Virus record (IMG/VR): IMGVR_UViG_3300046804_003469
Location: 151,028 to 215,027 of that record
Direction: 5' to 3' (one strand)
DNA length: 64,000 nt
Shown: piece by piece, positions 1 through 64,000 of the stretch
Layout of the letters: every line of letters starts with the position of its first letter
How positions within the stretch are numbered: position 1 is the stretch's first letter
The notes under the pieces: model-generated
Database searches by the model: none
What the model was told of the DNA's origin: nothing
The model's input: only the letters and a program-made list of their open reading frames with translations
Position numbers and translations under genes: made by a program

Positions 1-318
1 AGATCAAAAAATTATCTTATCACAAACAAAACAATTGGTGAAGAAGTAGAACTTGAAGAAGATTGGCAATCTGTAAATCGTAAAGATAAAACTGATGGAT
101 TAAGTCAAAAAGCAGTTAATGCTTATCGTCGTGAAAATCCTGGTTCCAAGTTACAAACTGCTGTAACTGAAAAAAAGCCTAAAGGGAAAAGGAAGAAAAG
201 ACGTAAGAGTTTTTGTAGTCGTATGAAAGGAATGAAATCAAAACTTACATCAGCAAAAACTGCTAGAGATCCAGATTCAAGAATTAACAAAGCACTTCGT
301 CGTTGGAATTGTAACTAA
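1..318 (+). CDS. 3' end of a Lys/Arg-rich phage protein (probable capsid-internal protein), truncated by window start
   Basis: Frame 1 is open from base 1 to TAA at 316-318: ...VELEEDWQSVNRKDKTDGLSQKAVNAYRRENPGSKL...RRKSFCSRMKGMK...DPDSRINKALRRWNCN; not in the ORF track. Confidence 0.75.
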   Translation, partial: RSKNYLITNKTIGEEVELEEDWQSVNRKDKTDGLSQKAVNAYRRENPGSKLQTAVTEKKPKGKRKKRRKSFCSRMKGMKSKLTSAKTARDPDSRINKALRRWNCN

Positions 319-334
319 TATATAAATTTTTATT

Positions 335-1984
335 ATGGCAAATGATAACATTTACTTAGGTAATCCTAATCTAAAAAAAGCAAATACACCGATTGAATTT
401 ACTCAAGAACAGATTCTTGAGTTTGTAAAATGTAAAAATGATCCTGTATATTTTTCAAAAAATTATGTAAAAATTGTGACTCTTGATCACGGTCTGCAAC
501 CATTTGAACCTTATGATTTTCAAGAAAAATTAATTAATAACTTCTATAAGAATAGATTTAATATTTGTAAGATGCCACGGCAAACTGGTAAATCTACCAC
601 CGTAGTATCTTTTCTTTTACATTATGCAGTATTCAATGACAGTGTAAATATTGGTATTCTTGCAAACAAAGCATCAACTGCAAGAGAACTTTTAAGTAGA
701 CTTCAAATTGCTTATGAAAACCTTCCTAAATGGATGCAGCAAGGCATTCTATCGTGGAATAAGGGTTCTCTTGAGTTAGAGAATGGTTCAAAGATTCTTG
801 CCGCTTCTACGTCAGCATCTGCTGTCAGAGGAATGTCATTTAATATTATCTTTTTGGATGAATTTGCGTTCGTTCCAAATCATATTGCTGATGACTTTTT
901 TAGTTCAGTATATCCAACTATTTCTTCAGGTAAATCCACAAAGGTAATTATTGTATCTACGCCCAAAGGTATGAATCATTTCTACCGAATGTGGCATGAT
1001 GCTGAACGAGGAAAAAATGAATATATTCCTACAGATGTTCATTGGTCTGAAGTTCCTGGAAGAGATTCTGCTTGGAAAGAGCAAACCATTAAAAATACTT
1101 CAGAACAACAATTTAAAGTTGAGTTTGAATGTGAATTCTTAGGATCTGTAGATACTTTAATTGCTCCTAGCAAATTAAGAAGTTTGATTTATGAGGCACC
1201 ACAAACAAGGAATGCTGGATTAGATGTCTATGAAGACTCTAAAGATAATCATGACTATGTTATTTCTGTAGACGTTGCTAGAGGAGTTGGGAACGACTAC
1301 TCAGCATTTGTTGTGGTGGATATTACAGAGTTCCCCCATAGAATGGTTGCAAAGTATCGAGATAACAATATAAAACCGATGCTATTTCCAAGTATAATTC
1401 AAGAGGTAGCAAAAAATTACAACAATGCTTATATCTTATGTGAGGTTAATGATATTGGAGATCAAGTAGCAAGTATTCTTCACTATGATTTAGAATATAC
1501 AAATATTCTTATGTGTTCTATGAGAGGTAGAGCAGGTCAAATTGTTGGACAAGGATTTTCTGGAAAGAAAACACAACTTGGTGTCAAAATGTCCAAAACT
1601 GTTAAAAAAGTTGGATGTTTAAATCTTAAAACACTTATAGAAGAAAGTAAACTGTTACTTTGTGATTATGATACAATTAGTGAATTAACAACATTTATCC
1701 AAAAGCATAATTCTTTTGAAGCAGAAGAAGGTTGTAATGACGATCTTGCTATGTGCTTAGTAATTTATGCTTGGTTAGTCGCTCAAGATTACTTTAAAGA
1801 ACTTACCGATCAAGATGTAAGAAAGCGTTTATATGAAGAACAAAAAAATCAAATAGAGCAGGATATGGCTCCATTTGGATTTATATCTGACGGATTAGAT
1901 GATGTTAGTTTTGTGGATGATGATGGTGATAGATGGTTCACAGATGAATATGGTGACCGTTCATATATGTGGCAATATATGTGA
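335..1984 (+). CDS. gp17: Terminase large subunit
   Basis: Walker A region PRQTGKST, Walker B IIFLDEFAF, C-terminal nuclease DVARGVG...DDLAM; T4-type gene order. Confidence 0.98.
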   Translation: MANDNIYLGNPNLKKANTPIEFTQEQILEFVKCKNDPVYFSKNYVKIVTLDHGLQPFEPYDFQEKLINNFYKNRFNICKMPRQTGKSTTVVSFLLHYAVFNDSVNIGILANKASTARELLSRLQIAYENLPKWMQQGILSWNKGSLELENGSKILAASTSASAVRGMSFNIIFLDEFAFVPNHIADDFFSSVYPTISSGKSTKVIIVSTPKGMNHFYRMWHDAERGKNEYIPTDVHWSEVPGRDSAWKEQTIKNTSEQQFKVEFECEFLGSVDTLIAPSKLRSLIYEAPQTRNAGLDVYEDSKDNHDYVISVDVARGVGNDYSAFVVVDITEFPHRMVAKYRDNNIKPMLFPSIIQEVAKNYNNAYILCEVNDIGDQVASILHYDLEYTNILMCSMRGRAGQIVGQGFSGKKTQLGVKMSKTVKKVGCLNLKTLIEESKLLLCDYDTISELTTFIQKHNSFEAEEGCNDDLAMCLVIYAWLVAQDYFKELTDQDVRKRLYEEQKNQIEQDMAPFGFISDGLDDVSFVDDDGDRWFTDEYGDRSYMWQYM

Positions 1985-2208
1985 TGGATTTAGATAATCA
2001 AATAACATTAGGTCATTTATTTTTCACAAATAGGAATTGTAGGACTTGTGGGAAACAAAAAAATTTACTAGAAGATTTTTATAGAATTAGAAAAGGATCT
2101 TTAGTATCTTCATATTCTTACGAATGTAAAGAATGCACCAAGGAAAGAATTATAAAAAATAGAAAAAATAAATTTTATCATTACAAAACAGAATATCCCG
2201 ATTGGTAG
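1984..2208 (+). CDS. Small Zn-finger protein (CxxC...CxxC)
   Basis: CRTCG...ECKEC; ATG at 1984 overlaps gp17 stop (TGATG). Confidence 0.7.
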   Translation: MDLDNQITLGHLFFTNRNCRTCGKQKNLLEDFYRIRKGSLVSSYSYECKECTKERIIKNRKNKFYHYKTEYPDW

Positions 2209-2288
2209 ATATTCATGCATTGTTTCCCCGATCAAAAGTTGCTTTTTAATAAATATTTTTTAGATACATAAATCATCAGGAGAAAAAC

Positions 2289-4490
2289 ATGGCGACTCCT
2301 CAATTATCTCCAGGCGTACTCGTCAGAGAAGTTGATTTAACTGTAGGGAGAGCTGATAATGTATTAGAAAATGTTGGAGCAATTGCAGGTCCTTTCGCAC
2401 TTGGTCCAGTTAATGAGATTGTAAATATTACTACAGAACAAGAACTTATTAATACTTTTGGAAAACCACTTTCAACAGATTCCCAGTATGAGTATTGGAT
2501 GAGTGCATCCTCATACCTTTCTTACGGTGGTGTTCTTAAAGTAATCAGAACAGATAGTGCTAACTTAAATTGTGCAAATGCTGGCGTAAATACTGTTAGT
2601 AATGCATCAACTAAAATTAAAAATTATGATGATTATGTAGCAAACTGGTCTTCAACAAATTCAACATATATTTTTGCTGCTAAAAATCCAGGAACTTGGG
2701 GTAATGGATTAAAAGTTTGCATGATTGATGATCTTGCAGATCAAATTGTAGCAATTAACACTTCCAATCCAGGCAATGTTGGAGCAATTGTTGGATATGG
2801 AATGACTTATGCAATTACCAATACGGTGCTTGCTGGAATTGGAACTACTACTCCATTTACTGGTTATCTTAAAGCAATTGTTACTGGTGTAACAACAGAT
2901 ACACAAACTTCAAATAGTTTAGTTTCTGTTAAAATTGTTTCCAGAGTATCTTCTGGTGGAACAGAATATCCTGTATCTTATGCAGAAGGATTTGTTGGTG
3001 CTGCATTTAGTTCATATAGTTCAAACGTTAATTTTATTAACAATAGTGGTACTCTTGCTGGAACTGTTACACTTGGAATTGCTTCAGATTGGTATGGACA
3101 GCAAACTTTAGGACTGACAAATACAACAATTTATTGGAAATCAATTGCACCAAAGCCAATCTCAAATAGTTTTACATTAAATAGATCTGGAAAAAATGAT
3201 GGTCTTCATGTTGTAGTTGTTGATGATAGAGGATCTATAACTGGAGTTACTGGTAATATTTTAGAAAAGCATCTGTTCTTATCAAAATCAGCAGATTCTG
3301 TTTCAACCAGAAATTCACCACAAAGAAACTATTGGAAGGATTACTTAGCATTAAGTTCTGATTATCTCTATGCTGGTGATAATCCATCAGTTGGAGCAGA
3401 TACTTATTGGAACACACAATATCGTGCTACAGGTTTCTCAACTGCTTTCAATCCATATTCTGAATCTCAAGGTGCATGGAATCAAAATGCACAAGGAGTT
3501 ACTTTCAGTGCATTAGGAAATCTAACATATACATTATCTGGAGGAAAAGATTATTATGGAACTGATAATGTATCGAACGGAATGGTTGCAAAATTAGGTG
3601 ATTTATATACTTCATACGACTTATTTGCAAGCAAAGAAAATTCTAAGGTTGACTTCTTAATCATGGGTCCTGGACTTGATAATAAATCTGAATCTCAAGC
3701 AAAAGCAAATCATCTGATTGCAATTGCCGATGGAAGAAAAGATTGTGTTGCAGTTATTTCTCCACACAGATCAGATCTGGTAAATGTAACTAATGCAGAA
3801 ACACAAACAAATAATGTAATTCAGTTCTTTAGTCCACTTTCCTCATCCTCATATGCAGTATTTGATAGTGGATATAAGTATACTTATGATAGATTTAATA
3901 ACCTGTTTAGATATATCCCATGTAATGCGGATATTGCTGGATTAATGTGCAGAACTGGAATTCAAGCCTATCCTTGGTTCTCACCTGCTGGTCAACAGCG
4001 TGGAATTTTAAATAATGCAATTAAACTTGCATATAATCCAAACCAAGCACAAAGAGATAGACTTTATCCATTGAGAATTAATTCAGTTATAAATCAACCT
4101 GGAATTGGTATTTTACTCTTTGGAGATAAAACTGCTCTTGGATATGATTCGGCATTTGATAGAATTAATGTTAGAAGATTGTTCTTAACTGTTGAGCAAG
4201 CACTTCAAAAGTCTGCACAAGCACAACTGTTCGAATTAAATGATCAAATTACAAGAGCAAACTTCGTAAATATTGTTGAACCTTATTTACGTGATGTTCA
4301 AGCTAAGAGAGGATTATATGATTTCAGAGTGATCTGCGATGAGACTAACAACACTCCTGATATTATTGATAATAATGAGTTTAGAGCAGATATCTATCTC
4401 AAACCAGCTAAGTCTATCAACTATGTAACTATTACATTTGTTGCTACGAGAACTGGAGTCTCGTTCGAAGAAGTTGCTGGTAGAGTTTAA
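2289..4490 (+). CDS. gp18: Tail sheath protein
   Basis: SPGVLVREVDLT N-terminus, PWFSPAG, FDRINVRRLF; AGGAG RBS. Confidence 0.98.
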   Translation: MATPQLSPGVLVREVDLTVGRADNVLENVGAIAGPFALGPVNEIVNITTEQELINTFGKPLSTDSQYEYWMSASSYLSYGGVLKVIRTDSANLNCANAGVNTVSNASTKIKNYDDYVANWSSTNSTYIFAAKNPGTWGNGLKVCMIDDLADQIVAINTSNPGNVGAIVGYGMTYAITNTVLAGIGTTTPFTGYLKAIVTGVTTDTQTSNSLVSVKIVSRVSSGGTEYPVSYAEGFVGAAFSSYSSNVNFINNSGTLAGTVTLGIASDWYGQQTLGLTNTTIYWKSIAPKPISNSFTLNRSGKNDGLHVVVVDDRGSITGVTGNILEKHLFLSKSADSVSTRNSPQRNYWKDYLALSSDYLYAGDNPSVGADTYWNTQYRATGFSTAFNPYSESQGAWNQNAQGVTFSALGNLTYTLSGGKDYYGTDNVSNGMVAKLGDLYTSYDLFASKENSKVDFLIMGPGLDNKSESQAKANHLIAIADGRKDCVAVISPHRSDLVNVTNAETQTNNVIQFFSPLSSSSYAVFDSGYKYTYDRFNNLFRYIPCNADIAGLMCRTGIQAYPWFSPAGQQRGILNNAIKLAYNPNQAQRDRLYPLRINSVINQPGIGILLFGDKTALGYDSAFDRINVRRLFLTVEQALQKSAQAQLFELNDQITRANFVNIVEPYLRDVQAKRGLYDFRVICDETNNTPDIIDNNEFRADIYLKPAKSINYVTITFVATRTGVSFEEVAGRV

Positions 4491-4528
4491 TTTAACTAGA
4501 TTATTAATTACAAAAGGAGGATCCTAAA

Positions 4529-5143
4529 ATGGCAACAATTCCAGTAAGAAACCTTTCTCAATTTAAATCAAAGTTAATTGGTGGTGGTGCTCGTCCTAAT
4601 TTATTTGAAGTGAACGTAACTTTCCCAACAGGAGTTAATTTAGGAATTCAGGCTGATGGTGGTGGAACATTTAACACAGATAATTTTAGATTCCTGTGTA
4701 AGGCTGCCGCATTACCTGCATCAAACGTTGCTCCAATTGATGTCCCATTCAGAGGACGTATTTTAAAAGTTGCTGGAGACAGAACTTTTGATACTTGGAC
4801 TGTAACCGTTATTAATGATGAAAACTTCCAACATAGAAGAGCATTTGAAGCATGGATGCAAAACGTTGCTCAATATGCTGACCATGCTGGTTTAACTAAC
4901 CCAGCTAGTTACATGGGTAATGCTAATGTTTATCAACTTGGAAGAACTAGATCAAATACTCAAACTCAAAGCAGCACTTCTGGTAATGCTGCTATATTAG
5001 CACAATATAAATTCATTGATATTTTCCCAACTAATGTTTCTGCAATTGAACTTTCTTATGAAAGCACTGATACTATTGAAGAGTTTACTGTTGAGTTCCA
5101 AGTTCAATACTTCTATCCTGAAAGAGCAGGTTCTGGTGCTTGA
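4529..5143 (+). CDS. gp19: Tail tube protein
   Basis: GGARPNLFEV, FRGRILKVAGDRTFDTW, IEEFTVEFQ; follows sheath. Confidence 0.97.
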   Translation: MATIPVRNLSQFKSKLIGGGARPNLFEVNVTFPTGVNLGIQADGGGTFNTDNFRFLCKAAALPASNVAPIDVPFRGRILKVAGDRTFDTWTVTVINDENFQHRRAFEAWMQNVAQYADHAGLTNPASYMGNANVYQLGRTRSNTQTQSSTSGNAAILAQYKFIDIFPTNVSAIELSYESTDTIEEFTVEFQVQYFYPERAGSGA

Positions 5144-5175
5144 TAAATAGAGCATAAGTAAGACGAATTTTAATA

Positions 5176-6852
5176 ATGGCAAAACTGTTTGGTTTTTCAA
5201 TTAATGATGATAACAAATTGCCCGCTAGTGCGGTCTCTCCCGTTCCTCCGAATACGGATGACGGGGCTGACTTTTACCTCACTAGCGGGTTTTTTGGATC
5301 TTATGTAGACCTTGAAGGAATTTATAGAACTGAATTTGATTTAATTAAAAGATATCGTGAGATGGCACTTCACCCAGAATGTGATGGTGCTATTGAAGAT
5401 ATTGTAAATGAAGCAATTGTTTCGGATACAAATGATGTTCCTGTTGAAATTGAATTATCAAACTTAAACGCCAGTGATGGTATAAAAAATAAAATAAGAC
5501 AAGAATTTAGATATATTTTAGATCTTTTAGATTTTGATAAAAAATGTCATGAAATTTATAGAAATTGGTATGTTGATGGAAGAATTCACTACCATAAGAT
5601 TATCGATTTAAAAAGACCTCAGGATGGCATACAAGAATTAAGATATATTGATGCCATGAAAATTAGGTATGTTAGACAAACCAAAAAGGAAAAGAAAGAT
5701 CAATATAGATTATCCAATATGAATCAGGATAATCCCATGCAATATGAGTTTCCTGAAATTGAGGAGTATTTTCTTTATACTCCTCAAGCAACATATCCAT
5801 CTTCAAATCCTTCAGCATTAGGAGATCAAAAAGGAATTAAGATTGCAAAAGATGCAATTACTTATTGCACTTCAGGACTTGTTGATAGAAATAAAGGATC
5901 CGTTCTTTCATATCTACATAAAGCAATTAAAGCACTCAATCAACTTCGTATGATTGAGGATAGTCTTGTTATTTACAGACTTTCTCGTGCTCCAGAAAGA
6001 AGAATTTTCTATATTGATGTAGGAAATCTTCCAAAAGTTAAAGCAGAACAATATCTTCGTGATGTTATGATGCGTTATCGTAACAAACTGGTATATGATG
6101 CAAATACTGGTGAAATTCGTGATGATCGCAAATTTATGTCTATGATGGAAGATTTTTGGCTTCCAAGAAGAGAAGGTGGTAGAGGAACTGAAATTACCAC
6201 TCTTCCTGGTGGACAAAATCTTGGAGAAATTACAGATATTAAATATTTCCAAGAAAAACTTTACAGATCTTTAAGTGTTCCACCTTCAAGAATTAGTGGA
6301 GATACTGGATTCAATCTTGGCAGATCTTCTGAAATCTTAAGAGATGAATTAAAGTTCACTAAATTTGTTGGTCGTCTCAGAAAAAGATTTTCAAACATGT
6401 TTAACGACATGTTAAAGACACAATTGATTTTAAAGAATATTATTACCCCAGAAGATTGGGAAGTAATGTCACAACATATACAATATGATTTCCTTTATGA
6501 CAATCATTTCTCGGAATTAAAAGAAGCCGAACTCTTAACTGAAAGATTAAATCTTCTTGTGACTGCAGAGCCTTATGTTGGTAAATATTTCTCCAAAGAT
6601 TATGTAAGAAGAAAAATTCTTCGTCAAACTGATGAAGAAATCATTGAACAAGATAAAATTATTAATAAAGAAATTAAAGATGGTATTATTCCAGATCCAA
6701 ATGCACCAATAGATCCAAATACTGGAATGCCAATGCAAGATACTGCTGGAATGAATCTTGGTCAACCAGTCATGGAACCAGATATTCAAAAACAAGCAGA
6801 TTCTGCAGTTGGAGTAAAGTCAGATTCTACTGCGCAAAAAGCAAATAAATAA
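5176..6852 (+). CDS. gp20: Portal vertex protein
   Basis: YRLSRAPERRIFYIDVGNLPK, EDFWLPRREGGRGTEITTLPGG. Confidence 0.98.
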   Translation: MAKLFGFSINDDNKLPASAVSPVPPNTDDGADFYLTSGFFGSYVDLEGIYRTEFDLIKRYREMALHPECDGAIEDIVNEAIVSDTNDVPVEIELSNLNASDGIKNKIRQEFRYILDLLDFDKKCHEIYRNWYVDGRIHYHKIIDLKRPQDGIQELRYIDAMKIRYVRQTKKEKKDQYRLSNMNQDNPMQYEFPEIEEYFLYTPQATYPSSNPSALGDQKGIKIAKDAITYCTSGLVDRNKGSVLSYLHKAIKALNQLRMIEDSLVIYRLSRAPERRIFYIDVGNLPKVKAEQYLRDVMMRYRNKLVYDANTGEIRDDRKFMSMMEDFWLPRREGGRGTEITTLPGGQNLGEITDIKYFQEKLYRSLSVPPSRISGDTGFNLGRSSEILRDELKFTKFVGRLRKRFSNMFNDMLKTQLILKNIITPEDWEVMSQHIQYDFLYDNHFSELKEAELLTERLNLLVTAEPYVGKYFSKDYVRRKILRQTDEEIIEQDKIINKEIKDGIIPDPNAPIDPNTGMPMQDTAGMNLGQPVMEPDIQKQADSAVGVKSDSTAQKANK

Positions 6853-6877
6853 AAACGATTACTTATTTTTAAAAATT

Positions 6878-7039
6878 ATGGAAGAATTAATGGATATGAT
6901 TGCTGCAGATGAAAGTCCTTCACAAATCAGCGATAAAATCAAAGATTTACTTTTTACAAAAGCGGCAGAAAAGATAGATGATTTTAAACCATCTGTGTCT
7001 TCTTCTTTATTTGGTCAATTCGATACCGACGAGGAATAA
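6878..7039 (+). CDS. Small acidic protein, positional analogue of T4 prohead core gp67
   Basis: Unannotated 53-aa ORF MEELMDMIAADESPSQISDKIKDLLFTKAAEKID...DTDEE directly after the portal gene. Confidence 0.7.
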   Translation: MEELMDMIAADESPSQISDKIKDLLFTKAAEKIDDFKPSVSSSLFGQFDTDEE

Positions 7040-7360
7040 ATGAAATCTTTCAAGCAATTTATCTCAGAATCAGTTAATATTGCTGGCGATTTCACAGGAA
7101 ATCTTTATATCAACTCGCAACCAGATCAACCACAGCAAGTTGGTGAGGAATATGTTGCTGATGTAATGTGGAATGGAAGTTTATATAGGTTGGAATTAAC
7201 AACTAGAAACGGAATTCCAACAAAACAAGAACTTGGTGAGCAATTACAATCAACTTATCCTGGTGTAGTTGTTCATCAAATTTATCCAATGATGGAAAAG
7301 AATTTAAATATCAAAGATGTAAAAAGATACCACCCATCAAAATTAGAATGGATTGATTGA
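7040..7360 (+). CDS. Hypothetical protein with capsid-targeting-like N-terminus
   Basis: Starts MKSFKQFISE, resembling the T4 internal-protein signal MKTYQEFIAE; lies in the head cluster. Confidence 0.7.
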   Translation: MKSFKQFISESVNIAGDFTGNLYINSQPDQPQQVGEEYVADVMWNGSLYRLELTTRNGIPTKQELGEQLQSTYPGVVVHQIYPMMEKNLNIKDVKRYHPSKLEWID

Positions 7361-7363
7361 TAA

Positions 7364-8794
7364 ATGGCTCAGTGGAATGTAACTACACAAGATTATTTAA
7401 ATCAAGAAAGAAGTTTATTTGAAGTCGTTGGTGTCGCTTCCAGTGATGGACAAATTATTAGTGCTCAAAATCCATTCCCAGTAACTGGAACAGTTGGAAT
7501 ATCATCAGAAACACTTGTAACAATCAATGCAGATACAAATTCCGTAGATGCTTTTGGAAGACAAAGAGTATCTGAACCCTTTACTCTTGGTGATTATAAA
7601 CATCTTTATGCAATTGATCCAAACTTTTTAGATAGTTATTCTGGTGCTGGATCTACAGTATCATTTTTATCAAACCAAGCGTGTGCAAGATTATCTACTG
7701 GTATTGGATCTACTGCATATTCAGTTCATCAAACTAAATTTTATCATCATTATCAACCAGGAAAATCACAATTAATTTTCAGTTCTTTTAATTTTTATGC
7801 ACCCCAACAAAATGCAACAAAAAGAACTGGATACTTTGATGATAGAGATGGAATATTTTTTGAACAAGTTGGACTTAGCACTTCAGATGGTATAAATGCT
7901 GGTATAGGAACTTATAACTGGGTTATAAGAAGTTATGTTACTGGAATTGCATCAGAAACAAGAATTCCAAGATCTCAATGGAATAGAGATAAATTTAATG
8001 GAACTGGGGCATCTGGTATAACTCTTGATTTTACAAAAACTCAACTTGCATTTATTGATTTTCAATGGTTAGGGGTAGGTAGAGTTCGTTGTGGTTTTGC
8101 TCACGATGGAAAATTAGTGACTGCACACGAATTTTATCACTCAAATAATTTACCTACAGTATATCTTGCAAATCCCAATCTTCCAGTTCGTTGCGAACTT
8201 AGAAACACTGGTGTTGGTATTGGAGCATCATTTGATCAAATTTGTGCCACCGTAATGTCTGAAGGTGGATATGTAGAAAGTGGAATTGATTTTTCTCATA
8301 CTATGCTTACCACAAGAACAACTCCAACCCCAGCAGGAACAGAGTTTCCTTTGATTGCTATTCGCCTTAAAAATAGTTTTCAAGGTTATCCAAATAGAAT
8401 GTCAGTCAGATTGAATAACTTATCAATTTATTGCGAAACGAATAGTATTTCATATAGAGTTGTTAAACTTCCAAGTTCCTCATTTTTAAGTAATGCAGGA
8501 ACTTTAACTTGGACTTCTGCAGCAAATGATAGTGGTGTGGAATACTGTATTGATGCAACAACTTATTCTGATGGAGATGAGTTTGCATCAGGATTTGTTC
8601 CTTCTGGAGCATCTCAAAACTCACTTTCTCCAGTTGCATCAGGGCAACTAAGTTCAGCAAAGAAAAATATTATTGTTCAGAATATTGACTCAACAAGTTC
8701 AGAAGTTTATGCAATTATTGTGAGAACAATTACAACGACTGGAAATGCAACCGCAAACGTTGCTTGTTCATTACAATGGAGAGAGATATATTAA
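7364..8794 (+). CDS. Uncharacterised beta-rich probable virion protein
   Basis: 476 aa, Ser/Thr/Gly-rich, motifs DAFGRQRVSEP, YQPGKSQ, FQWLGVGRVRCGF; between portal and protease. Confidence 0.7.
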   Translation: MAQWNVTTQDYLNQERSLFEVVGVASSDGQIISAQNPFPVTGTVGISSETLVTINADTNSVDAFGRQRVSEPFTLGDYKHLYAIDPNFLDSYSGAGSTVSFLSNQACARLSTGIGSTAYSVHQTKFYHHYQPGKSQLIFSSFNFYAPQQNATKRTGYFDDRDGIFFEQVGLSTSDGINAGIGTYNWVIRSYVTGIASETRIPRSQWNRDKFNGTGASGITLDFTKTQLAFIDFQWLGVGRVRCGFAHDGKLVTAHEFYHSNNLPTVYLANPNLPVRCELRNTGVGIGASFDQICATVMSEGGYVESGIDFSHTMLTTRTTPTPAGTEFPLIAIRLKNSFQGYPNRMSVRLNNLSIYCETNSISYRVVKLPSSSFLSNAGTLTWTSAANDSGVEYCIDATTYSDGDEFASGFVPSGASQNSLSPVASGQLSSAKKNIIVQNIDSTSSEVYAIIVRTITTTGNATANVACSLQWREIY

Positions 8795-8829
8795 TTTAAT
8801 AAATAACTAATAAGTGTATTATAAGAATA

Positions 8830-9381
8830 ATGACTCATAGACCAGTTGGAGCTGGTGTTTCAATCGCCACTTCCATAACTTCAGCACAATCAAGTGCATT
8901 TACATGCCAATCAAATGCAATTCGTTTAGTTGCATCTGGTGCTGGTGCATTTGTTGCGATTGGCACAAATCCAACTGCAACTACTTCAGATTATTATATT
9001 CCAGCAAATACTGCAGCAGTTCTCACTCTTGATATTGGTTCACAAAGAGTAGTTGGTGTTACTACTGGAACAACCACAATTATAGATTTTCCAGAAGGAA
9101 CTGGTTCACCATTTGATGTTGGAGAAACAGTAACTTTGACTGCATCAAGTCAAACATATTATAACTTCACTCATGCAACTGTTGCTTCAGTAAATAATTC
9201 TTCTGGGGTTGGTGGTTATTATTCCACAAGAATTGTAGTAAATGCCAATACTAGTGGGATTGTAACAGCATTTACTGATGCAGATACGACTTTAAGAAAA
9301 TCATTAAAAGTTGCAGCTAGAACCGATACTGGAACTGGTACACTTTATGCACAACAAATTCAAGTTACAGGACAGGCATAA
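8830..9381 (+). CDS. Thr/Ser/Gly-rich probable virion protein
   Basis: 183 aa ORF preceded by late-promoter-like AATAAATA. Confidence 0.7.
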   Translation: MTHRPVGAGVSIATSITSAQSSAFTCQSNAIRLVASGAGAFVAIGTNPTATTSDYYIPANTAAVLTLDIGSQRVVGVTTGTTTIIDFPEGTGSPFDVGETVTLTASSQTYYNFTHATVASVNNSSGVGGYYSTRIVVNANTSGIVTAFTDADTTLRKSLKVAARTDTGTGTLYAQQIQVTGQA

Positions 9382-9382
9382 A

Positions 9383-10030
9383 ATGAAACTTATCAGAGAA
9401 GAAATAGAAAAAGTAAAAGTTATTACCGAAGAAAAAAACGGTAAGAAAAATCTTTATATTCAAGGTGTGTTCCTCCAAAGTGAGTGTGTAAACCGCAATG
9501 GAAGGATGTATCCTTTTTCAATTATGGAAAGGGAAGTAAAAAGATATAATGAAAACTATGTTCAAAAAGGTAGAGCATTAGGTGAACTTGGACATCCTGA
9601 TGGTCCAACCGTCAATCTCGATAGAGTATCTCATAAAATTGTAGAACTCTATCAAAAAGGAAATAACTTTATTGGTAAAGCACAAATTTTATCCACTCCA
9701 ATGGGTAAAATTGCAGAAGCACTTTTAGGTGATGGTGTTACTTTGGGTGTTTCTTCTCGTGGTATTGGTTCTTTAAAAGAGAATCATAAAGGGTATAAAG
9801 AAGTTGGTGAAGATTTTATGCTTGCAACTGCAGCAGATATTGTTGCAGATCCTTCTGCTCCTGATGCTTTTGTTCAGGGAATCATGGAAGGAGTTGAGTG
9901 GGTTTGGAATAATGGAATTCTTGAGCAAAGAGTTCAAGGATTTAAAACAAAGATAGATAGATTAGCAAGATCAAGACAACTTGAAGAGAATAAATTAAAC
10001 CTCTTCAATGAATTTCTTGCAAATTTATAA
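9383..10030 (+). CDS. gp21: Prohead protease
   Basis: ALGELGHP, GVSSRGIGSL, DIVADPSAPDAFV; start trimmed to MKLIREE. Confidence 0.97.
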   Translation: MKLIREEIEKVKVITEEKNGKKNLYIQGVFLQSECVNRNGRMYPFSIMEREVKRYNENYVQKGRALGELGHPDGPTVNLDRVSHKIVELYQKGNNFIGKAQILSTPMGKIAEALLGDGVTLGVSSRGIGSLKENHKGYKEVGEDFMLATAADIVADPSAPDAFVQGIMEGVEWVWNNGILEQRVQGFKTKIDRLARSRQLEENKLNLFNEFLANL

Positions 10031-10033
10031 TTT

Positions 10034-10041
10034 ATAAATAA
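10034..10041 (+). promoter_or_regulatory. T4-type late promoter for gp22-gp23
   Basis: TATAAATA consensus; phage encodes gp55. Confidence 0.75.
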
Positions 10042-10078
10042 ATATAGATTAAATTACTAGGTTAATCGGAGAGTTCAA

Positions 10079-11308
10079 ATGTCTCGTGGAGATTTACAAG
10101 AAATGGAAGTAGGCACTAAGCAATCCAAAACCGCTGTCAATGCAAATGCTAAGGCAGGGGATGCAATGCCAAAATTATCAGGAAATCTTCCTGATGGACA
10201 AACAGGAAGTTGGGAAGATCTTGGTGGACCAGATCCTTCCAACTATCGTCCAGATGATGATTCAGCAAAACTGAAGACACCTGGAGCAACTCTGAAGCAA
10301 GTCAGAGATGTTGTTAACAAGGGTGCTAAGGGTGCTGATCCAATGAAAGGTCTTAAGAAAGAAGACGCTGATTATGATGAGGACGAAGAACTCTTAGAAG
10401 GTAAGTACGAAGAAGAGGAAGAGGAGGAAGAAGAGGAAGAGGAAGAAGAAGGTGGTAAGAAAAAAGGTAAGAAAAAAGTAGCAGAAGCTAAAGAGGAAGA
10501 GGAGGAAGAGGAGGAAGAAGAGGAAGAGGAGGAAGAAGAGGAAGAGGATGGTGAGAAGAAAGGTAAAAAGAAAATGGAAGAAGACTTCAACATCGATGAA
10601 GATGTTGATGCTCTCGTAGGTGGTGAAGATCTTTCCGAAGAATTTAAGGAAAGAGCAAAAGTTATTTTTGAGGCTGCATTAAGAAGCAAGGTTTCTGAAA
10701 TTCAAGAAGCACTTGAAGTGCAGTATGAAGAAAGACTCATCGAAGAAGTTTCTGAAATCAAAGCAGAACTTCAAGAAAGAGTCGATGCATACCTTGAGTA
10801 TGTTTCTGAAGAATGGATGTCAGAAAATGAACTGGCAGTTGAGCACGGACTCAAATCCGAAATGACCGAATCATTCCTTTCAGGAATGAAGGATCTTTTT
10901 GAAGCACATTATGTATCAATCCCTGAAGATAAATATGATGTTCTTGAGAGCATGGTAGAAAAACTTGATGACATGGAGACAAAACTCAACGAGCAAATCG
11001 AGAAAAATATCCATTTAAACAAGCGTCTCGCAGAGTCGGTTGCTGATGGAATCTTTGAACAAGTTTCTGAAGGTCTTGCGGCTACTCAGAAAGATAAGCT
11101 CGCTTCACTTGCCGAAAGTGTTGAGTTTGAAAGTGAAGAAGAATATCGTGAAAAACTGGAGACATTAAGGGAATCGTATTTCCCTTCAAGAGGAGCTTCT
11201 CCATCAACTAAAGCTGATACCCTTTCAGAGGGCGTAAGCATTGCTCCTGAGTCATACACAGGTTCAATGGCTGCTTATTTGAAAACTCTTTCAGCATTTA
11301 GTAAATAA
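10079..11308 (+). CDS. gp22: Prohead core scaffold protein
   Basis: Acidic coiled coil, LSEEFKERAKVIFEAA, YLEYVSEEWM; between gp21 and gp23. Confidence 0.95.
   Translation: MSRGDLQEMEVGTKQSKTAVNANAKAGDAMPKLSGNLPDGQTGSWEDLGGPDPSNYRPDDDSAKLKTPGATLKQVRDVVNKGAKGADPMKGLKKEDADYDEDEELLEGKYEEEEEEEEEEEEEEGGKKKGKKKVAEAKEEEEEEEEEEEEEEEEEEDGEKKGKKKMEEDFNIDEDVDALVGGEDLSEEFKERAKVIFEAALRSKVSEIQEALEVQYEERLIEEVSEIKAELQERVDAYLEYVSEEWMSENELAVEHGLKSEMTESFLSGMKDLFEAHYVSIPEDKYDVLESMVEKLDDMETKLNEQIEKNIHLNKRLAESVADGIFEQVSEGLAATQKDKLASLAESVEFESEEEYREKLETLRESYFPSRGASPSTKADTLSEGVSIAPESYTGSMAAYLKTLSAFSK
10408..10580 (+). repeat. (GAR)n poly-Glu tracts, duplicated E(n)-G-x-KKGKKK unit inside gp22
   Basis: Two GAA/GAG runs each followed by ggtaag/gagaag aaaggtaa encoding KKGKKK. 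Confidence 0.9.
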
Positions 11309-11367
11309 TTGAATTTAATATAATTCAAACCCAAAAAACAAACACTTAGTAAAAAAGGTAAAAGCAA

Positions 11368-12804
11368 ATGTTCCATTCCGAGCATCTGCAGGAAAAGTGG
11401 GCACCACTCTTAGACTATCAGGGTCTTGATCCAATCAAAGATTCTCATCGTAGAGCTGTAACCGCTGTCCTGCTCGAAAACCAAGAGAAATTCTTAAGAG
11501 AGCAATCTGCTTTCGATAACGGTTCCATGAGTATGCTCATGGAGTCCCCAACCAATAGTGCAAACGCTGCTGGCGCAACAGGTGGATTTGGCGGCGGCGC
11601 TGCTGCTGGCGGTCCTACTGCTGGTTTTGATCCAGTTCTGATTTCACTCATTCGTCGTTCAATGCCTAACTTGGTCGCTTATGACCTCGCTGGCGTTCAA
11701 CCAATGAGTGGTCCTACTGGACTCATCTTCGCAATGCGTTCACGTTATACCAATCAAAACGGTACTGAGACATTCTTCAACGAAGTAGATACTGCATTCT
11801 CAGGTCAGAATGCTGGTGGTACTCTTGTTGGATTTGCTGACACTAGTGCTGGTATTGGTACAACTGCACAGTCTGGTTCTAACCCATCAATTCTGAACCC
11901 AACTGCTAGTGCATCACAAACCGATTATAACGTCGGTGAAGGTATGCTCACTGGCGATTCAGAAAATCTTGATGGTAACAGCACTGGTGCTTTCAACCAG
12001 ATGGCATTCTCAATCGAGAAAGTCACTGTTACTGCACGTTCAAGAGCACTGAAAGCCGAGTATTCATTAGAACTCGCACAAGACCTCAAGGCAATCCATG
12101 GTCTGAACGCTGAGGCTGAGTTAGCAAACATTCTCTCAACCGAGATTCTTGCTGAAATCAACCGTGAAGTTATCAGAACCATCTACAAGATTGCTGAACA
12201 GGGTGCTGTAGAAAATACCGCAACTGCTGGTGTATTCGACCTCGACGTTGATTCAAACGGTCGTTGGTCAGTTGAGAAGTTCAAGGGTCTTCTGTTCCAG
12301 ATCGAAAGAGACGCAAACAGAATCGCTCAGAGAACTCGTAGAGGAAAGGGTAACATCATCATGTGCTCTGCTGACGTTGCTTCAGCACTGACCATGGCTG
12401 GTGTTCTCGATTACACCCCTGCGCTCAATGCTAACCTCAATGTTGATGACACTGGTAACACCTTCGCTGGTGTTCTCCAAGGTCGTTACAGAGTTTATAT
12501 CGACCCATATGCTGCAAACCTTGCTGCTGATAACAGCGGTCTCGCACAGGGCACCAACCAATACTACGTTGTTGGTTATAAGGGTTCCAGCCCATATGAT
12601 GCTGGTCTCTTCTATTGCCCATATGTTCCTCTCCAAATGGTACGTGCCGTTGGTGAGAACTCCTTCCAGCCCAAGATTGGCTTCAAGACCCGTTACGGTA
12701 TTGTTGCTAACCCATTTGCTGAAGGTACAACCCAAGGTCTCGGCAGACTCAAAGTTAACGCAAACCGTTACTACAGAAGAGTTGCTATCAAGAACCTCAT
12801 GTGA
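11368..12804 (+). CDS. gp23: Major capsid protein
   Basis: GVQPMSGPTGLIFAMR, RALKAEYSLELAQDLKAIHGL, FQPKIGFKTRYG. Confidence 0.99.
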   Translation: MFHSEHLQEKWAPLLDYQGLDPIKDSHRRAVTAVLLENQEKFLREQSAFDNGSMSMLMESPTNSANAAGATGGFGGGAAAGGPTAGFDPVLISLIRRSMPNLVAYDLAGVQPMSGPTGLIFAMRSRYTNQNGTETFFNEVDTAFSGQNAGGTLVGFADTSAGIGTTAQSGSNPSILNPTASASQTDYNVGEGMLTGDSENLDGNSTGAFNQMAFSIEKVTVTARSRALKAEYSLELAQDLKAIHGLNAEAELANILSTEILAEINREVIRTIYKIAEQGAVENTATAGVFDLDVDSNGRWSVEKFKGLLFQIERDANRIAQRTRRGKGNIIMCSADVASALTMAGVLDYTPALNANLNVDDTGNTFAGVLQGRYRVYIDPYAANLAADNSGLAQGTNQYYVVGYKGSSPYDAGLFYCPYVPLQMVRAVGENSFQPKIGFKTRYGIVANPFAEGTTQGLGRLKVNANRYYRRVAIKNLM

Positions 12805-12825
12805 TTCATCACACAAAGGTCTCTG

Positions 12826-12852
12826 GGGTGCCGAAAGGCACCCTTTTTTTTA
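12826..12852 (+). terminator. Intrinsic terminator after gp23
   Basis: GGGTGCC-GAAA-GGCACCC followed by T run. Confidence 0.9.
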
Positions 12853-12869
12853 TCTAAATATTTAAAAAA

Positions 12870-13433
12870 ATGGCAACGAGTAACGCATTTAAAAATCAGA
12901 TACAAAATAGAAACTTTCTTTCCCCAGTTGGATTTAAGTTTTTATTGAATAGAGCACCTAAAGTTGCATTCTTTAGCAATTCAGCAAATGTTCCTGGAAT
13001 GACTCTTGGAACAGCAATTCAACCAACATATTTAAAAGATATTGATGTTCCTGGTGATAAAATTACATTTCAAGATTTTTCTTTAAGATTTTTAGTTGAT
13101 GAAAATCTTGAGAATTATTTGGAAATACAACATTGGATGAGAGGTCTTGGATATCCAGAATCTTTAGAAGAAATTTATAATTTACAATCAGAAAATAAAA
13201 TTGGAACTACCAGTTCAAAATTAATGGATATATTTTCTGACGGAACTTTGCAAATTTTAACAAGTAGTAATAATTTAAATTTTCAAGTAAAATTCAAAGA
13301 TTTATTTCCAGTAGATTTGTCAAATCTCGAATTTGATGCTACGGATACTGATATTGAATACTTTACAGCACAAGTCACTTTCAAGTATACTATTTACAAT
13401 ATAACTGATTTAAATGGAAATGTTTTAGCATGA
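12870..13433 (+). CDS. gp3: Tail completion / tube terminator protein
   Basis: NRNFLSPVGFKF, RFLVDENLENY, FKDLFPVDLS; usual position after gp23 in cyanophages. Confidence 0.85.
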   Translation: MATSNAFKNQIQNRNFLSPVGFKFLLNRAPKVAFFSNSANVPGMTLGTAIQPTYLKDIDVPGDKITFQDFSLRFLVDENLENYLEIQHWMRGLGYPESLEEIYNLQSENKIGTTSSKLMDIFSDGTLQILTSSNNLNFQVKFKDLFPVDLSNLEFDATDTDIEYFTAQVTFKYTIYNITDLNGNVLA

Positions 13434-13867
13434 GTATTGATCTTGATACTATTCAAAAAATGTGGGAAAAAGATTCCCAAATTGATCCAGATAATTTACA
13501 CACAGAATCTTTAAATATTCCAGTTTTACACGCAAAATATTTTGATTTGTATAATACACTGGTTCTTTTGAGAAAGAGAGCAGAACAACAAAGAAAAAAT
13601 ATTCGCCATGAAAGATATGAATATTATACAGGAAAAGCAGATCCAGAAGTTTATGTAGAAGATCCTTTTCCTAAAAAAATTAGAGATAAAGATACACTTC
13701 AAAAATATCTTGATGCAGATAATAAATTATCTCAGGTTAATCTTAAAATAGAGTATTATGAAACTATGATAAATTACTTAGAGAGTATTCTTAAAGTAAT
13801 TCAAAATAGAACTTACCAAATTAAGAATGCTGTTGAATTCATTAAATTCCAGGCAGGATATGGTTGA
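13430..13867 (+). CDS. uvsY: Recombination mediator UvsY
   Basis: ESLNIPVLHAKY, NRTYQIKNAVEF; precedes uvsW. Confidence 0.9.
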   Translation: MSIDLDTIQKMWEKDSQIDPDNLHTESLNIPVLHAKYFDLYNTLVLLRKRAEQQRKNIRHERYEYYTGKADPEVYVEDPFPKKIRDKDTLQKYLDADNKLSQVNLKIEYYETMINYLESILKVIQNRTYQIKNAVEFIKFQAGYG

Positions 13868-15359
13868 TACAGTTAACTTAGTTATCAGTAAATCTAACGA
13901 AGTTTTTTTAAAGATAAAAACAGAACCTCATATTGAATATGAATTAAGAGATCACTTCAAATTTGAAGTTCCTAATGCAAAGTTTATGCCTCAATATAGA
14001 GGTAGAAATTGGAATGGAGAAATACATTTATTTGATATGAGATCCAAGCAAATTTATGTGGGTCTCTTAGATAAAATTGTAAATTTTTGCGAGCAATATG
14101 GTTATTCATATAAATTTGAAGATAATAAATTTTATGGACAACCTTTTGAAATTAATGAGAATATCTCATACGAGGGTGTAAAAGATTACATGCAATCTAT
14201 TTGTACTCATTCTCCACGGCAGTATCAAATAGAGGGAGTATACGACGCTCTACGACATAACCGAAAATTATTGATATCACCCACAGCCTCAGGAAAATCC
14301 TTGATGATTTATTCCCTCGTAAGGTATTATGTAGATAAAGGACAAAAAATTCTTCTAGTTGTTCCAACGACATCTTTGGTAGAACAGATGTACAAGGATT
14401 TCCAAGATTATAGTTGGGATGCTGAGTCATATTGTCATCGTATTTACTCTGGTAGAGAGAAAACAAATGAACATTCTGTAACTATTACAACGTGGCAATC
14501 TGTATATAAGTTAGAACGTTCATTCTTTGAAGATTATAATGTGATTATAGGAGATGAAGCACATTTATTCAAGAGTAAGTCTCTGATTGAGATTATGACT
14601 AAGTTGCATCATGCAAAATATAGATTTGGATTTACAGGAACTCTTGATGGTACACAAACCCATAAATGGGTGCTTGAAGGATTATTTGGTCCTTCATATA
14701 AAGTTACTAAGACTGCTGAATTGATGGAACAAGGACATCTTTCTCAATTAGACATTAGATGTTTAGTTCTTAAACATTCACCTCAAAAATTTGAAACTTA
14801 TGAAGATGAAATTCAATATCTAATTTCCCATGATCAAAGAAATAAATTTATTACTAATTTAACTCTTGATTTGAAAGGTAATACTCTTGTTTTATTTTCA
14901 AGAGTAGAGTCTCATGGAGCAATACTTTTTGAAAGAATAAATAACAATAAGCGAGATGATCGTAAAGTATTTTTCATTCATGGAAAAGTGGATGCTGAAG
15001 AAAGAGAATTGGTAAGAGAAATTACTGAAAAAGAAAATAATGCAATTATTGTTGCATCATATGGGACATTCAGTACTGGTGTCAATATTAAAAATTTACA
15101 TAATGTTATTTTTGCATCACCAAGTAAATCAAGAATTAGAAATCTACAAAGCATTGGAAGAGTTTTAAGAAAAGGAAAAAATAAAACTAAAGCAATGCTA
15201 TATGATATTTCTGATGATTGTTCATATAACTCAAGAAAAAATTATACATTAAATCATTTTATAGAAAGAATCAAAATTTATAACGAAGAAAATTTTAACT
15301 ATGAAATTATTACTATTCAATTAAAAAGTAAGTTGGAGGGTATGTTAAATGGGAATTGA
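13860..15359 (+). CDS. uvsW: SF2 helicase UvsW
   Basis: SPTASGKS, GDEAH, QSIGRVLR; start trimmed to ATG 13860. Confidence 0.96.
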   Translation: MVDTVNLVISKSNEVFLKIKTEPHIEYELRDHFKFEVPNAKFMPQYRGRNWNGEIHLFDMRSKQIYVGLLDKIVNFCEQYGYSYKFEDNKFYGQPFEINENISYEGVKDYMQSICTHSPRQYQIEGVYDALRHNRKLLISPTASGKSLMIYSLVRYYVDKGQKILLVVPTTSLVEQMYKDFQDYSWDAESYCHRIYSGREKTNEHSVTITTWQSVYKLERSFFEDYNVIIGDEAHLFKSKSLIEIMTKLHHAKYRFGFTGTLDGTQTHKWVLEGLFGPSYKVTKTAELMEQGHLSQLDIRCLVLKHSPQKFETYEDEIQYLISHDQRNKFITNLTLDLKGNTLVLFSRVESHGAILFERINNNKRDDRKVFFIHGKVDAEERELVREITEKENNAIIVASYGTFSTGVNIKNLHNVIFASPSKSRIRNLQSIGRVLRKGKNKTKAMLYDISDDCSYNSRKNYTLNHFIERIKIYNEENFNYEIITIQLKSKLEGMLNGN

Positions 15360-15741
15360 AGATGATTTTTATGCTACAGTTAAATTAAAGACAGGTGAAG
15401 AAATATTTGCTAAAGTTGCTGCATCTGAAGAGGAAGATAGAACTTTACTGATTGTATCTAATCCTATTATGATTTCTGAAATTAAAACAAGAAATGGAAT
15501 TGGATACAAAGTAGAACCTTGGTTGAAAACAACTAATGACGATATGTTTGTTATTAATTTAGATGATGTTCTTACTATGAGTGAATCATCAGATATAGAA
15601 ATAATTTCAATGTATCAATCTTATCTAAGACAAACTTATAAACTTAGAAATAAAGAAGCGAAGCTTGATAGAAGAATGGGATATATCTCTAATATAAATG
15701 ATGCTAAAGAGATCTTAGAGAAACTTTATAAGAGTAACTAA
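15349..15741 (+). CDS. Conserved cyanophage hypothetical (Sm-like fold suspected)
   Basis: VKLKTGEEIFAKV...PWLK...; between uvsW and gp55. Confidence 0.7.
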   Translation: MGIEDDFYATVKLKTGEEIFAKVAASEEEDRTLLIVSNPIMISEIKTRNGIGYKVEPWLKTTNDDMFVINLDDVLTMSESSDIEIISMYQSYLRQTYKLRNKEAKLDRRMGYISNINDAKEILEKLYKSN

Positions 15742-15800
15742 AGCTCTTAAGCTGTTCCCTCAAAGCCAGACAAACCTAGTCTACAGTATTTGTAAAGGTC

Positions 15801-15829
15801 TTGTCAAGCGTTCATCTCAGTGTTATAAT
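15801..15829 (+). promoter_or_regulatory. Sigma70-type promoter for gp55
   Basis: TTGTCA-17 nt-TATAAT with TG extended -10. Confidence 0.7.
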
Positions 15830-15856
15830 TCCTACATTATAAATTAAATAATATAG

Positions 15857-16351
15857 ATGATCACAACAACAGTTATGACCAAAAGAAAGAGGTCAGAGCA
15901 TTACGTCAACAACAAAGAGTTTTTAGCAGCACTTATTGCTTATCGTGAAAGTGTTGATCTTGCTGCCATTCGTGGAGAACCAAAACCACGTATTACAAAT
16001 TATATTGGTGAATGCTTTCTTAAGATTGCAACACATCTTTCCTTTAAACCAAATTTTGTGAATTACATGTTTAAGGAAGATATGATTTGTGATGGTATTG
16101 AAAATTGTATCCAATACATTCATAATTTTAATCCAGAGAAATCTCAGAATCCCTTTGCTTACTTTACTCAAATTATCAACTATGCTTTTTTGAGAAGAAT
16201 TCAAAAAGAGAAAAAGCAATTAGAAATCAAAAATAAAATTCTTGAAAGAACTGGATTTGATCAGGTCTTTGATGACTCATCGGTTGACGGATCTAACTAT
16301 TCAGATTATAATTCAATCAAGGATGCCATCTATTCTAAACTTCGGTACTGA
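15857..16351 (+). CDS. gp55: Late-transcription sigma factor
   Basis: HYVNNKEFL, NPFAYFTQII, AFLRRIQKEKKQ. Confidence 0.96.
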   Translation: MITTTVMTKRKRSEHYVNNKEFLAALIAYRESVDLAAIRGEPKPRITNYIGECFLKIATHLSFKPNFVNYMFKEDMICDGIENCIQYIHNFNPEKSQNPFAYFTQIINYAFLRRIQKEKKQLEIKNKILERTGFDQVFDDSSVDGSNYSDYNSIKDAIYSKLRY

Positions 16352-17392
16352 ATGAAAATAGCAATTATCACAGACCAACATTTTGGTGCTAGAAAAAATT
16401 CAAAACTTTTTCACGATTATTTTTTACAATTTTATAATGACATATTTTTTCCTACTTTAGAAAAGGAAGGAATTACTACTGTCGTTGATATGGGTGATAC
16501 ATTTGATAGTCGTAAAGGAATTGATTTTTCTGCTCTTGCTTGGGCAAAAGATAATTACTACGATAAACTTAAATCTTTAGGATGTAAAGTTTATACAATT
16601 GTTGGAAATCATACGGCGTATTATAAAAACACAAACGACGTAAATGCTGTAGACCTGTTGTTGAGAGAATATAAAAATGTAGAGATAGTTTCTCATCCAT
16701 CTGAGTTTATTCTTGATAATCTTAAAGTTCTTTTCATTCCATGGATTAATCAAGAAAATGAGCAGAAGACAATGCAACTGATTAGAAATACAGAATCAAC
16801 AGTTGCTATGGGTCATTTGGAGTTAAATGGATTTTCTCCTTATCGTGGTCATACTATGGATGGAGGAATGGATCCAACTATTTTTGATAGATTTGAAAGA
16901 GTTTTTTCTGGTCATTATCATACTCGATCAACAAATGGTAAGATTTTTTATCTGGGTAATCCATATGAGATATATTGGAACGACGTAAATGATACTCGGG
17001 GATTTACTATTTTTGATACGGATACGTTAGAACATACTTCAGTAGATAATCCATATCAAATGTTTCATAACATTTATTATGAAGATACTCCGTATCAGAT
17101 GTTTGATACAAGATCTTATCAAAATAAAATTATTAGAGTTATTGTTAGAAAAAAATCAGATAGTAAAAAATTTGAAAAATTTATAGATAAACTCTATAGT
17201 GCAAACGTTTTTGAGTTAAAGGTAGTAGAAAATTTTCAAGTTAAAGAATCTGAAGAATTTGAAGCATTTGAAAGTGAAGATACTATCTCTATTTTGAATA
17301 GATATATAAAAGAGTCTGAAATTGAATTGGATAAATCAATTATTCAAGATATCATTCAAGAAGTTTATAAGGAAGCATGTGAGATGGTATAA
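16352..17392 (+). CDS. gp47: Recombination endonuclease subunit (Mre11/SbcD-like)
   Basis: TDQHFG, GDTFD, GNH, SGHYH metallophosphoesterase motifs. Confidence 0.96.
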   Translation: MKIAIITDQHFGARKNSKLFHDYFLQFYNDIFFPTLEKEGITTVVDMGDTFDSRKGIDFSALAWAKDNYYDKLKSLGCKVYTIVGNHTAYYKNTNDVNAVDLLLREYKNVEIVSHPSEFILDNLKVLFIPWINQENEQKTMQLIRNTESTVAMGHLELNGFSPYRGHTMDGGMDPTIFDRFERVFSGHYHTRSTNGKIFYLGNPYEIYWNDVNDTRGFTIFDTDTLEHTSVDNPYQMFHNIYYEDTPYQMFDTRSYQNKIIRVIVRKKSDSKKFEKFIDKLYSANVFELKVVENFQVKESEEFEAFESEDTISILNRYIKESEIELDKSIIQDIIQEVYKEACEMV

Positions 17393-17662
17393 ATGTACAT
17401 ACTAACTATCAATGGTAAAGAAACAGAAGGTGCATATTCAGTAACTGATGAAGAGGGAGATAATATTCTTTATATCTTCCAAGAAGAGGATGATGCAGTT
17501 CGTTTTGCCATGATGTTAGAAGAAGATGGATTTCCAGAAATGCATGTAATTGAAGTAGAAGATCATATCATGATGAAGACATGTGAAATCCAAAATTACA
17601 GATATAGTATAATTACTAAAGATGATATTGTGATACCCCCAGAAGACCATGATTTTATTTGA
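17393..17662 (+). CDS. Hypothetical protein
   Basis: 89 aa acidic ORF between gp47 and gp46. Confidence 0.7.
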   Translation: MYILTINGKETEGAYSVTDEEGDNILYIFQEEDDAVRFAMMLEEDGFPEMHVIEVEDHIMMKTCEIQNYRYSIITKDDIVIPPEDHDFI

Positions 17663-19361
17663 AAAAATTCGTTGGAAAAACTTTTTAAGCACTGGAAATC
17701 AGTTTACGGAAGTCATTCTCAACAAGACAGATAACACTCTTATTATAGGATCAAATGGTGCTGGAAAGAGTACAATTCTTGATGCATTGACTTTTTCACT
17801 TTTTGGAAAACCTTTTCGTAAAATTAATAAACCACAACTTATAAATTCTACGAATGAAAAGGATTGTTTAGTTGAGGTTGAATTATCTATTGGTTCTACT
17901 TCTTGGAAAGTTGTGCGTGGAATTAAACCAGCAATATTTGAAATTTATAGAAATGGTAAACTTTTAGATCAATCTGCTGCTGCTTTAGACCAACAAAAAT
18001 GGTTAGAGCAAACTGTATTAAAAATGAATTACAAATCTTTCACTCAGATTGTAATTCTTGGATCAAGTACATTTGTCCCCTTTATGCAACTTCCTGCTGC
18101 TCATAGGAGAGAAGTTATTGAAGATCTTTTGGATATTAAAATATTTTCTTCAATGACTTCAATTATTAAGGATAAAATACGTCAAATTAAAGATGATATC
18201 AAAGTTTTGAATCTTAAAAAAGATTCTTTAAAAGATAAAGTTGATATGCAACAAAATTTTATTGAAGAATTGGAAAATCGTGGAAATGCCAAAATAAATG
18301 CCAATAAAGAAAAGATTGCAAATTTAGATCAAGAAGTTGGTGTTTATATGGTGGATAACTCTGCTATTGAAGAAGGAATTTATAAACTTCAAAAAGAACA
18401 AGAGGGAGTTATTAGTTCTGTAGAAAAAATAAAAAAACTTAATAATCTTAAAGGTAAAGTATCTCAAAAAGTAGTATCAGTAACAAGAGAGCATAAGTTT
18501 TTTAAAGAAAATACGGTATGCCCTACTTGTACTCAAACAATTGAAGAAGAATTTCGGTTAAATAAAGTTGCAGATGCTCAAAATAAAGCAAAAGAACTCC
18601 AAAAAGGTTATCAAGAACTTGAGGAGACTATAAAAAATGAACAGGAAAGAGAGCGTCAATTTATTGAACTTTCCAAAGAAATTACAAAACTAAACCATGA
18701 GATTTCGCAGAATAATACTCGCATTTCCTTCAACCAAAGACAAATTCAAGATCTTGAATCTGAAATTCAAACTATTACCGAACAGATTAAGAATAAAAAT
18801 ACTGAACATGAAAAATTAGAAGAATTTAAAAAAAATCTAACGGAAACTTTTTCTGAACTAGCAGAGAAAAAAGACAAAATTAATTATTATGATTTTTCAT
18901 ATAGTTTACTTAAAGATGGTGGAGTAAAAACTAAAATCATCAAGAAGTATCTACCGCTGATAAATCAGCAAGTTAATCGTTATCTTCAAATGATGGATTT
19001 TTATATCAATTTTACTCTTGATGAAGAGTTTGATGAAACTATTCAATCTCCCATTCATGAAGATTTTTCTTATGCTTCTTTTAGTGAGGGTGAAAAAATG
19101 AGAATTGATTTGTCTCTTTTGTTTACTTGGAGAGAAGTTGCCAGATATAAAAATTCAGTAAATACGAATCTTTTAATCCTTGATGAAGTATTTGATTCTT
19201 CTTTAGATGGATTTGGTACTGATGAATTTTTAAAAATTATTCGGTATGTTATAAAAGATGCTAATATCTTTGTTATTTCGCATAAAACGGGAATGGAAGA
19301 TAAATTTAGAAGTGTAGTAAAATTTGAAAAAATTAAAGGTTTTAGTAGGATGGTTTCTTAA
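17649..19361 (+). CDS. gp46: Recombination ATPase subunit (Rad50/SbcC-like)
   Basis: GSNGAGKST, CPTC hook, FSEGEK, LILDEVFD. Confidence 0.97.
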   Translation: MILFEKIRWKNFLSTGNQFTEVILNKTDNTLIIGSNGAGKSTILDALTFSLFGKPFRKINKPQLINSTNEKDCLVEVELSIGSTSWKVVRGIKPAIFEIYRNGKLLDQSAAALDQQKWLEQTVLKMNYKSFTQIVILGSSTFVPFMQLPAAHRREVIEDLLDIKIFSSMTSIIKDKIRQIKDDIKVLNLKKDSLKDKVDMQQNFIEELENRGNAKINANKEKIANLDQEVGVYMVDNSAIEEGIYKLQKEQEGVISSVEKIKKLNNLKGKVSQKVVSVTREHKFFKENTVCPTCTQTIEEEFRLNKVADAQNKAKELQKGYQELEETIKNEQERERQFIELSKEITKLNHEISQNNTRISFNQRQIQDLESEIQTITEQIKNKNTEHEKLEEFKKNLTETFSELAEKKDKINYYDFSYSLLKDGGVKTKIIKKYLPLINQQVNRYLQMMDFYINFTLDEEFDETIQSPIHEDFSYASFSEGEKMRIDLSLLFTWREVARYKNSVNTNLLILDEVFDSSLDGFGTDEFLKIIRYVIKDANIFVISHKTGMEDKFRSVVKFEKIKGFSRMVS

Positions 19362-19437
19362 GTGGCACATGAAGAAGATTGGGCAGATCGTTTGGTAAAT
19401 AGGATATGGGACTTCATAGATAGGATCTGTTACCCTG

Positions 19438-19623
19438 ATGGCAAACCACAAGATCTGGGAAAGTGGTCGCAATCCTCACAGGAGGAACGACAAGGGGAAA
19501 AAGAAACCCCAAGCACTCCGACAAGCAAAAGCACGACTGAACCACTTTAAAAAGTGTCACAAGACCTCCCCCAAAAAGGGAGGTTCTTCTTTATTGTACG
19601 TTCATACGATTCAAATCAAATGA
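19438..19623 (+). CDS. Small basic hypothetical protein
   Basis: KKKPQALRQAKARL; stop overlaps next ATG (ATGA); competes with overlapping ORF 19362-19550. Confidence 0.45.
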   Translation: MANHKIWESGRNPHRRNDKGKKKPQALRQAKARLNHFKKCHKTSPKKGGSSLLYVHTIQIK

Positions 19624-21770
19624 CCGTCCGCCACGAAATCAAGTCTCAACTCGCCAAACTTCTTGCTACTGAAGACCTTGTGGTTGAGCACAAGAAAGTA
19701 GAGACCGCTTGCTTCAACGTCCATACTCGTGTGCTGACTCTTCCAATGTGGGAGAAGGCAAGCAACACCGTCTATGACCTGCTGGTTGGTCACGAAGTTG
19801 GTCACGCTCTTTATACTCCAGATGAAGATTGGTTGAAAGAATATAAGATTCCACCTCAGTTTGTGAATGTGGTGGAGGATGCTCGTATTGAGAAACTGAT
19901 GAAGCGTCGTTATGCTGGTCTGGCGAAGACTTTCTTCAACGGATACAAGGAACTTGCCGACGATGATTTCTTTCAAATCAAAGACGACAACCTGGAAACT
20001 TATAATCTTGCCGACCGTGCAAACCTGTGGTTCAAGATTGGTAATTATACTCAGGTGCCGATTGAGCATGGTGAAGAGACTGATATTATCAATCTGATTG
20101 CCGAAACTGAAACTTTTGCCGATGTGCTGATTGCCGCAGAGGCACTCTACAAGTATTGTAAGCACAAGCAAGAAGAAGAAACAAAGACTTCTCTGGATAA
20201 TCTTGAGTCCCAACAGAGTGGTTCTAATCAACCTGCTTCTGACTTTAGTGATCAACAAGAAGGTGAAAACGATCAACCAGAATCTGGTGCTAGTGATGGT
20301 TCTTCTTCTGATGAATCTACTCAACAACCTACTCAACAAACTCCCCAAGAAATGGGTGGTGAAAAGGATGAAGATCCAGAAGTAAAGACGATGGATTCTC
20401 TGGAAGAGTCTCTAAAAGAACTTGTGAATAATAGCACTCCTGAAAATGTTTATTTGGAACTTCCTCAACTTGACTTAAAAAAAGTCATTGTTCCAAATGA
20501 TATTATTCATTCTAAGTGTGAACAAGAATGGGATAACTATATTCAAGTGCGAGAATGTACATATGATCAAATTTTTGGTGTAGTTGATAAGTCATTTATC
20601 GAGTTCAAGCGTTCTGCTCAGAAAGAAGTCAACTATCTGGTGAAAGAGTTTGAGTGTCGCAAGGCAGCAGATTCCTATGCCCGTGCATCAACTGCCCGTA
20701 CTGGTGTTCTGGACTGCTCCAAACTTCATACCTACAAGTACAACGAAGACCTGTTTAAAAAAGTCACTACTTTTGCCGATGGTAAAAATCATGGTCTAGT
20801 GTTTGTTCTGGATTGGTCTGGATCTATGAATGAGGTGATGTTGGATACTGTCAAGCAACTCTTCAATCTTGTATGGTTCTGTAAGAAAGTTGCAATTCCG
20901 TTTGAGGTTTATGCTTTCACTTCGGATTATCCTTTAGTATCTTACGATGAAAATGGTCGATCTAATTTGAGGCAACTTTCTTATAAAAAACGTGATGGTT
21001 TGATTCAAGTTGGGGAATGGTTTTCTATGATGAATCTGTTGACTAGTAATACTAATAATAAAGTTCTTGATCAACAGATGAAAAATCTCTATCGTATTGC
21101 ATATTCTTTTGGTAGAAATTGTTATACTTCTTATTCAATTCCAAATGGACTTTCTCTTTCTGGAACTCCTTTGAATGAAGCAATTATTTCTCTTCATCAA
21201 ATTCTCCCTAAATTTCAGAAAGAAAACAAACTTCAAAAAGTTCAGTGTGTGGTTTTAACTGATGGTGAAGCATGTGGTATCAAATATCATCGTGAAGTAA
21301 AACGTCATTGGGAGCAAGAACCTTTTCTTGGAACTTTTCATATTGGAAGGGATGCTATTCTTCGTGACCGCAAAACGGGAAATACTTATTCTTTGGATTG
21401 TGAATGGCATCAATTTACTGATATTCTTCTTCGCAATATTCGTGATCGTTTTGTCGATATTAACTTTATCGGTATTCGTGTTCTCGAATCCCGTGATGCT
21501 GGTAGTTTTATTCGCCGTTATTGTGGATTTTATGGTGAAGAACATGATAAAGTGATGGGTGCTTGGCGTAAAGAAAAAGCATTTTCTATTAAAAAGTCTG
21601 GATACCATACTTACTTTGGTCTTTCTGCAACTGCTCTTTCTCAAGATACTGAATTTGAAGTTGCTGAATGTGCTACTAAATCTCAAATCAAATCTGCATT
21701 TGTAAAAAGTTTAAAATCGAAAAAAATGAACAAAAAAATTCTGGGTGAGTTTGTGGAACTGGTTGCCTGA
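19620..21770 (+). CDS. CobT-like protein: N-terminal HExxH metallopeptidase-like domain, acidic linker, vWA domain
   Basis: HEVGH...NVVEDARIE; MIDAS motifs DWSGSM, GTP, LTDGE; adjacent to CobS-type ATPase. Confidence 0.85.
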   Translation: MTVRHEIKSQLAKLLATEDLVVEHKKVETACFNVHTRVLTLPMWEKASNTVYDLLVGHEVGHALYTPDEDWLKEYKIPPQFVNVVEDARIEKLMKRRYAGLAKTFFNGYKELADDDFFQIKDDNLETYNLADRANLWFKIGNYTQVPIEHGEETDIINLIAETETFADVLIAAEALYKYCKHKQEEETKTSLDNLESQQSGSNQPASDFSDQQEGENDQPESGASDGSSSDESTQQPTQQTPQEMGGEKDEDPEVKTMDSLEESLKELVNNSTPENVYLELPQLDLKKVIVPNDIIHSKCEQEWDNYIQVRECTYDQIFGVVDKSFIEFKRSAQKEVNYLVKEFECRKAADSYARASTARTGVLDCSKLHTYKYNEDLFKKVTTFADGKNHGLVFVLDWSGSMNEVMLDTVKQLFNLVWFCKKVAIPFEVYAFTSDYPLVSYDENGRSNLRQLSYKKRDGLIQVGEWFSMMNLLTSNTNNKVLDQQMKNLYRIAYSFGRNCYTSYSIPNGLSLSGTPLNEAIISLHQILPKFQKENKLQKVQCVVLTDGEACGIKYHREVKRHWEQEPFLGTFHIGRDAILRDRKTGNTYSLDCEWHQFTDILLRNIRDRFVDINFIGIRVLESRDAGSFIRRYCGFYGEEHDKVMGAWRKEKAFSIKKSGYHTYFGLSATALSQDTEFEVAECATKSQIKSAFVKSLKSKKMNKKILGEFVELVA

Positions 21771-21859
21771 TCCACTTTTCAAACTGTCACAAGAGTCATC
21801 TCTATGCCCCTTGTGTGCCCCTATAATTACTTTGTTGAAACAATTCCACTTAACTCATC

Positions 21860-22972
21860 ATGCCCCGTAAAATTTCTGTGACTGACGACCAACTGATTAC
21901 TGATCTTCGTTCTGTGTTTGGTAGTGAAGTAATTGCTGCCGATATTCGTGGATTTTGTGCCTCTCGTGGTCTTAACTATCAAACTGTGACTCGTCGCCTT
22001 GATAACTATAAGACTGGTCGTGGTCGTTGGAATCTTGAGGTAACTCAAGAACGTGTTGAAGAAATTGAACGTTCTTACCAATCTCCTGCAGTTCTTCCTG
22101 TCGTGGAACAAAACCTTATTCCTGATAAAGATGATACCTTCGTCAAGTTTGGTAATTTTAACGATATTAAAAAAATTATTCAGTCCCGTCTTTTTTATCC
22201 TACGTTTATTACGGGTCTTTCGGGTAATGGTAAAACGTTCAGTGTGGAGCAAGCATGTGCTCAATTGGGTCGGGAACTGATTCGTGTCAACATCACCATT
22301 GAGACCGATGAGGATGATCTGATTGGTGGTTTCCGTCTTGTGAATGGTGAAACTGCATGGCATAACGGTCCTGTGATTGAAGCATTAGAGCGTGGTGCAA
22401 TTCTTCTTCTGGATGAGATTGATCTTGCTTCTAACAAGATTCTGTGTCTCCAATCTGTTCTTGAAGGTAAGGGCGTCTTCCTCAAAAAAATTGGTCGATT
22501 CGTGAAACCCGCTGCTGGATTCAACGTGATTGCCACTGCAAATACCAAGGGTAAGGGTTCTGATGATGGTCGTTTCATTGGCACCAACGTGCTCAACGAA
22601 GCATTCCTTGAACGCTTCCCCGTGACCTTTGAGCAGTCCTACCCTGCTCCCGCAACGGAGCAGAAGATCCTGGAAGGCATCGCTCTGGACCTTGGCGTGG
22701 AAGACCGCGACTTCTGCAAGCAATTGGTAAATTGGTCTGATATTATTAGGAAAACTTTCTATGATGGTGGTATTGAAGAAATCATTAGCACCCGACGACT
22801 GGTTCATATCATTCGTGCATATAGTATTTTTGGTGATAAGGCAAAGGCAATCCAAGTTTGCATTAACCGCTTTGACGATGAAACCAAAACCGCATTCCTT
22901 GAACTTTATGATAAAATTGATGTCAATTTTGAACTTCCAAAAGAAGAGAGTGGCGAGACTCCTACTTTCTAA
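21860..22972 (+). CDS. cobS: CobS/MoxR-family AAA+ ATPase
   Basis: GLSGNGKT, LLLDEID, TANTKG, NEAFLERF. Confidence 0.92.
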   Translation: MPRKISVTDDQLITDLRSVFGSEVIAADIRGFCASRGLNYQTVTRRLDNYKTGRGRWNLEVTQERVEEIERSYQSPAVLPVVEQNLIPDKDDTFVKFGNFNDIKKIIQSRLFYPTFITGLSGNGKTFSVEQACAQLGRELIRVNITIETDEDDLIGGFRLVNGETAWHNGPVIEALERGAILLLDEIDLASNKILCLQSVLEGKGVFLKKIGRFVKPAAGFNVIATANTKGKGSDDGRFIGTNVLNEAFLERFPVTFEQSYPAPATEQKILEGIALDLGVEDRDFCKQLVNWSDIIRKTFYDGGIEEIISTRRLVHIIRAYSIFGDKAKAIQVCINRFDDETKTAFLELYDKIDVNFELPKEESGETPTF

Positions 22973-22993
22973 TTTCTAATAAAACTTTTTTAC

Positions 22994-23033
22994 TGAAAAG
23001 TGTTATTCGTATAAATAGTAATAGCACTTTTCA
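22994..23033 (+). promoter_or_regulatory. Late promoter in the loop of a hairpin upstream of HNH gene
   Basis: TGAAAAGTGTTATT / AATAGCACTTTTCA arms; TATAAATA at 23010-23017. Confidence 0.75.
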
Positions 23034-23040
23034 CCAACTT

Positions 23041-23538
23041 ATGTCATATACAAAAGAACAAAGAATTGAGTATAATAAAAAATACTATGAAAATAGGAGT
23101 GATGAGCAAAAAGAACTAAAACGCCTTGCTGATAGGGAATATTATTACAAAAATAAAGAAAAATGCAATAAAAGGCATTTAGAATATTATGAAACCAATA
23201 AAGAAAAACTAAAAAAACAGAATACTGAAAACAATAACAAAAGACGACAAAAACTAAAAGAGGAAGCAAAACAAAAACTTGGTGGAAAATGTGTATGGTG
23301 TGGAGCAACTGAAAACCTTGAATTTGACCATATAGACCCAGCACAAAAACAATTTACCATAAGTGCCTTTCCTTGCTCTCTTGAATTATGGTGGAAAGAG
23401 GTTGAAAAATGTCGCCTATTATGCAAAACCTGCCACAAAAAACATAGTGATGCTGAAATGGCAGCAAAACATCTTTATTGGGTAAATCTTTCTTTTGATG
23501 AACGACAAAAACTCATTCAGCAGCAACTTGACCAATAA
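23041..23538 (+). CDS. Free-standing HNH homing endonuclease
   Basis: CVWCG...LEFDHIDP...CRLLCKTCHKKH; charged helical N-terminus. Confidence 0.88.
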   Translation: MSYTKEQRIEYNKKYYENRSDEQKELKRLADREYYYKNKEKCNKRHLEYYETNKEKLKKQNTENNNKRRQKLKEEAKQKLGGKCVWCGATENLEFDHIDPAQKQFTISAFPCSLELWWKEVEKCRLLCKTCHKKHSDAEMAAKHLYWVNLSFDERQKLIQQQLDQ

Positions 23539-23556
23539 CCTCAATCCTGATATAAT
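23528..23556 (+). promoter_or_regulatory. Sigma70-type promoter
   Basis: TTGACC-17 nt-TATAAT. Confidence 0.7.
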
Positions 23557-23591
23557 TGGGGGAGGTAAAAAATACACCTTCCCTTTTCATT

Positions 23592-24092
23592 ATGGATAAT
23601 AAAAACACTGATTACATTTCACTAAACAACCCTCAATATTTTATGGGTGGTGATGGTTGTAGTGACGATTATGCACATTTGAATTTAAGTAACTTGTATA
23701 CTTATAATCTCAATAATGAAGATAAAATTGAAATTAAAAAAACTCCAGGTGAATCTTCCGCAACTATGAATGAGACTAAAAATCATCTTTGGAAATACAA
23801 CGAAGACAAAATCTTGAAAGATATTCAGGATTATGTGACTAGCACTTATGGAAGTCACTATTGCGGACATCAACAAGAATATCAAGGTGTCCAAACGATT
23901 GATTTGATGGCAGCAAAGGAACTTGCTTCAGATTTCTGTCAAGCAAATATTATTAAATACGGTTCTCGTTATGGTGATAAAGACGGACGTAGCAAGCGTG
24001 ATTTGATGAAAGTCATTCACTATGCTATGCTTCTACTTCACTTCGATGGTCATTATTCACGCAAGGATAATGGTCTTACAGAATTCCGTTGA
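23592..24092 (+). CDS. DUF3310-like (T7 gp1.7-type nucleotide kinase-like) protein
   Basis: HY...QTIDL...FCQANIIKYGSRYGDKDG...DLMKVIHY pattern. Confidence 0.6.
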   Translation: MDNKNTDYISLNNPQYFMGGDGCSDDYAHLNLSNLYTYNLNNEDKIEIKKTPGESSATMNETKNHLWKYNEDKILKDIQDYVTSTYGSHYCGHQQEYQGVQTIDLMAAKELASDFCQANIIKYGSRYGDKDGRSKRDLMKVIHYAMLLLHFDGHYSRKDNGLTEFR

Positions 24093-24094
24093 TT

Positions 24095-24781
24095 ATGAAA
24101 CTCAGACAAGATACTATGAAATTTTCTGATAAAACTTTAACTCTTCTTAAAAATTTTTCTTCGATTAATCAATCAATTCTTTTTAAGAAGGGAAATTCGC
24201 TTCGCACCATTTCGGTAATGAAAAACATTCTTGCTGAAGCAACTATTGATGAAGATCTCCCTAAAGATTTTGGAATTTATGATTTAAACCAATTTCTAAA
24301 TGGTCTTTCACTTCACAATGATGCTGAACTGGACTTTACAAATGACAAGTACACAATCATTAAAGAAGGTAAAAGTAGGTCGAAATACTTCTTTGCTGAT
24401 CCAAATGTAATTGTAACTCCTCCCGATAAATCTATTGTTCTTCCTAGTGAAGATGTTTGCTTTCTTCTTGATACTAAAGAATTAGATAAACTGAAAAAAG
24501 CATCAGCAGTTTATGAACTTGATGATCTTTCGGTAATCGGTGAAAATGGAGTTGTAAAACTTCTTGTTCGTGATAAGAAGAATGAAACATCTAATGACTT
24601 CTCCGTAATTGTTGGTGAAACGGATGATACTTTTGTTTTTAACTTTAAAGTTGAAAATCTTAAGATTCTTCCTGGTTCTTATGAAGTAGTAATTTCTAAG
24701 CAACTTCTTTCTAGGTTCAAGAGTACTACCTATAGTGTAACGTATTACATCGCAATGGAACCAGACTCATCTTTCAACTGA
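24095..24781 (+). CDS. gp45: DNA polymerase sliding clamp
   Basis: LKNFSSINQSI, FGIYDLNQFL, YYIAMEPDS; start may be 24116. Confidence 0.95.
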   Translation: MKLRQDTMKFSDKTLTLLKNFSSINQSILFKKGNSLRTISVMKNILAEATIDEDLPKDFGIYDLNQFLNGLSLHNDAELDFTNDKYTIIKEGKSRSKYFFADPNVIVTPPDKSIVLPSEDVCFLLDTKELDKLKKASAVYELDDLSVIGENGVVKLLVRDKKNETSNDFSVIVGETDDTFVFNFKVENLKILPGSYEVVISKQLLSRFKSTTYSVTYYIAMEPDSSFN

Positions 24782-24809
24782 TATACTAAGGATATCAACA
24801 ACTTACATT

Positions 24810-25319
24810 ATGAACATCTTTGCCACTCATCCCTTTCCTGCTGAGTCTGCTATTTGTCTTCCCGATAAACATATTGTTAAAATGCCACTTGAGTGCTGCC
24901 AAATGCTTTCCATTGTAGCATCCAAGTGGTATCATAATTATGGAGCAATTCATAAAGCAGATGGAAATCCTTATGCAACTGAGAAAGGTGCATTCCGCAA
25001 CCATCCATGTACTCAATGGGCATCACAAACAATTGATAATGCATATTGGTTGATTAAGTGGGGAATGAATTTATGTGATGAATATGCTATTCGTTATGAT
25101 AAGATTCATGCTTGTTATAACACTCTAGTTGAAGCATATTATTTGTTTCCTAAAGGTAAACTGGATAACGTAACTCCTTTTGCTCGTGCGATGCCAGATG
25201 AGTATAAACTTGATGGCAGTATTGACACTTTTACTGCTTACAAGATGTATATCGCATCCAAACCTTGGGTTGCATCTAATTATCTTCGTATGCCGCAACG
25301 AAAACCTGATTGGGTCTAA
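24810..25319 (+). CDS. Pyrimidine-dimer DNA glycosylase (DenV)-related protein
   Basis: MNIF...DKHIVKMPLECCQML, NHPCTQW, FARAMPDEYK. Confidence 0.65.
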   Translation: MNIFATHPFPAESAICLPDKHIVKMPLECCQMLSIVASKWYHNYGAIHKADGNPYATEKGAFRNHPCTQWASQTIDNAYWLIKWGMNLCDEYAIRYDKIHACYNTLVEAYYLFPKGKLDNVTPFARAMPDEYKLDGSIDTFTAYKMYIASKPWVASNYLRMPQRKPDWV

Positions 25320-25322
25320 ATT

Positions 25323-25499
25323 ATGAAACTCTCTGATGATGAAGTTCTGTGGATTTCTGCTATACTTCATAAATCTAAATCAAAAGTTCTTTCGGAATAT
25401 CCTGAAGCACAATTGATTATGGATAAGATTTGTAACGAATCTGGAAAAATAGTTGCAAATAAAGCACGGAAACTCTTAAAACTTGGTAAGTGGTCTTAA
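25323..25499 (+). CDS. Small hypothetical protein
   Basis: Unannotated 58-aa ORF MKLSDDEVLWISAILHK...KLGKWS filling the gap exactly. Confidence 0.65.
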   Translation: MKLSDDEVLWISAILHKSKSKVLSEYPEAQLIMDKICNESGKIVANKARKLLKLGKWS

Positions 25500-25502
25500 A
25501 TT

Positions 25503-26447
25503 ATGACAAGTGAATTCTTATTCTGTGAGAAGTATCGTCCTCAAGTGATTGAAGATTGTATTCTCCCCGATGATACTAAAAAAACATTCAAGGAGTTTGT
25601 AGAAAAAGGAGAGATTCCAAATCTTCTTCTTGCTGGTCCTCCTGGTATTGGTAAAACAACAATCGCAAAAGCACTTTGCAATGAACTAGGAGCAGATTAT
25701 TATGTTATCAATGGATCCGACGAAGGACGTTTCTTGGATACTGTACGAAACCAAGCAAAGAACTTTGCTTCGACCGTCTCACTTACGGGATCTTCTAAAC
25801 ATAAAGTCATCATCATCGATGAGGCGGATAACACAGGAAACGACGTACAACTCCTTCTACGGGCGAATATTGAGACATTTTATAGCAACTGCAGATTCAT
25901 CTTCACCTGCAACTATAAAAACAAAATTATTGAACCTCTTCACTCTCGATGTGCAGTCATCGACTTCACAATCAAGGGGAAACAAAAGGCACAACTTGCG
26001 GGATCATTTTTCAAGCGTCTCCAAATTATCTTGGATCAGGAAAAAATTGAATATGATCAAAAAGTCGTTGCAGAACTTGTATCCAAACATTTTCCTGATT
26101 TTCGACGTGTCCTCAACGAATGTCAACGATATTCTACAGGAGGAAAAATCGACTCAGGCATTCTTGCATCTTTCTCAGACGTTTCAGTAAATGATCTCAT
26201 TAAACATCTCAAAACTAAAAACTTCACAGAAGTACGAAAGTGGGTGGTCTCCAACTTGGACAACGATCCTTCTATCCTTTTTCGCAGGATTTATGACGCC
26301 TGTTATACTTGCCTTTCACCTCAAACTATTCCCGCTGCCATTCTTGTTATTGCTAAGTATCAATACCAATGTGCGTTCGTGGCTGATCAAGAAATTAACT
26401 TTTTAGCAGCATTGACTGAAATTATGTGTGAGTGTGAGTTTCTATGA
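25503..26447 (+). CDS. gp44: Clamp loader large subunit
   Basis: EKYRP, GPPGIGKTT, IIDEAD, PLHSRC. Confidence 0.97.
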   Translation: MTSEFLFCEKYRPQVIEDCILPDDTKKTFKEFVEKGEIPNLLLAGPPGIGKTTIAKALCNELGADYYVINGSDEGRFLDTVRNQAKNFASTVSLTGSSKHKVIIIDEADNTGNDVQLLLRANIETFYSNCRFIFTCNYKNKIIEPLHSRCAVIDFTIKGKQKAQLAGSFFKRLQIILDQEKIEYDQKVVAELVSKHFPDFRRVLNECQRYSTGGKIDSGILASFSDVSVNDLIKHLKTKNFTEVRKWVVSNLDNDPSILFRRIYDACYTCLSPQTIPAAILVIAKYQYQCAFVADQEINFLAALTEIMCECEFL

Positions 26448-26659
26448 ATCCTTATAAAATAGATCGCTCAAAACTATATGAGCATCCAGTTAAGACTACT
26501 CCCGAAAATGTGAAAGAGGCAAATGAAGGTCTTTTTCGTGCTAAAATGACTCTTCCTGCTGCTGCAAAACATTGTGGTATGACGCAGAAAGAAATGAAAC
26601 TCACCTTTTTTGAATACCTAAAGTATAACAAACCTGATTATGAAAACAAAGGTCACTAA
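26444..26659 (+). CDS. Small protein, possible helix-turn-helix
   Basis: MTLPAAAKHCGMTQKEMK; ATGA overlap with gp44. Confidence 0.65.
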   Translation: MNPYKIDRSKLYEHPVKTTPENVKEANEGLFRAKMTLPAAAKHCGMTQKEMKLTFFEYLKYNKPDYENKGH

Positions 26660-27194
26660 ACCTCACAAAAAAAATTGGAAGGCATATTGTGAAACTGCCT
26701 TTAATAATTGTAAAGGTAGTTTGTATAACTGGGGGAAACCAGATTATTTTAGACCAATTACTCGCACCTTCTACATTAATGTATTTGATTGTGCTGGAGC
26801 AAATCATACTGGTCTTATTAGTAAAGATGCGATTGATAGTCCTAAAGATAGAACACTTGATCACTGTCTTTCGCCGCAGTTTATTGGTAGGATGATTATG
26901 GATAATCCAGAAAAGTTTTTGAATGATTATGAAACATTTGAAAATCTTTTTTGGTTGGCATGTTCTACAATCACAGTAACTAAAAAAGAAAATACAGCAT
27001 TGAGTTTATTGACTATCAATGATGGTTATGAATATAAAGTTTCTGTTCCAACAAACTTGAAATATAATCATCTTGGAATTCAACTGTATATGAAAGTTGG
27101 AAATCGCTGGAGGGATTCTGCTCCTGTAGAATCGAATATTATTGATGCTCCAGAAGAATTGTTGGAATATGAAAAAAACTTTTTAATTTTGTAA
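26640..27194 (+). CDS. Hypothetical protein, possible His-Me (HNH-like) nuclease
   Basis: TLDHCLSP...TITVTKKEN spacing resembles a DH...N betabetaalpha-metal core. Confidence 0.55.
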   Translation: MKTKVTKPHKKNWKAYCETAFNNCKGSLYNWGKPDYFRPITRTFYINVFDCAGANHTGLISKDAIDSPKDRTLDHCLSPQFIGRMIMDNPEKFLNDYETFENLFWLACSTITVTKKENTALSLLTINDGYEYKVSVPTNLKYNHLGIQLYMKVGNRWRDSAPVESNIIDAPEELLEYEKNFLIL

Positions 27195-28255
27195 TGTTAT
27201 TAACCGAAGAGAATGCCATTTGGGCAGCAAATCAATTCATACAATATTATTCTGATTTTAATCGTATTGACGATTATATGAGGTTTGTTAAAAAGAGTAG
27301 AATTGAAAATTCTGTTGGAAAATTATTTGGACCTCATGATGAAATCTTTTCAGATTTTTCTTTAGATCCAAATAATATGTCATTTGCAATTCATGAAGTT
27401 GACACAAGTTCAAAACCAAAATCAAAGTATAACCAAGAATTATACTCTGAAATTTTGAACATGACTGCATCAAATGCTATTGAAGAAGCAATTCCAGGTA
27501 GAACTATTAAATGGATTGTTACTGAAGAAACAACTAAAAAAATTGTCGGAGTTGTTCGTTTTGGGTCTCCTACAATTAACTCAAAACCAAGAAATGATTA
27601 TTTTGGTGAAGTTCTTCCTCTTTCCACAATTAATCAGCAGTTTGTAATGGGATTTAACATTGTTCCCGTCCAACCATTTGGATATAATTATCTTGGCGGA
27701 AAACTTCTTGCTCTTTTAGCATCATCAAATTATCTTAAAAGACAATTTGATTTGAAGTATGGAACTGATCTTCAGTATTTTGAAACTACTTCATTGTATG
27801 GAACAACAAAAGGTGTATCCATGTATGATGGTCTTAAACCTTACATCAAACATATTGGAGATACTGAAAGCAAATTTCTTCCTTTGTTTCATGATGATTA
27901 TTTTAGAGATTTATTCTGGTGGTTTAATAATAATGCTAATGGCGGAGAAAGATTAATCTCTGCAGATAAGTCTTCTAAAAAATTAAAAATACAAGTGAAA
28001 ATGATTTCAATTATTCGCCATTCTCTTAAGGACGAAAATAAATTAAATGAGTTTAATGCGTGTATTGAAAAAGCAAAATCATTAACTGAAAAGAAAAGAT
28101 ACTATCTTTCAAAATTTGGTTATGAACCAGAAGATGTTATTGCTTGGTGGAAAGTTAAGGCATCTAAAAGATATAATAAATTAATTCTGGAGAATAAGTT
28201 AAGAACAAAAATTGAATTATGGGAACCTGGAGTTGATTTGGAGATTATTCGATGA
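27194..28255 (+). CDS. DUF4338 / DruA-like protein
   Basis: GVVRFGSP, PVQPFGYNYLGGKLLALLASS, ETTSLYG...SMYDGL motifs. Confidence 0.65.
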   Translation: MLLTEENAIWAANQFIQYYSDFNRIDDYMRFVKKSRIENSVGKLFGPHDEIFSDFSLDPNNMSFAIHEVDTSSKPKSKYNQELYSEILNMTASNAIEEAIPGRTIKWIVTEETTKKIVGVVRFGSPTINSKPRNDYFGEVLPLSTINQQFVMGFNIVPVQPFGYNYLGGKLLALLASSNYLKRQFDLKYGTDLQYFETTSLYGTTKGVSMYDGLKPYIKHIGDTESKFLPLFHDDYFRDLFWWFNNNANGGERLISADKSSKKLKIQVKMISIIRHSLKDENKLNEFNACIEKAKSLTEKKRYYLSKFGYEPEDVIAWWKVKASKRYNKLILENKLRTKIELWEPGVDLEIIR

Positions 28256-28395
28256 AATGTGAAGTCCAACTCTATGTTGCTGGTACGGTTTTTTATGAAA
28301 CCGTAATTGCCAGAGATTATAAAGAAGCAAAGGAAGTTGCCCTTGCTCGTAATCCTAATGCTAAAGTAATTGCTGTCACTGCGAAGTTTAAATAA
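28252..28395 (+). CDS. Small hypothetical protein
   Basis: Unannotated 47-aa ORF MKCEVQLYVAGTVFYETVIARDYKEAKEVALARNPNAKV..., coupled by ATGA and TAATG overlaps. Confidence 0.75.
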   Translation: MKCEVQLYVAGTVFYETVIARDYKEAKEVALARNPNAKVIAVTAKFK

Positions 28396-28775
28396 TGGAA
28401 CTGAAAGATTGGTTGAATTCGATAAATCAAACAAAAGTAAATTTAATTGATGATGATTTATCTTTAGAAAAAGAATATGCTCCATTCATCATCAATAGGT
28501 GTCTTTCTGGTCATATTGATTGTATTATGTATGCAAATGAGATGAACAGGTATAATTTTTTGCCAAAAAAGATGCAGTATGATTTTTTTATAAATAGTCT
28601 GAGGAAAAAAAAGAGATTCTCTCCTTGGCTCCGAAAAGATCAAATCAAAGACTTAGAATGTGTTAAACAATACTATGGATATAGTAATGAAAAAGCACTA
28701 CAATCTTTGAAGATTTTAAACAAAGAACAAATCAACTTTATTAAACAACGACTTGAAATTGGCGGAAAGAAATGA
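28395..28775 (+). CDS. gp62: Clamp loader small subunit
   Basis: YAPFIINRCLS, ANEMN, YYGYSNEKA; precedes regA. Confidence 0.93.
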   Translation: MELKDWLNSINQTKVNLIDDDLSLEKEYAPFIINRCLSGHIDCIMYANEMNRYNFLPKKMQYDFFINSLRKKKRFSPWLRKDQIKDLECVKQYYGYSNEKALQSLKILNKEQINFIKQRLEIGGKK

Positions 28776-29212
28776 CTAATCAAACTATTGAACCACAAGT
28801 AAATTGGTCTCCTGAGATGATGGTGGAAGTTATTCTGAATGAACCAGATGACTTTCTTAAAGTTCGTGAAACTTTGACTCGAATCGGAGTTGCATCGAGA
28901 AAGGAGAAAAAACTCTATCAGAGTTGCCACATTCTTCATAAGCAAGGTAGATATTATCTTGTTCACTTTAAGGAACTGTTTGCTCTGGATGGTAAACATG
29001 CAAACCTGACTGTGAATGATGTTCAGCGTCGCAATCGTATTACTCGCCTTCTTTCTGATTGGGGGTTAATTACTGTTGTAAAAGAAGAATCTATTGCAGA
29101 TATTGCTCCCCTCAATCAAATTAAAGTTCTTTCTTATAAAGATAAAGGTGATTGGATTTTAGAGCAAAAATACAATATTGGTAAAAAAGGAAAAGGTCAG
29201 GAAACCGAATGA
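28772..29212 (+). CDS. regA: Translational repressor RegA
   Basis: DDFLKVRETLTRIG, LYQSCHILHKQGRYYLVHFKELFALDG. Confidence 0.97.
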   Translation: MTNQTIEPQVNWSPEMMVEVILNEPDDFLKVRETLTRIGVASRKEKKLYQSCHILHKQGRYYLVHFKELFALDGKHANLTVNDVQRRNRITRLLSDWGLITVVKEESIADIAPLNQIKVLSYKDKGDWILEQKYNIGKKGKGQETE

Positions 29213-29218
29213 TTTTGT

Positions 29219-29243
29219 AGGGAGGTCAACACCTCCCTTTTTT
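29219..29243 (+). terminator. Intrinsic terminator after regA
   Basis: AGGGAGGT-CAAC-ACCTCCCT + T run. Confidence 0.85.
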
Positions 29244-29352
29244 AATGAATTTTGATATATATTAGTGATGGGATTGGAAATTCCACCCATACGCTAAAGC
29301 GGAGTCTTCGGATCCGTAAGTCAAAACACTCGCTTATTCAAGGAGAACTCAA

Positions 29353-29799
29353 ATGTTTAACACTTCAGTTACCAAATACTATACATCTAATAATGGAATT
29401 GAAAAGTTGTTTCAAGATTTAGAAAAAAATTCAATTGGTATGGATGAATGGTTCCATAGAATTGGAACTCTCCACGAATCATCTGCCAATTACCCTCCAT
29501 ATAATTTAATTAAAGAAAGTTCTACAGAGTTTACTTTAGAAATTGCTCTGGCAGGATATAAAAAAGAAGATATTGAAGTGACAACAGAATGGAACAAACT
29601 TTTTGTAGAAGTTAAAAAAGCAAAGACTGAATATGAATATATGCATAATGGAATTGCTCGTAGAGCATTTACTAGAACATGGACTTTATCTGATGATGTA
29701 GTTGTTGGTGATGTTTCTTTTGTAGATGGATTACTCACTATTAAACTAAATAGAGTTATTCCAGATCATCAAAAGAAAAAAGTATATGATATCTTTTAA
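29353..29799 (+). CDS. hsp20: Small heat-shock protein
   Basis: NYPPYNL, EIALAG, GIARRAFTRTWTL, DGLLTI. Confidence 0.95.
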   Translation: MFNTSVTKYYTSNNGIEKLFQDLEKNSIGMDEWFHRIGTLHESSANYPPYNLIKESSTEFTLEIALAGYKKEDIEVTTEWNKLFVEVKKAKTEYEYMHNGIARRAFTRTWTLSDDVVVGDVSFVDGLLTIKLNRVIPDHQKKKVYDIF

Positions 29800-29944
29800 A
29801 GAGTTTATGGAAATCATTCAAGAAAAGGTTGGAGATTTTGGAAATCCACCTTTACCAACTCCAGTAAACTGTTATGGAAAAACTGTGAAATATGCCATGG
29901 CTCCTGGAAAGAAAGTTTGTGCTTTTAAAAGAAAAAGAGAATAA
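29786..29944 (+). CDS. Small protein with capsid-targeting-like N-terminus
   Basis: Unannotated 52-aa ORF MISFKEFMEIIQEKVGDFGNPP...CAFKRKRE. Confidence 0.6.
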   Translation: MISFKEFMEIIQEKVGDFGNPPLPTPVNCYGKTVKYAMAPGKKVCAFKRKRE

Positions 29945-29976
29945 ATAATACGGGTTATCCAAATATCGTCGGCGCG

Positions 29977-30028
29977 GAGGGGAAACTGGCACAATCCAGT
30001 TGACTCCCCTCTTTTTTCATGGTAAAAT
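29977..30028 (+). promoter_or_regulatory. Terminator-like hairpin with embedded sigma70 promoter
   Basis: GAGGGGA..AACTGG/CCAGTT..TCCCCTC + T6; TTGACT(30000)-17 nt-TAAAAT(30023). Confidence 0.7.
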
Positions 30029-30049
30029 TAAAAGAGGTATGAAATTCTT

Positions 30050-30391
30050 ATGACTATAAAACTTGCAATTTTAAAATCTGGGGAAAGTATAATTACTGAT
30101 ATTAAAGAAGGAATTGTAGATGATAAAGTAGTTGCTTACATTTTCAATAGTCCTTGTACAGTTTCTGTAAATGGAACATATAAAATTTTAGATGATAATG
30201 AAGATACTGCTGAGAAATTAAGTCTTAAATTGCAACCATGGCCTTATCTTTCTGTAGATAAAGTTGTAACTGTAGTTTTGGATTGGGTAATTACAATTGT
30301 TGAACCTAATCCAGAACTTAAAGAAATGTACGAAAAAGAGGTATTAAAAAATGGAACAACAGAACATCAAACTACTGATACTGCACAATAA
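30050..30391 (+). CDS. Conserved cyanophage hypothetical (Sm-like fold suspected)
   Basis: IKLAILKSGESII...PW...DWVITIVEP. Confidence 0.75.
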   Translation: MTIKLAILKSGESIITDIKEGIVDDKVVAYIFNSPCTVSVNGTYKILDDNEDTAEKLSLKLQPWPYLSVDKVVTVVLDWVITIVEPNPELKEMYEKEVLKNGTTEHQTTDTAQ

Positions 30392-30626
30392 TGTTATTCT
30401 AATAACTCAAATTGAAGAAGTAGGTTCAGAACTTGGAGAACCTGATTGTAAATTAATTGAACCTTTTGTGGTCAACAAAAATGATCTAACAAACTCAATA
30501 ATTCTTGAACCATGGTTAATTGATGTTACATCACAAAACACATACATGATTCATTCAGATAAAATTCTGACAATCGCTGATCCTAAACCAACCCTCCTTG
30601 AAAAATACCAAAATTTGATTAAATGA
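30351..30626 (+). CDS. Conserved cyanophage hypothetical
   Basis: GEPDCKLIEPF...PWL...SDKILTIADP; ATGA-like coupling to gp43. Confidence 0.75.
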   Translation: MEQQNIKLLILHNNVILITQIEEVGSELGEPDCKLIEPFVVNKNDLTNSIILEPWLIDVTSQNTYMIHSDKILTIADPKPTLLEKYQNLIK

Positions 30627-33118
30627 GATTTTATACCAATGTGCAAATGATCGGGAATCAATTCCTGGTTCGTGGTTATGACAATGGAAAACATGTAATG
30701 TTTAAGGAGGAATATACTCCAACTTTATTCATTAGATCAAATAGACAATCAAAATATAAAACTCTTGATGGGGAAAATGTAGAACCAATTCAACCTGGAC
30801 TAGTAAAAGATTGTCGAGAGTTTTATAAAAAATATGATGATGTCGAAGGATTCAAAATCTATGGAAATGACAAATATGTATCTCAGTATATTTCTGACAA
30901 GTATCCAGAAGATGAAATTAAATTCGATATCAGTAAAATTAAATTAACTACAATTGATATTGAAGTTGCATCTGAAAATGGATTCCCAGATACTGAATCA
31001 TGTTCAGAAGAAATTCTTACAATTACAATTCAAGACTATACAACTAAAAAGATTATTACATGGGGTGTCAAACCATTTAATAATAAACAAGAAAATGTAA
31101 CTTACATTGAATGTTCCAGTGAGCATAATTTGTTATCCAGATTTATCGATTATTGGGATGCAAATATTCCAGAAGTAATTACTGGATGGAACATTCAATT
31201 TTATGACGTTCCATATATCTGTGGTCGTCTTAATAAAGTTGTCAGTGAAAAGCAAATGAAAAGATTTTCACCTTGGGGTCTGATTACAAGAAACGAAATT
31301 TTTATCAAAGGTCGCAAAGAAATTTGTTATGATGTTGGTGGAATTACTCAGTTAGATTATCTAGATCTTTATAAGAAATTTACTTATACCAATCAGGAAT
31401 CTTATCGTCTGGATCACATTGCTGAAGTGGAACTTGGGCAGAAGAAACTGGATCACTCTGAGTTTGATACGTTCAAAGATTTTTACACCAAAGGTTGGCA
31501 GAAATTTGTAGAGTACAATATTGTTGACGTAGAACTTGTTGACCGTTTGGAAGACAAGATGAAACTCATTGAACTTGCAATTACAATGGCATATGACGCC
31601 AAGGTAAACTTTGCAGATGTTTTTTCCCAAGTTAGAATGTGGGATAGCATTATCTACAATTATCTTAAGAAAAGGAATATTGTAATTCCTCCAAAAGTAA
31701 AAACTGAAAAGGATGAAAAATATGCTGGAGCATATGTAAAAGAACCTATTCCAGGAAAATATGACTGGGTTGTATCGTTTGACTTGAATAGTCTTTATCC
31801 GCATTTAATTATGCAATACAATATTAGTCCTGAAACTCTTTTGGAAGAAAGACATCCAACGGTAAATGTGGATAAAATTTTAACCAAAAAAATTAACTTT
31901 GAAGATTGTAAAGATAAAGCAGTTTGTGCTAATGGTGCAATGTACCGCAAAGATGTTCGTGGATTTCTTCCAGAACTTATGGAAAAAATTTATAATGAAC
32001 GTGTAATCTTTAAGAAAAAAATGATTACGGCAGAGCAAGAATATGTCAAGAAAAAAACAAAAGAATTAGAAAAAGAAATTGCTCGATGTAATAACATTCA
32101 GATGGCACGAAAGATCCAACTTAATTCTGCCTATGGTGCAATTGGTAATCAGTATTTTCGTTATTATAAACTTGAAAATGCTGAAGCAATTACGCTTTCT
32201 GGACAAGTTTCCATTCAATGGATTATGGATAAGATGAATTCTTATTTAAATAAAATTCTTAAAACTGGAGATGTAGATTATGTTATTGCTTCTGATACTG
32301 ATTCTTTGTACATCAATATGGGTCCTTTGGTTGAAAGTGTATTCAAGGAAAGAGAGAAAACTACTCAAGGCATTGTTTCATTCCTTGATAAGGTCTGTAA
32401 AATGGAATTTGAAAAGTATATTGAAAGTTCTTATCAAGAATTGGCGGATTATGTAAATGCTTATGAGCAAAAAATGTTCATGAAGCGTGAATGTATTTCT
32501 GAACGTGGAATCTGGACTGCCAAGAAAAGATACATTTTGAGTGTATGGGATAGTGAAGGTGTTCGTTATGAAGAACCTAAACTTAAAATCAAGGGTATTG
32601 AAGCAATTAAATCTTCAACTCCTGCTCCTTGTCGTAAGATGCTCAAAGAGTCATTTAAAATTATGATGAGTGGTACTGAATCAAATATGATTGATTTTAT
32701 TGAGGGGTGTCGTAAAAAATTTAAATCTCTTTCTCCAGCAGAAATCTCTTTTCCTCGTTCAGTAAATGACATTAAGAAGTATCATTCTAGTTCTACAATT
32801 TATGCACATAAAACACCAATCCAAGTAAGAGGTGCTTTATTGTTTAACTACTATGTTAAAGAAAATAAACTAACAAATAAATATTCACTCATTCAAAACG
32901 GTGAAAAAATTAAATTTTGCTATCTTAAAAAACCAAATCCAATTCATGAAAATGTGATTTCCTTTATTCAAGATTTTCCTAAAGAATTTGGAATTGACAA
33001 GTATGTAGATTATGACCTACAATTTGAGAAGGCATTTTTAGAACCACTTAAAACAATTCTTGATGTTATTGGGTGGAATGTAGAAAAAACTGTAAACCTT
33101 GAATCATTTTTCTTCTAA
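30623..33118 (+). CDS. gp43: Family B DNA polymerase
   Basis: Exo [26 protein letters not shown]; no intein. Confidence 0.99.
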
Positions 33119-34122
33119 TGGATTTTTTAAAAGATATTGTAAAAGAGATTGGCGATGACTATACAAAAGTAGCATCAGACATTGATGAAACAGAAACTTA
33201 TGTTGACACAGGTTCGTACATTTTTAATGCACTGGTTTCAGGTAGTATATTTGGTGGTGTATCTGGGAATAAGATTACTGCTATTGCTGGAGAGTCTTCT
33301 ACTGGAAAGACTTTCTTTTCTCTCGCTGTGGTTAAGAATTTTCTTGATACTCACCCCGATGGTTATTGTCTCTACTTTGATACTGAGGCTGCCATTACTA
33401 AGTCACTCTTGGAGTCACGCGGCATCGACACATCTCGTCTTGTCGTGGTTAATGTTGTCACAGTAGAAGAGTTTCGTACTAAGGCACTTAAGGCAGTAGA
33501 TCTCTATATGAAGAAACCTGAAGAAGAACGCAAACCCTGCATGTTTGTGTTAGACTCCTTAGGAATGCTTTCCACGGAGAAAGAAATTACTGATGCACTG
33601 AATGATAAGCAAGTTCGTGATATGACTAAATCACAACTTATCAAAGGTGCTTTTAGAATGTTAACCCTCAAATTAGGACAGGCAAATGTTCCACTCTTGG
33701 TCACAAATCATACATACGATGTCATCGGAGCTTATGTACCAACGAAAGAAATGGGAGGAGGTTCTGGACTCAAATATGCAGCGAGCACAATCATTTATCT
33801 CAGCAAAAAGAAAGAAAAGGATGGAACAGAAGTGGTCGGCAATATTATCAAGGCTAAGACTGCTAAATCGCGTTTGAGTAAGGAAAATAAAGATGTTGAA
33901 ATCCGTCTGTATTATGATGAGCGCGGCCTTGATCGTTACTATGGTCTTTTGGAACTTGGTGAGATTGGTGGACTCTGGAAGAATGTAGCGGGACGCTATG
34001 AGATTGATGGTAAGAAAATCTATGGTAAACAAATTCTTGCAAATCCAGAAGATTACTTTACTGAAGAAGTGATGCAAAAACTTGATGAGATTGCAAAAGA
34101 AGAGTTTAGTTATGGGCATTGA
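33118..34122 (+). CDS. uvsX: RecA-like recombinase
   Basis: [23 protein letters not shown]. Confidence 0.96.
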
Positions 34123-34672
34123 ACTAAATGATTTTGTTCATGTTTATGATGATGCTTTAGAACCAAATATATGTCAATTTTTAATTGATTTTTTTGAAGC
34201 ATGTCCAGATAAACATGAACGAATAGATCAAAATCAAAAACCAAATTTTACTCAGTTTAATTTAACTGAAAATCACAAATACTCAGAAGATGTAGAAAAA
34301 GTTCATAATCATCTGATTGCAAAAGTATTTGAATATAAAAAGAAATATTATGAATTTGTAGATGAACGTTGTTTCCCAGAACAACATAATTTTGAACAAT
34401 TCAGAATTAAAAAATATAACAATGATGGTAATGATTTATTTGATACACATGTAGATGTAATGGATCATGAATCATCTAGAAGATTTTTATCTTTTTTCTG
34501 GTACTTAAATGACGTTGAAACTGGTGGTGAAACAATCTTTCAGGATTTGGTAATTGCGCCAAAAACTGGTAAGATGGTAGTGTTCCCACCGCTATGGATG
34601 TTCCCTCATAAAGGGTGCATTCCAATTAGCAACACAAAATACTTGTTAAGCACTTACTTACATTATAAATGA
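34112..34672 (+). CDS. 2OG-Fe(II) oxygenase
   Basis: HVD...[12 protein letters not shown]...FPPLWMFPH...KY facial triad pattern. Confidence 0.88.
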
Positions 34673-36048
34673 TGGACAAAATAGAATTTTTGATTTTAAG
34701 GAATTTATTGCACAATGATGAATATGTTAGGAAAGTAATTCCTTTTATCAAAGATGAATATTTTGAAGATGTGCAACAGAAAATAGTTTTTCAAGAAATT
34801 TTTAAGTTTATTCAAGAATACAATCAATTAGCAACAAAAGAAGTTCTTAGTATTGAAATTGAAAAACGAAAAGATATTGATGAAAAATCATTTCAAGAAA
34901 TAAAACACCTAATCAGTTGTCTTGAAGATATTCCTGTAGAGTTAAATTGGTTGATCAATATCACTGAAAAATGGTGTCGTGATCGTGCAATTTATATTGC
35001 ACTCATGGAATCAATCTATATTGCTGATGGTAAAGATGAGAAGAAGAATCGTGATAGTATTCCTTCTATTTTATCTGATGCTCTTGCAGTAAGTTTTGAT
35101 ACTCACGTTGGACATGATTATCTTGAAGATTATGAACAAAGATATGAATCATACCATAAAAAGGAGGATAAAATTGAATTTGATCTTGAATACTTTAATA
35201 AAATCACGAAAGGTGGTCTCCCTAACAAAACTCTTAACATCGCTCTTGCTGGTACGGGTGTCGGGAAATCTCTATTCATGTGCCATGTGGCTAGCTCCGT
35301 CTTGCTCCAAGGACGGAACGTTTTGTACATTACGTTGGAAATGGCAGAAGAACGCATTGCTGAAAGAATTGACGCAAATCTCTTGAATGTCCCTATTCAA
35401 GATATTATCGATCTTCCAAAATCTATTTTTGAAAATAAAGTTACTAATCTTGCGAAGAAAACTCAGGGAACACTTATAATTAAAGAATATCCAACGGCAT
35501 CTGCCCATGCTGGACATTTTAAAGCACTTCTTAATGAACTTTCACTTAAGAAGTCATTTAGACCTGATATTATTTTCATTGATTACCTTAATATTTGTTC
35601 TTCCTCTAGGTATCGCGGAAACAGCAATATCAATTCTTATACATTTGTTAAAGCAATTGCAGAAGAACTTAGAGGACTCGCAGTTGAATTTAATGTTCCA
35701 ATTGTTTCCGCTACTCAGACTACTCGTTCAGGTTTTGGTAGTTCTGATGTTGAACTTACTGATACTTCTGAATCCTTTGGTCTCCCTGCTACTGCTGATC
35801 TTATGTTTGCCCTTATTAGCACTGAAGAGTTGGAGGGACTTGGACAAATTCTAGTGAAGCAACTTAAGAATCGTTATAATGATCCTACAATCTACAAAAG
35901 ATTTGTGGTTGGAATTGATAGGGCAAAAATGCGTCTATATGATTGCGAACAATCTGCTCAAAATGATATTCTTGACAATCGACAAGAAGAAGAGTATGAT
36001 TATGAAGAAAGAAAACCTAAAAAATCATTTGAGGGATTTAAGTTTTAA
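34669..36048 (+). CDS. gp41: Replicative DnaB-like helicase
   Basis: AGTGVGKS, IDYLNI, SATQTTR, QLKNRY. Confidence 0.97.
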   Translation: MMDKIEFLILRNLLHNDEYVRKVIPFIKDEYFEDVQQKIVFQEIFKFIQEYNQLATKEVLSIEIEKRKDIDEKSFQEIKHLISCLEDIPVELNWLINITEKWCRDRAIYIALMESIYIADGKDEKKNRDSIPSILSDALAVSFDTHVGHDYLEDYEQRYESYHKKEDKIEFDLEYFNKITKGGLPNKTLNIALAGTGVGKSLFMCHVASSVLLQGRNVLYITLEMAEERIAERIDANLLNVPIQDIIDLPKSIFENKVTNLAKKTQGTLIIKEYPTASAHAGHFKALLNELSLKKSFRPDIIFIDYLNICSSSRYRGNSNINSYTFVKAIAEELRGLAVEFNVPIVSATQTTRSGFGSSDVELTDTSESFGLPATADLMFALISTEELEGLGQILVKQLKNRYNDPTIYKRFVVGIDRAKMRLYDCEQSAQNDILDNRQEEEYDYEERKPKKSFEGFKF

Positions 36049-36050
36049 AT

Positions 36051-36461
36051 ATGGCACAAGTTATTGATACAAACAAATATATTGAATTCGTTCGTCAAAC
36101 TACGAGTCCTGCAAGCACTGACTATGCTTCTCTTTTGACTCGCTTAAATGAACTTGAAGTACAAGATACTGATGTTCCTCGTCTTTTGACTGCTGCTCTT
36201 GGGATTAGTGCAGAAGCAGGAGAATTTACTGAGGTTGTGAAAAAGATTTTCCTTCAAGGCAAACCCTACAACGAAGAAAGTGTTTTTCATATGAAGCGTG
36301 AACTTGGTGATATTTGCTGGTATCTTTCACAAGCATTTATGGCACTTGATACTAATTTTGAAGAGATTCTTCAAATGAACTTTGAGAAACTGAGTGCTCG
36401 TTATCCTGAAGGTACATTTGATGTTTATCGTTCTGAAAATCGTGTGGAGGGAGACCTGTGA
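36051..36461 (+). CDS. mazG: MazG-like NTP pyrophosphohydrolase
   Basis: EAGEFTEVVKK...RELGDICWY. Confidence 0.92.
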   Translation: MAQVIDTNKYIEFVRQTTSPASTDYASLLTRLNELEVQDTDVPRLLTAALGISAEAGEFTEVVKKIFLQGKPYNEESVFHMKRELGDICWYLSQAFMALDTNFEEILQMNFEKLSARYPEGTFDVYRSENRVEGDL

Positions 36462-36634
36462 GCAAAGAAAAACAAGTAACGATTAAAATGAATGTGAATT
36501 CAGCAATTCGAGTTCTTGAAGTTCTTGATAATGCTACTGCTGGATATAGTAAAGAACATATTCCAGAAAGAATTGTACTTCTACGTGAAGTTATTGAACA
36601 ACTTGATAAAGAACTTGAAAAAGTAGTTCTCTGA
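36458..36634 (+). CDS. Small hypothetical protein
   Basis: Unannotated 58-aa GTG-start ORF MSKEKQVTIKM...YSKEHIPERIVLLREVI; GGAGG RBS, GTGA overlap with mazG. Confidence 0.7.
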   Translation: MSKEKQVTIKMNVNSAIRVLEVLDNATAGYSKEHIPERIVLLREVIEQLDKELEKVVL

Positions 36635-36652
36635 CCCCGTGAGGGGTTTTTT
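36634..36652 (+). terminator. Intrinsic terminator
   Basis: ACCCC-GTGA-GGGGT + T run; CATAAATA late promoter follows. Confidence 0.75.
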
Positions 36653-36674
36653 CATAAATATTTAAAAAAAAGCA

Positions 36675-37187
36675 ATGTATTTTTCTGAATGGAGAAAGCA
36701 GCAACGTTTAAAAGAAACTTATAATTTTTTTAAAGTTCCTGCAAATAAAATTACTGATGTTCAATTTGCAACAATTATTCATGCTTTTATAAAGTTTGCA
36801 AAAAAATATTTAAAGATAAAATCTAATCCAAAAATTAAATTTGTAAAAGATTCTAAATTTGCCCAAAAGATAGGTGCATTTGGACAAATTACTGGAAAGA
36901 ATGAGATTAAGATTGATATATTAAATAGACATCCAATGGATATACTGAGAACTGTAGCGCATGAATTAGTTCATTTGCAACAACATGAAACTGGAATAAA
37001 AGGATCAGGACACGCTGGAAGTGAAACTGAAAATAAAGCAAATTTAATCGCTGGAAAAATGTTGAGAGAATTTGGAAGTTCTCACTCTGAATTATTTGAA
37101 TTTCCTTCTATTGGTGAAGAAAAGAAAAAAAGAAAAAAAACTTTAGAAATTAATAATGACGAACATTATCCTACTGAACTTTTTTGA
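36675..37187 (+). CDS. HExxH zincin-like protein, late-expressed
   Basis: LRTVAHELVH...ENKAN; late promoter upstream. Confidence 0.7.
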   Translation: MYFSEWRKQQRLKETYNFFKVPANKITDVQFATIIHAFIKFAKKYLKIKSNPKIKFVKDSKFAQKIGAFGQITGKNEIKIDILNRHPMDILRTVAHELVHLQQHETGIKGSGHAGSETENKANLIAGKMLREFGSSHSELFEFPSIGEEKKKRKKTLEINNDEHYPTELF

Positions 37188-37223
37188 ACAATAAATAAAA
37201 AAAGAAGAATTGTTTTTTTAAAG

Positions 37224-38315
37224 ATGGATCCAAAAATTCTTAGAGGACTTACCGAAGCTTACACTGCTGTTTATAATGAAGAACTCAGAGATGAGTTAGA
37301 AGAAATGGCAGATGATTTTGCTGGCATCGAAGATCTTTCCGATGAAGAAATTGATGCAATTGTTGAAGAAACAATTGATGAAATGATTGTTGAGGGATAT
37401 GATTTTGAAGATGTAGAAGAGATCTTTGAAGAGGTTCTTTCAGAAGCAACTGTTACAACTGGTCGTGGTGGATATACTAAACTTAGTTCTGATAAGAGAT
37501 CTGCACCAGTAACCACTGGTTCTGGAAGCAGAATGGCTGCTTCATCAAGATTATCTGCAGCAAAAGCAGCAAAGAGAGAAGCAAAAGTTGCTCAGGTAAA
37601 AGCATCTGTCAAGAAAAAAGTTGCTCAAGTCAAAGCAGCTCCTGCTCAAGCAAAAGCAGCAGCACAGAAGAAAGTTAAAGATGTTAAACAACAATCACAC
37701 GTTGCAGCTGCTAAGTATGCATCTTCTCGTAAATTAATGCCAGGTGCTGGTCTTAAAACTCAGTCAAGCAAAGGTAGAAGAGAACTTCGTGCTGCAGTTG
37801 CTAAGGACATTAAAGGAAGAATTAAGCATAAAATTGCAAAGGCGCAAGTAGGTGCTTATGCTGCTGCAAGAAAAGCAGGACAAGCAGCATCTGATGTTGC
37901 AGGTAGAGCAAAGCAAAGTGCTAAAAATATTGGTGCAAGAACTAAAAGAGGTATCAAAGGTGCAATTAAAGGTGCTGCAGAAAAAGTAGCATCTGGTGCT
38001 ACGAAGGTTGCTCAAAGAATGTCCGAAGATATGGACATGTTTGATGTTATGCTTGAATATTTAATTGATGAAGGTTATGCTGAAACTAATCAAGATGCAA
38101 TTGTTATTATGGCAAATATGAGTGAAGAATGGAGAGAAGAGATTATTCAACAACTTGATGAAATTTCTGCAGATCTTGCTCTCAGAGCATCAAAGGCAGC
38201 AGATGTACAAAGAGGTAAACTTGCTCATGCTGGAGATACTCAAGGTGCATCATCAAAAGCAGCACAGGCAAAAAGACTTTATGATAAGCAAGCAGCAAAA
38301 AGATTAGGTAGATAA
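37224..38315 (+). CDS. Ala/Lys-rich protein with acidic flanking modules (probable capsid-internal protein)
   Basis: LTEAYTAVY N-terminus; basic core; YLIDEGYA...IMANMSEEW module. Confidence 0.75.
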   Translation: MDPKILRGLTEAYTAVYNEELRDELEEMADDFAGIEDLSDEEIDAIVEETIDEMIVEGYDFEDVEEIFEEVLSEATVTTGRGGYTKLSSDKRSAPVTTGSGSRMAASSRLSAAKAAKREAKVAQVKASVKKKVAQVKAAPAQAKAAAQKKVKDVKQQSHVAAAKYASSRKLMPGAGLKTQSSKGRRELRAAVAKDIKGRIKHKIAKAQVGAYAAARKAGQAASDVAGRAKQSAKNIGARTKRGIKGAIKGAAEKVASGATKVAQRMSEDMDMFDVMLEYLIDEGYAETNQDAIVIMANMSEEWREEIIQQLDEISADLALRASKAADVQRGKLAHAGDTQGASSKAAQAKRLYDKQAAKRLGR

Positions 38316-38343
38316 TTTTATAAATACCACGGAAGGTTGCTCT

Positions 38344-38379
38344 AACCCACTTGACTTTCAGTTGAGTGGGTTTTATAAT
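38344..38379 (+). promoter_or_regulatory. Hairpin with embedded sigma70 promoter upstream of tRNA-Ala
   Basis: AACCCACTTGAC/GTTGAGTGGGTT arms; TTGACT(38351)-17 nt-TATAAT(38374). Confidence 0.7.
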
Positions 38380-38440
38380 ATATAATGATAGAGGGTAAGT
38401 CTCTGTTATATCCTTGAGGTATATCACATTTACTCCATCT

Positions 38441-38513
38441 GGGGAATTAGCTCATTTGGTAGAGCACTGCTTTTGCACGGCAGGGGTGAGGGGTTCGAGT
38501 CCCCTATTCTCCA
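38441..38513 (+). tRNA. tRNA-Ala(UGC)
   Basis: Acceptor GGGGAAT/ATTCTCC with G3:U70, anticodon arm CTGCT-TTTGCAC-GGCAG, GTTCGAG T-loop; no encoded CCA. Confidence 0.93.
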
Positions 38514-38560
38514 TAAATAAAAAAACGGAAAAAATAAATAAAGGTATAATAGAAAACAAT

Positions 38561-39166
38561 ATGAAGAAATTTTCCGACTTTATAAACGAAGCAATCATTA
38601 AACCTAAAATTCAAGCACAAAGATTAGGATTAATTGATGATGGTCATGGTGGAAAATACAATACATCTGGAGAACTAGTAGCAAAAACTAGTGGAGACCG
38701 TTTAAAATTTTATAATCAAGGACAACGCTTTGGTAGGGATCCAAAGCAAATAAGAACCCAAAATAATCAACAAGTTGTAGCAACTCAAACTTCTGTAAGA
38801 GAAGAGCAGGATTTGAGAGAAAAATATATTTCTGGTGAGATATTCAAGGAAGGTGAAATTGTTGAAAGTTTACTTAATGGAATGGTTGGTAAAATCATTC
38901 GTAGAGGAACTAATCATTTGATTTGTGTAACTGAAGATAATGTAATGTTTAAATCGTGGATTAAAGATGTAATGGAATATACTGAAGTTAAAATGGATAG
39001 TTCTATGAGAGATAAAACACATCCAAATACTTTAGTTGGAACTTTGGGTGCTTTTAAACATTATGCAAATATGACTCCAGGTGCCGTTGGAACAGGAAAA
39101 GAAAATTTGGCAGCAGGTCAAAAAGCGTATGCAGTTAATTTCATAAATAAGTATAAGAAGAAATAG
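38561..39166 (+). CDS. Hypothetical protein with capsid-targeting-like N-terminus
   Basis: True start MKKFSDFINE (track start overlaps the tRNA); GDGHGG-like motif, GKIIRRGTNHLICVTE. Confidence 0.75.
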   Translation: MKKFSDFINEAIIKPKIQAQRLGLIDDGHGGKYNTSGELVAKTSGDRLKFYNQGQRFGRDPKQIRTQNNQQVVATQTSVREEQDLREKYISGEIFKEGEIVESLLNGMVGKIIRRGTNHLICVTEDNVMFKSWIKDVMEYTEVKMDSSMRDKTHPNTLVGTLGAFKHYANMTPGAVGTGKENLAAGQKAYAVNFINKYKKK

Positions 39167-39183
39167 TATCAAAATTTTTTACA

Positions 39184-41271
39184 ATGTCTACAAATCCTCT
39201 TAACGATATTTCTGCCGTTTACCTTCAGGAGGTATTAGAACCTCAAATTGGTAAAAAGCAATCTGCTCCTTCTGGTGGTAAAAAAGTTGAAAAGGGACAG
39301 ACTGGCGAAGAAGCATCTGCTAAAAGAATTCGTCAAGCAGTTTATGATATTCGCTATCGCGCTAGAAGAGAAGGTATTGAACTTCAACAGGCGTATAATC
39401 AATACATGTCTCATACGACAATGACTGGATTAGAAAAAACTGCAGTCAAAGAAAAACTTGGAATTGGACCTGGAGGAGGATCGGTCAGTGAAGAATTTTC
39501 TAGTAAAAAATATCAAGTAAGAGTAGTTCCAAAGGCAGGAACTGGAAAAACATATACACGTTATGCTACTAGAGAAAAAATCAGTCAATTAAGATCTAAT
39601 CCTAATATTTCTTCAGTTGAAATGACAAAGTATGGTACTCCTTATGAAGGAGAAAAAACAAAAGGAGAATATACTGCAAAAGCATTAAATCCTGGCGCTG
39701 GAGAAAAATATGAAAAGAAATATGGTAAGGGCGGAAAAAATACAGTAGGGGATCTTGATCGTGATGGAACTAAAGAACCAAACAAGCATGAGTATGCTGG
39801 TGTGAAAGATAATGCAATCAAGGCAGCAATGGCAAAAAGAAAGACTCAAAAAGAATCTTTTTCAAATTGGAGACAAGATTTAGTTGAGGCGGGAAAAATT
39901 GAAGATCCAAATGCAACTCAATATCAACCAAAAATTAAAGAGAAATCAGTAAATAATTATGCTGGAGGAAAAGACGCTGTAGTTCAAATTAATCCAGTAA
40001 TGAGAGAAGCAGTTGAAAGTCTTGGTGGTGAATTACTCGAAATGGTTGAACTTGGTGAAGATTTTATTATCGAATCATCAGAAGTTGCTGCAGATTATTT
40101 CTGTGAGCATGGGTTAAACGAAGAAGGACTTGATATCTTAATTGAAGATATGGGTCTTGAGAATTTTGTTGACTTTGTATTTGAAATTGGACAAGAATAT
40201 AATTTGACTGAAGCAAGAACTTTAGTTGGTAAAAAGAAAACACCAGCAACTGGAAAGCAACTTGGAGTTTCCAGAAAAGCTGCTCCAGGTAAAACTACAA
40301 AGGCAGCAGTTGAGAAATATGGAACAACCAGAAAAATCTCAGCAAGTCCATCTTCTACAGTTAAAAAGAAAACAGTTGCTGTTAAGAAAGCAGTAGAAAA
40401 GCAACCAGAAAAAACAGCATCTAAAAAACCAGTAAGAGATGCAATTGCTAGAGGAATTTTTGGTGCTGTTAAGGCATACCAACAAGGTATGGAACGTCAT
40501 AGAGCAGCAACTAAAACTGCAGGTAAGGCGGCAAAAGTTGCTGGTAAAGCAGCAAGAGAAATTGGTAAAGGAGTTGTATCTGGTGTTAAAACCACTGCAA
40601 AAGTTGCAAAAGATGTTCATGGCGTTCTCAGCAAAGAAGAAATTGAACTTGATGAAAAACTCACTTCAAAAACATCAGTTGGAAGTGTAATTAGTGATTT
40701 TGTTCATTCAAAAGATCCTAAGTTTTCTGGTGATACTAAGAAGGAAAGAATTCAAAGAGCATTGGGTGCATACTATAAAATGCATCCATCTAAGTCTAGA
40801 AAGAATATGGAAGAGGCAGCACCAGTTACAACACAGCAGACACAACAACCTCAGCAACAAAAACCTGATCCAAAAACAAAACAGTTAATTAATATACAAA
40901 AAAAGAGAACACTTGATACCTTGGCACAACTTAACAAAGGATTTCCTGTTCAAGCAGAGGAAGTTGAAAATATTGAGGAATTAACTCGTTATGCAAAAGA
41001 AACTGGTAAATCGTTTAGAACTAAAAAACCAACTTCTAAAGGTGGAAAATATGGTGGAAGTGATGTTCAGTCTCAAGCAATGAGATCTGTTTTAAAGAGT
41101 ATGGGTGCTGGTAGAGCTGGTGTTGCTTCAAGAGGTAAGAAAAAAGTTCCAGGTAAAAAACCACCAGCAGCAGGTGAGTATGGTGCTCCAGCATCACCAG
41201 CACAAAAAGTTGCAAAACGTCGTGCTGATGCTCAAAGAGCACAAGACATGATGCATTCAAGGTTTGATTGA
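39184..41271 (+). CDS. Large mosaic basic/acidic protein (probable capsid-internal protein)
   Basis: 695 aa; Lys/Ala-rich blocks separated by acidic segments with many L/I/V-x-E sites; CATAAATA upstream. Confidence 0.75.
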   Translation: MSTNPLNDISAVYLQEVLEPQIGKKQSAPSGGKKVEKGQTGEEASAKRIRQAVYDIRYRARREGIELQQAYNQYMSHTTMTGLEKTAVKEKLGIGPGGGSVSEEFSSKKYQVRVVPKAGTGKTYTRYATREKISQLRSNPNISSVEMTKYGTPYEGEKTKGEYTAKALNPGAGEKYEKKYGKGGKNTVGDLDRDGTKEPNKHEYAGVKDNAIKAAMAKRKTQKESFSNWRQDLVEAGKIEDPNATQYQPKIKEKSVNNYAGGKDAVVQINPVMREAVESLGGELLEMVELGEDFIIESSEVAADYFCEHGLNEEGLDILIEDMGLENFVDFVFEIGQEYNLTEARTLVGKKKTPATGKQLGVSRKAAPGKTTKAAVEKYGTTRKISASPSSTVKKKTVAVKKAVEKQPEKTASKKPVRDAIARGIFGAVKAYQQGMERHRAATKTAGKAAKVAGKAAREIGKGVVSGVKTTAKVAKDVHGVLSKEEIELDEKLTSKTSVGSVISDFVHSKDPKFSGDTKKERIQRALGAYYKMHPSKSRKNMEEAAPVTTQQTQQPQQQKPDPKTKQLINIQKKRTLDTLAQLNKGFPVQAEEVENIEELTRYAKETGKSFRTKKPTSKGGKYGGSDVQSQAMRSVLKSMGAGRAGVASRGKKKVPGKKPPAAGEYGAPASPAQKVAKRRADAQRAQDMMHSRFD

Positions 41272-41309
41272 TTCTAAATAGGACAGGATACTCTTACACG
41301 GAGGTTATT

Positions 41310-41483
41310 ATGTCTGCATTCATCGCTTGGTGTCTTGCTAATCAAGCTTTAATCGCAACAGTTCTTCTTGCTGTTTCGGAAGCAATGGGAGCAAACCCAA
41401 AAATCAAATCAAATGGAATTCTTTCACTTGTTTTACTTCAAGCACAGAAAGTTTTAAAAGATAAAGGAGCAAAAGAACTTTGA
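41310..41483 (+). CDS. Small membrane protein (holin-like possible)
   Basis: 57 aa, two hydrophobic stretches, basic C-terminus; GGAGG RBS. Confidence 0.6.
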   Translation: MSAFIAWCLANQALIATVLLAVSEAMGANPKIKSNGILSLVLLQAQKVLKDKGAKEL

Positions 41484-41498
41484 TTCTTTTGTTTAATT

Positions 41499-41533
41499 AA
41501 ATGAGATCCTTTTTTTCGGGATCTCATTTTTTT
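41499..41533 (+). terminator. Intrinsic terminator followed by late promoter
   Basis: AAATGAGATCC..GGATCTCATTT + T run; TATAAATA at 41533-41540. Confidence 0.8.
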
Positions 41534-41573
41534 ATAAATATTTCTACGAAACAAATTAGTATAGGTAAAAAGA

Positions 41574-42311
41574 ATGGCACTCTGGGGCATTTCCACAACC
41601 ACTGAAACATCAGCAAATAATTATGCTATCCCTAAGTATAATCATGAGGTAGATCGTAATAGAAGCCCTTGGAATACTTTTGCAGATGTGCGTGGTTGGA
41701 TTCAAAGAAGATATAAGACTTCTGAGCATTCTGGTTTATCAACCAAGTATTATGATGAAGTTTTAGTTCCAGTTGCTGGATTAAACACTGCAGGCGCAGG
41801 TGCTAATTCAACAGGTCTTGGAGCAGCAACTCCAGTTGCAGTCTTTTTTGCTGATCCAAATAACGCTTCTCCAATTAGCACTGGTGCTGGCGGAACCACA
41901 GGAATTGGTACTGGAAGAACTGGTTATGTTCATGTTGTTTGGAACGAAAATGTATATTGTTCTGCAGGTGCAACTATAAGAATTCTTCGTTCTACTGGAA
42001 CAGCACTTATTGGAACTGCAGCATCAACTGGAGGCCCAGTAACAAATTATACAAATGATGTTGGATATAAAGTAGAGACATTCAACGGTCAGATTAGTAA
42101 TAGAATTGCATTCTCTTTCACTGCTCCAAATACTGGAATTGGAACAGTTCTTTCAGTTGACATGGTTGCTGGAGTTGTTGGAACCGTTACTGATTTTTCT
42201 AATGGATCTGCTACAAAAACATTTACATCAGATATTATCCATAATGTTGGAGGAGCAGGAATTAATGCTTCTGTAGGACTTGGAAGAACCACATTAACAA
42301 TCACTGCTTGA
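41574..42311 (+). CDS. Gly/Thr-rich probable virion structural protein
   Basis: MALWG N-terminus, late promoter, beta-rich composition. Confidence 0.7.
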   Translation: MALWGISTTTETSANNYAIPKYNHEVDRNRSPWNTFADVRGWIQRRYKTSEHSGLSTKYYDEVLVPVAGLNTAGAGANSTGLGAATPVAVFFADPNNASPISTGAGGTTGIGTGRTGYVHVVWNENVYCSAGATIRILRSTGTALIGTAASTGGPVTNYTNDVGYKVETFNGQISNRIAFSFTAPNTGIGTVLSVDMVAGVVGTVTDFSNGSATKTFTSDIIHNVGGAGINASVGLGRTTLTITA

Positions 42312-42317
42312 TACTAT

Positions 42318-42710
42318 ATGATTTTTAATGAATTGAATGAAGATAATTTTATTTTATTTGCAATTAAACATTATCAAAATCCTCAAGCAGTCAGTAAAGA
42401 TGATTTTGAGAAAGATTTGAATCATTTCAAATATATTAAAAGATTGCTTAAAAAATATAAAAATACAGGTGAGTTAAAAACTCACCTTTTACTTAATCAC
42501 TTTATCATCCTTTATAATATTTTTGGAGATGCTACAACACCTATGTTGTTTCATAAAATTGAAAGAGAATTGTGGTCTCCAATGAAAACATTTGTTATGA
42601 TTTTAAATAAACTTCCACAATATCCAAAGTGTTATCTTCACGATATACCTGTTGATATAGATTGCCTATCACAAATACAAAAAATTTATAACAAAGATGG
42701 AAAAGATTGA
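42318..42710 (+). CDS. Conserved T4-like phage hypothetical
   Basis: FAIKHYQNP...DLNHFKYIKRLL...LLLNHFIILYNIFG. Confidence 0.8.
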   Translation: MIFNELNEDNFILFAIKHYQNPQAVSKDDFEKDLNHFKYIKRLLKKYKNTGELKTHLLLNHFIILYNIFGDATTPMLFHKIERELWSPMKTFVMILNKLPQYPKCYLHDIPVDIDCLSQIQKIYNKDGKD

Positions 42711-42912
42711 TAGGATAATACAAATTATTAGAGAGGAAATGATGACTGCAAATGCTCCTTCATCTCAAGGAGGATTTGGTGCCGATTCTCCTGCTGTAGG
42801 TCCAAGAGCAGGAACTTCACCTCTAATTAAATTTATGAGGAGAGGTAAAATAGATTATCGAACAGTAAAACCAACTTATAAAAAGTGGGTAAAAGATTTA
42901 GAAAATAAATAG
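42697..42912 (+). CDS. Hypothetical protein
   Basis: 71 aa ORF overlapping upstream gene. Confidence 0.65.
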   Translation: MEKIDRIIQIIREEMMTANAPSSQGGFGADSPAVGPRAGTSPLIKFMRRGKIDYRTVKPTYKKWVKDLENK

Positions 42913-42956
42913 TATTGAAAGTATGGCAGAGTGGATATAAATTAACTTTGCTTAAA

Positions 42957-43367
42957 ATGGCAGACGATATTAAAGTAGCAGTATTAGAACAAAAGTTATT
43001 GGATTTTAATAACGTAGTAGAAAAACTTGATGCGGCTATTAGTAAAATAAGTGAAGTAAATTCGAATATTTCAAGAATGCTTGCTGTTCATGAAGAAAGA
43101 ATAGAACAGTGCAATAAATCTGATGATTTACTTGTTAAAATGATCGATGATGTTAAAAAAGAAAATGCAGAAGATCATAAAAAATCGAATGATAGAATTA
43201 CTGTTTTAGAAAAAGAAGTTGAAGATGTTTCTAGAATTAAATGGATGACCATTGGGTGTGGCATTGTATTGACAGTACTAGCAGCATCAATGTCAACTTT
43301 GGCATCTGGATGGTGGACACCAGCAGGAATGCAAGACGCACAAAATATAATACAACGCTCTAAATAA
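42957..43367 (+). CDS. Coiled-coil protein with C-terminal transmembrane helix
   Basis: MLAVHEERI coiled coil; KWMTIGCGIVLTVLAA TM; start trimmed to MADDIK. Confidence 0.7.
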   Translation: MADDIKVAVLEQKLLDFNNVVEKLDAAISKISEVNSNISRMLAVHEERIEQCNKSDDLLVKMIDDVKKENAEDHKKSNDRITVLEKEVEDVSRIKWMTIGCGIVLTVLAASMSTLASGWWTPAGMQDAQNIIQRSK

Positions 43368-43390
43368 ATCAGAATTGGCATAAGGATGCC

Positions 43391-43507
43391 ATGAAAATTA
43401 AATATAAAAAAAAGGAAGTGACAACTTACTCATTACATAAGATAACAAATTCTGTCATCAAGTGGACTGGGATTTTGACCGCACTGTGCCTTGACAAAGG
43501 AAGATAG
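43391..43507 (+). CDS. Possible 38-aa peptide
   Basis: MKIKYKKKEVTTYSLHKITNSVIKWTGILTALCLDKGR; AAGGA RBS sits in TGGCAT/ATGCCA hairpin. Confidence 0.35.
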   Translation: MKIKYKKKEVTTYSLHKITNSVIKWTGILTALCLDKGR

Positions 43508-43542
43508 TGTGTTAGACTGAATCAAATGATTAACGATTGATT

Positions 43543-44517
43543 ATGGATTTTGTTGATGTTAAGTACATCAATCTAATTTCTGGCAGATTAGAAAAATTTA
43601 AAAAAGTAAAAAGTAGTCTTTATAATTTTAGGTGTCCTCTTTGCGGAGACTCTAAGAAAAACAAAAATAAAGCAAGAGGATATCTATACCAAGTTAAAAA
43701 TAATACAAATTATAAGTGTCACAATTGTGGGGTTAATGTATCATTAAATAATTTCTTAAAAGAATTAGATGCAACTGTTCATAAACAATATACTTTAGAA
43801 AAATTTAAAGAAGGATTCACTGGTAAAAATTTTGTGGTTGAAGAACCAAAAGTTAAATTTGAAAAACCAGTTTTTAAAACAAAACTAGATCTACCAAAAG
43901 CATCGGAAATTTCTACAGCAAAGGAATATCTTGAAAGAAGAAAATTAGATCCCGAAAAATTTTATTTTTCTAAAACATTTAAAGAATGGACTAATTCATT
44001 AATTCCTACATTTGGTAGTAAAAGTTTATTTTATGAAGAAGAAAGAATAATTATTCCTCTTTTTTATAATAAAAAACTTGTAGGATTTCAAGGAAGATCC
44101 CTGGATTCAAACAAGATTAAATATATTACTATTATGATTGATGATGAATCACCAAAAATATACAATCTCGATGAAGTTCAAAAAGACAAAACTGTGTACA
44201 TCACAGAAGGTCCATTCGATTCAACATTCATTTGCAATTCAATTGCTATGTGTGGAGCTGATGGTGATGTTGACAAGTGGGGTATTGGCGATCGTGTGTG
44301 GATCTATGATAACGAACCACGTAATGCAGAAATCCATCGTAGAATCGAAAAATGTATTGATAATGGAGAAAAGGTAGTTATTTGGCCTAATACAATTCGT
44401 GAAAAAGACATAAATGATATGGTATTGTCTGGACATGATGTTCAAAAAGTGATAGAATCTAATACCTATTGTGGTCTAGAAGCAAAACTTAAATTTAACA
44501 ACTGGAAAAAAATATGA
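43543..44517 (+). CDS. gp61: DNA primase
   Basis: CPLCGDS...CHNC Zn finger, TEGPFDS, DNEPRN, KDINDM toprim motifs; TTGACA promoter at 43491. Confidence 0.96.
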   Translation: MDFVDVKYINLISGRLEKFKKVKSSLYNFRCPLCGDSKKNKNKARGYLYQVKNNTNYKCHNCGVNVSLNNFLKELDATVHKQYTLEKFKEGFTGKNFVVEEPKVKFEKPVFKTKLDLPKASEISTAKEYLERRKLDPEKFYFSKTFKEWTNSLIPTFGSKSLFYEEERIIIPLFYNKKLVGFQGRSLDSNKIKYITIMIDDESPKIYNLDEVQKDKTVYITEGPFDSTFICNSIAMCGADGDVDKWGIGDRVWIYDNEPRNAEIHRRIEKCIDNGEKVVIWPNTIREKDINDMVLSGHDVQKVIESNTYCGLEAKLKFNNWKKI

Positions 44518-46814
44518 GCAACGGAACAAAAGTTTTAAAGAGAAATGGATCAATTGAATCTCTTGATCTAGATAAGATGCATGTTATGGTTGAAGAGGCA
44601 TGTAGAGGTCTTGCAGGAGTTTCTGCAAGTCAAGTTGAGATGACTTCTGGTATTCAATTTTACGATGGTATTACTACTGCAGAGATTCAGGAAATTCTGA
44701 TTCGTTCTGCTTCAGATTTGATTGATTTGGATCATCCAAATTATCAGTATGTTGCTGCTCGTCTTCTTCTTTTTGCAGTTCGTAAGCAACTTTATGGTAA
44801 GATGAAAGAACTTCCTCATCTTGAAGATCATATCTATTCATGTGTGAATGCTGAAGTATATGATTCTAGCATTTTTACAAAATATTCAAAAGAAGAAATT
44901 GATAAAGCAAATTCTTATATTGATCACGATAGAGATTATCTCTTTACTTACGCTGGACTTCGCCAAGTTGTTGATAAGTATTTGGTACAAGATCGTAGTT
45001 CAGGTGGAGTATATGAAACTCCGCAATTTATGTACATGATGATTGCTTTAACTATTTTTGCGGAATATCCCAAAGATACAAAAATGTCATATGTTAAGAG
45101 GTATTATGACGCAATCTCCAAACACAAAATCAACATTCCTACGCCAATCATGGCAGGCGTTAGAACCCCACTTCGCCAATTTGCAAGTTGCGTTCTTGTT
45201 GATGTTGATGACACCCTTGATAGCATCTTCAGCTCTGATATGGCAATTGGTCGCTATGTTGCACAAAGAGCAGGAATTGGTATCAATGCAGGTAGAATCC
45301 GTGGCATCAACAGTAAAATTAGAGGCGGAGAAGTACAACATACAGGTGTTGTACCTTTTCTCAAGAAGTTTGAAGCGACTGTCCGATGCTGTACGCAAAA
45401 TGGCATACGAGGTGGATCCGCGACAGTACACTTCCCCATCTGGCATCAAGAAATAGAAGACATTATTGTTCTCAAAAATAATAAAGGTACTGAAGATAAT
45501 CGTGTTCGTAAACTAGACTATTCTATTCAAATTAGTAAGTTATTCTATGAAAGATTTATTCAAGACGGTGAGATCACGCTTTTCTCCCCACACGATGTCC
45601 CTGGACTTTATGATTCTTTCGGAACAATTGAGTTTGACTCTCTCTATATTGGATACGAGAACAATCCGTCCGTTCCGAAGAAAACTGTTAAGGCGCAGGA
45701 ACTTATTCTTAACCTCCTTAAAGAACGGGCTGAGACAGGTCGCATTTATCTTATGAATATTGACCATTGCAATTCTCATTCATCTTTCAAAGATAAAATT
45801 GAAATGAGTAATCTTTGTCAAGAAATTACTTTACCAACTTATCCAATTAATGATATTAATGATGAGAATGGAGAAATTGCATTATGCATTCTTTCTGCAA
45901 TTAATGTTGGTAAAGTGAAGTCTGATGAAGAACTTGAAGAACTTTGTGACCTTTCTGTACGTGGATTGGATGAATTGATTGACTATCAGAAGTATCCTGT
46001 AAAGGCAGCAGAACGCGCTACAAAGGCACGTAGATCCCTTGGAGTAGGTTTTATTGGGTTAGCACATTATTTGGCGAAACTTGGATTTAATTATGATTCT
46101 CAAGAGGCATGGGATGCAGTTCATGGACTTTCTGAATCCTTCCAATATTATCTTTTAAAAGCATCCAATCAACTTTCTAAAGAAAAGGGACATTGTGAAG
46201 ATTTTGGTCGTACTAAGTATGCAGATGGTATTCTTCCAATTGATACTTACAAAAAAGATGTAGACGAAATTTCTTCTATTAAACTGCAGCATGACTGGGA
46301 ATCTCTTAGAGCATCAATCATGGAATATGGTCTCAGGCACTCAACACTGTCCGCACAGATGCCATCGGAGAGCAGTTCCGTTGTGTCAAATGCAACAAAT
46401 GGAATTGAACCACCTAGAGGGTTCTTGTCCGTTAAGAAAAGTAAGAAGGGTCCGCTTAAGCAAATTGTTCCCCAGTATCATACGCTTAAGAATAATTATA
46501 CGCTTCTTTGGGATATGCCTAGCAATCGTGGGTATATTAATATTGTTGCAGTTATGCAGAAGTTCTTCGATCAAGCAATTTCTGGAAACTGGTCGTATAA
46601 TCCAGAAAATTATCCCGATAATGAAGTTCCTGTTAGCGTAATGGCAAATGACTTCTTGACTACATACAAGTACGGGTGGAAAACTTCCTATTATCAAAAT
46701 ACTTATGATATTAAAACTGATGAAGTGATGGAAGATAAGAAATCCGAGTTACAAAATTTAATTAATGAGTTAAGTTCAGTAGAGGAGGGAGAGTGTGAAT
46801 CCTGTGCAGTTTAA
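44514..46814 (+). CDS. nrdA: Class I ribonucleotide reductase alpha subunit
   Basis: ATP cone, QFASCVL, SNLCQEI, C-terminal CESC; uninterrupted. Confidence 0.98.
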   Translation: MSNGTKVLKRNGSIESLDLDKMHVMVEEACRGLAGVSASQVEMTSGIQFYDGITTAEIQEILIRSASDLIDLDHPNYQYVAARLLLFAVRKQLYGKMKELPHLEDHIYSCVNAEVYDSSIFTKYSKEEIDKANSYIDHDRDYLFTYAGLRQVVDKYLVQDRSSGGVYETPQFMYMMIALTIFAEYPKDTKMSYVKRYYDAISKHKINIPTPIMAGVRTPLRQFASCVLVDVDDTLDSIFSSDMAIGRYVAQRAGIGINAGRIRGINSKIRGGEVQHTGVVPFLKKFEATVRCCTQNGIRGGSATVHFPIWHQEIEDIIVLKNNKGTEDNRVRKLDYSIQISKLFYERFIQDGEITLFSPHDVPGLYDSFGTIEFDSLYIGYENNPSVPKKTVKAQELILNLLKERAETGRIYLMNIDHCNSHSSFKDKIEMSNLCQEITLPTYPINDINDENGEIALCILSAINVGKVKSDEELEELCDLSVRGLDELIDYQKYPVKAAERATKARRSLGVGFIGLAHYLAKLGFNYDSQEAWDAVHGLSESFQYYLLKASNQLSKEKGHCEDFGRTKYADGILPIDTYKKDVDEISSIKLQHDWESLRASIMEYGLRHSTLSAQMPSESSSVVSNATNGIEPPRGFLSVKKSKKGPLKQIVPQYHTLKNNYTLLWDMPSNRGYINIVAVMQKFFDQAISGNWSYNPENYPDNEVPVSVMANDFLTTYKYGWKTSYYQNTYDIKTDEVMEDKKSELQNLINELSSVEEGECESCAV

Positions 46815-47985
46815 AATTTCTTCCACAGAAGAACCCCAAACAAATATTAAAGGAATGACTGTTTTTAATACTGAGAAAGTTGATACCAAAAAACAACCAA
46901 TGTTTTTTGGTCAACCTTTGGGAATTCAAAGATATGATTCATACAAATACCCAATCTTCGACAAACTAACAACCCAGCAACTTGGATACTTCTGGAGACC
47001 TGAAGAGGTTTCTCTTCAGAAGGATCGTGGAGATTATCAAACTCTTCGCCCTGAACAAAAGCATATTTATACTTCTAATCTGAAGTATCAAATCATGCTT
47101 GACTCTGTTCAGGGTCGTGGTCCTGGTATGGCATTCATTCCTTATTGCTCTCTTCCAGAACTGGAAGCATGTATGGAAGTGTGGGGATTTATGGAGATGA
47201 TCCATAGTCGCTCATACACATATATCATTAAAAATGTTTATTCTGATCCTACCGAGGTGTTTGATACTATCATTGGTGATGAGCGTATTCTAGAACGTGC
47301 TAAGAGCGTTACAGAGTCTTATGATGATTTTATTCAATCAGCACAAAATTATGGAACATCTAATGATTGGATGTTTAGACTTGAAGGAGTAAGCAACGCA
47401 AAAGAAACACTCAACGATGTCAAACGGAAACTGTACAGAGCAGTCGCAAACGTTAATATTCTTGAAGGTATTCGCTTCTACGTTAGTTTTGCTTGTAGTT
47501 TCGCTTTTGGTGAACTTAAGCTTATGGAAGGATCCGCTAAGATCATTAGTCTCATCGCAAGAGACGAAAATCAACACTTAGCAATCACTCAGAATATTTT
47601 AAACAAATGGCGTGACGGTGATGATCCAGAAATGAAGCAAATTATGAAGGAAGAAGAAGAATGGACATATAAGATGTTTGACCGTGCAGTAAATGAAGAA
47701 AAACGTTGGGCAGATTATCTGTTCAAAAATGGAAGCATGATTGGTCTTAACGATAAACTTCTTCAGCAATATGTTGAATGGATTGCGAACCGTAGATTAA
47801 AGGCAATAGGTCTTAAACCACAATACGATATTTCTGCAAACAACAATCCGCTACCTTGGACACAGCACTGGATTTCTTCCAAAGGTCTTCAGGTTGCTCC
47901 CCAGGAAACGGAGGTAGAATCCTACGTTGTAGGAGGAATTAAACAAGATGTTACCAAAAATACTTTCTCAGGATTCAAATTATGA
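46795..47985 (+). CDS. nrdB: Ribonucleotide reductase beta subunit
   Basis: FWRPEEV, EMIHSRSY, LEGIRFY, RDENQH, APQETE. Confidence 0.98.
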   Translation: MNPVQFKISSTEEPQTNIKGMTVFNTEKVDTKKQPMFFGQPLGIQRYDSYKYPIFDKLTTQQLGYFWRPEEVSLQKDRGDYQTLRPEQKHIYTSNLKYQIMLDSVQGRGPGMAFIPYCSLPELEACMEVWGFMEMIHSRSYTYIIKNVYSDPTEVFDTIIGDERILERAKSVTESYDDFIQSAQNYGTSNDWMFRLEGVSNAKETLNDVKRKLYRAVANVNILEGIRFYVSFACSFAFGELKLMEGSAKIISLIARDENQHLAITQNILNKWRDGDDPEMKQIMKEEEEWTYKMFDRAVNEEKRWADYLFKNGSMIGLNDKLLQQYVEWIANRRLKAIGLKPQYDISANNNPLPWTQHWISSKGLQVAPQETEVESYVVGGIKQDVTKNTFSGFKL

Positions 47986-48109
47986 TGACTGGTGTGAACA
48001 AGAAATCTTGAATGCATACCGAACAGCAGCTGAATGTGATGAATTTTTATTTGGTGATTATGATTATGAAAAAGAATGGTTAGGTAAAAAACATGATGAT
48101 GTTGTCTAG
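47948..48109 (+). CDS. Small acidic hypothetical protein overlapping nrdB end
   Basis: Unannotated 53-aa ORF MLPKILSQDSNYDDWCEQEILNAY...; ends just before a terminator. Confidence 0.5.
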   Translation: MLPKILSQDSNYDDWCEQEILNAYRTAAECDEFLFGDYDYEKEWLGKKHDDVV

Positions 48110-48111
48110 AT

Positions 48112-48137
48112 AGAGGAGGTCACACTCCTCTTTTTTT
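48112..48137 (+). terminator. Intrinsic terminator
   Basis: AGAGGAG-GTCACA-CTCCTCT + T run. Confidence 0.8.
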
Positions 48138-48299
48138 ATGTCTAAAAATCAACTGACTAAAGATGAATTAAAAGTCCGTATTTTAAAATTAAAAAATAAT
48201 CTTTACGGAGAACATATCAGACATGATATGGATATGAAAGGTCTTGCTCATAAATACCTGAACGAAGTTCTTGATATTATTGATGAGTACAGATATTGA
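48138..48299 (+). CDS. Small hypothetical protein
   Basis: Unannotated 53-aa ORF MSKNQLTKDELKVRILKLK...AHKYLNEVLDIIDEYRY. Confidence 0.7.
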   Translation: MSKNQLTKDELKVRILKLKNNLYGEHIRHDMDMKGLAHKYLNEVLDIIDEYRY

Positions 48300-48726
48300 C
48301 TATGAAAATCCTTGGATTTATAATGGAGTACCTTTTGCTTCGTCCGATATTCAAAGTTACTTTGGTTTTGTTTATCTTATTGAAAACACTATCAATAGTA
48401 GGAGATATATTGGAAGGAAGTATTTTTGGAGTTTTAGAACTCCTAAAGGTAAAAAAAGAAAAGTAAAATCCGAATCTGATTGGAAAAAATACTATGGGTC
48501 TTGTCCAGAACTTAAAGAAGATATTGAAAAATACGGCAGAGAAAATTTTAGTCGAACTATCATATCATTACATAAAACAAAGGGCAAAACAAACTACGAA
48601 GAGACGAGGCAACTCTTCACGAATAACGTACTCACGGAATCCCTTGACAGCGGAGAACCAGCCTTCTACAATAGCAACATTCTCTCAAGGTACTACCGAA
48701 AAGATTATTATGGAAACTCAGATTGA
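48283..48726 (+). CDS. GIY-YIG family nuclease
   Basis: GFVYLIEN...YIGRK, YYGS, FYNSNI. Confidence 0.8.
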   Translation: MSTDIDYENPWIYNGVPFASSDIQSYFGFVYLIENTINSRRYIGRKYFWSFRTPKGKKRKVKSESDWKKYYGSCPELKEDIEKYGRENFSRTIISLHKTKGKTNYEETRQLFTNNVLTESLDSGEPAFYNSNILSRYYRKDYYGNSD

Positions 48727-48922
48727 ACCCGTAGTTCATATTCGTGAATGGGCAATGGAAAAAATTGATCTTTTGCATGAAGCGGATCGACATCGAAATG
48801 CAAAAGCACTTCTTGCTGAGTTTGATGAATGGATCAATCTTCCTGATGGAGTAGATGAAATTGAGTATTTTTGTTTAGAAGATCAAAGTTGGATAGATGA
48901 AGAAGAAATTGATGTTCGGTAA
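48710..48922 (+). CDS. Acidic hypothetical protein
   Basis: METQIEPVVHIREWAMEK...; ATG 48710 preferred over track start. Confidence 0.65.
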   Translation: METQIEPVVHIREWAMEKIDLLHEADRHRNAKALLAEFDEWINLPDGVDEIEYFCLEDQSWIDEEEIDVR

Positions 48923-48931
48923 TCCCAATCA

Positions 48932-49003
48932 TTGACAAAATCTAAATAATCACTTATTATGTTAAAAATCCAGTTGGATTCCCTGTTATGAGCAGGGTTT
49001 TTT
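48932..49003 (+). promoter_or_regulatory. Sigma70 promoter followed by two hairpins and T run
   Basis: TTGACA-17 nt-TATTAT; AATCC/GGATT; CCCTG..CAGGG-TTTTTT. Confidence 0.6.
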
Positions 49004-49014
49004 ATTATGAGTCC

Positions 49015-49098
49015 TTGATTTTGATTTAGAGCCGTGGGGTCTGCCTCCTGAGAAGGAGGAAGTGCGCTTTCCCTATACGGATGTAGAGTTCAATCGAT
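49015..49098 (+). ncRNA. Candidate structured 5' leader RNA
   Basis: GC-rich island with CCGT/ACGG, GGG/CCT and CTCCT-GAGA-AGGAG stems directly upstream of 49103. Confidence 0.5.
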
Positions 49099-49102
49099 TT
49101 TA

Positions 49103-49744
49103 ATGCAGAACATCTTTACTGTAGCCCTGCCTCTTCTGGCAACGGTTACAACCACAACGGCATCCCTGCCTTCAGTGTTTCCTCCTCCCCCAGTAAATGG
49201 TCCTCCACCGTTTTCTATTATTAAAGAGGAGCCTACATCAAAGACAGCAATCCGAGAGGTTGCTCCCGAAAAACCTAAAGAGAAAAGGCTAATTTGTAAA
49301 GGGTGTAATGAAAATGAAAATGTTGCCCTGGATTATTTCCAGGACATTGGAGTTAAAGACAGAAACGCCCTTGCTACTATCATGGGCAATATTAGACAGG
49401 AATCAACATTCGTGCCTAATATTTGTGAAGGTGGTAGCAGAACCAGTTGGGGTAACTGCTACGGCGGTTATGGACTGATTCAATGGACATCTTCCAATAG
49501 ATATTATGGATTGGGTGATTTTGCTAAGAAGTTTGGTGGTTCACCATCATCTCTTCATACGCAACTTCGTTATCTAACAAATGAAGTCCAGTGGAAAGAA
49601 ATTGAGGAGAAGATGAAAACTCCTGGTAAATCAATTTCTCGTTATATGGACTATGCATATAGTTGGATTGGTTGGGGGCATCATGGCGCCCGTACATCTT
49701 ATGCCTATGATTATGCGTCCCGACTAACTATGGTAGAAGTTTGA
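49103..49744 (+). CDS. Phage tail-type lysozyme / cell wall hydrolase with signal-like N-terminus
   Basis: IMGNIRQES...GYGLIQWT...R...QLRYL. Confidence 0.8.
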   Translation: MQNIFTVALPLLATVTTTTASLPSVFPPPPVNGPPPFSIIKEEPTSKTAIREVAPEKPKEKRLICKGCNENENVALDYFQDIGVKDRNALATIMGNIRQESTFVPNICEGGSRTSWGNCYGGYGLIQWTSSNRYYGLGDFAKKFGGSPSSLHTQLRYLTNEVQWKEIEEKMKTPGKSISRYMDYAYSWIGWGHHGARTSYAYDYASRLTMVEV

Positions 49745-49764
49745 TACAATAGAATACTAAAATT

Positions 49765-49796
49765 ATCGGGGAGAAATCCCCGATTTTTTATAAATA
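49765..49796 (+). terminator. Terminator fused to late promoter
   Basis: ATCGGGGA-GAAA-TCCCCGAT + T run; TATAAATA 49789-49796. Confidence 0.85.
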
Positions 49797-49815
49797 TTTT
49801 AAAATAATTATAAAA

Positions 49816-50448
49816 ATGAATTTAAAAGAACTTCAAAATTTGCATGAAGCATATCTGGAGGTTTATAAACCCATATTAAATGAAAGAGAAGAATCTACTA
49901 TTTCTAGAGCAAGTAGAAAATTAGTAGATGTTGCAGTGAAGCAACCATTAAAAAGAGCAATAAAAAAAAGTGTTAAAACTGGACTTGGTGCTGCAAAAGA
50001 AGTTGCAAAGGCTCCAGTAAGAGCAGTAATGAAGCATGGTTCTGAACAACCAGAAGGAACTAAAAGAAGAGCAGTATCTGATTTTTTACATAAAGTTCGT
50101 CACGCAACATTATCTCCAAAAGAAAGAAAGAGAAGAGAAAAAGAACAAGATAAGAAAAATAAGGAATTGGAAAAATTTAGAAGAAAAAGAGAAAGAGCAA
50201 GAGCAGCAGCAAGAAGACAACATCAAAGAACTAGACATCTTACTGGAAAATATAGAAACGTTGGTGTGGGATCTAGAGAATCTGTGAGAGAGAAATATGA
50301 TGTGTATGATATTATTCTTACATATCTTCTTGAAGAAGAATATGCTAGTACAATAAAAGAAGCAGAAATTATTATGATAAATATGGATGAAGAATTAAGA
50401 AACGATATCCTTCAAGAGGTATTCGATTCTTATGCAATTCAATTTTAA
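49816..50448 (+). CDS. Arg/Lys-rich protein, paralogous architecture to 37224-38315
   Basis: LHEAYLEVY N-terminus; YLLEEEYA...IMINMDEEL C-terminal module. Confidence 0.75.
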   Translation: MNLKELQNLHEAYLEVYKPILNEREESTISRASRKLVDVAVKQPLKRAIKKSVKTGLGAAKEVAKAPVRAVMKHGSEQPEGTKRRAVSDFLHKVRHATLSPKERKRREKEQDKKNKELEKFRRKRERARAAARRQHQRTRHLTGKYRNVGVGSRESVREKYDVYDIILTYLLEEEYASTIKEAEIIMINMDEELRNDILQEVFDSYAIQF

Positions 50449-50851
50449 TTTTGGCAAGAAAAAACCAACAATAATTCAATATGCAATTATAGGAGTGGTA
50501 TTGTCATCATTGATTGGTGGATTATCTCAATGTACTCATATTCAAGAAGATGATTTTTGGTATTTGTTGGATCAAATACAAAGAAGGTTTTTTCCTCAAA
50601 GTCCGATCAATGATTTTATTATTTCAGATCCTAAGTTATTAAATCGCAGAATCAAAGGAGATGTTGATGATGCAATTCGACAGGTGACATCAGAGTATGA
50701 TAGAATTATCAAAGAAGCAAATAAAAAGTTTCAACCACGTTATGAAGACTTGCCAAACGATGAAAGCGTGTGTTACACTGATAAATGTAAAGCACTCGCA
50801 CCACCTATGAGAATCTGTGCCCCATGGGTTGACAACTGCCTTAAGGACTGA
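50432..50851 (+). CDS. Membrane-anchored hypothetical protein
   Basis: N-terminal TM, C-terminal Cys cluster CYTDKC...CAPWVDNC. Confidence 0.7.
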   Translation: MQFNFNFGKKKPTIIQYAIIGVVLSSLIGGLSQCTHIQEDDFWYLLDQIQRRFFPQSPINDFIISDPKLLNRRIKGDVDDAIRQVTSEYDRIIKEANKKFQPRYEDLPNDESVCYTDKCKALAPPMRICAPWVDNCLKD

Positions 50852-50866
50852 TAAGATAATTTGGTT

Positions 50867-50948
50867 GGGTAGGTTTCCGAGTGGTTAAAGGAATCTGACT
50901 GTAAATCAGACGGCTCTGCCTTCACTGGTTCAAATCCAGTCCTGCCCA
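50867..50948 (+). tRNA. tRNA-Tyr(GUA)
   Basis: GGGTAGG/CCTGCCC acceptor, TCTGA-CTGTAAA-TCAGA, long variable arm. Confidence 0.95.
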
Positions 50949-50949
50949 C

Positions 50950-50978
50950 TTGACAATCAAATCCTGAACTGGTATGAT
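50950..50978 (+). promoter_or_regulatory. Sigma70-type promoter
   Basis: TTGACA-17 nt-TATGAT with TGn. Confidence 0.75.
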
Positions 50979-51064
50979 TGTTTTATGGGTTTCAGAAGTC
51001 CAAATTCTGAGTAATTCCCACCCCTTCCATGCCTCTCAACGATGCACAAACAGGAAGGTCTCTT

Positions 51065-51138
51065 GGGCTAGTAACTCAGTGGAATAGAGTAACGCTCTTC
51101 TAAAGCGTGAGTCGTTGGTTCGAATCCAACCTAGCCCG
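51065..51138 (+). tRNA. tRNA-Arg(UCU)
   Basis: GGGCTAG/CTAGCCC, ACGCT-CTTCTAA-AGCGT, GTTCGAATC. Confidence 0.95.
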
Positions 51139-51155
51139 TTGTCCTTTTTTCTTTT

Positions 51156-51356
51156 ATGGACAAATACACCTTTGGTGGACAACAACCATCATCCGTTAAT
51201 CTTCTTAGACTCATTAGTGAGTTGGAAGGATCTTATCAAATGCTACACTATATGGCTTTTGAAGAAGATCGTGATATAATAGATGAAATGAAGAAGAGAT
51301 ATTATAAACTCTACTTCAAAACCGTAAAAGAAGAAAAGGCAAACATTCCCTTATAG
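51156..51356 (+). CDS. Small hypothetical protein
   Basis: 66 aa LRLISELEGSYQ...MKKRYYKLYFK. Confidence 0.7.
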   Translation: MDKYTFGGQQPSSVNLLRLISELEGSYQMLHYMAFEEDRDIIDEMKKRYYKLYFKTVKEEKANIPL

Positions 51357-51695
51357 ATTACGAATTTCGTGATGAATTTCTGAATGGCAGTTTGAACATA
51401 CTAGGATACATTTATCTAATTCTTCTTTGACTTTTTCCCAACTTCTAGTATGACCACCTTTAGACAAATAAAAATCTTTTTCTTTTGGATTTAAGTGGTG
51501 AAATTCTAATGCCCAGTGAGAACGATTATAACCACAACATTGACAAGCACCGCCTTTATACGCTATGCTATCTCTTTTAAGGTTCTTTCTTCTCTGGTCT
51601 ACATAATATTTGTTCTTGCATTGTTTAGAGCAAAATTTACCTCTACCATTGTAAATAACTGCTTCTTCTAAACATAAGTGCCAAGCACATTTCAT
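51351..51695 (-). CDS. Free-standing HNH homing endonuclease inserted in tRNA cluster
   Basis: CQCCGY...LEFHHLNP...CILVCSNCHSEIH; N-terminal Cys-rich FCSKQC; only convincing minus-strand gene; TATAAATA on minus strand at 51720-51727. Confidence 0.9.
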   Translation of the reverse strand: MKCAWHLCLEEAVIYNGRGKFCSKQCKNKYYVDQRRKNLKRDSIAYKGGACQCCGYNRSHWALEFHHLNPKEKDFYLSKGGHTRSWEKVKEELDKCILVCSNCHSEIHHEIRNL

Positions 51696-51738
51696 AAGAT
51701 TAACACGAATTGCTAATCTTATTTATAAAGTAAAACAT

Positions 51739-51811
51739 TGGGGTGTAGCTCAGCGGTAGTAGCGGGATGCTGTTAACATCTAGGTCGCAGGTTCGATCCC
51801 TGCCGCCCCAG
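51739..51811 (+). tRNA. tRNA-Asn(GUU)
   Basis: TGGGGTG/CGCCCCA, GGATG-CTGTTAA-CATCT, GTTCGATC; discriminator G. Confidence 0.92.
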
Positions 51812-51892
51812 TCGGAAGATCTGGAAATGTTCGGGTCTTCCTTGCTAAAACCTAGAGTTTTTCTAGGTCAGGGGGATGGCCTCCCCTGTTTC

Positions 51893-51964
51893 GGGAGATT
51901 AACTCAGCGGTAGAGTGGCTGCCTTACAAGCAGTAAGTCATTGGTTCGAATCCGATATTTCCCA
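51893..51964 (+). tRNA. tRNA-Val(UAC)
   Basis: GGGAGAT/ATTTCCC, GCTGC-CTTACAA-GCAGT. Confidence 0.93.
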
Positions 51965-51991
51965 CTTGCATAAATACTTTTAAAAAGTATA

Positions 51992-52435
51992 ATGGAAAAA
52001 CTGTTCAAACTATTAAGTGATGCTCAGGCATCTCTTTTTGTTTTATTTCAAAAAACTTGGATTTATCATTGGGATGTAGTTGGTCCTAATTTTCAACAAC
52101 TACACACTCTTTTTGGTGGACAGTATGAAACTATGTTTGAAGAGATTGATACTCTTACTGAACATATGAGATACTTAGGGATGAAACCTGTAAGTACTCT
52201 TACAAGAATTACTGAGGTGACACAGATTGAGCAGGCATCAAATAGTGCTCAAGATGTTGATGCAATGGAAATGGTTAGACAACTTCGTGATGATAATAAA
52301 AAGATTGTAGAAATTTTTGCAGATATTTCTGAAGAAGCAGATAACCAAAAACAATATGCTACTTCAAATCTTGTTCAAAGTTTAATGGAAACTCATGGTA
52401 AATTCCATTGGATGTTGAGATCTGTATTAGAATAA
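51992..52435 (+). CDS. dps: Dps / ferritin-like DNA protection protein
   Basis: YHWDVVGPNFQQLHTLF...IDTLTEH...HGKFHWML. Confidence 0.92.
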   Translation: MEKLFKLLSDAQASLFVLFQKTWIYHWDVVGPNFQQLHTLFGGQYETMFEEIDTLTEHMRYLGMKPVSTLTRITEVTQIEQASNSAQDVDAMEMVRQLRDDNKKIVEIFADISEEADNQKQYATSNLVQSLMETHGKFHWMLRSVLE

Positions 52436-52449
52436 AATGGTAATGAAAA

Positions 52450-52707
52450 ATGGAAAATGTAAAAATCAGATGTCGTTCCTGTGGAAAAGAACTTGAAGGA
52501 CATTCAACTAAAACTATAACATGTGGTTGTTCAAATATGGCAACTATTCGCGGTGGAGTTATTTCAGCTGTTGACTTATCTAAGATAGTTATGTTAAACT
52601 CTATAAATACAAAACAAAAATCTAGTGTTTTAACAAACGAAGATATTGCTTGGCAAGAAGCAAGGCGTCAACGTAAGGTAAAACGTTTAGATTTTGAAGT
52701 CCGTTGA
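52450..52707 (+). CDS. Zn-binding hypothetical protein
   Basis: CRSCG...CGCSN; C-terminal RKVKRLDFEVR. Confidence 0.75.
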   Translation: MENVKIRCRSCGKELEGHSTKTITCGCSNMATIRGGVISAVDLSKIVMLNSINTKQKSSVLTNEDIAWQEARRQRKVKRLDFEVR

Positions 52708-52717
52708 GGACTTTTTT

Positions 52718-52801
52718 GGAAAGGTGACCGAGTGGTTTAAGGTAACAGTCTTGAAAACTGTCGTGTTAGTAGCACCGTGGGTTCGAATCCCACCCTTTCC
52801 G
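52718..52801 (+). tRNA. tRNA-Ser(UGA)
   Basis: GGAAAGG/CCTTTCC, ACAGT-CTTGAAA-ACTGT, long variable arm, discriminator G. Confidence 0.95.
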
Positions 52802-52914
52802 TTTAGAAATATTACAAAATTTAAGAATGTCTTAATGAGTGTGTCGTAATGAACACATAGTTGACGAAGTAGAAGTACTCACTATCATAACTAGTAGTAC
52901 GCATCTAAAAACCT

Positions 52915-53064
52915 ATGGATCAACATACCTACGATAATTGGGTAAAGATCAAGGAGACATTCGAAAAGTCTGGTAATACGGACAATATGTTTTACAAAAG
53001 AGCATGTGAAATAGTTAAAACTAAAAGAGATCCTCTGGCAAAATTTTTCGGAGATGAGCAGTGA
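52915..53064 (+). CDS. Small hypothetical protein
   Basis: Unannotated 49-aa ORF MDQHTYDNWVKIKETFEKSGNTDNMFYKRA...; TTGACG-16-TATCAT promoter at 52861. Confidence 0.75.
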   Translation: MDQHTYDNWVKIKETFEKSGNTDNMFYKRACEIVKTKRDPLAKFFGDEQ

Positions 53065-53267
53065 TGCAACCATATGACGATGATTATGCGACACATTCTG
53101 AAGTTCAGGAGATGATTGATGCAGCAATACGACGACACAACCGTAATGCTTCTATCATTAGTATGTGCGTCGGTTGGGTGGTTCTTGCTTTATTTGCTGA
53201 GGGACTTTTGAGATTAATTGGAGTCATTCCACCTCTACTTCCATGGTTAAAAATCACACTAAATTAA
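53064..53267 (+). CDS. Small membrane protein
   Basis: HNRNASIISMCVGWVVLALFAEGLLRLIGVIPP; TGATG coupling. Confidence 0.7.
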   Translation: MQPYDDDYATHSEVQEMIDAAIRRHNRNASIISMCVGWVVLALFAEGLLRLIGVIPPLLPWLKITLN

Positions 53268-53271
53268 ACTA

Positions 53272-53397
53272 ATGATTAGAACCATATTTACAGCGATCAC
53301 TCTTTTTGGTGCAATTGCACTCTTTATTATTTGGGGATTAAATAACGCATATCCACAAACGGAGTTATTACATGAAGATTTTTTTAGACACGGCTGA
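53272..53397 (+). CDS. Single-TM peptide, NdhQ-like candidate
   Basis: Unannotated 41-aa ORF MIRTIFTAITLFGAIALFIIWGLNNAYPQ... overlapping talC start. Confidence 0.55.
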   Translation: MIRTIFTAITLFGAIALFIIWGLNNAYPQTELLHEDFFRHG

Positions 53398-54040
53398 CGT
53401 TTCTTTTATTCAACCAGCGTATGAGACAGGGTTAATTGATGGAGTCACTACGAACCCATCACTCATTCTCAAAAGCGGTAGACAACTTCTAGAAGTCATT
53501 AGAGAACTTGCTAAGTTTGAAAACTTACAAAGTATCTCTGCAGAAGTTGTTGCAGATACTGCAGAAGAAATGCTCACAGAAGCACAAAAGTATTATTCAA
53601 TTGCACCTGCAGTTACCATCAAGGTTCCATGCACGGTAGAAGGTCTTAAGGCTTGTAAGTTTCTAACTAATGTTGGTGTTCAAGTCAATGTCACATTAGT
53701 ATTCTCAGTGGCACAAGCAATCCTTGCGTCCAAAGCGGGAGCAACATTCATCTCTCCTTTCGTAGGAAGATGGATGGATAATTCGATTGATGGTGTGGAG
53801 ATCATCAGAAACATCCGTCAGGCATTTGATTACTCAAGAACAAAAACTCAGATCCTTGCTGCATCTATTCGTGATGTCAGACAGGTAGAACAGGCTGCAC
53901 TCAATGGTGCAGATGTGGTTACAATTCCACCAGTCGTTTTTTGGGGAATGTATAAGAATATTCTGACCGATAGGGGAATTGAATTGTTTCAAAAAGATTG
54001 GGAGGAAGTGCTTAGGGGTATTAATGATGAAAAAGTTTAA
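53372..54040 (+). CDS. talC: Transaldolase (TalC type)
   Basis: IFLDTAD, GVTTNPSL, IKVP, NVTLVFS, SPFVGR, LAASIR. Confidence 0.97.
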   Translation: MKIFLDTADVSFIQPAYETGLIDGVTTNPSLILKSGRQLLEVIRELAKFENLQSISAEVVADTAEEMLTEAQKYYSIAPAVTIKVPCTVEGLKACKFLTNVGVQVNVTLVFSVAQAILASKAGATFISPFVGRWMDNSIDGVEIIRNIRQAFDYSRTKTQILAASIRDVRQVEQAALNGADVVTIPPVVFWGMYKNILTDRGIELFQKDWEEVLRGINDEKV

Positions 54041-54527
54041 TGATATTGTTTTATTAATTACAGTATCAATTATTGATTTTCTTTATGAAAATTATCCAAT
54101 ACAAAGATTTTGGATTTTGGAAACAATTGCCAGAGCACCTTATTTTTCATTTTTAAGTGTTCTTCATTTGAGAGAATCATTAGGATTGCGTGGAGAAGAC
54201 CACTTATATCTTATGAAAGAACACTTTTCTCAGACTTTAAATGAAACTGAACATCTGGAATATATGGAAAGCATCGGTGGTGCTGATCGTTGGATTGATC
54301 GTTTATTTGCTTGGCACTTGGTTTTGGTCTATTACTGGATTATGGTTGGTTACTATCTCATTAATCCTGTGGATGCTTATCATTTAAATGCTGGTATTGA
54401 ACTACATGCAACTGAAACTTACCTTGATTATCTTTGGGACCATCCTGAGGATCAAAAGATTTCTGAGATTGCTGTAGATGAAATGAATCATTATATTGAA
54501 CTTACAAGAGCGATGGAGTTGATATGA
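54024..54527 (+). CDS. ptox: Plastoquinol terminal oxidase
   Basis: RFWILETIARAPYF, NETEHL, ELHATETY, DEMNH di-iron motifs. Confidence 0.93.
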   Translation: MMKKFNDIVLLITVSIIDFLYENYPIQRFWILETIARAPYFSFLSVLHLRESLGLRGEDHLYLMKEHFSQTLNETEHLEYMESIGGADRWIDRLFAWHLVLVYYWIMVGYYLINPVDAYHLNAGIELHATETYLDYLWDHPEDQKISEIAVDEMNHYIELTRAMELI

Positions 54528-55855
54528 AAGTGTTAGTTATATTTGGTGCGACAGGCGACCTATGCCGTAAAAAATTGATACCAGCACTCTATACTCTTCA
54601 TAAGAAAGGTCTTTTACCAAAAGGTCTGAAGATTATAGGTGCCTCTAGAACTCAACATACTAAGGAGAGTTGGGTTGAAGTTCTTGGCAGTTATTCCCAA
54701 GAGTTTATCAAGAGACTTGAATATGTTCCTTGTGACTTGAGTGATGCAGAGTCTCTTAAATCATTAGAATCCTCTGAAGATATGACTTATTTTCTTTCTG
54801 TACCACCAGAAAGATATGCCGATGCCGTTACAAATCTAAAAGAAGCAGGTAAGTTAGATGACGCAGAAAAATCTAGAGTCATTATTGAGAAACCTTTTGG
54901 CACCGATCTTCAATCTGCTAATTATTTACAATCTGTGGTTTCTGGATATCTACGCGAGAAACAAGTATATCGCATTGACCATTATCTCGGTAAAGATACT
55001 GTTAATAATATCCTTGCCACCCGCTTTAGCAATATACTTCTGGAGCCACTCTGGAACAGGAACTTCATAGAAGAAGTTCAGATCTTTGCAACTGAAACAA
55101 TCGGTTGTGAAGGTCGTGCTCAGTATTATGATACTGCTGGTGCTGTGAGAGATATGTTACAGAACCATATGCTTCAGGTGCTTGCTCTGATTGCAATGGA
55201 ACCACCTTGTAAGAATGATGCGAGGGAAATCCGTAGAGAGAAGGTTAAGGTTCTTGCTGCGACAAGACTTGGTGATAATGTAGTTCTTGGGCAATATGAT
55301 GGATACAAGAACGAGGATGGTGTAAAACCAGAATCACAGACACCAACCTTTGTTGCTGGTGAATTGTATGTTGATAATTGGAGATGGAAAGGTGTTCCTT
55401 TTTACTTTATGACTGGTAAGAAAATGCCTGTCAATTGTGTAGAAGTTGTGATTAAATTTAAGTCACCACCACAACAACTTTTTGATGGTCATGAGTGTAA
55501 TGACCGAATAGTAATGAGATTGCAACCAGATCCCCATCTGGATATGCGTATTGATATTAAGTCGCCTGGACTCAATGATATGGTAGAACCAGCACTTCTT
55601 CAGTATCATTATCCAGTAGAGAAAGCGATTGATGGTTATGTAAAACTCTTTTATGATGCAATCAATGAAGACCAGTCACACTTCGTCCACGCAGATGAAG
55701 TGTTGGAGTCCTGGAGAATTGTTGATGACCTCCTTTGTACTGGAGATTCTTGCCGTATTATGACGATGCCATATCTTTATAATGAAGGTATTTGGGGACC
55801 ACTAACTAAAACAGAACTTATTACAAAGTGGGACTATCCACTTAAACTCAAGTAG
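54524..55855 (+). CDS. zwf: Glucose-6-phosphate dehydrogenase
   Basis: GATGDL, EKPFG, RIDHYLGK, RDMLQNH, RWKGVPF. Confidence 0.98.
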   Translation: MKVLVIFGATGDLCRKKLIPALYTLHKKGLLPKGLKIIGASRTQHTKESWVEVLGSYSQEFIKRLEYVPCDLSDAESLKSLESSEDMTYFLSVPPERYADAVTNLKEAGKLDDAEKSRVIIEKPFGTDLQSANYLQSVVSGYLREKQVYRIDHYLGKDTVNNILATRFSNILLEPLWNRNFIEEVQIFATETIGCEGRAQYYDTAGAVRDMLQNHMLQVLALIAMEPPCKNDAREIRREKVKVLAATRLGDNVVLGQYDGYKNEDGVKPESQTPTFVAGELYVDNWRWKGVPFYFMTGKKMPVNCVEVVIKFKSPPQQLFDGHECNDRIVMRLQPDPHLDMRIDIKSPGLNDMVEPALLQYHYPVEKAIDGYVKLFYDAINEDQSHFVHADEVLESWRIVDDLLCTGDSCRIMTMPYLYNEGIWGPLTKTELITKWDYPLKLK

Positions 55856-55865
55856 GAGAGAAGAA

Positions 55866-56900
55866 ATGAAAGTAGGACTAATCGGACTGGGAAGAATGGG
55901 AGAAGGAATGTCTCGCCGTATGATGAAATCTGGAATCGAGGTCTGGGGTTATCGAAGGAGTTATGAAAAAGCAAATGAAGCATTTGAAAAAGGATATGTT
56001 AATGGAATTACAACTGATATTGAAAATCTTGTTAGAGTAGTTAAACAAAATAAAAATGGTGGAACGCAACCAGGAATTTTCCAAATGGTTGTTCCAGCAG
56101 AAACAGTAGAGGAGACAATCAATGAGTTACTACGATATTGTGGTGAAGGAGATATTATTATTGATCATGGCAATAGCAATTTTAAGGACAGTCGGAAAAG
56201 AGCAGAACGCCTGGCAAAACTTGGTATCCAATATATTGATTGTGGCACTAGCGGTGGTGTCTACGGTTTGGATCGTGGATACTGTCTTATGGTTGGTGGC
56301 GGAGATACTGCAGTCGCCACTTGTTCGCGCATTTTTAATGCCCTCGCTCCAGGAATTGACGCTGCCCCGAGGACTCAGTTTGACTCAGACATAACCTCTG
56401 CAGAGTATGGATGGTTGCATTGCGGTGGTCCTGGTGCTGGTCACTTTGTAAAGATGGTTCACAATGGAATCGAATATGGTATCATGCAGGCATACGCTGA
56501 AGGATTCAATATCATCAAGAATGCTAACAACGGAGCACAGTATGTCAGAGAAGGAGACGCAGAGGTTGCCCCTATGGCAGATCCAGAATCTTACTGCTAT
56601 GATATTGATGTTGCTGAGGTTGCTGAGTTATGGCGTCGTGGTAGCGTTGTTGGTTCTTGGTTACTTGATCTTACTGCTGATGTGCTTCGGGGCAATCGTG
56701 AGCTTAAACAATTCTCTGGTGGGGTATCAGACAGTGGTGAGGGTCGTTGGACTGTTTCTGCCGCTGTGGATTTGGGGATTCCCGCTCCTGTCATTACTAC
56801 TGCCTTATTTGAAAGATTTAACTCACGTAATCTTGGATCATTCGGAGCAAGAATTCTGAATGGTATGCGTTATATGTTCGGAGGACATCACGTAAGATAA
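55866..56900 (+). CDS. gnd: 6-phosphogluconate dehydrogenase (short form)
   Basis: GLGRMG, GHFVKMVHNGIEY, SGEGRWT, MRYMFGGH. Confidence 0.98.
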   Translation: MKVGLIGLGRMGEGMSRRMMKSGIEVWGYRRSYEKANEAFEKGYVNGITTDIENLVRVVKQNKNGGTQPGIFQMVVPAETVEETINELLRYCGEGDIIIDHGNSNFKDSRKRAERLAKLGIQYIDCGTSGGVYGLDRGYCLMVGGGDTAVATCSRIFNALAPGIDAAPRTQFDSDITSAEYGWLHCGGPGAGHFVKMVHNGIEYGIMQAYAEGFNIIKNANNGAQYVREGDAEVAPMADPESYCYDIDVAEVAELWRRGSVVGSWLLDLTADVLRGNRELKQFSGGVSDSGEGRWTVSAAVDLGIPAPVITTALFERFNSRNLGSFGARILNGMRYMFGGHHVR

Positions 56901-56904
56901 AAAA

Positions 56905-57048
56905 ATGGAATTTGTTTTTAGGTTTGTAGAATTTGTGCTAAATAATCCCACATCACTTTTTATAATTGGTGTGGGGTTGACAGTCGTTCCCACAATGGGT
57001 ATAATGTATGTACATTCAATAAAAGATGAGAAAAACAACGGGGCGTAG
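56905..57048 (+). CDS. Small membrane peptide whose stop codon lies inside tRNA-Pro
   Basis: Unannotated 47-aa ORF MEFVFRFVEFVLNNPTSLFIIGVGLTVVPTMGIMYVH...GA*. Confidence 0.6.
   Translation: MEFVFRFVEFVLNNPTSLFIIGVGLTVVPTMGIMYVHSIKDEKNNGA
56977..57005 (+). promoter_or_regulatory. Perfect-consensus sigma70 promoter for tRNA-Pro block
   Basis: TTGACA-17 nt-TATAAT. Confidence 0.85.
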
Positions 57049-57110
57049 TTCAGCGGTAGAATGCTGGTTTTGGGAACCAGAGGTCACAGGTTCGATCCCT
57101 GTCGCCCCGA
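57039..57110 (+). tRNA. tRNA-Pro(UGG)
   Basis: CGGGGCG/CGCCCCG, CTGGT-TTTGGGA-ACCAG. Confidence 0.95.
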
Positions 57111-57126
57111 CTCATAAAATCACTTT

Positions 57127-57360
57127 ATGAAAATGAATCAAGAAATCGAAAAACTTCCATCCTTTACAATTGAAGAGTTTCAGGCAGACTTTGACAATCT
57201 TATGGAAAGAGTAGAAAACGGAGAAACACTACTCATTAAAAGTCAACATGGTAATGCATTAATGGTTCCTTACAAAGAAGTGGTTAGTATATGTAACGAA
57301 GCAACTATAGATTTTGATGAAATAGTTAAAATCCATACAGACCACGAAGAAGGTTCTTGA
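57127..57360 (+). CDS. Phd/YefM antitoxin-like protein
   Basis: FTIEEFQADFDNLMERVENGETLLIK...ALMVPY pattern. Confidence 0.6.
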   Translation: MKMNQEIEKLPSFTIEEFQADFDNLMERVENGETLLIKSQHGNALMVPYKEVVSICNEATIDFDEIVKIHTDHEEGS

Positions 57361-57399
57361 CGAAGCGTTCCAGATCCGCTACTATAGATCTGGTCTTAA

Positions 57400-57471
57400 G
57401 GGACTGTCGCCTATTGGTTAAGGCCCACTGCTTATAACGGTGTGAAGAGAGTTCAATTCTCTCCAGTCCTA
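57400..57471 (+). tRNA. tRNA-Ile(UAU)
   Basis: GGGACTG/CAGTCCT, CACTG-CTTATAA-CGGTG, GAGAG-TTCAATT-CTCTC. Confidence 0.85.
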
Positions 57472-57603
57472 TTGGTAGTCCTTAGCGATTAACTAAGTAG
57501 ACGCCAACTTCTACTACGGGTATCTTCCGTAGCGTCGTATGGGGATGGTTTGGCAGGGTCTTAAGGACTTTGCCTTCTGGGTGAAGTCCGATCATCCCCA
57601 CCT
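57472..57603 (+). ncRNA. Candidate structured RNA(s) between tRNA-Ile and tRNA(CAU)
   Basis: Three GC-rich folded domains, last a 3-way junction closed by TGGGGATGGTT/GATCATCCCCA. Confidence 0.5.
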
Positions 57604-57676
57604 GCTCCTTTAGCTATCTGGTGAAAGCAATCGACTCATAATCGATCTCAGGTGGGTTCGATCCCCTCAAGGAGCA
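57604..57676 (+). tRNA. tRNA with CAU anticodon (elongator Met or Ile2)
   Basis: GCTCCTT/AAGGAGC, ATCGA-CTCATAA-TCGAT; G1:C72 and no GGG/CCC anticodon stem, so not initiator. Confidence 0.88.
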
Positions 57677-57677
57677 C

Positions 57678-57707
57678 TTGACAGAAACCCTGTCAAACCT
57701 GTATAAT
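57678..57707 (+). promoter_or_regulatory. Sigma70 promoter with inverted repeat over -35
   Basis: TTGACAG-AAACC-CTGTCAA; TTGACA-18 nt-TATAAT. Confidence 0.65.
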
Positions 57708-57729
57708 ACATAGGTCAACAATCAAAACA

Positions 57730-57945
57730 ATGACTCTTACAGCAAAATTCAAGAAAGACATCCAAACCCTTCGTGGTGCAGCAAACGGCGAATTCTATCT
57801 CGACGTAAAGAATCCGAAACTTTACAAAAAAGTTCGTCGTTACTATGAAAACGAAGGTGTAGTATTCTCTGGTGATCCTATGGATGATTATGAGATGCTT
57901 ATGGAATATGTCTACAACGATCTTGAAACTGCGGACGTTGCATGA
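57730..57945 (+). CDS. Conserved cyanophage hypothetical
   Basis: KFKKDIQTLRGAANGEFYLDVKNPKLYKKVRRYYENEG. Confidence 0.8.
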   Translation: MTLTAKFKKDIQTLRGAANGEFYLDVKNPKLYKKVRRYYENEGVVFSGDPMDDYEMLMEYVYNDLETADVA

Positions 57946-57996
57946 GTAAATAGTCACGGATGGACTTAAACAGCACTGGTCGGGAGCAAACCCCTA

Positions 57997-58224
57997 ATGT
58001 CAAAGACAAGTATCTTAAGATATCTTGGCAATCTTCTCCTCATTATTGGTTATCAAACTATGTTATGGGGAGATTTTAAATATGGTTTGATGATTAAATG
58101 TGTTGGAGGTTTACTCACAGTACCTTTTGCAATCAAACTTAAACTTTGGGATGTATTATTCCTATGTGCTTTCTTTGGTATTTCCGAGATATCGAAGGTT
58201 GTACAACTTTTCTCAGTTAGTTAA
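57997..58224 (+). CDS. Small multi-TM protein nested in structured RNA region
   Basis: 75 aa, three hydrophobic segments. Confidence 0.7.
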   Translation: MSKTSILRYLGNLLLIIGYQTMLWGDFKYGLMIKCVGGLLTVPFAIKLKLWDVLFLCAFFGISEISKVVQLFSVS

Positions 58225-58351
58225 AACTGAGTGGTGGAGTCAAATGACCCATTTGGTTTCTTGCCTTTCCATTAAAAGGCAAGTGGTGCGGATGGGATAA
58301 CTCCCGCCTGGTTTCTTGTTTCCAGTCAAAGAACAAGTGGCGAGCCTGAGC
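58205..58351 (+). ncRNA. manA/wcaG-like cis-regulatory RNA (three tandem pseudoknot-TGGYG modules)
   Basis: Repeated stem + TGGYG units; UGGYG repeats and position upstream of sugar-nucleotide genes match my recollection of the cyanophage wcaG/manA motifs. Confidence 0.75.
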
Positions 58352-58358
58352 ATTTTTT

Positions 58359-58394
58359 AAGTGGGTTGCATAAACCCACTTTTTTTATTATAAT
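58359..58394 (+). terminator. Terminator hairpin with embedded sigma70 promoter
   Basis: AAGTGGGTT-GCATA-AACCCACTT + T run; TTGCAT-17 nt-TATAAT. Confidence 0.75.
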
Positions 58395-58423
58395 ATATAC
58401 TCTAGTCGATATTACAATAAACA

Positions 58424-58630
58424 ATGACTGAACAACAACTTCATTTACAACAATTAATTAAACAGCAAAGTGAAATTGCTCAAGAGATTCAAAGTTTAAA
58501 TACTTTACTTCTTTCGAAAAGGGAAATTCTTTTGAAGGTACAAGGAGCAATTGAATATCTTCAGCAAACTGGTGTAACTCTTCCTGAAGCAACAGAAGAA
58601 GTTGAAACTAGTCAAGAAGTAGAATCGTAA
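58424..58630 (+). CDS. Small coiled-coil protein
   Basis: LKVQGAIEYLQQ motif, 68 aa. Confidence 0.7.
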   Translation: MTEQQLHLQQLIKQQSEIAQEIQSLNTLLLSKREILLKVQGAIEYLQQTGVTLPEATEEVETSQEVES

Positions 58631-58648
58631 TATTCTTATAACTTTGTT

Positions 58649-59518
58649 ATGTATAAAGGTATTATTCTTGCTGGAGGGCAAGGGACAAGACTTTATCCTT
58701 CATCATTAGTTGTTTCTAAACAGTTGATGAATGTTTATGATAAACCTTTAATTTATTATCCAATAAGCACATTGATGATTGCTGGAATTAGAGAAATATT
58801 GATCATTACAAATTCATATGATTTGGATCAATATCAAAAACTTCTTGGAGATGGATCTCAATGGGGAATTTCTCTATCTTACCAAACTCAAGATAAACCC
58901 AATGGTATATGTGAAGCATTTATCATTGGGGAAAATTTTATAGGTGATGATAATGTATGTTTAATATTGGGTGATAACATTCTTTATGGGAATAATTTAG
59001 AATCGATATTGAAAGAATGTCAAAGAAAAAATGGGTCAACTATTCTTTCTTACCCAGTTAAAGATCCAGAAAGATTTGGTATAGTTGAATTTGAAGGAAA
59101 CACGGTTTATTCTATTGAAGAAAAACCAACCAATCCAAAATCAAATTCTGCAATTATCGGAATGTATTTTTTTGATAATAATGTGATTAATTATGCAAAG
59201 GAAGTGGTTCCTTCTCCAAGAGGAGAATTGGAAATAACTGATTTATTGGAAAAATATTTGCAACAAAAAAGTCTTAAAGTTAAGACTCTTCTTAGAGGAA
59301 TTACTTGGATTGATGCTGGAACATTTGATTCATTATTATTAGCATCAAATTTTATTTCAACTGTGGAAAAAATTCAATCATATAAAATTTCTTGTCCAGA
59401 AGAGATAGCATTTAGGAATAAATGGATTGATACAAATCAATTTAAATCTCTTGCAGAATCACTAATTAAAAGTGATTATGGGAAATATCTTTACACAATA
59501 TATCAACAAAATGTATGA
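58649..59518 (+). CDS. rfbA: Glucose-1-phosphate thymidylyltransferase
   Basis: GIILAGGQGTRLYP, SKQLMNVYDKP, LILGDN, RGELEITD, WIDAGT. Confidence 0.96.
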   Translation: MYKGIILAGGQGTRLYPSSLVVSKQLMNVYDKPLIYYPISTLMIAGIREILIITNSYDLDQYQKLLGDGSQWGISLSYQTQDKPNGICEAFIIGENFIGDDNVCLILGDNILYGNNLESILKECQRKNGSTILSYPVKDPERFGIVEFEGNTVYSIEEKPTNPKSNSAIIGMYFFDNNVINYAKEVVPSPRGELEITDLLEKYLQQKSLKVKTLLRGITWIDAGTFDSLLLASNFISTVEKIQSYKISCPEEIAFRNKWIDTNQFKSLAESLIKSDYGKYLYTIYQQNV

Positions 59519-60438
59519 CTATTTTAGTTACTGGAGGGGCAGGATTTATCGGAAGTAATTTTCTTCATCACTTAGTTTCTAATATGAATGAAGAAGTTAT
59601 TTGTATTGATAAATTAACTTATGCTTCTGATTGGAATAATATTCCAGATCCTGTTAAATTTTATACAACTGATATTGCTGATGAGCATAATTGTGAATAT
59701 GTTTTTAAGAAACATAAACCATCAACTGTGTTTCATTTTGCAGCAGAAACACATGTTGACAATTCAATTAAAGATTGTTCACAGTTTATACATACCAACA
59801 TTATTGGAACAGTTAATTTATTAAATCTTTCAGTAAAATATAACGTAGAGAAATTCATACATATTTCTACTGATGAAGTTTATGGATCTATTGATAAAGA
59901 TTATTTTACTGAGCAATCAAATTATAATCCTAAAAATCCTTATTCAGCATCTAAAGCATCTAGTGAGCATTTTGTAAATGCATTTAATAATACTTATGGA
60001 TTGCCAACAATTATTACAAACTGCTCTAATAATTATGGACCAAGACAACATACGGAAAAATTAATACCTCAAACAATAACAAACTTATTGTCTGGAAAAA
60101 AGGTTCCTGTATATGGTGATGGAAAACAAATAAGAGATTGGTTATACGTTCAAGATCATTGTGAAGCATTATTTGAAATTTTTCTCAACGGAAAAGTAGG
60201 AGAAAAATACAATATTGGTGGTGAATGTGAAATTAAAAATATAGATTTAATACGAATGATTCTTGATCGTATGAATATGAAGGAAAATATGATAGAATAT
60301 ATTGAAGATAGACCTGGACATGATCGTAGATATTCTACAGACATTACAAAAATCCGTCATGAATTAAAATGGTTTCCAAGATTTAACTTGGATGATGGAT
60401 TAGATAAAACAATTGCTTGGTACTCAAAACAACATTAA
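59515..60438 (+). CDS. rfbB: dTDP-glucose 4,6-dehydratase
   Basis: TGGAGFIG, AAETHVD, STDEVYG, YSASK, NCSNNYGP, DRPGHDRRY. Confidence 0.96.
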   Translation: MTILVTGGAGFIGSNFLHHLVSNMNEEVICIDKLTYASDWNNIPDPVKFYTTDIADEHNCEYVFKKHKPSTVFHFAAETHVDNSIKDCSQFIHTNIIGTVNLLNLSVKYNVEKFIHISTDEVYGSIDKDYFTEQSNYNPKNPYSASKASSEHFVNAFNNTYGLPTIITNCSNNYGPRQHTEKLIPQTITNLLSGKKVPVYGDGKQIRDWLYVQDHCEALFEIFLNGKVGEKYNIGGECEIKNIDLIRMILDRMNMKENMIEYIEDRPGHDRRYSTDITKIRHELKWFPRFNLDDGLDKTIAWYSKQH

Positions 60439-60448
60439 TTTTTCAATT

Positions 60449-62386
60449 ATGACTGATTTAAATTCTTCTTACATTGTATACAAACCTTGGGGTAAAGAGG
60501 TATGGTTAGAACTTAATGATAAGTATTGTTATAAAAGACTTTATATTAATTCTGGAACAAAAACTAGTTTTCAATATCATGAAAAAAAGTTAGAAACTAA
60601 TTTTATTATTGAAGGAACCGCCGAAGTTTGGTTGGAAAATGATGAAGGTGTTGTTGAGAAAAAAATAATGCACTCTGGTGAGTTTTTTACAGTTCAACCA
60701 CCAAGAAAACATAGAGTCATTGCAATTACAGACCTTATATTGCAGGAAGTATCTACTCCAGAAGTTGATGATGTGATTAGAATTTCAGATGATGCTTCTC
60801 GGGGTAATGGAAAAATTGAACATGAACATTTTAAACCAGCATTATGCATCTTGACTGCTGGAGTTGGAAAGAGGTTAGAAGATCTGTCGCAACATATTAA
60901 TAAGTGTTTATTACCTTTAGATAACAAAGCAATCATATCTCATATTATTGATAAGACTCCAAAAGAATATGAGATTGTTGTTGCTCTTGGATATAAAGGA
61001 GATATGGTTCAAGAGTATTGTGAAGCAGCACATCCAGATAGAACATTCAAATTTGTAAAGGTTGATAAGTATGTGGGTGAAGGATCTGGCCCTGCTTATT
61101 CAATTAGTAAGTGTAAAGAGCATTTACAGAGACCTTTTATATGGGTTACTGGAGATACAATTGTTACTAATGATCTTCCTCCCGTAAATGAAAACTGGTT
61201 AGGAATTTATCCAACAAGTATTCCTCAACTTTATTCTACTGTTAATATTGATAGTAATATCGACAGTGATACTGTTATTGGGTTTAAAAATAAAGATGAA
61301 AATGGATACGATTATGCATTTATTGGACTATCTGGTGTTTATGAATTTGAAAAATTCTGGGAACAACTTGATGTTGAAAGTGGTGAAATAGTTAGTGCAT
61401 ATTATGATATCAATCAATATTCTTCAATTAAAGCTAAAAAGTTTGATTGGTATGATGTAGGAACAATTGATAATTATTTGAGATCTCAAAAATTATTTGA
61501 AGATTCTAAACAGTATAGTATTCCTAAAACAAATGGAGAGTTTTTATATAAGTTAGAGAATCGTTTTATAAAATTATCTTCAGATGATAGTTTTATTAGT
61601 GGAAGAATAAAAAGGTCTGATGATTTGGATTCTTTAGTACCAAAATTAAATTACAAAGGAACACATTTATATTCTTATGAATGGGTTGATGGAGACACTC
61701 TTTATGATTGTAATAATACGAATGTTTGGAAAAGGTTTTTAGAATTTTCTAATCAAAAATTATGGGAAAGAGTGGATACTGATAGTACGTTTAATCAAAC
61801 GTGTAAAAAGTTTTACTATGATAAGTCTATTGATAGATTAAAATTGTTTTTAGATAGAAGAGATTCTTCATTTGCTGGAAACCATATTGTAAATGGTTTA
61901 CCAACAAAATCAATTTATGAGTTGTTAGAAAAATTTAATTGGGAAACTTTATATACTGGAATTCCAACAAAAATTTTCCACGGAGATCTTCAATTTGATA
62001 ATGTTGTTTATGGAAAAGATAACAAGTTTTATCTTTTAGATTGGAGACAAGATTTTGCTGGTAATAATATTGGTGATGTATACTATGATCTTTCCAAAAT
62101 GTATGGTGGCATATTGATGTCTTACAAATTAATGAAAGATGATAATAATTTTTCATGTTTCATTGACAACGAAATTGTAAATTATCAGTATACTACAAGT
62201 AATGAACTTGAAGAGTTTAAATATATTTACGAAGACTGGGTGATTAACAGTTGCTATGATTTGAATAAAGTAAAATCAATAACCTCTTTAATCTTTTTAA
62301 ATATGGCTGCTTTGCATGAAGAAGTGTTTGGAAATCTTTTATTCTTTAAATCCAAACAAATGTTGCAAGAACTAAATGATAAATAA
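60449..62386 (+). CDS. Tri-domain protein: cupin (type II M6P isomerase-like) + nucleotidyltransferase + choline/aminoglycoside-kinase-like domain
   Basis: KPWG...SFQYHEKKLET...H...EVSTPEVDDVIR; TAGVGKRL...NKCLLP...WYDVGT; HGDLQFDN...LLDWR...YYDLSK. Confidence 0.85.
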   Translation: MTDLNSSYIVYKPWGKEVWLELNDKYCYKRLYINSGTKTSFQYHEKKLETNFIIEGTAEVWLENDEGVVEKKIMHSGEFFTVQPPRKHRVIAITDLILQEVSTPEVDDVIRISDDASRGNGKIEHEHFKPALCILTAGVGKRLEDLSQHINKCLLPLDNKAIISHIIDKTPKEYEIVVALGYKGDMVQEYCEAAHPDRTFKFVKVDKYVGEGSGPAYSISKCKEHLQRPFIWVTGDTIVTNDLPPVNENWLGIYPTSIPQLYSTVNIDSNIDSDTVIGFKNKDENGYDYAFIGLSGVYEFEKFWEQLDVESGEIVSAYYDINQYSSIKAKKFDWYDVGTIDNYLRSQKLFEDSKQYSIPKTNGEFLYKLENRFIKLSSDDSFISGRIKRSDDLDSLVPKLNYKGTHLYSYEWVDGDTLYDCNNTNVWKRFLEFSNQKLWERVDTDSTFNQTCKKFYYDKSIDRLKLFLDRRDSSFAGNHIVNGLPTKSIYELLEKFNWETLYTGIPTKIFHGDLQFDNVVYGKDNKFYLLDWRQDFAGNNIGDVYYDLSKMYGGILMSYKLMKDDNNFSCFIDNEIVNYQYTTSNELEEFKYIYEDWVINSCYDLNKVKSITSLIFLNMAALHEEVFGNLLFFKSKQMLQELNDK

Positions 62387-63008
62387 GGACACAAAAATAT
62401 ATTGCTCATTTTCTTCAAATCCAGGAAACAATGGATGTATATTTTTTAATAATGCTTTTACTGAAAAAAATATAAATGCCATTTATAAGTCCTTTCACTC
62501 TAATGACATTCAAAAATCAATAGATGCGGTTAGGACTTTGAATATTTCTGGATTTGCAATTAGTATGCCATTTAAAGTAGAATGTTTGCGATATTTGGAT
62601 CAAATTACTGATGAGGTAAATGAAATAGGAGCATGTAACACGGTTATAAATGAAAATGGTAATCTTATTGGATATAATACTGATTACTTTGGAGTTAAAA
62701 CTTACATTGAACAATTAAACCTTAATATTAATTTTCTTTATATACTTGGTAATGGTGGGTTTAGTAAATCAATACAGTATGCATGTAAGTTATTAAATTT
62801 AAAATATGAAGTAATTGATAGGAAAAATTGGGATAAGATAAAACACTTAAAAAATCAATGGTTATTTAATGCAACTCCTATTGATATTGATACTGAAAAT
62901 AAAATAATAGATGGAAGACCATTTACTCAAGAAGGAAAACAGATAGCACTAAATCAAGCTATAAGACAATTTAAACTGTACACTGGAATTGATTATGAAA
63001 TCAGATAG
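62376..63008 (+). CDS. Shikimate-dehydrogenase-like protein (SdhL subfamily-like)
   Basis: SMPFK, NTV, NTDY, GNGG, NATP; MINKDT...PGNNG N-terminus in place of AroE SxSP. Confidence 0.85.
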   Translation: MINKDTKIYCSFSSNPGNNGCIFFNNAFTEKNINAIYKSFHSNDIQKSIDAVRTLNISGFAISMPFKVECLRYLDQITDEVNEIGACNTVINENGNLIGYNTDYFGVKTYIEQLNLNINFLYILGNGGFSKSIQYACKLLNLKYEVIDRKNWDKIKHLKNQWLFNATPIDIDTENKIIDGRPFTQEGKQIALNQAIRQFKLYTGIDYEIR

Positions 63009-64000
63009 ACCTTTAAATGAAATAAAATTTTTCATTGGTCCAATGAGTAAAAATGTTGTGGATTCTGTGATAGAGTTTTCGAACAAATATGGAAACAAGA
63101 TAGGATTCATACCATCAAGAAGACAACTTGATTACTCTGGAGGTTATGTTAATAACTGGTGTACAGAAAATTTTTGCAATTACGTCAGAAAAAATAATTC
63201 AAATATTCTTATATGTAGAGATCATGGTGGAGAAAATCAAGGGCAAAAAATTGATGATGGAATGCAATCATTTATTGTAGATTGTCAACATTTAGATTTA
63301 ATTCATGTAGATCCTTTTAGAGTATCTGAAGATATAAAACAAGCAGCGGAGAAAACAAAAACTATAATACAAAAATTATTTAAAATTAATCCAACTGTAA
63401 TGTATGAAGTTGGAACTGAAGAGGCAATATTTAAATACAGTCCTGAAGATTTGAAATGGTTTCTTGATTATTTGAAAAATGGTTTAACGATTAATCAATT
63501 CAATCAAATTAAATATGCAGTTGTTCAATCTGGAACTGGATTGAATCTTTCTACCAGAACTAACACGGGTAAGTTTAATAAAACTAAATTAAAGAGTTTT
63601 ATTGATGTTGTTAAAAAATTTAATTTGATGAGTAAAGAACATAATGGTGATTACTTAATTGATTCTTTTGATATTGAAACTAGATTTGAATTGGGATTAG
63701 ATGCAATTAATATTGCTCCAGAATTTGGACAAATAGAATCTGAATATTATTTGGAAGCATGTAAAAAAGACAAAACTTTGTTTGACACGTTATATAAAAT
63801 ATGTTACAATTCTGGGAAATGGAAAAAATGGATACGTGATATTGAAATAATAAGAAAAGATCAATTGATCATGACATGTTGCCATTATGTTTTATCTGAT
63901 AAAGAGTTCTTAGAAAATATAAAATCTAAATTTCCAGAATCAGACAAAATGATATGTGAAAAAATAAACACAAAATTAAGATTTCTATATGAACAAACAA
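62995..64000 (+). CDS. GatZ/KbaZ-like (tagatose-6-P epimerase/aldolase-associated) TIM-barrel protein, runs off window end
   Basis: Not in ORF track; open frame with SRRQLD..GGY, RDHGG, IHVDP, YEVGTEE, VVQSG, KEHNGDY, NIAPEFG. Confidence 0.8.
   Translation, partial: MKSDRPLNEIKFFIGPMSKNVVDSVIEFSNKYGNKIGFIPSRRQLDYSGGYVNNWCTENFCNYVRKNNSNILICRDHGGENQGQKIDDGMQSFIVDCQHLDLIHVDPFRVSEDIKQAAEKTKTIIQKLFKINPTVMYEVGTEEAIFKYSPEDLKWFLDYLKNGLTINQFNQIKYAVVQSGTGLNLSTRTNTGKFNKTKLKSFIDVVKKFNLMSKEHNGDYLIDSFDIETRFELGLDAINIAPEFGQIESEYYLEACKKDKTLFDTLYKICYNSGKWKKWIRDIEIIRKDQLIMTCCHYVLSDKEFLENIKSKFPESDKMICEKINTKLRFLYEQT

What the first reader, a model, noticed from the sequence alone, without database searches (positions are those of the whole stretch)
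60449..64000. Unusual sugar-nucleotide pathway: cupin-NTase-kinase fusion + SdhL-like dehydrogenase + GatZ-like enzyme
Seen: after rfbA and rfbB (no rfbC/rfbD follows within the window) come three overlapping genes: a tri-domain isomerase/nucleotidyltransferase/kinase, a shikimate-dehydrogenase-fold protein, and a GatZ/KbaZ-like protein missing from the ORF track. The dehydrogenase N-terminus (MINKDT...S..PGN.G...IYKSF...SMPFK) matches my recollection of the SdhL/HI0607 subfamily, whose natural substrate is unknown. No other aro genes are present. Inference: not aromatic biosynthesis but a route making an activated rare sugar, polyol or cyclitol for virion, DNA or host-surface glycosylation; this context may reveal the SdhL substrate.
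Basis: partly seen in the sequence, partly recalled or inferred. Interest (0 to 1): 0.66.

Follow-up and report, generated by a model that had tools for sequence, protein, structure and literature searches.

The report
Phage module for activating a rare sugar
A T4-like cyanophage carries a tightly packed gene set (a fused isomerase/nucleotidyltransferase/kinase, a miniature SdhL-type dehydrogenase, a compact GatZ-type enzyme and a small phosphatase) that most likely builds a nucleotide-activated rare sugar of unknown identity. The same set recurs in many uncultured marine viruses and in several bacterial phyla.

Summary
Window 60449-64000 holds three overlapping + strand genes:
- a 645-aa cupin / sugar-1-P nucleotidyltransferase / APH-ChoK-type kinase fusion;
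- a 210-aa shikimate-dehydrogenase-fold protein closest to the orphan SdhL class (HI0607);
- a 340-aa compact GatZ/KbaZ-like protein, cut 5 aa short by the window end, that keeps GatZ's proposed Asp/His/Glu/His site.

The window is the end of a 215-kb T4-like cyanomyovirus record. A twin contig shows the cluster continues with a 124-aa HAD phosphatase, more sugar-nucleotide enzymes and glycosyltransferases.

The genes belong together:
- cupin, NTase-kinase and HAD accompany the compact GatZ-like gene in about 75 of 80 viral loci;
- one protein fuses NTase, kinase and GatZ-like;
- Bdellovibrionota, Planctomycetota and Verrucomicrobiota MAG loci carry HAD, GatZ-like, cupin, NTase-kinase and a full-length SDH-like gene in another order.

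The SDH-like gene is an optional add-on (20 of 80 loci). Its slot is elsewhere empty or holds a methyltransferase. Some variants add GmhA-like isomerase and split transketolase.

Best reading: de novo synthesis of an NDP-activated rare heptose or hexose by isomerase, kinase, phosphatase and NTase logic, as for GDP-heptose and GDP-octose, with GatZ-like and SdhL-like tailoring. Product and target are unknown.

The parts
58649..59518 (+). rfbA/rmlA, glucose-1-phosphate thymidylyltransferase (289 aa). It sits in the same operon-like run but probably feeds a separate dTDP-sugar branch.
   Evidence: TIGR01207 418.6 bits against a cut-off of 360.65; PF00483 E 1e-65.
59515..60438 (+). rfbB/rmlB, dTDP-glucose 4,6-dehydratase (307 aa).
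   Evidence: TIGR01181 420.6 bits against a cut-off of 365.1. It overlaps rfbA by 4 nt.
60449..62386 (+). Tri-domain gene of 645 aa from the ATG: cupin (type II PMI-like), sugar-1-phosphate nucleotidyltransferase, and APH/ChoK-type small-molecule kinase.
   Evidence: Same gene call on the twin contig. Pfam and NCBIfam. Relatives of 628-646 aa in many loci.
60461..60796 (+). Cupin domain (residues 17-128 counted from the TTG at 60413). Proposed ketose-phosphate/aldose-phosphate isomerase, or an epimerase.
   Evidence: PF01050 31.2 bits against a cut-off of 23.6. It aligns to the PMI end of TIGR01479, positions 354-465 of 467. The free-standing homologue in L003 hits PF01050 at E 1e-29.
60833..61507 (+). 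Nucleotidyltransferase domain (residues 141-365).
   Evidence: PF00483 29.3 bits against a cut-off of 21.2. A family profile hits Glc-1-P thymidylyltransferase 3HL3 at E 5e-13 along its full length, then LicC, ST0452 and HddC-type proteins. The Gly/Gly/Arg/Lys positions of the N-terminal nucleotide-binding loop are invariant or nearly so.
61508..62383 (+). Kinase domain (residues 366-657), APH/choline-kinase fold.
   Evidence: AF2 pLDDT 94.7. VIA Z 16.2 to LicA, about 15 to APH(4)-Ia and choline kinases, about 14 to FN3K. MtnK and ethanolamine kinase are among the Foldseek hits. His-Gly-Asp, Asn and the downstream Asp are invariant in 27 sequences. Relatives pass Pfam APH cut-offs.
62376..63008 (+). 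Miniature SdhL-like shikimate-dehydrogenase-fold oxidoreductase (210 aa). It is an optional accessory of the module.
   Evidence: HI0607 E 5.7e-31. NF009202 is the best NCBIfam model but scores below its cut-off. Lys67, Asp103, the Gly-rich loop and Arg149 are kept, while two Rossmann-domain segments are deleted. A 39-sequence short-form clade is sister to true SdhL. More than 1000 relatives of 202-215 aa.
62995..64000 (+). Compact GatZ/KbaZ-like class II aldolase-fold enzyme (340 aa in full; the last 5 codons lie beyond the window end). Proposed ketose-phosphate C4-epimerase or aldolase.
   Evidence: The residues equivalent to GatZ Asp87, His88, Glu171 and His257 are Asp76, His77, Glu142 and His216, invariant or at least 90% conserved.

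Best explanation
The three genes are part of a mobile biosynthetic module carried by a T4-like cyanomyovirus. The module also includes a 124-aa HAD phosphatase that starts just past the window end. It makes a nucleotide-activated rare sugar from a central ketose phosphate.

Proposed route (all steps inferred):
1. The compact GatZ-like enzyme remodels a ketose phosphate at C3-C4. This would be a Zn-dependent retro-aldol/aldol reaction, that is, C4 epimerisation or aldol formation. Examples are fructose-6-P to tagatose-6-P, or the equivalent on sedoheptulose-7-P.
2. The PMI-type cupin converts the ketose phosphate to the aldose phosphate.
3. The APH/ChoK-type kinase phosphorylates the sugar, most simply at the anomeric position.
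4. The HAD phosphatase removes the distal phosphate. Steps 3 and 4 could run in either order. Together they replace a phosphomutase.
5. The nucleotidyltransferase domain makes the NDP-sugar.
6. The SdhL-like mini-dehydrogenase performs an NAD(P)(H)-dependent keto reduction or oxidation on a ring-form sugar intermediate, giving a modified product in those modules that carry it.

Downstream glycosyltransferases (two GT11) and a methyltransferase would use the products. rfbA and rfbB feed a separate dTDP-6-deoxy-aminosugar branch.

Shown: the identities of the folds and domains, the conserved catalytic residues, and the gene linkage.
Inferred: every chemical step, the substrate, the nucleotide and the glycan target.
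For: Fold and family assignments.

Catalytic residues kept:
- GatZ Asp87/His88/Glu171/His257 (as proposed in PMC11907403) map to Asp76/His77/Glu142/His216, invariant or at least 90% conserved in 50 sequences.
- The kinase His-Gly-Asp...Asn...Asp positions are invariant.
- SDH Lys67 and Asp103 are invariant.
- The HAD protein weakly matches the capsule-biosynthesis phosphatase model TIGR01689.

Linkage:
- Of 80 viral loci anchored on the GatZ-like gene, 78 have the NTase-kinase within 6 kb, on the same strand, and 76 have the HAD protein.
- 20 of the 80 have the SDH-like gene. In the loci inspected it lies between the fusion and the GatZ-like gene.
- P0386 fuses NTase, APH and GatZ_KbaZ in a single 897-aa protein.
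- MAG loci assigned to Bdellovibrionota, Planctomycetota and Verrucomicrobiota, and an unclassified deltaproteobacterial MAG, carry GatZ-like (387-501 aa), cupin, NTase-kinase and a full-length SDH-like gene (257-289 aa), with the cupin fused to the NTase-kinase in one of them. A HAD gene upstream was confirmed in the two loci that were scanned.

Heptose hint:
- 15 SDH-anchored viral loci carry HAD, cupin, NTase-kinase, a GmhA-like SIS protein (best PDB match 5I01, E 2.7e-20), a split transketolase and the SDH-like gene.
- One locus (L206) has all of these plus the GatZ-like gene.
- In cultured phage S-CAM1 the cupin homologue sits among genes annotated as heptose genes.

Precedent for the logic: the lincomycin octose route has a transaldolase, isomerase, kinase, phosphatase and guanylyltransferase (PMC4351081). 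The GDP-heptose route GmhA/HddA/GmhB/HddC is from my own knowledge. GatZ and KbaZ are reported to act as F6P/T6P C4-epimerases (PMC11907403).
Against: - No step has biochemical support here.
- The kinase fold does not discriminate sugar kinases from choline kinases: LicA is nominally the top match, and Z values are tied within about 2 units.
- P0003 itself fails the Pfam GatZ model, is 80 aa shorter than GatZ, and lacks GatZ's Glu44 equivalent.
- The SDH-like protein lacks about 50-60 residues of the Rossmann domain, so cofactor binding is unproven.
- In variants with a GmhA-like isomerase the cupin persists, so it may be an epimerase rather than the isomerase.
- Marine Flavobacteriaceae carry the compact GatZ-like gene alone in a housekeeping context, so it does not need the module.
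- No RNA run was listed, so expression is unknown.
- The SDH-anchored loci were ascertained by the SDH gene, so their proportions are biased.
Confidence: 0.55

Rival explanations
1. NDP-alditol route. The SDH-like enzyme reduces the C2 keto group of the ketose phosphate made by the GatZ-like enzyme, in the manner of TarJ. Alternatively it reduces an NDP-ketose, as in the CDP-glucitol and CDP-arabinitol routes. The NTase then yields an NDP-polyol for a teichoic-acid-like or capsule-like polymer.
For: Pairing of an NTase with a reductase is the hallmark of CDP-ribitol, CDP-arabinitol and CDP-glucitol synthesis (own knowledge). The SDH family includes a ketohexose reductase, 5-ketofructose reductase 7COK, which appears among the PDB hits. 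The SDH-like gene is immediately adjacent to the GatZ-like gene in the viral loci inspected.
Against: Most modules (about 58 of 80) lack the SDH-like gene yet keep the cupin, kinase and phosphatase, which an NDP-alditol route does not need. The kinase and HAD phosphatase have no role in the known alditol routes.
Confidence: 0.15
2. LicC/LicA-like activation of a phospho-alcohol. The kinase phosphorylates choline, ethanolamine or a similar alcohol and the NTase makes the CDP-alcohol, which decorates a glycan. The neighbouring sugar enzymes would be only loosely related.
For: Pneumococcal LicA is nominally the top structural match of the kinase (Z 16.2). LicC is the second-best PDB hit of the NTase profile (E 6e-11). 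NTase-then-kinase fusions of LicC and LicA are known (own knowledge).
Against: The Z values of LicA, APH(4), FN3K and glucosamine kinase are tied within about 2 units. The best full-length NTase hit is a sugar-1-P thymidylyltransferase. The kinase-NTase is fused to a PMI-type cupin here, fused to a GatZ-like domain in P0386, and persistently linked to HAD, GmhA-like and transketolase genes. All of these are sugar-phosphate enzymes.
Confidence: 0.1
3. Unrelated neighbours. The three genes are independent cargo of a hypervariable cyanophage island, and the SDH-like gene is a degenerate aroE-type auxiliary metabolic gene for aromatic biosynthesis.
For: The region is a mosaic island whose flanks differ between relatives. 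The SDH-like protein is truncated. JGI annotates its relatives as shikimate dehydrogenase.
Against: The short form is conserved at 202-230 aa in over 1000 relatives. In the loci inspected it sits in the same slot, overlapping its neighbours. Full-length relatives sit in the same operon in four bacterial lineages. It groups with SdhL and not with AroE or YdiB. No aro genes were found. The AroE Ser14/Ser16 motif is replaced, and the segment that holds AroE Tyr215 is deleted (the residue roles are from my own knowledge).
Confidence: 0.04
4. The GatZ-like protein is a non-catalytic chaperone or subunit, as E. coli GatZ and KbaZ are annotated, that stabilises a class II aldolase.
For: RefSeq names E. 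coli GatZ a putative aldolase chaperone.
Against: No GatY/KbaY-type partner was found among the cluster genes scanned. The proposed catalytic and metal residues are conserved. GatZ and KbaZ themselves are reported to epimerise F6P and T6P (PMC11907403). The compact form stands alone in flavobacterial core genomes.
Confidence: 0.05

Closest known systems
GDP-D-glycero-alpha-D-manno-heptose pathway (GmhA, HddA, GmhB, HddC)
   Same: The same four-step logic: ketose-P to aldose-P isomerase, anomeric kinase, HAD phosphatase that removes the distal phosphate, and sugar-1-P nucleotidyltransferase. Some module variants carry a true GmhA-like SIS protein. The NTase profile hits HddC-type proteins at E 1.4e-8.
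   Different: The isomerase is a cupin rather than SIS in this phage. The kinase has the APH/ChoK fold rather than GHMP. Kinase, NTase and cupin are fused. The GatZ-like and SdhL-like enzymes are extra. The substrate is unknown.
Lincomycin GDP-octose pathway (LmbR transaldolase, LmbN isomerase, LmbP kinase, LmbK phosphatase, LmbO guanylyltransferase; PMC4351081)
   Same: An enzyme that acts on a C-C bond of a ketose phosphate feeds an isomerase, kinase, phosphatase and NTase series. The GatZ-like enzyme, or in some variants a split transketolase, is proposed to take the place of LmbR.
   Different: The enzyme families differ throughout. The setting is a phage or cell-surface glycan, not an antibiotic cluster. 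No octose evidence.
GatZ/KbaZ (PF08013), reported fructose-6-P/tagatose-6-P C4-epimerases of galactitol and GalNAc catabolism (PMC11907403)
   Same: Fold: TM 0.70-0.75 to 2FIQ. Profile similarity: E 1e-10, hhalign 97%. All four proposed active-site residues are kept.
   Different: 340 aa against 420 aa. No Pfam hit for the protein itself. The Glu44 equivalent is lost. The context is biosynthetic, with no PTS, GatY or KbaY. The compact group has 846 representatives at the 50% identity level.
SdhL / HI0607 (PDB 1NPY; NCBIfam NF009202), orphan class of shikimate-dehydrogenase-like proteins
   Same: Best solved and best NCBIfam match. The first six residues are identical to HI0607, and the catalytic Lys67 and Asp103 sit at the same positions. 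The short forms are the sister clade in the tree.
   Different: 210 aa against about 271 aa, with two deletions in the NAD(P) domain. The score (136.6 bits) is far below the equivalog cut-off of 306. The gene is always embedded in a sugar-nucleotide module. True enterobacterial SdhL instead sits next to ketose PTS genes.
LicC/LicA and AmgK/MurU-type kinase plus nucleotidyltransferase pairs
   Same: An APH/ChoK-fold small-molecule kinase works with an NTP-transferase-fold enzyme to activate a substrate in two steps. LicA and LicC are among the top structural and sequence matches.
   Different: Here the two are fused with a PMI-type cupin and linked to ketose-phosphate enzymes and a phosphatase. 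That points to de novo synthesis rather than salvage.
Cyanophage 'mannose-6-phosphate isomerase' auxiliary metabolic genes (S-SCSM1 ORF118; PMC9602691)
   Same: Monofunctional type II PMI cupins, reported there as abundant and diverse in marine viromes. They probably correspond to the free-standing cupins of the SDH-less module variant; this equivalence was not tested directly.
   Different: That paper reads them as central-carbon genes. Here the cupin is part of, or fused into, an NDP-sugar module. No cultured phage in the collection searched carries the NTase-kinase.

Membership tests
SdhL class of shikimate dehydrogenases (NF009202 / HI0607) | Closer to SdhL than to the AroE or YdiB classes by sequence | tested here: met
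   HI0607 111 bits against 78 bits for the next class. NF009202 136.6 bits against 109.3 for the next model.
SdhL class of shikimate dehydrogenases (NF009202 / HI0607) | Reaches the curated equivalog score of 306 bits over the full 272-position model | tested here: not met
   136.6 bits, matching model positions 4-169 only. A true Salmonella SdhL scores 489 bits.
SdhL class of shikimate dehydrogenases (NF009202 / HI0607) | Catalytic Lys/Asp dyad (Lys67 shown to be critical in the H. influenzae enzyme, PMC2789096) | tested here: met
   Lys67 and Asp103 are invariant across 11 aligned sequences (for the Lys67 role).
SdhL class of shikimate dehydrogenases (NF009202 / HI0607) | Complete two-domain architecture with an intact Rossmann NAD(P) domain | tested here: not met
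   Two segments, together about 50-60 residues, are missing after Arg149 and after the Asn-Ala-Thr-Pro motif. The Gly-rich loop and Arg149 are kept.
SdhL class of shikimate dehydrogenases (NF009202 / HI0607) | Phylogenetic placement with SdhL, apart from AroE and YdiB | tested here: met
   Quick ML tree. The AroE and YdiB references are split off (SH-aLRT 99). The short viral clade (support 100) is sister to true SdhL (support 89). Limits: only one reference each for AroE, YdiB and SdhL, no RifI or Ael1, and the careful search did not finish.
SdhL class of shikimate dehydrogenases (NF009202 / HI0607) | Weak shikimate and no quinate oxidation in vitro | not testable with these tools
   Needs an enzyme assay.
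GatZ/KbaZ-like (PF08013) | Passes the Pfam gathering score | tested here: not met
   No Pfam or NCBIfam hit for P0003 or P0006. A fused family member, P0386, passes at 32.5 bits against a cut-off of 26.7.
GatZ/KbaZ-like (PF08013) | Class II aldolase TIM-barrel fold closest to GatZ structures | tested here: met
   AF2 pLDDT 96.1. 2FIQ and 3TXV are the top matches (E about 1e-12, TM 0.70-0.75), followed by class II FBAs. Profile against 2FIQ: E 1e-10.
GatZ/KbaZ-like (PF08013) | Asp87, His88, Glu171 and His257 (metal and catalytic set proposed in PMC11907403) | tested here: met
   They align to Asp76, His77, Glu142 and His216. Asp76 is invariant and the other three are at least 90% conserved in 50 sequences.
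GatZ/KbaZ-like (PF08013) | About 420 aa and a catabolic PTS / GatY-KbaY context | tested here: not met
   340 aa, in a biosynthetic glycan cluster. Canonical forms of about 415-445 aa from Firmicutes MAGs and isolates carry none of the module genes nearby, and a Listeria homologue lies among PTS-sized ORFs.
Sugar-1-phosphate nucleotidyltransferase (PF00483) | Pfam score above the cut-off and the N-terminal Gly-x-Gly-x-Arg nucleotide loop | tested here: met
   29.3 bits against a cut-off of 21.2. Gly10, Gly12, Arg14 and Lys24 of the domain are invariant or nearly so. 3HL3 E 5e-13.
APH / choline-kinase-type small-molecule kinases (PF01636) | Pfam score above the cut-off | tested here: not met
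   15.0 bits against a cut-off of 23.2 for the window's own domain. Relatives pass: P0386 at 28.8 bits and L041 at 25.6 bits.
APH / choline-kinase-type small-molecule kinases (PF01636) | Bilobal kinase fold with a catalytic His-x-Asp...Asn loop and a downstream metal-binding Asp | tested here: met
   VIA Z 14-16 over 200-255 aligned residues to LicA, APH(4), ChoK and FN3K. His158, Gly159, Asp160, Asn165 and Asp178 are invariant.
Type II phosphomannose-isomerase cupin (PF01050) | Pfam score above the cut-off, matching the PMI end of bifunctional GMP/PMI | tested here: met
   31.2 bits against a cut-off of 23.6. TIGR01479 positions 354-465 of 467.
Heptose/octose-type NDP-sugar route (isomerase, kinase, phosphatase, NTase) | All four activities are encoded together and co-inherited | tested here: met
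Heptose/octose-type NDP-sugar route (isomerase, kinase, phosphatase, NTase) | Demonstrated bisphosphate or 1-phosphate intermediates and an NDP-sugar product | not testable with these tools
   Needs in vitro reconstitution.

The most novel reading that the evidence does not exclude
The module makes a so far undescribed nucleotide-activated sugar. One candidate is a talo- or galacto-configured hexose; another is a C4-epimerised heptose derived from fructose-6-P or sedoheptulose-7-P. It would use a GatZ-type C4-epimerase or aldolase in a biosynthetic role for the first time. The SdhL-type enzymes would be ketoreductases of ketose-derived sugars, free, phosphorylated or NDP-linked. That would give the orphan SdhL class its natural substrate class. 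It would also reinterpret the abundant cyanophage 'MPI' genes as parts of a glycan-precursor pathway rather than central-carbon genes.
Probability: 0.3. Interest if true: 0.8.

Novelty: new variant of a known kind. Interest (0 to 1): 0.66.

Why it matters
- The module is common. The GatZ-like protein has more than 5500 relatives and the mini-SDH more than 1000 in the word search. Published work reports the cupin 'MPI' type in marine viromes at frequencies similar to psbA.
- Its product is unknown, and no cultured phage in the collection searched carries it.
- It links two enzyme families with open questions to a concrete, testable pathway: SdhL, which has no known natural substrate, and GatZ/KbaZ, which is argued to be either a chaperone or an epimerase.
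- It shows a non-homologous re-invention of the isomerase, kinase, phosphatase and nucleotidyltransferase logic used for heptoses and octoses.
- It suggests that cyanophages synthesise unusual glycan precursors during infection. That bears on cell-surface remodelling, superinfection exclusion and grazing recognition in the ocean's dominant phototrophs.
- The natural mosaics (with or without SDH-like, methyltransferase, GmhA-like isomerase and transketolase) offer a ready-made set of comparisons for assigning each step.

Tried and rejected
- Direct family scans of the GatZ-like protein (Pfam, NCBIfam) and a single-sequence PDB search gave nothing usable. The only weak hit was an SGNH esterase at E 0.006, judged spurious. 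It took a family profile and a fold to place the protein.
- The single-sequence PDB search of the whole fusion gave only a marginal RmlA hit.
- The search for related loci failed twice: with the 50-sequence alignment (no conserved stretch) and with the single SDH-like protein (3 loci only). Smaller or tighter alignments worked.
- I first read the 307-aa protein upstream of the SDH-like gene in the GatZ-less variant as a divergent GatZ-like protein. hhalign rejected this (probability 0.3%). It is the C-terminal half of a split transketolase.
- I then read SIS plus transketolase as a replacement for the GatZ-like gene. This was softened, because one locus (L206) carries all of them in a row, and six others carry the GatZ-like gene plus more distant, weaker transketolase-like genes.
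- The Listeria 'phage' hits to the GatZ-like protein lie on records flagged UNVERIFIED_ORG. The gene is a canonical 422-aa form among PTS-sized ORFs that I did not scan, so I took them for bacterial DNA and the hits as uninformative for the module.
- Expression: no RNA run was listed.
- The SDH tree is the quick version; the careful search did not finish in 300 s.
- The promoter and terminator scan showed nothing above the shuffled expectation (42 sites against 41.6). Apart from that there were two perfect sigma-70-like sites upstream at 56977 and 57678, and a terminator-like hairpin at 58359-58381.
- The 2005 SdhL structure paper could not be read. Statements about its kinetics rest on my own knowledge.
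The mini-SDH was therefore not folded, and the genes beyond base 7107 at the start of the contig were not annotated.

Full report
**What is there.** The window is the last 64 kb of a 215,027-bp IMG/VR virus record. PHROGs identifies the following:
- T4-type tail sheath, portal and major head protein;
- gp43-type DNA polymerase;
- a UvsW-like helicase;
- a gp46 (SbcC)-like nuclease;
- ribonucleotide reductase.

The major head protein is 83% identical to those of Synechococcus phages RN05-S and S-B43. The virus is therefore an uncultured T4-like cyanomyovirus.

After a terminator-like hairpin at 58359-58381, a run of + strand genes without internal terminators begins:
- rfbA, 58649-59518;
- rfbB, 59515-60438;
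- the tri-domain gene, 60449-62386;
- the SDH-like gene, 62376-63008;
- the GatZ-like gene, from 62995.

The last three overlap by 11 and 14 nt.

**The cluster continues past the window end.** A twin of this genome exists as a 215,197-bp JGI contig. Alignment shows that the window end and the start of the record are separated by only 35 bp of that contig. The cluster therefore runs across the record's ends.

The GatZ-like protein is 340 aa, so the window lacks 5 codons. It is followed by these genes:
- a 124-aa HAD phosphatase (weak match to the capsule-biosynthesis phosphatase model TIGR01689);
- an SDR epimerase or reductase;
- a truncated NDP-sugar dehydrogenase;
- another SDR;
- a WbuC-type cupin;
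- a hexapeptide acetyltransferase;
- a 201-aa DegT-like protein;
- two GT11 glycosyltransferases;
- an FkbM methyltransferase.

The cupin, acetyltransferase and DegT-like genes look like the finishing enzymes of a dTDP-amino-6-deoxyhexose branch. That would explain rfbA and rfbB without rfbC and rfbD. This is inference.

**The three proteins.**

(i) The fusion.
- Cupin: it passes PF01050 and Cupin_2 and aligns to the PMI end of bifunctional GMP/PMI.
- NTase: the domain passes PF00483. A 30-sequence profile hits a Glc-1-P thymidylyltransferase along its full length (E 5e-13), then LicC, ST0452 and HddC-type proteins.
- Kinase: the C-terminal 292 residues fail Pfam APH on their own (15 bits). 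They nevertheless fold with pLDDT 94.7 into an APH/choline-kinase fold. Z is 16.2 to LicA, about 15 to APH(4)-Ia and choline kinases, and about 14 to FN3K and glucosamine kinase. MtnK is among the Foldseek hits. The catalytic-loop His-Gly-Asp, the Asn and the metal-binding Asp are invariant.
- The fold does not tell sugar from choline.

(ii) The SDH-like protein.
- It is closest to HI0607/SdhL (E 5.7e-31; the first six residues are identical to HI0607).
- It keeps Lys67, Asp103, the Gly-rich loop, Arg149 and the Asn-Ala-Thr-Pro motif.
- It lacks two Rossmann-domain segments, one of which in AroE carries Tyr215. AroE's Ser14/Ser16 carboxylate-binding motif is also replaced (the residue roles are from my own knowledge).
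- The short form is not an accident. More than 1000 relatives of 202-215 aa exist.
- In a quick ML tree the short forms make one clade (support 100). That clade is sister to true SdhL (support 89) and well apart from the AroE and YdiB references (support 99).

(iii) The GatZ-like protein.
- It has no family hit by itself.
- A 50-sequence profile finds E. coli GatZ (E 1e-10), a Sinorhizobium homologue and KbaY. hhalign gives 97% probability.
- The AF2 model (pLDDT 96.1) matches GatZ structures best (TM 0.70-0.75), then class II aldolases.
- The four residues proposed as GatZ's zinc and catalytic set (PMC11907403) map to Asp76, His77, Glu142 and His216. These are invariant or nearly invariant.

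**Do the genes belong together?** Yes.
- Among 80 viral loci fetched with the GatZ-like protein, 78 carry the NTase-kinase within 6 kb, on the same strand, and 76 carry the small HAD phosphatase.
- 55 of the 80 have a free-standing 113-143-aa cupin and no SDH-like gene. 20 have the SDH-like gene.
- In all 16 complete loci with the SDH-like gene the cupin is fused to the NTase-kinase (628-642 aa), and in the loci inspected the SDH-like gene sits between the fusion and the GatZ-like gene.
- In other relatives that slot is empty (Marine virus AG-345-E15). In 14-16 loci it holds a TylF-type methyltransferase.
- A Rosetta-stone protein, P0386 (897 aa), fuses NTase, APH and GatZ_KbaZ. Other GatZ-like proteins are fused to methyltransferase or GFO/IDH/MocA oxidoreductase domains.
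- MAG loci assigned to Bdellovibrionota, Planctomycetota and Verrucomicrobiota, and an unclassified deltaproteobacterial MAG, carry a long GatZ-like gene (387-501 aa), a cupin, an NTase-kinase and a full-length SDH-like gene (257-289 aa). The order differs from the viral one, and in one locus the cupin is fused to the NTase-kinase.
- In the two loci that were scanned (L041, L042), a 186-192-aa HAD gene precedes the GatZ-like gene.
- These bacterial SDH-likes fall on the SdhL side of the tree. Their best NCBIfam model is NF009202 in two cases and NF001319, narrowly ahead of NF009202, in the other two.

**A further variant points to heptose.**
- Loci fetched with the SDH-like protein include 15 with this order: HAD, cupin (about 158 aa), NTase-kinase, a 210-aa SIS protein, a split transketolase (255 + 307 aa) and the SDH-like gene. 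No GatZ-like gene is present in these loci.
- The SIS protein's best solved relatives are all phosphoheptose isomerases (GmhA; 5I01, E 2.7e-20).
- One locus (L206) carries the whole set, ending with transketolase, SDH-like and GatZ-like genes in a row.
- SDH-like proteins from GatZ-containing and GatZ-less variants interleave in the tree. They are therefore the same enzyme in different mosaics.
- In cultured phage S-CAM1 the cupin homologue lies among genes annotated as carbohydrate kinase, phosphoheptose isomerase and heptose 6-epimerase.
- These loci were ascertained through the SDH gene, so their proportions are not population frequencies.

**Mechanism.** The recurrent set is isomerase, kinase, HAD phosphatase and nucleotidyltransferase. 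This is the logic by which cells make NDP-heptoses (GmhA/HddA/GmhB/HddC; own knowledge). The same logic gives the lincomycin GDP-octose, where a transaldolase first builds the ketose phosphate (PMC4351081). I therefore read the module as a de novo route from a central ketose phosphate to an NDP-activated rare sugar:
- The GatZ-like enzyme alters the ketose phosphate at C3-C4. This is either epimerisation, as reported for GatZ and KbaZ on F6P and T6P, or aldol chemistry.
- The cupin isomerises ketose-P to aldose-P.
- Kinase and phosphatase together move the phosphate to C1.
- The NTase activates the sugar.
- The SdhL-like enzyme is an optional redox tailoring step on a ring-form sugar.

An SDH-family 5-ketofructose reductase exists (7COK). 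True SdhL genes sit beside ketose PTS genes in Salmonella and, reportedly, E. coli ST648. Both observations make a keto-sugar substrate plausible, but they are only circumstantial. Every chemical step is inferred. The sugar (hexose or heptose), the nucleotide and the acceptor glycan are unknown.

**Rivals.**
- An NDP-alditol route, with the SDH-like enzyme as a TarJ-type reductase, does not explain the kinase and phosphatase or the many SDH-less modules.
- A LicC/LicA-like phospho-alcohol route rests on fold matches that are tied. It ignores the fusion to, and linkage with, sugar-phosphate enzymes.
- 'Unrelated neighbours' or a degenerate aroE is contradicted by conservation, position, fusions and phylogeny.
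- A non-catalytic GatZ 'chaperone' is unlikely. The active-site residues are conserved, no GatY or KbaY was found, and the compact form stands alone next to succinate dehydrogenase genes in marine Flavobacteriaceae chromosomes.

**Novelty and limits.**
- Cyanophage 'LPS' clusters and cyanophage type II MPI genes are on record (PMC1079782, PMC9602691).
- I found no paper that describes this module, the compact GatZ-like group or viral SdhL-like genes. The library searched is incomplete.
- In the phage collection searched, only one record, an uncultured single-cell-derived virus, carries a full-length relative of the fusion.
- It is best classed as a new variant of a known kind of pathway, built from unexpected enzyme families.

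Noticed in passing
window 63990-64000 and G000:C1:1-40 (L002); twin contig L004:7007-7041: The IMG/VR record is a rotated copy of a 215,197-bp JGI contig. 35 bp are missing at the junction of its ends, and there is 1 mismatch in about 6 kb. The glycan cluster, including the GatZ-like stop codon and the HAD start, spans the record's ends, although the record is labelled 'linear'.
   Followed up: yes
L004:8491-9279 and L004:11140-11745 (= L002:1450-2238 and 4099-4704): Two more 'miniaturised' enzymes sit in the same cluster. One is an NDP-sugar dehydrogenase of 262 aa without the C-terminal UDP-binding domain. The other is a DegT-like protein of only 201 aa, against a usual length of about 360. 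Together with the 210-aa SDH-like and 340-aa GatZ-like proteins, this suggests systematic domain trimming in this phage island.
   Followed up: partly
L016-L032, L047 (for example L020:7995-8972): Marine Flavobacteriaceae/Bacteroidota genomes, on contigs up to 1.1 Mb, carry the compact GatZ-like gene (44-50% identical) alone. Among the loci I inspected, two share the same synteny, and the neighbours scanned in L020 are succinate dehydrogenase, a tRNA-synthetase gene and an M24 peptidase. None of the module partners is present, and its role there is unknown.
   Followed up: partly
L175:5989-6807 (Salmonella Infantis contig deposited in the phage collection): A true SdhL (NF009202, 489 bits) lies immediately upstream of a fructose-type PTS EIIBC gene. 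A paper reports E. coli ST648 sdhL directly upstream of the L-sorbose operon (PMC12817954). Both hint that genuine SdhL enzymes act in ketohexose metabolism.
   Followed up: partly
L211:2694-7509, L215, L221, L198, L206: A viral module variant adds a GmhA-like SIS isomerase and a split transketolase between the NTase-kinase and the SDH-like gene. In L211, the one locus scanned, a PhyH-type dioxygenase and a class I/II aminotransferase follow. A phage-encoded split transketolase is unusual in itself.
   Followed up: partly
P0270, P0283, P0313, P0262, P0269, P0272 (representative-search hits): Compact GatZ-like domains occur fused to a GFO/IDH/MocA-type oxidoreductase domain, to methyltransferase domains, and in unannotated proteins of 600-1390 aa.
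   Followed up: partly
window 54524-56900: Two genes lie just upstream of the glycan island. One encodes a 443-aa 'dehydrogenase' (phrog_4941, E 4e-233). The other encodes a 344-aa protein of the same length as the 6PGD gene on a related contig (L006). They are probably the cyanophage pentose-phosphate genes zwf and gnd, which would supply NADPH and sugar phosphates.
   Followed up: no
window 56977-57005 and 57678-57707: Two perfect 12-of-12 sigma-70-type promoter matches on the + strand lie in the short-ORF region between gnd and rfbA. The overall promoter count in the region is at chance level.
   Followed up: no
OR846727.1, OR846732.1, OR845930.1 and AFYI01000003.1 in the phage collection: Several records filed as Listeria, Escherichia or Salmonella 'phage' look like bacterial chromosomal DNA, and one is openly a Salmonella genome contig. 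They carry a GatZ-type gene among PTS-sized ORFs, or SdhL-type genes, and they produce misleading 'phage' hits.
   Followed up: partly
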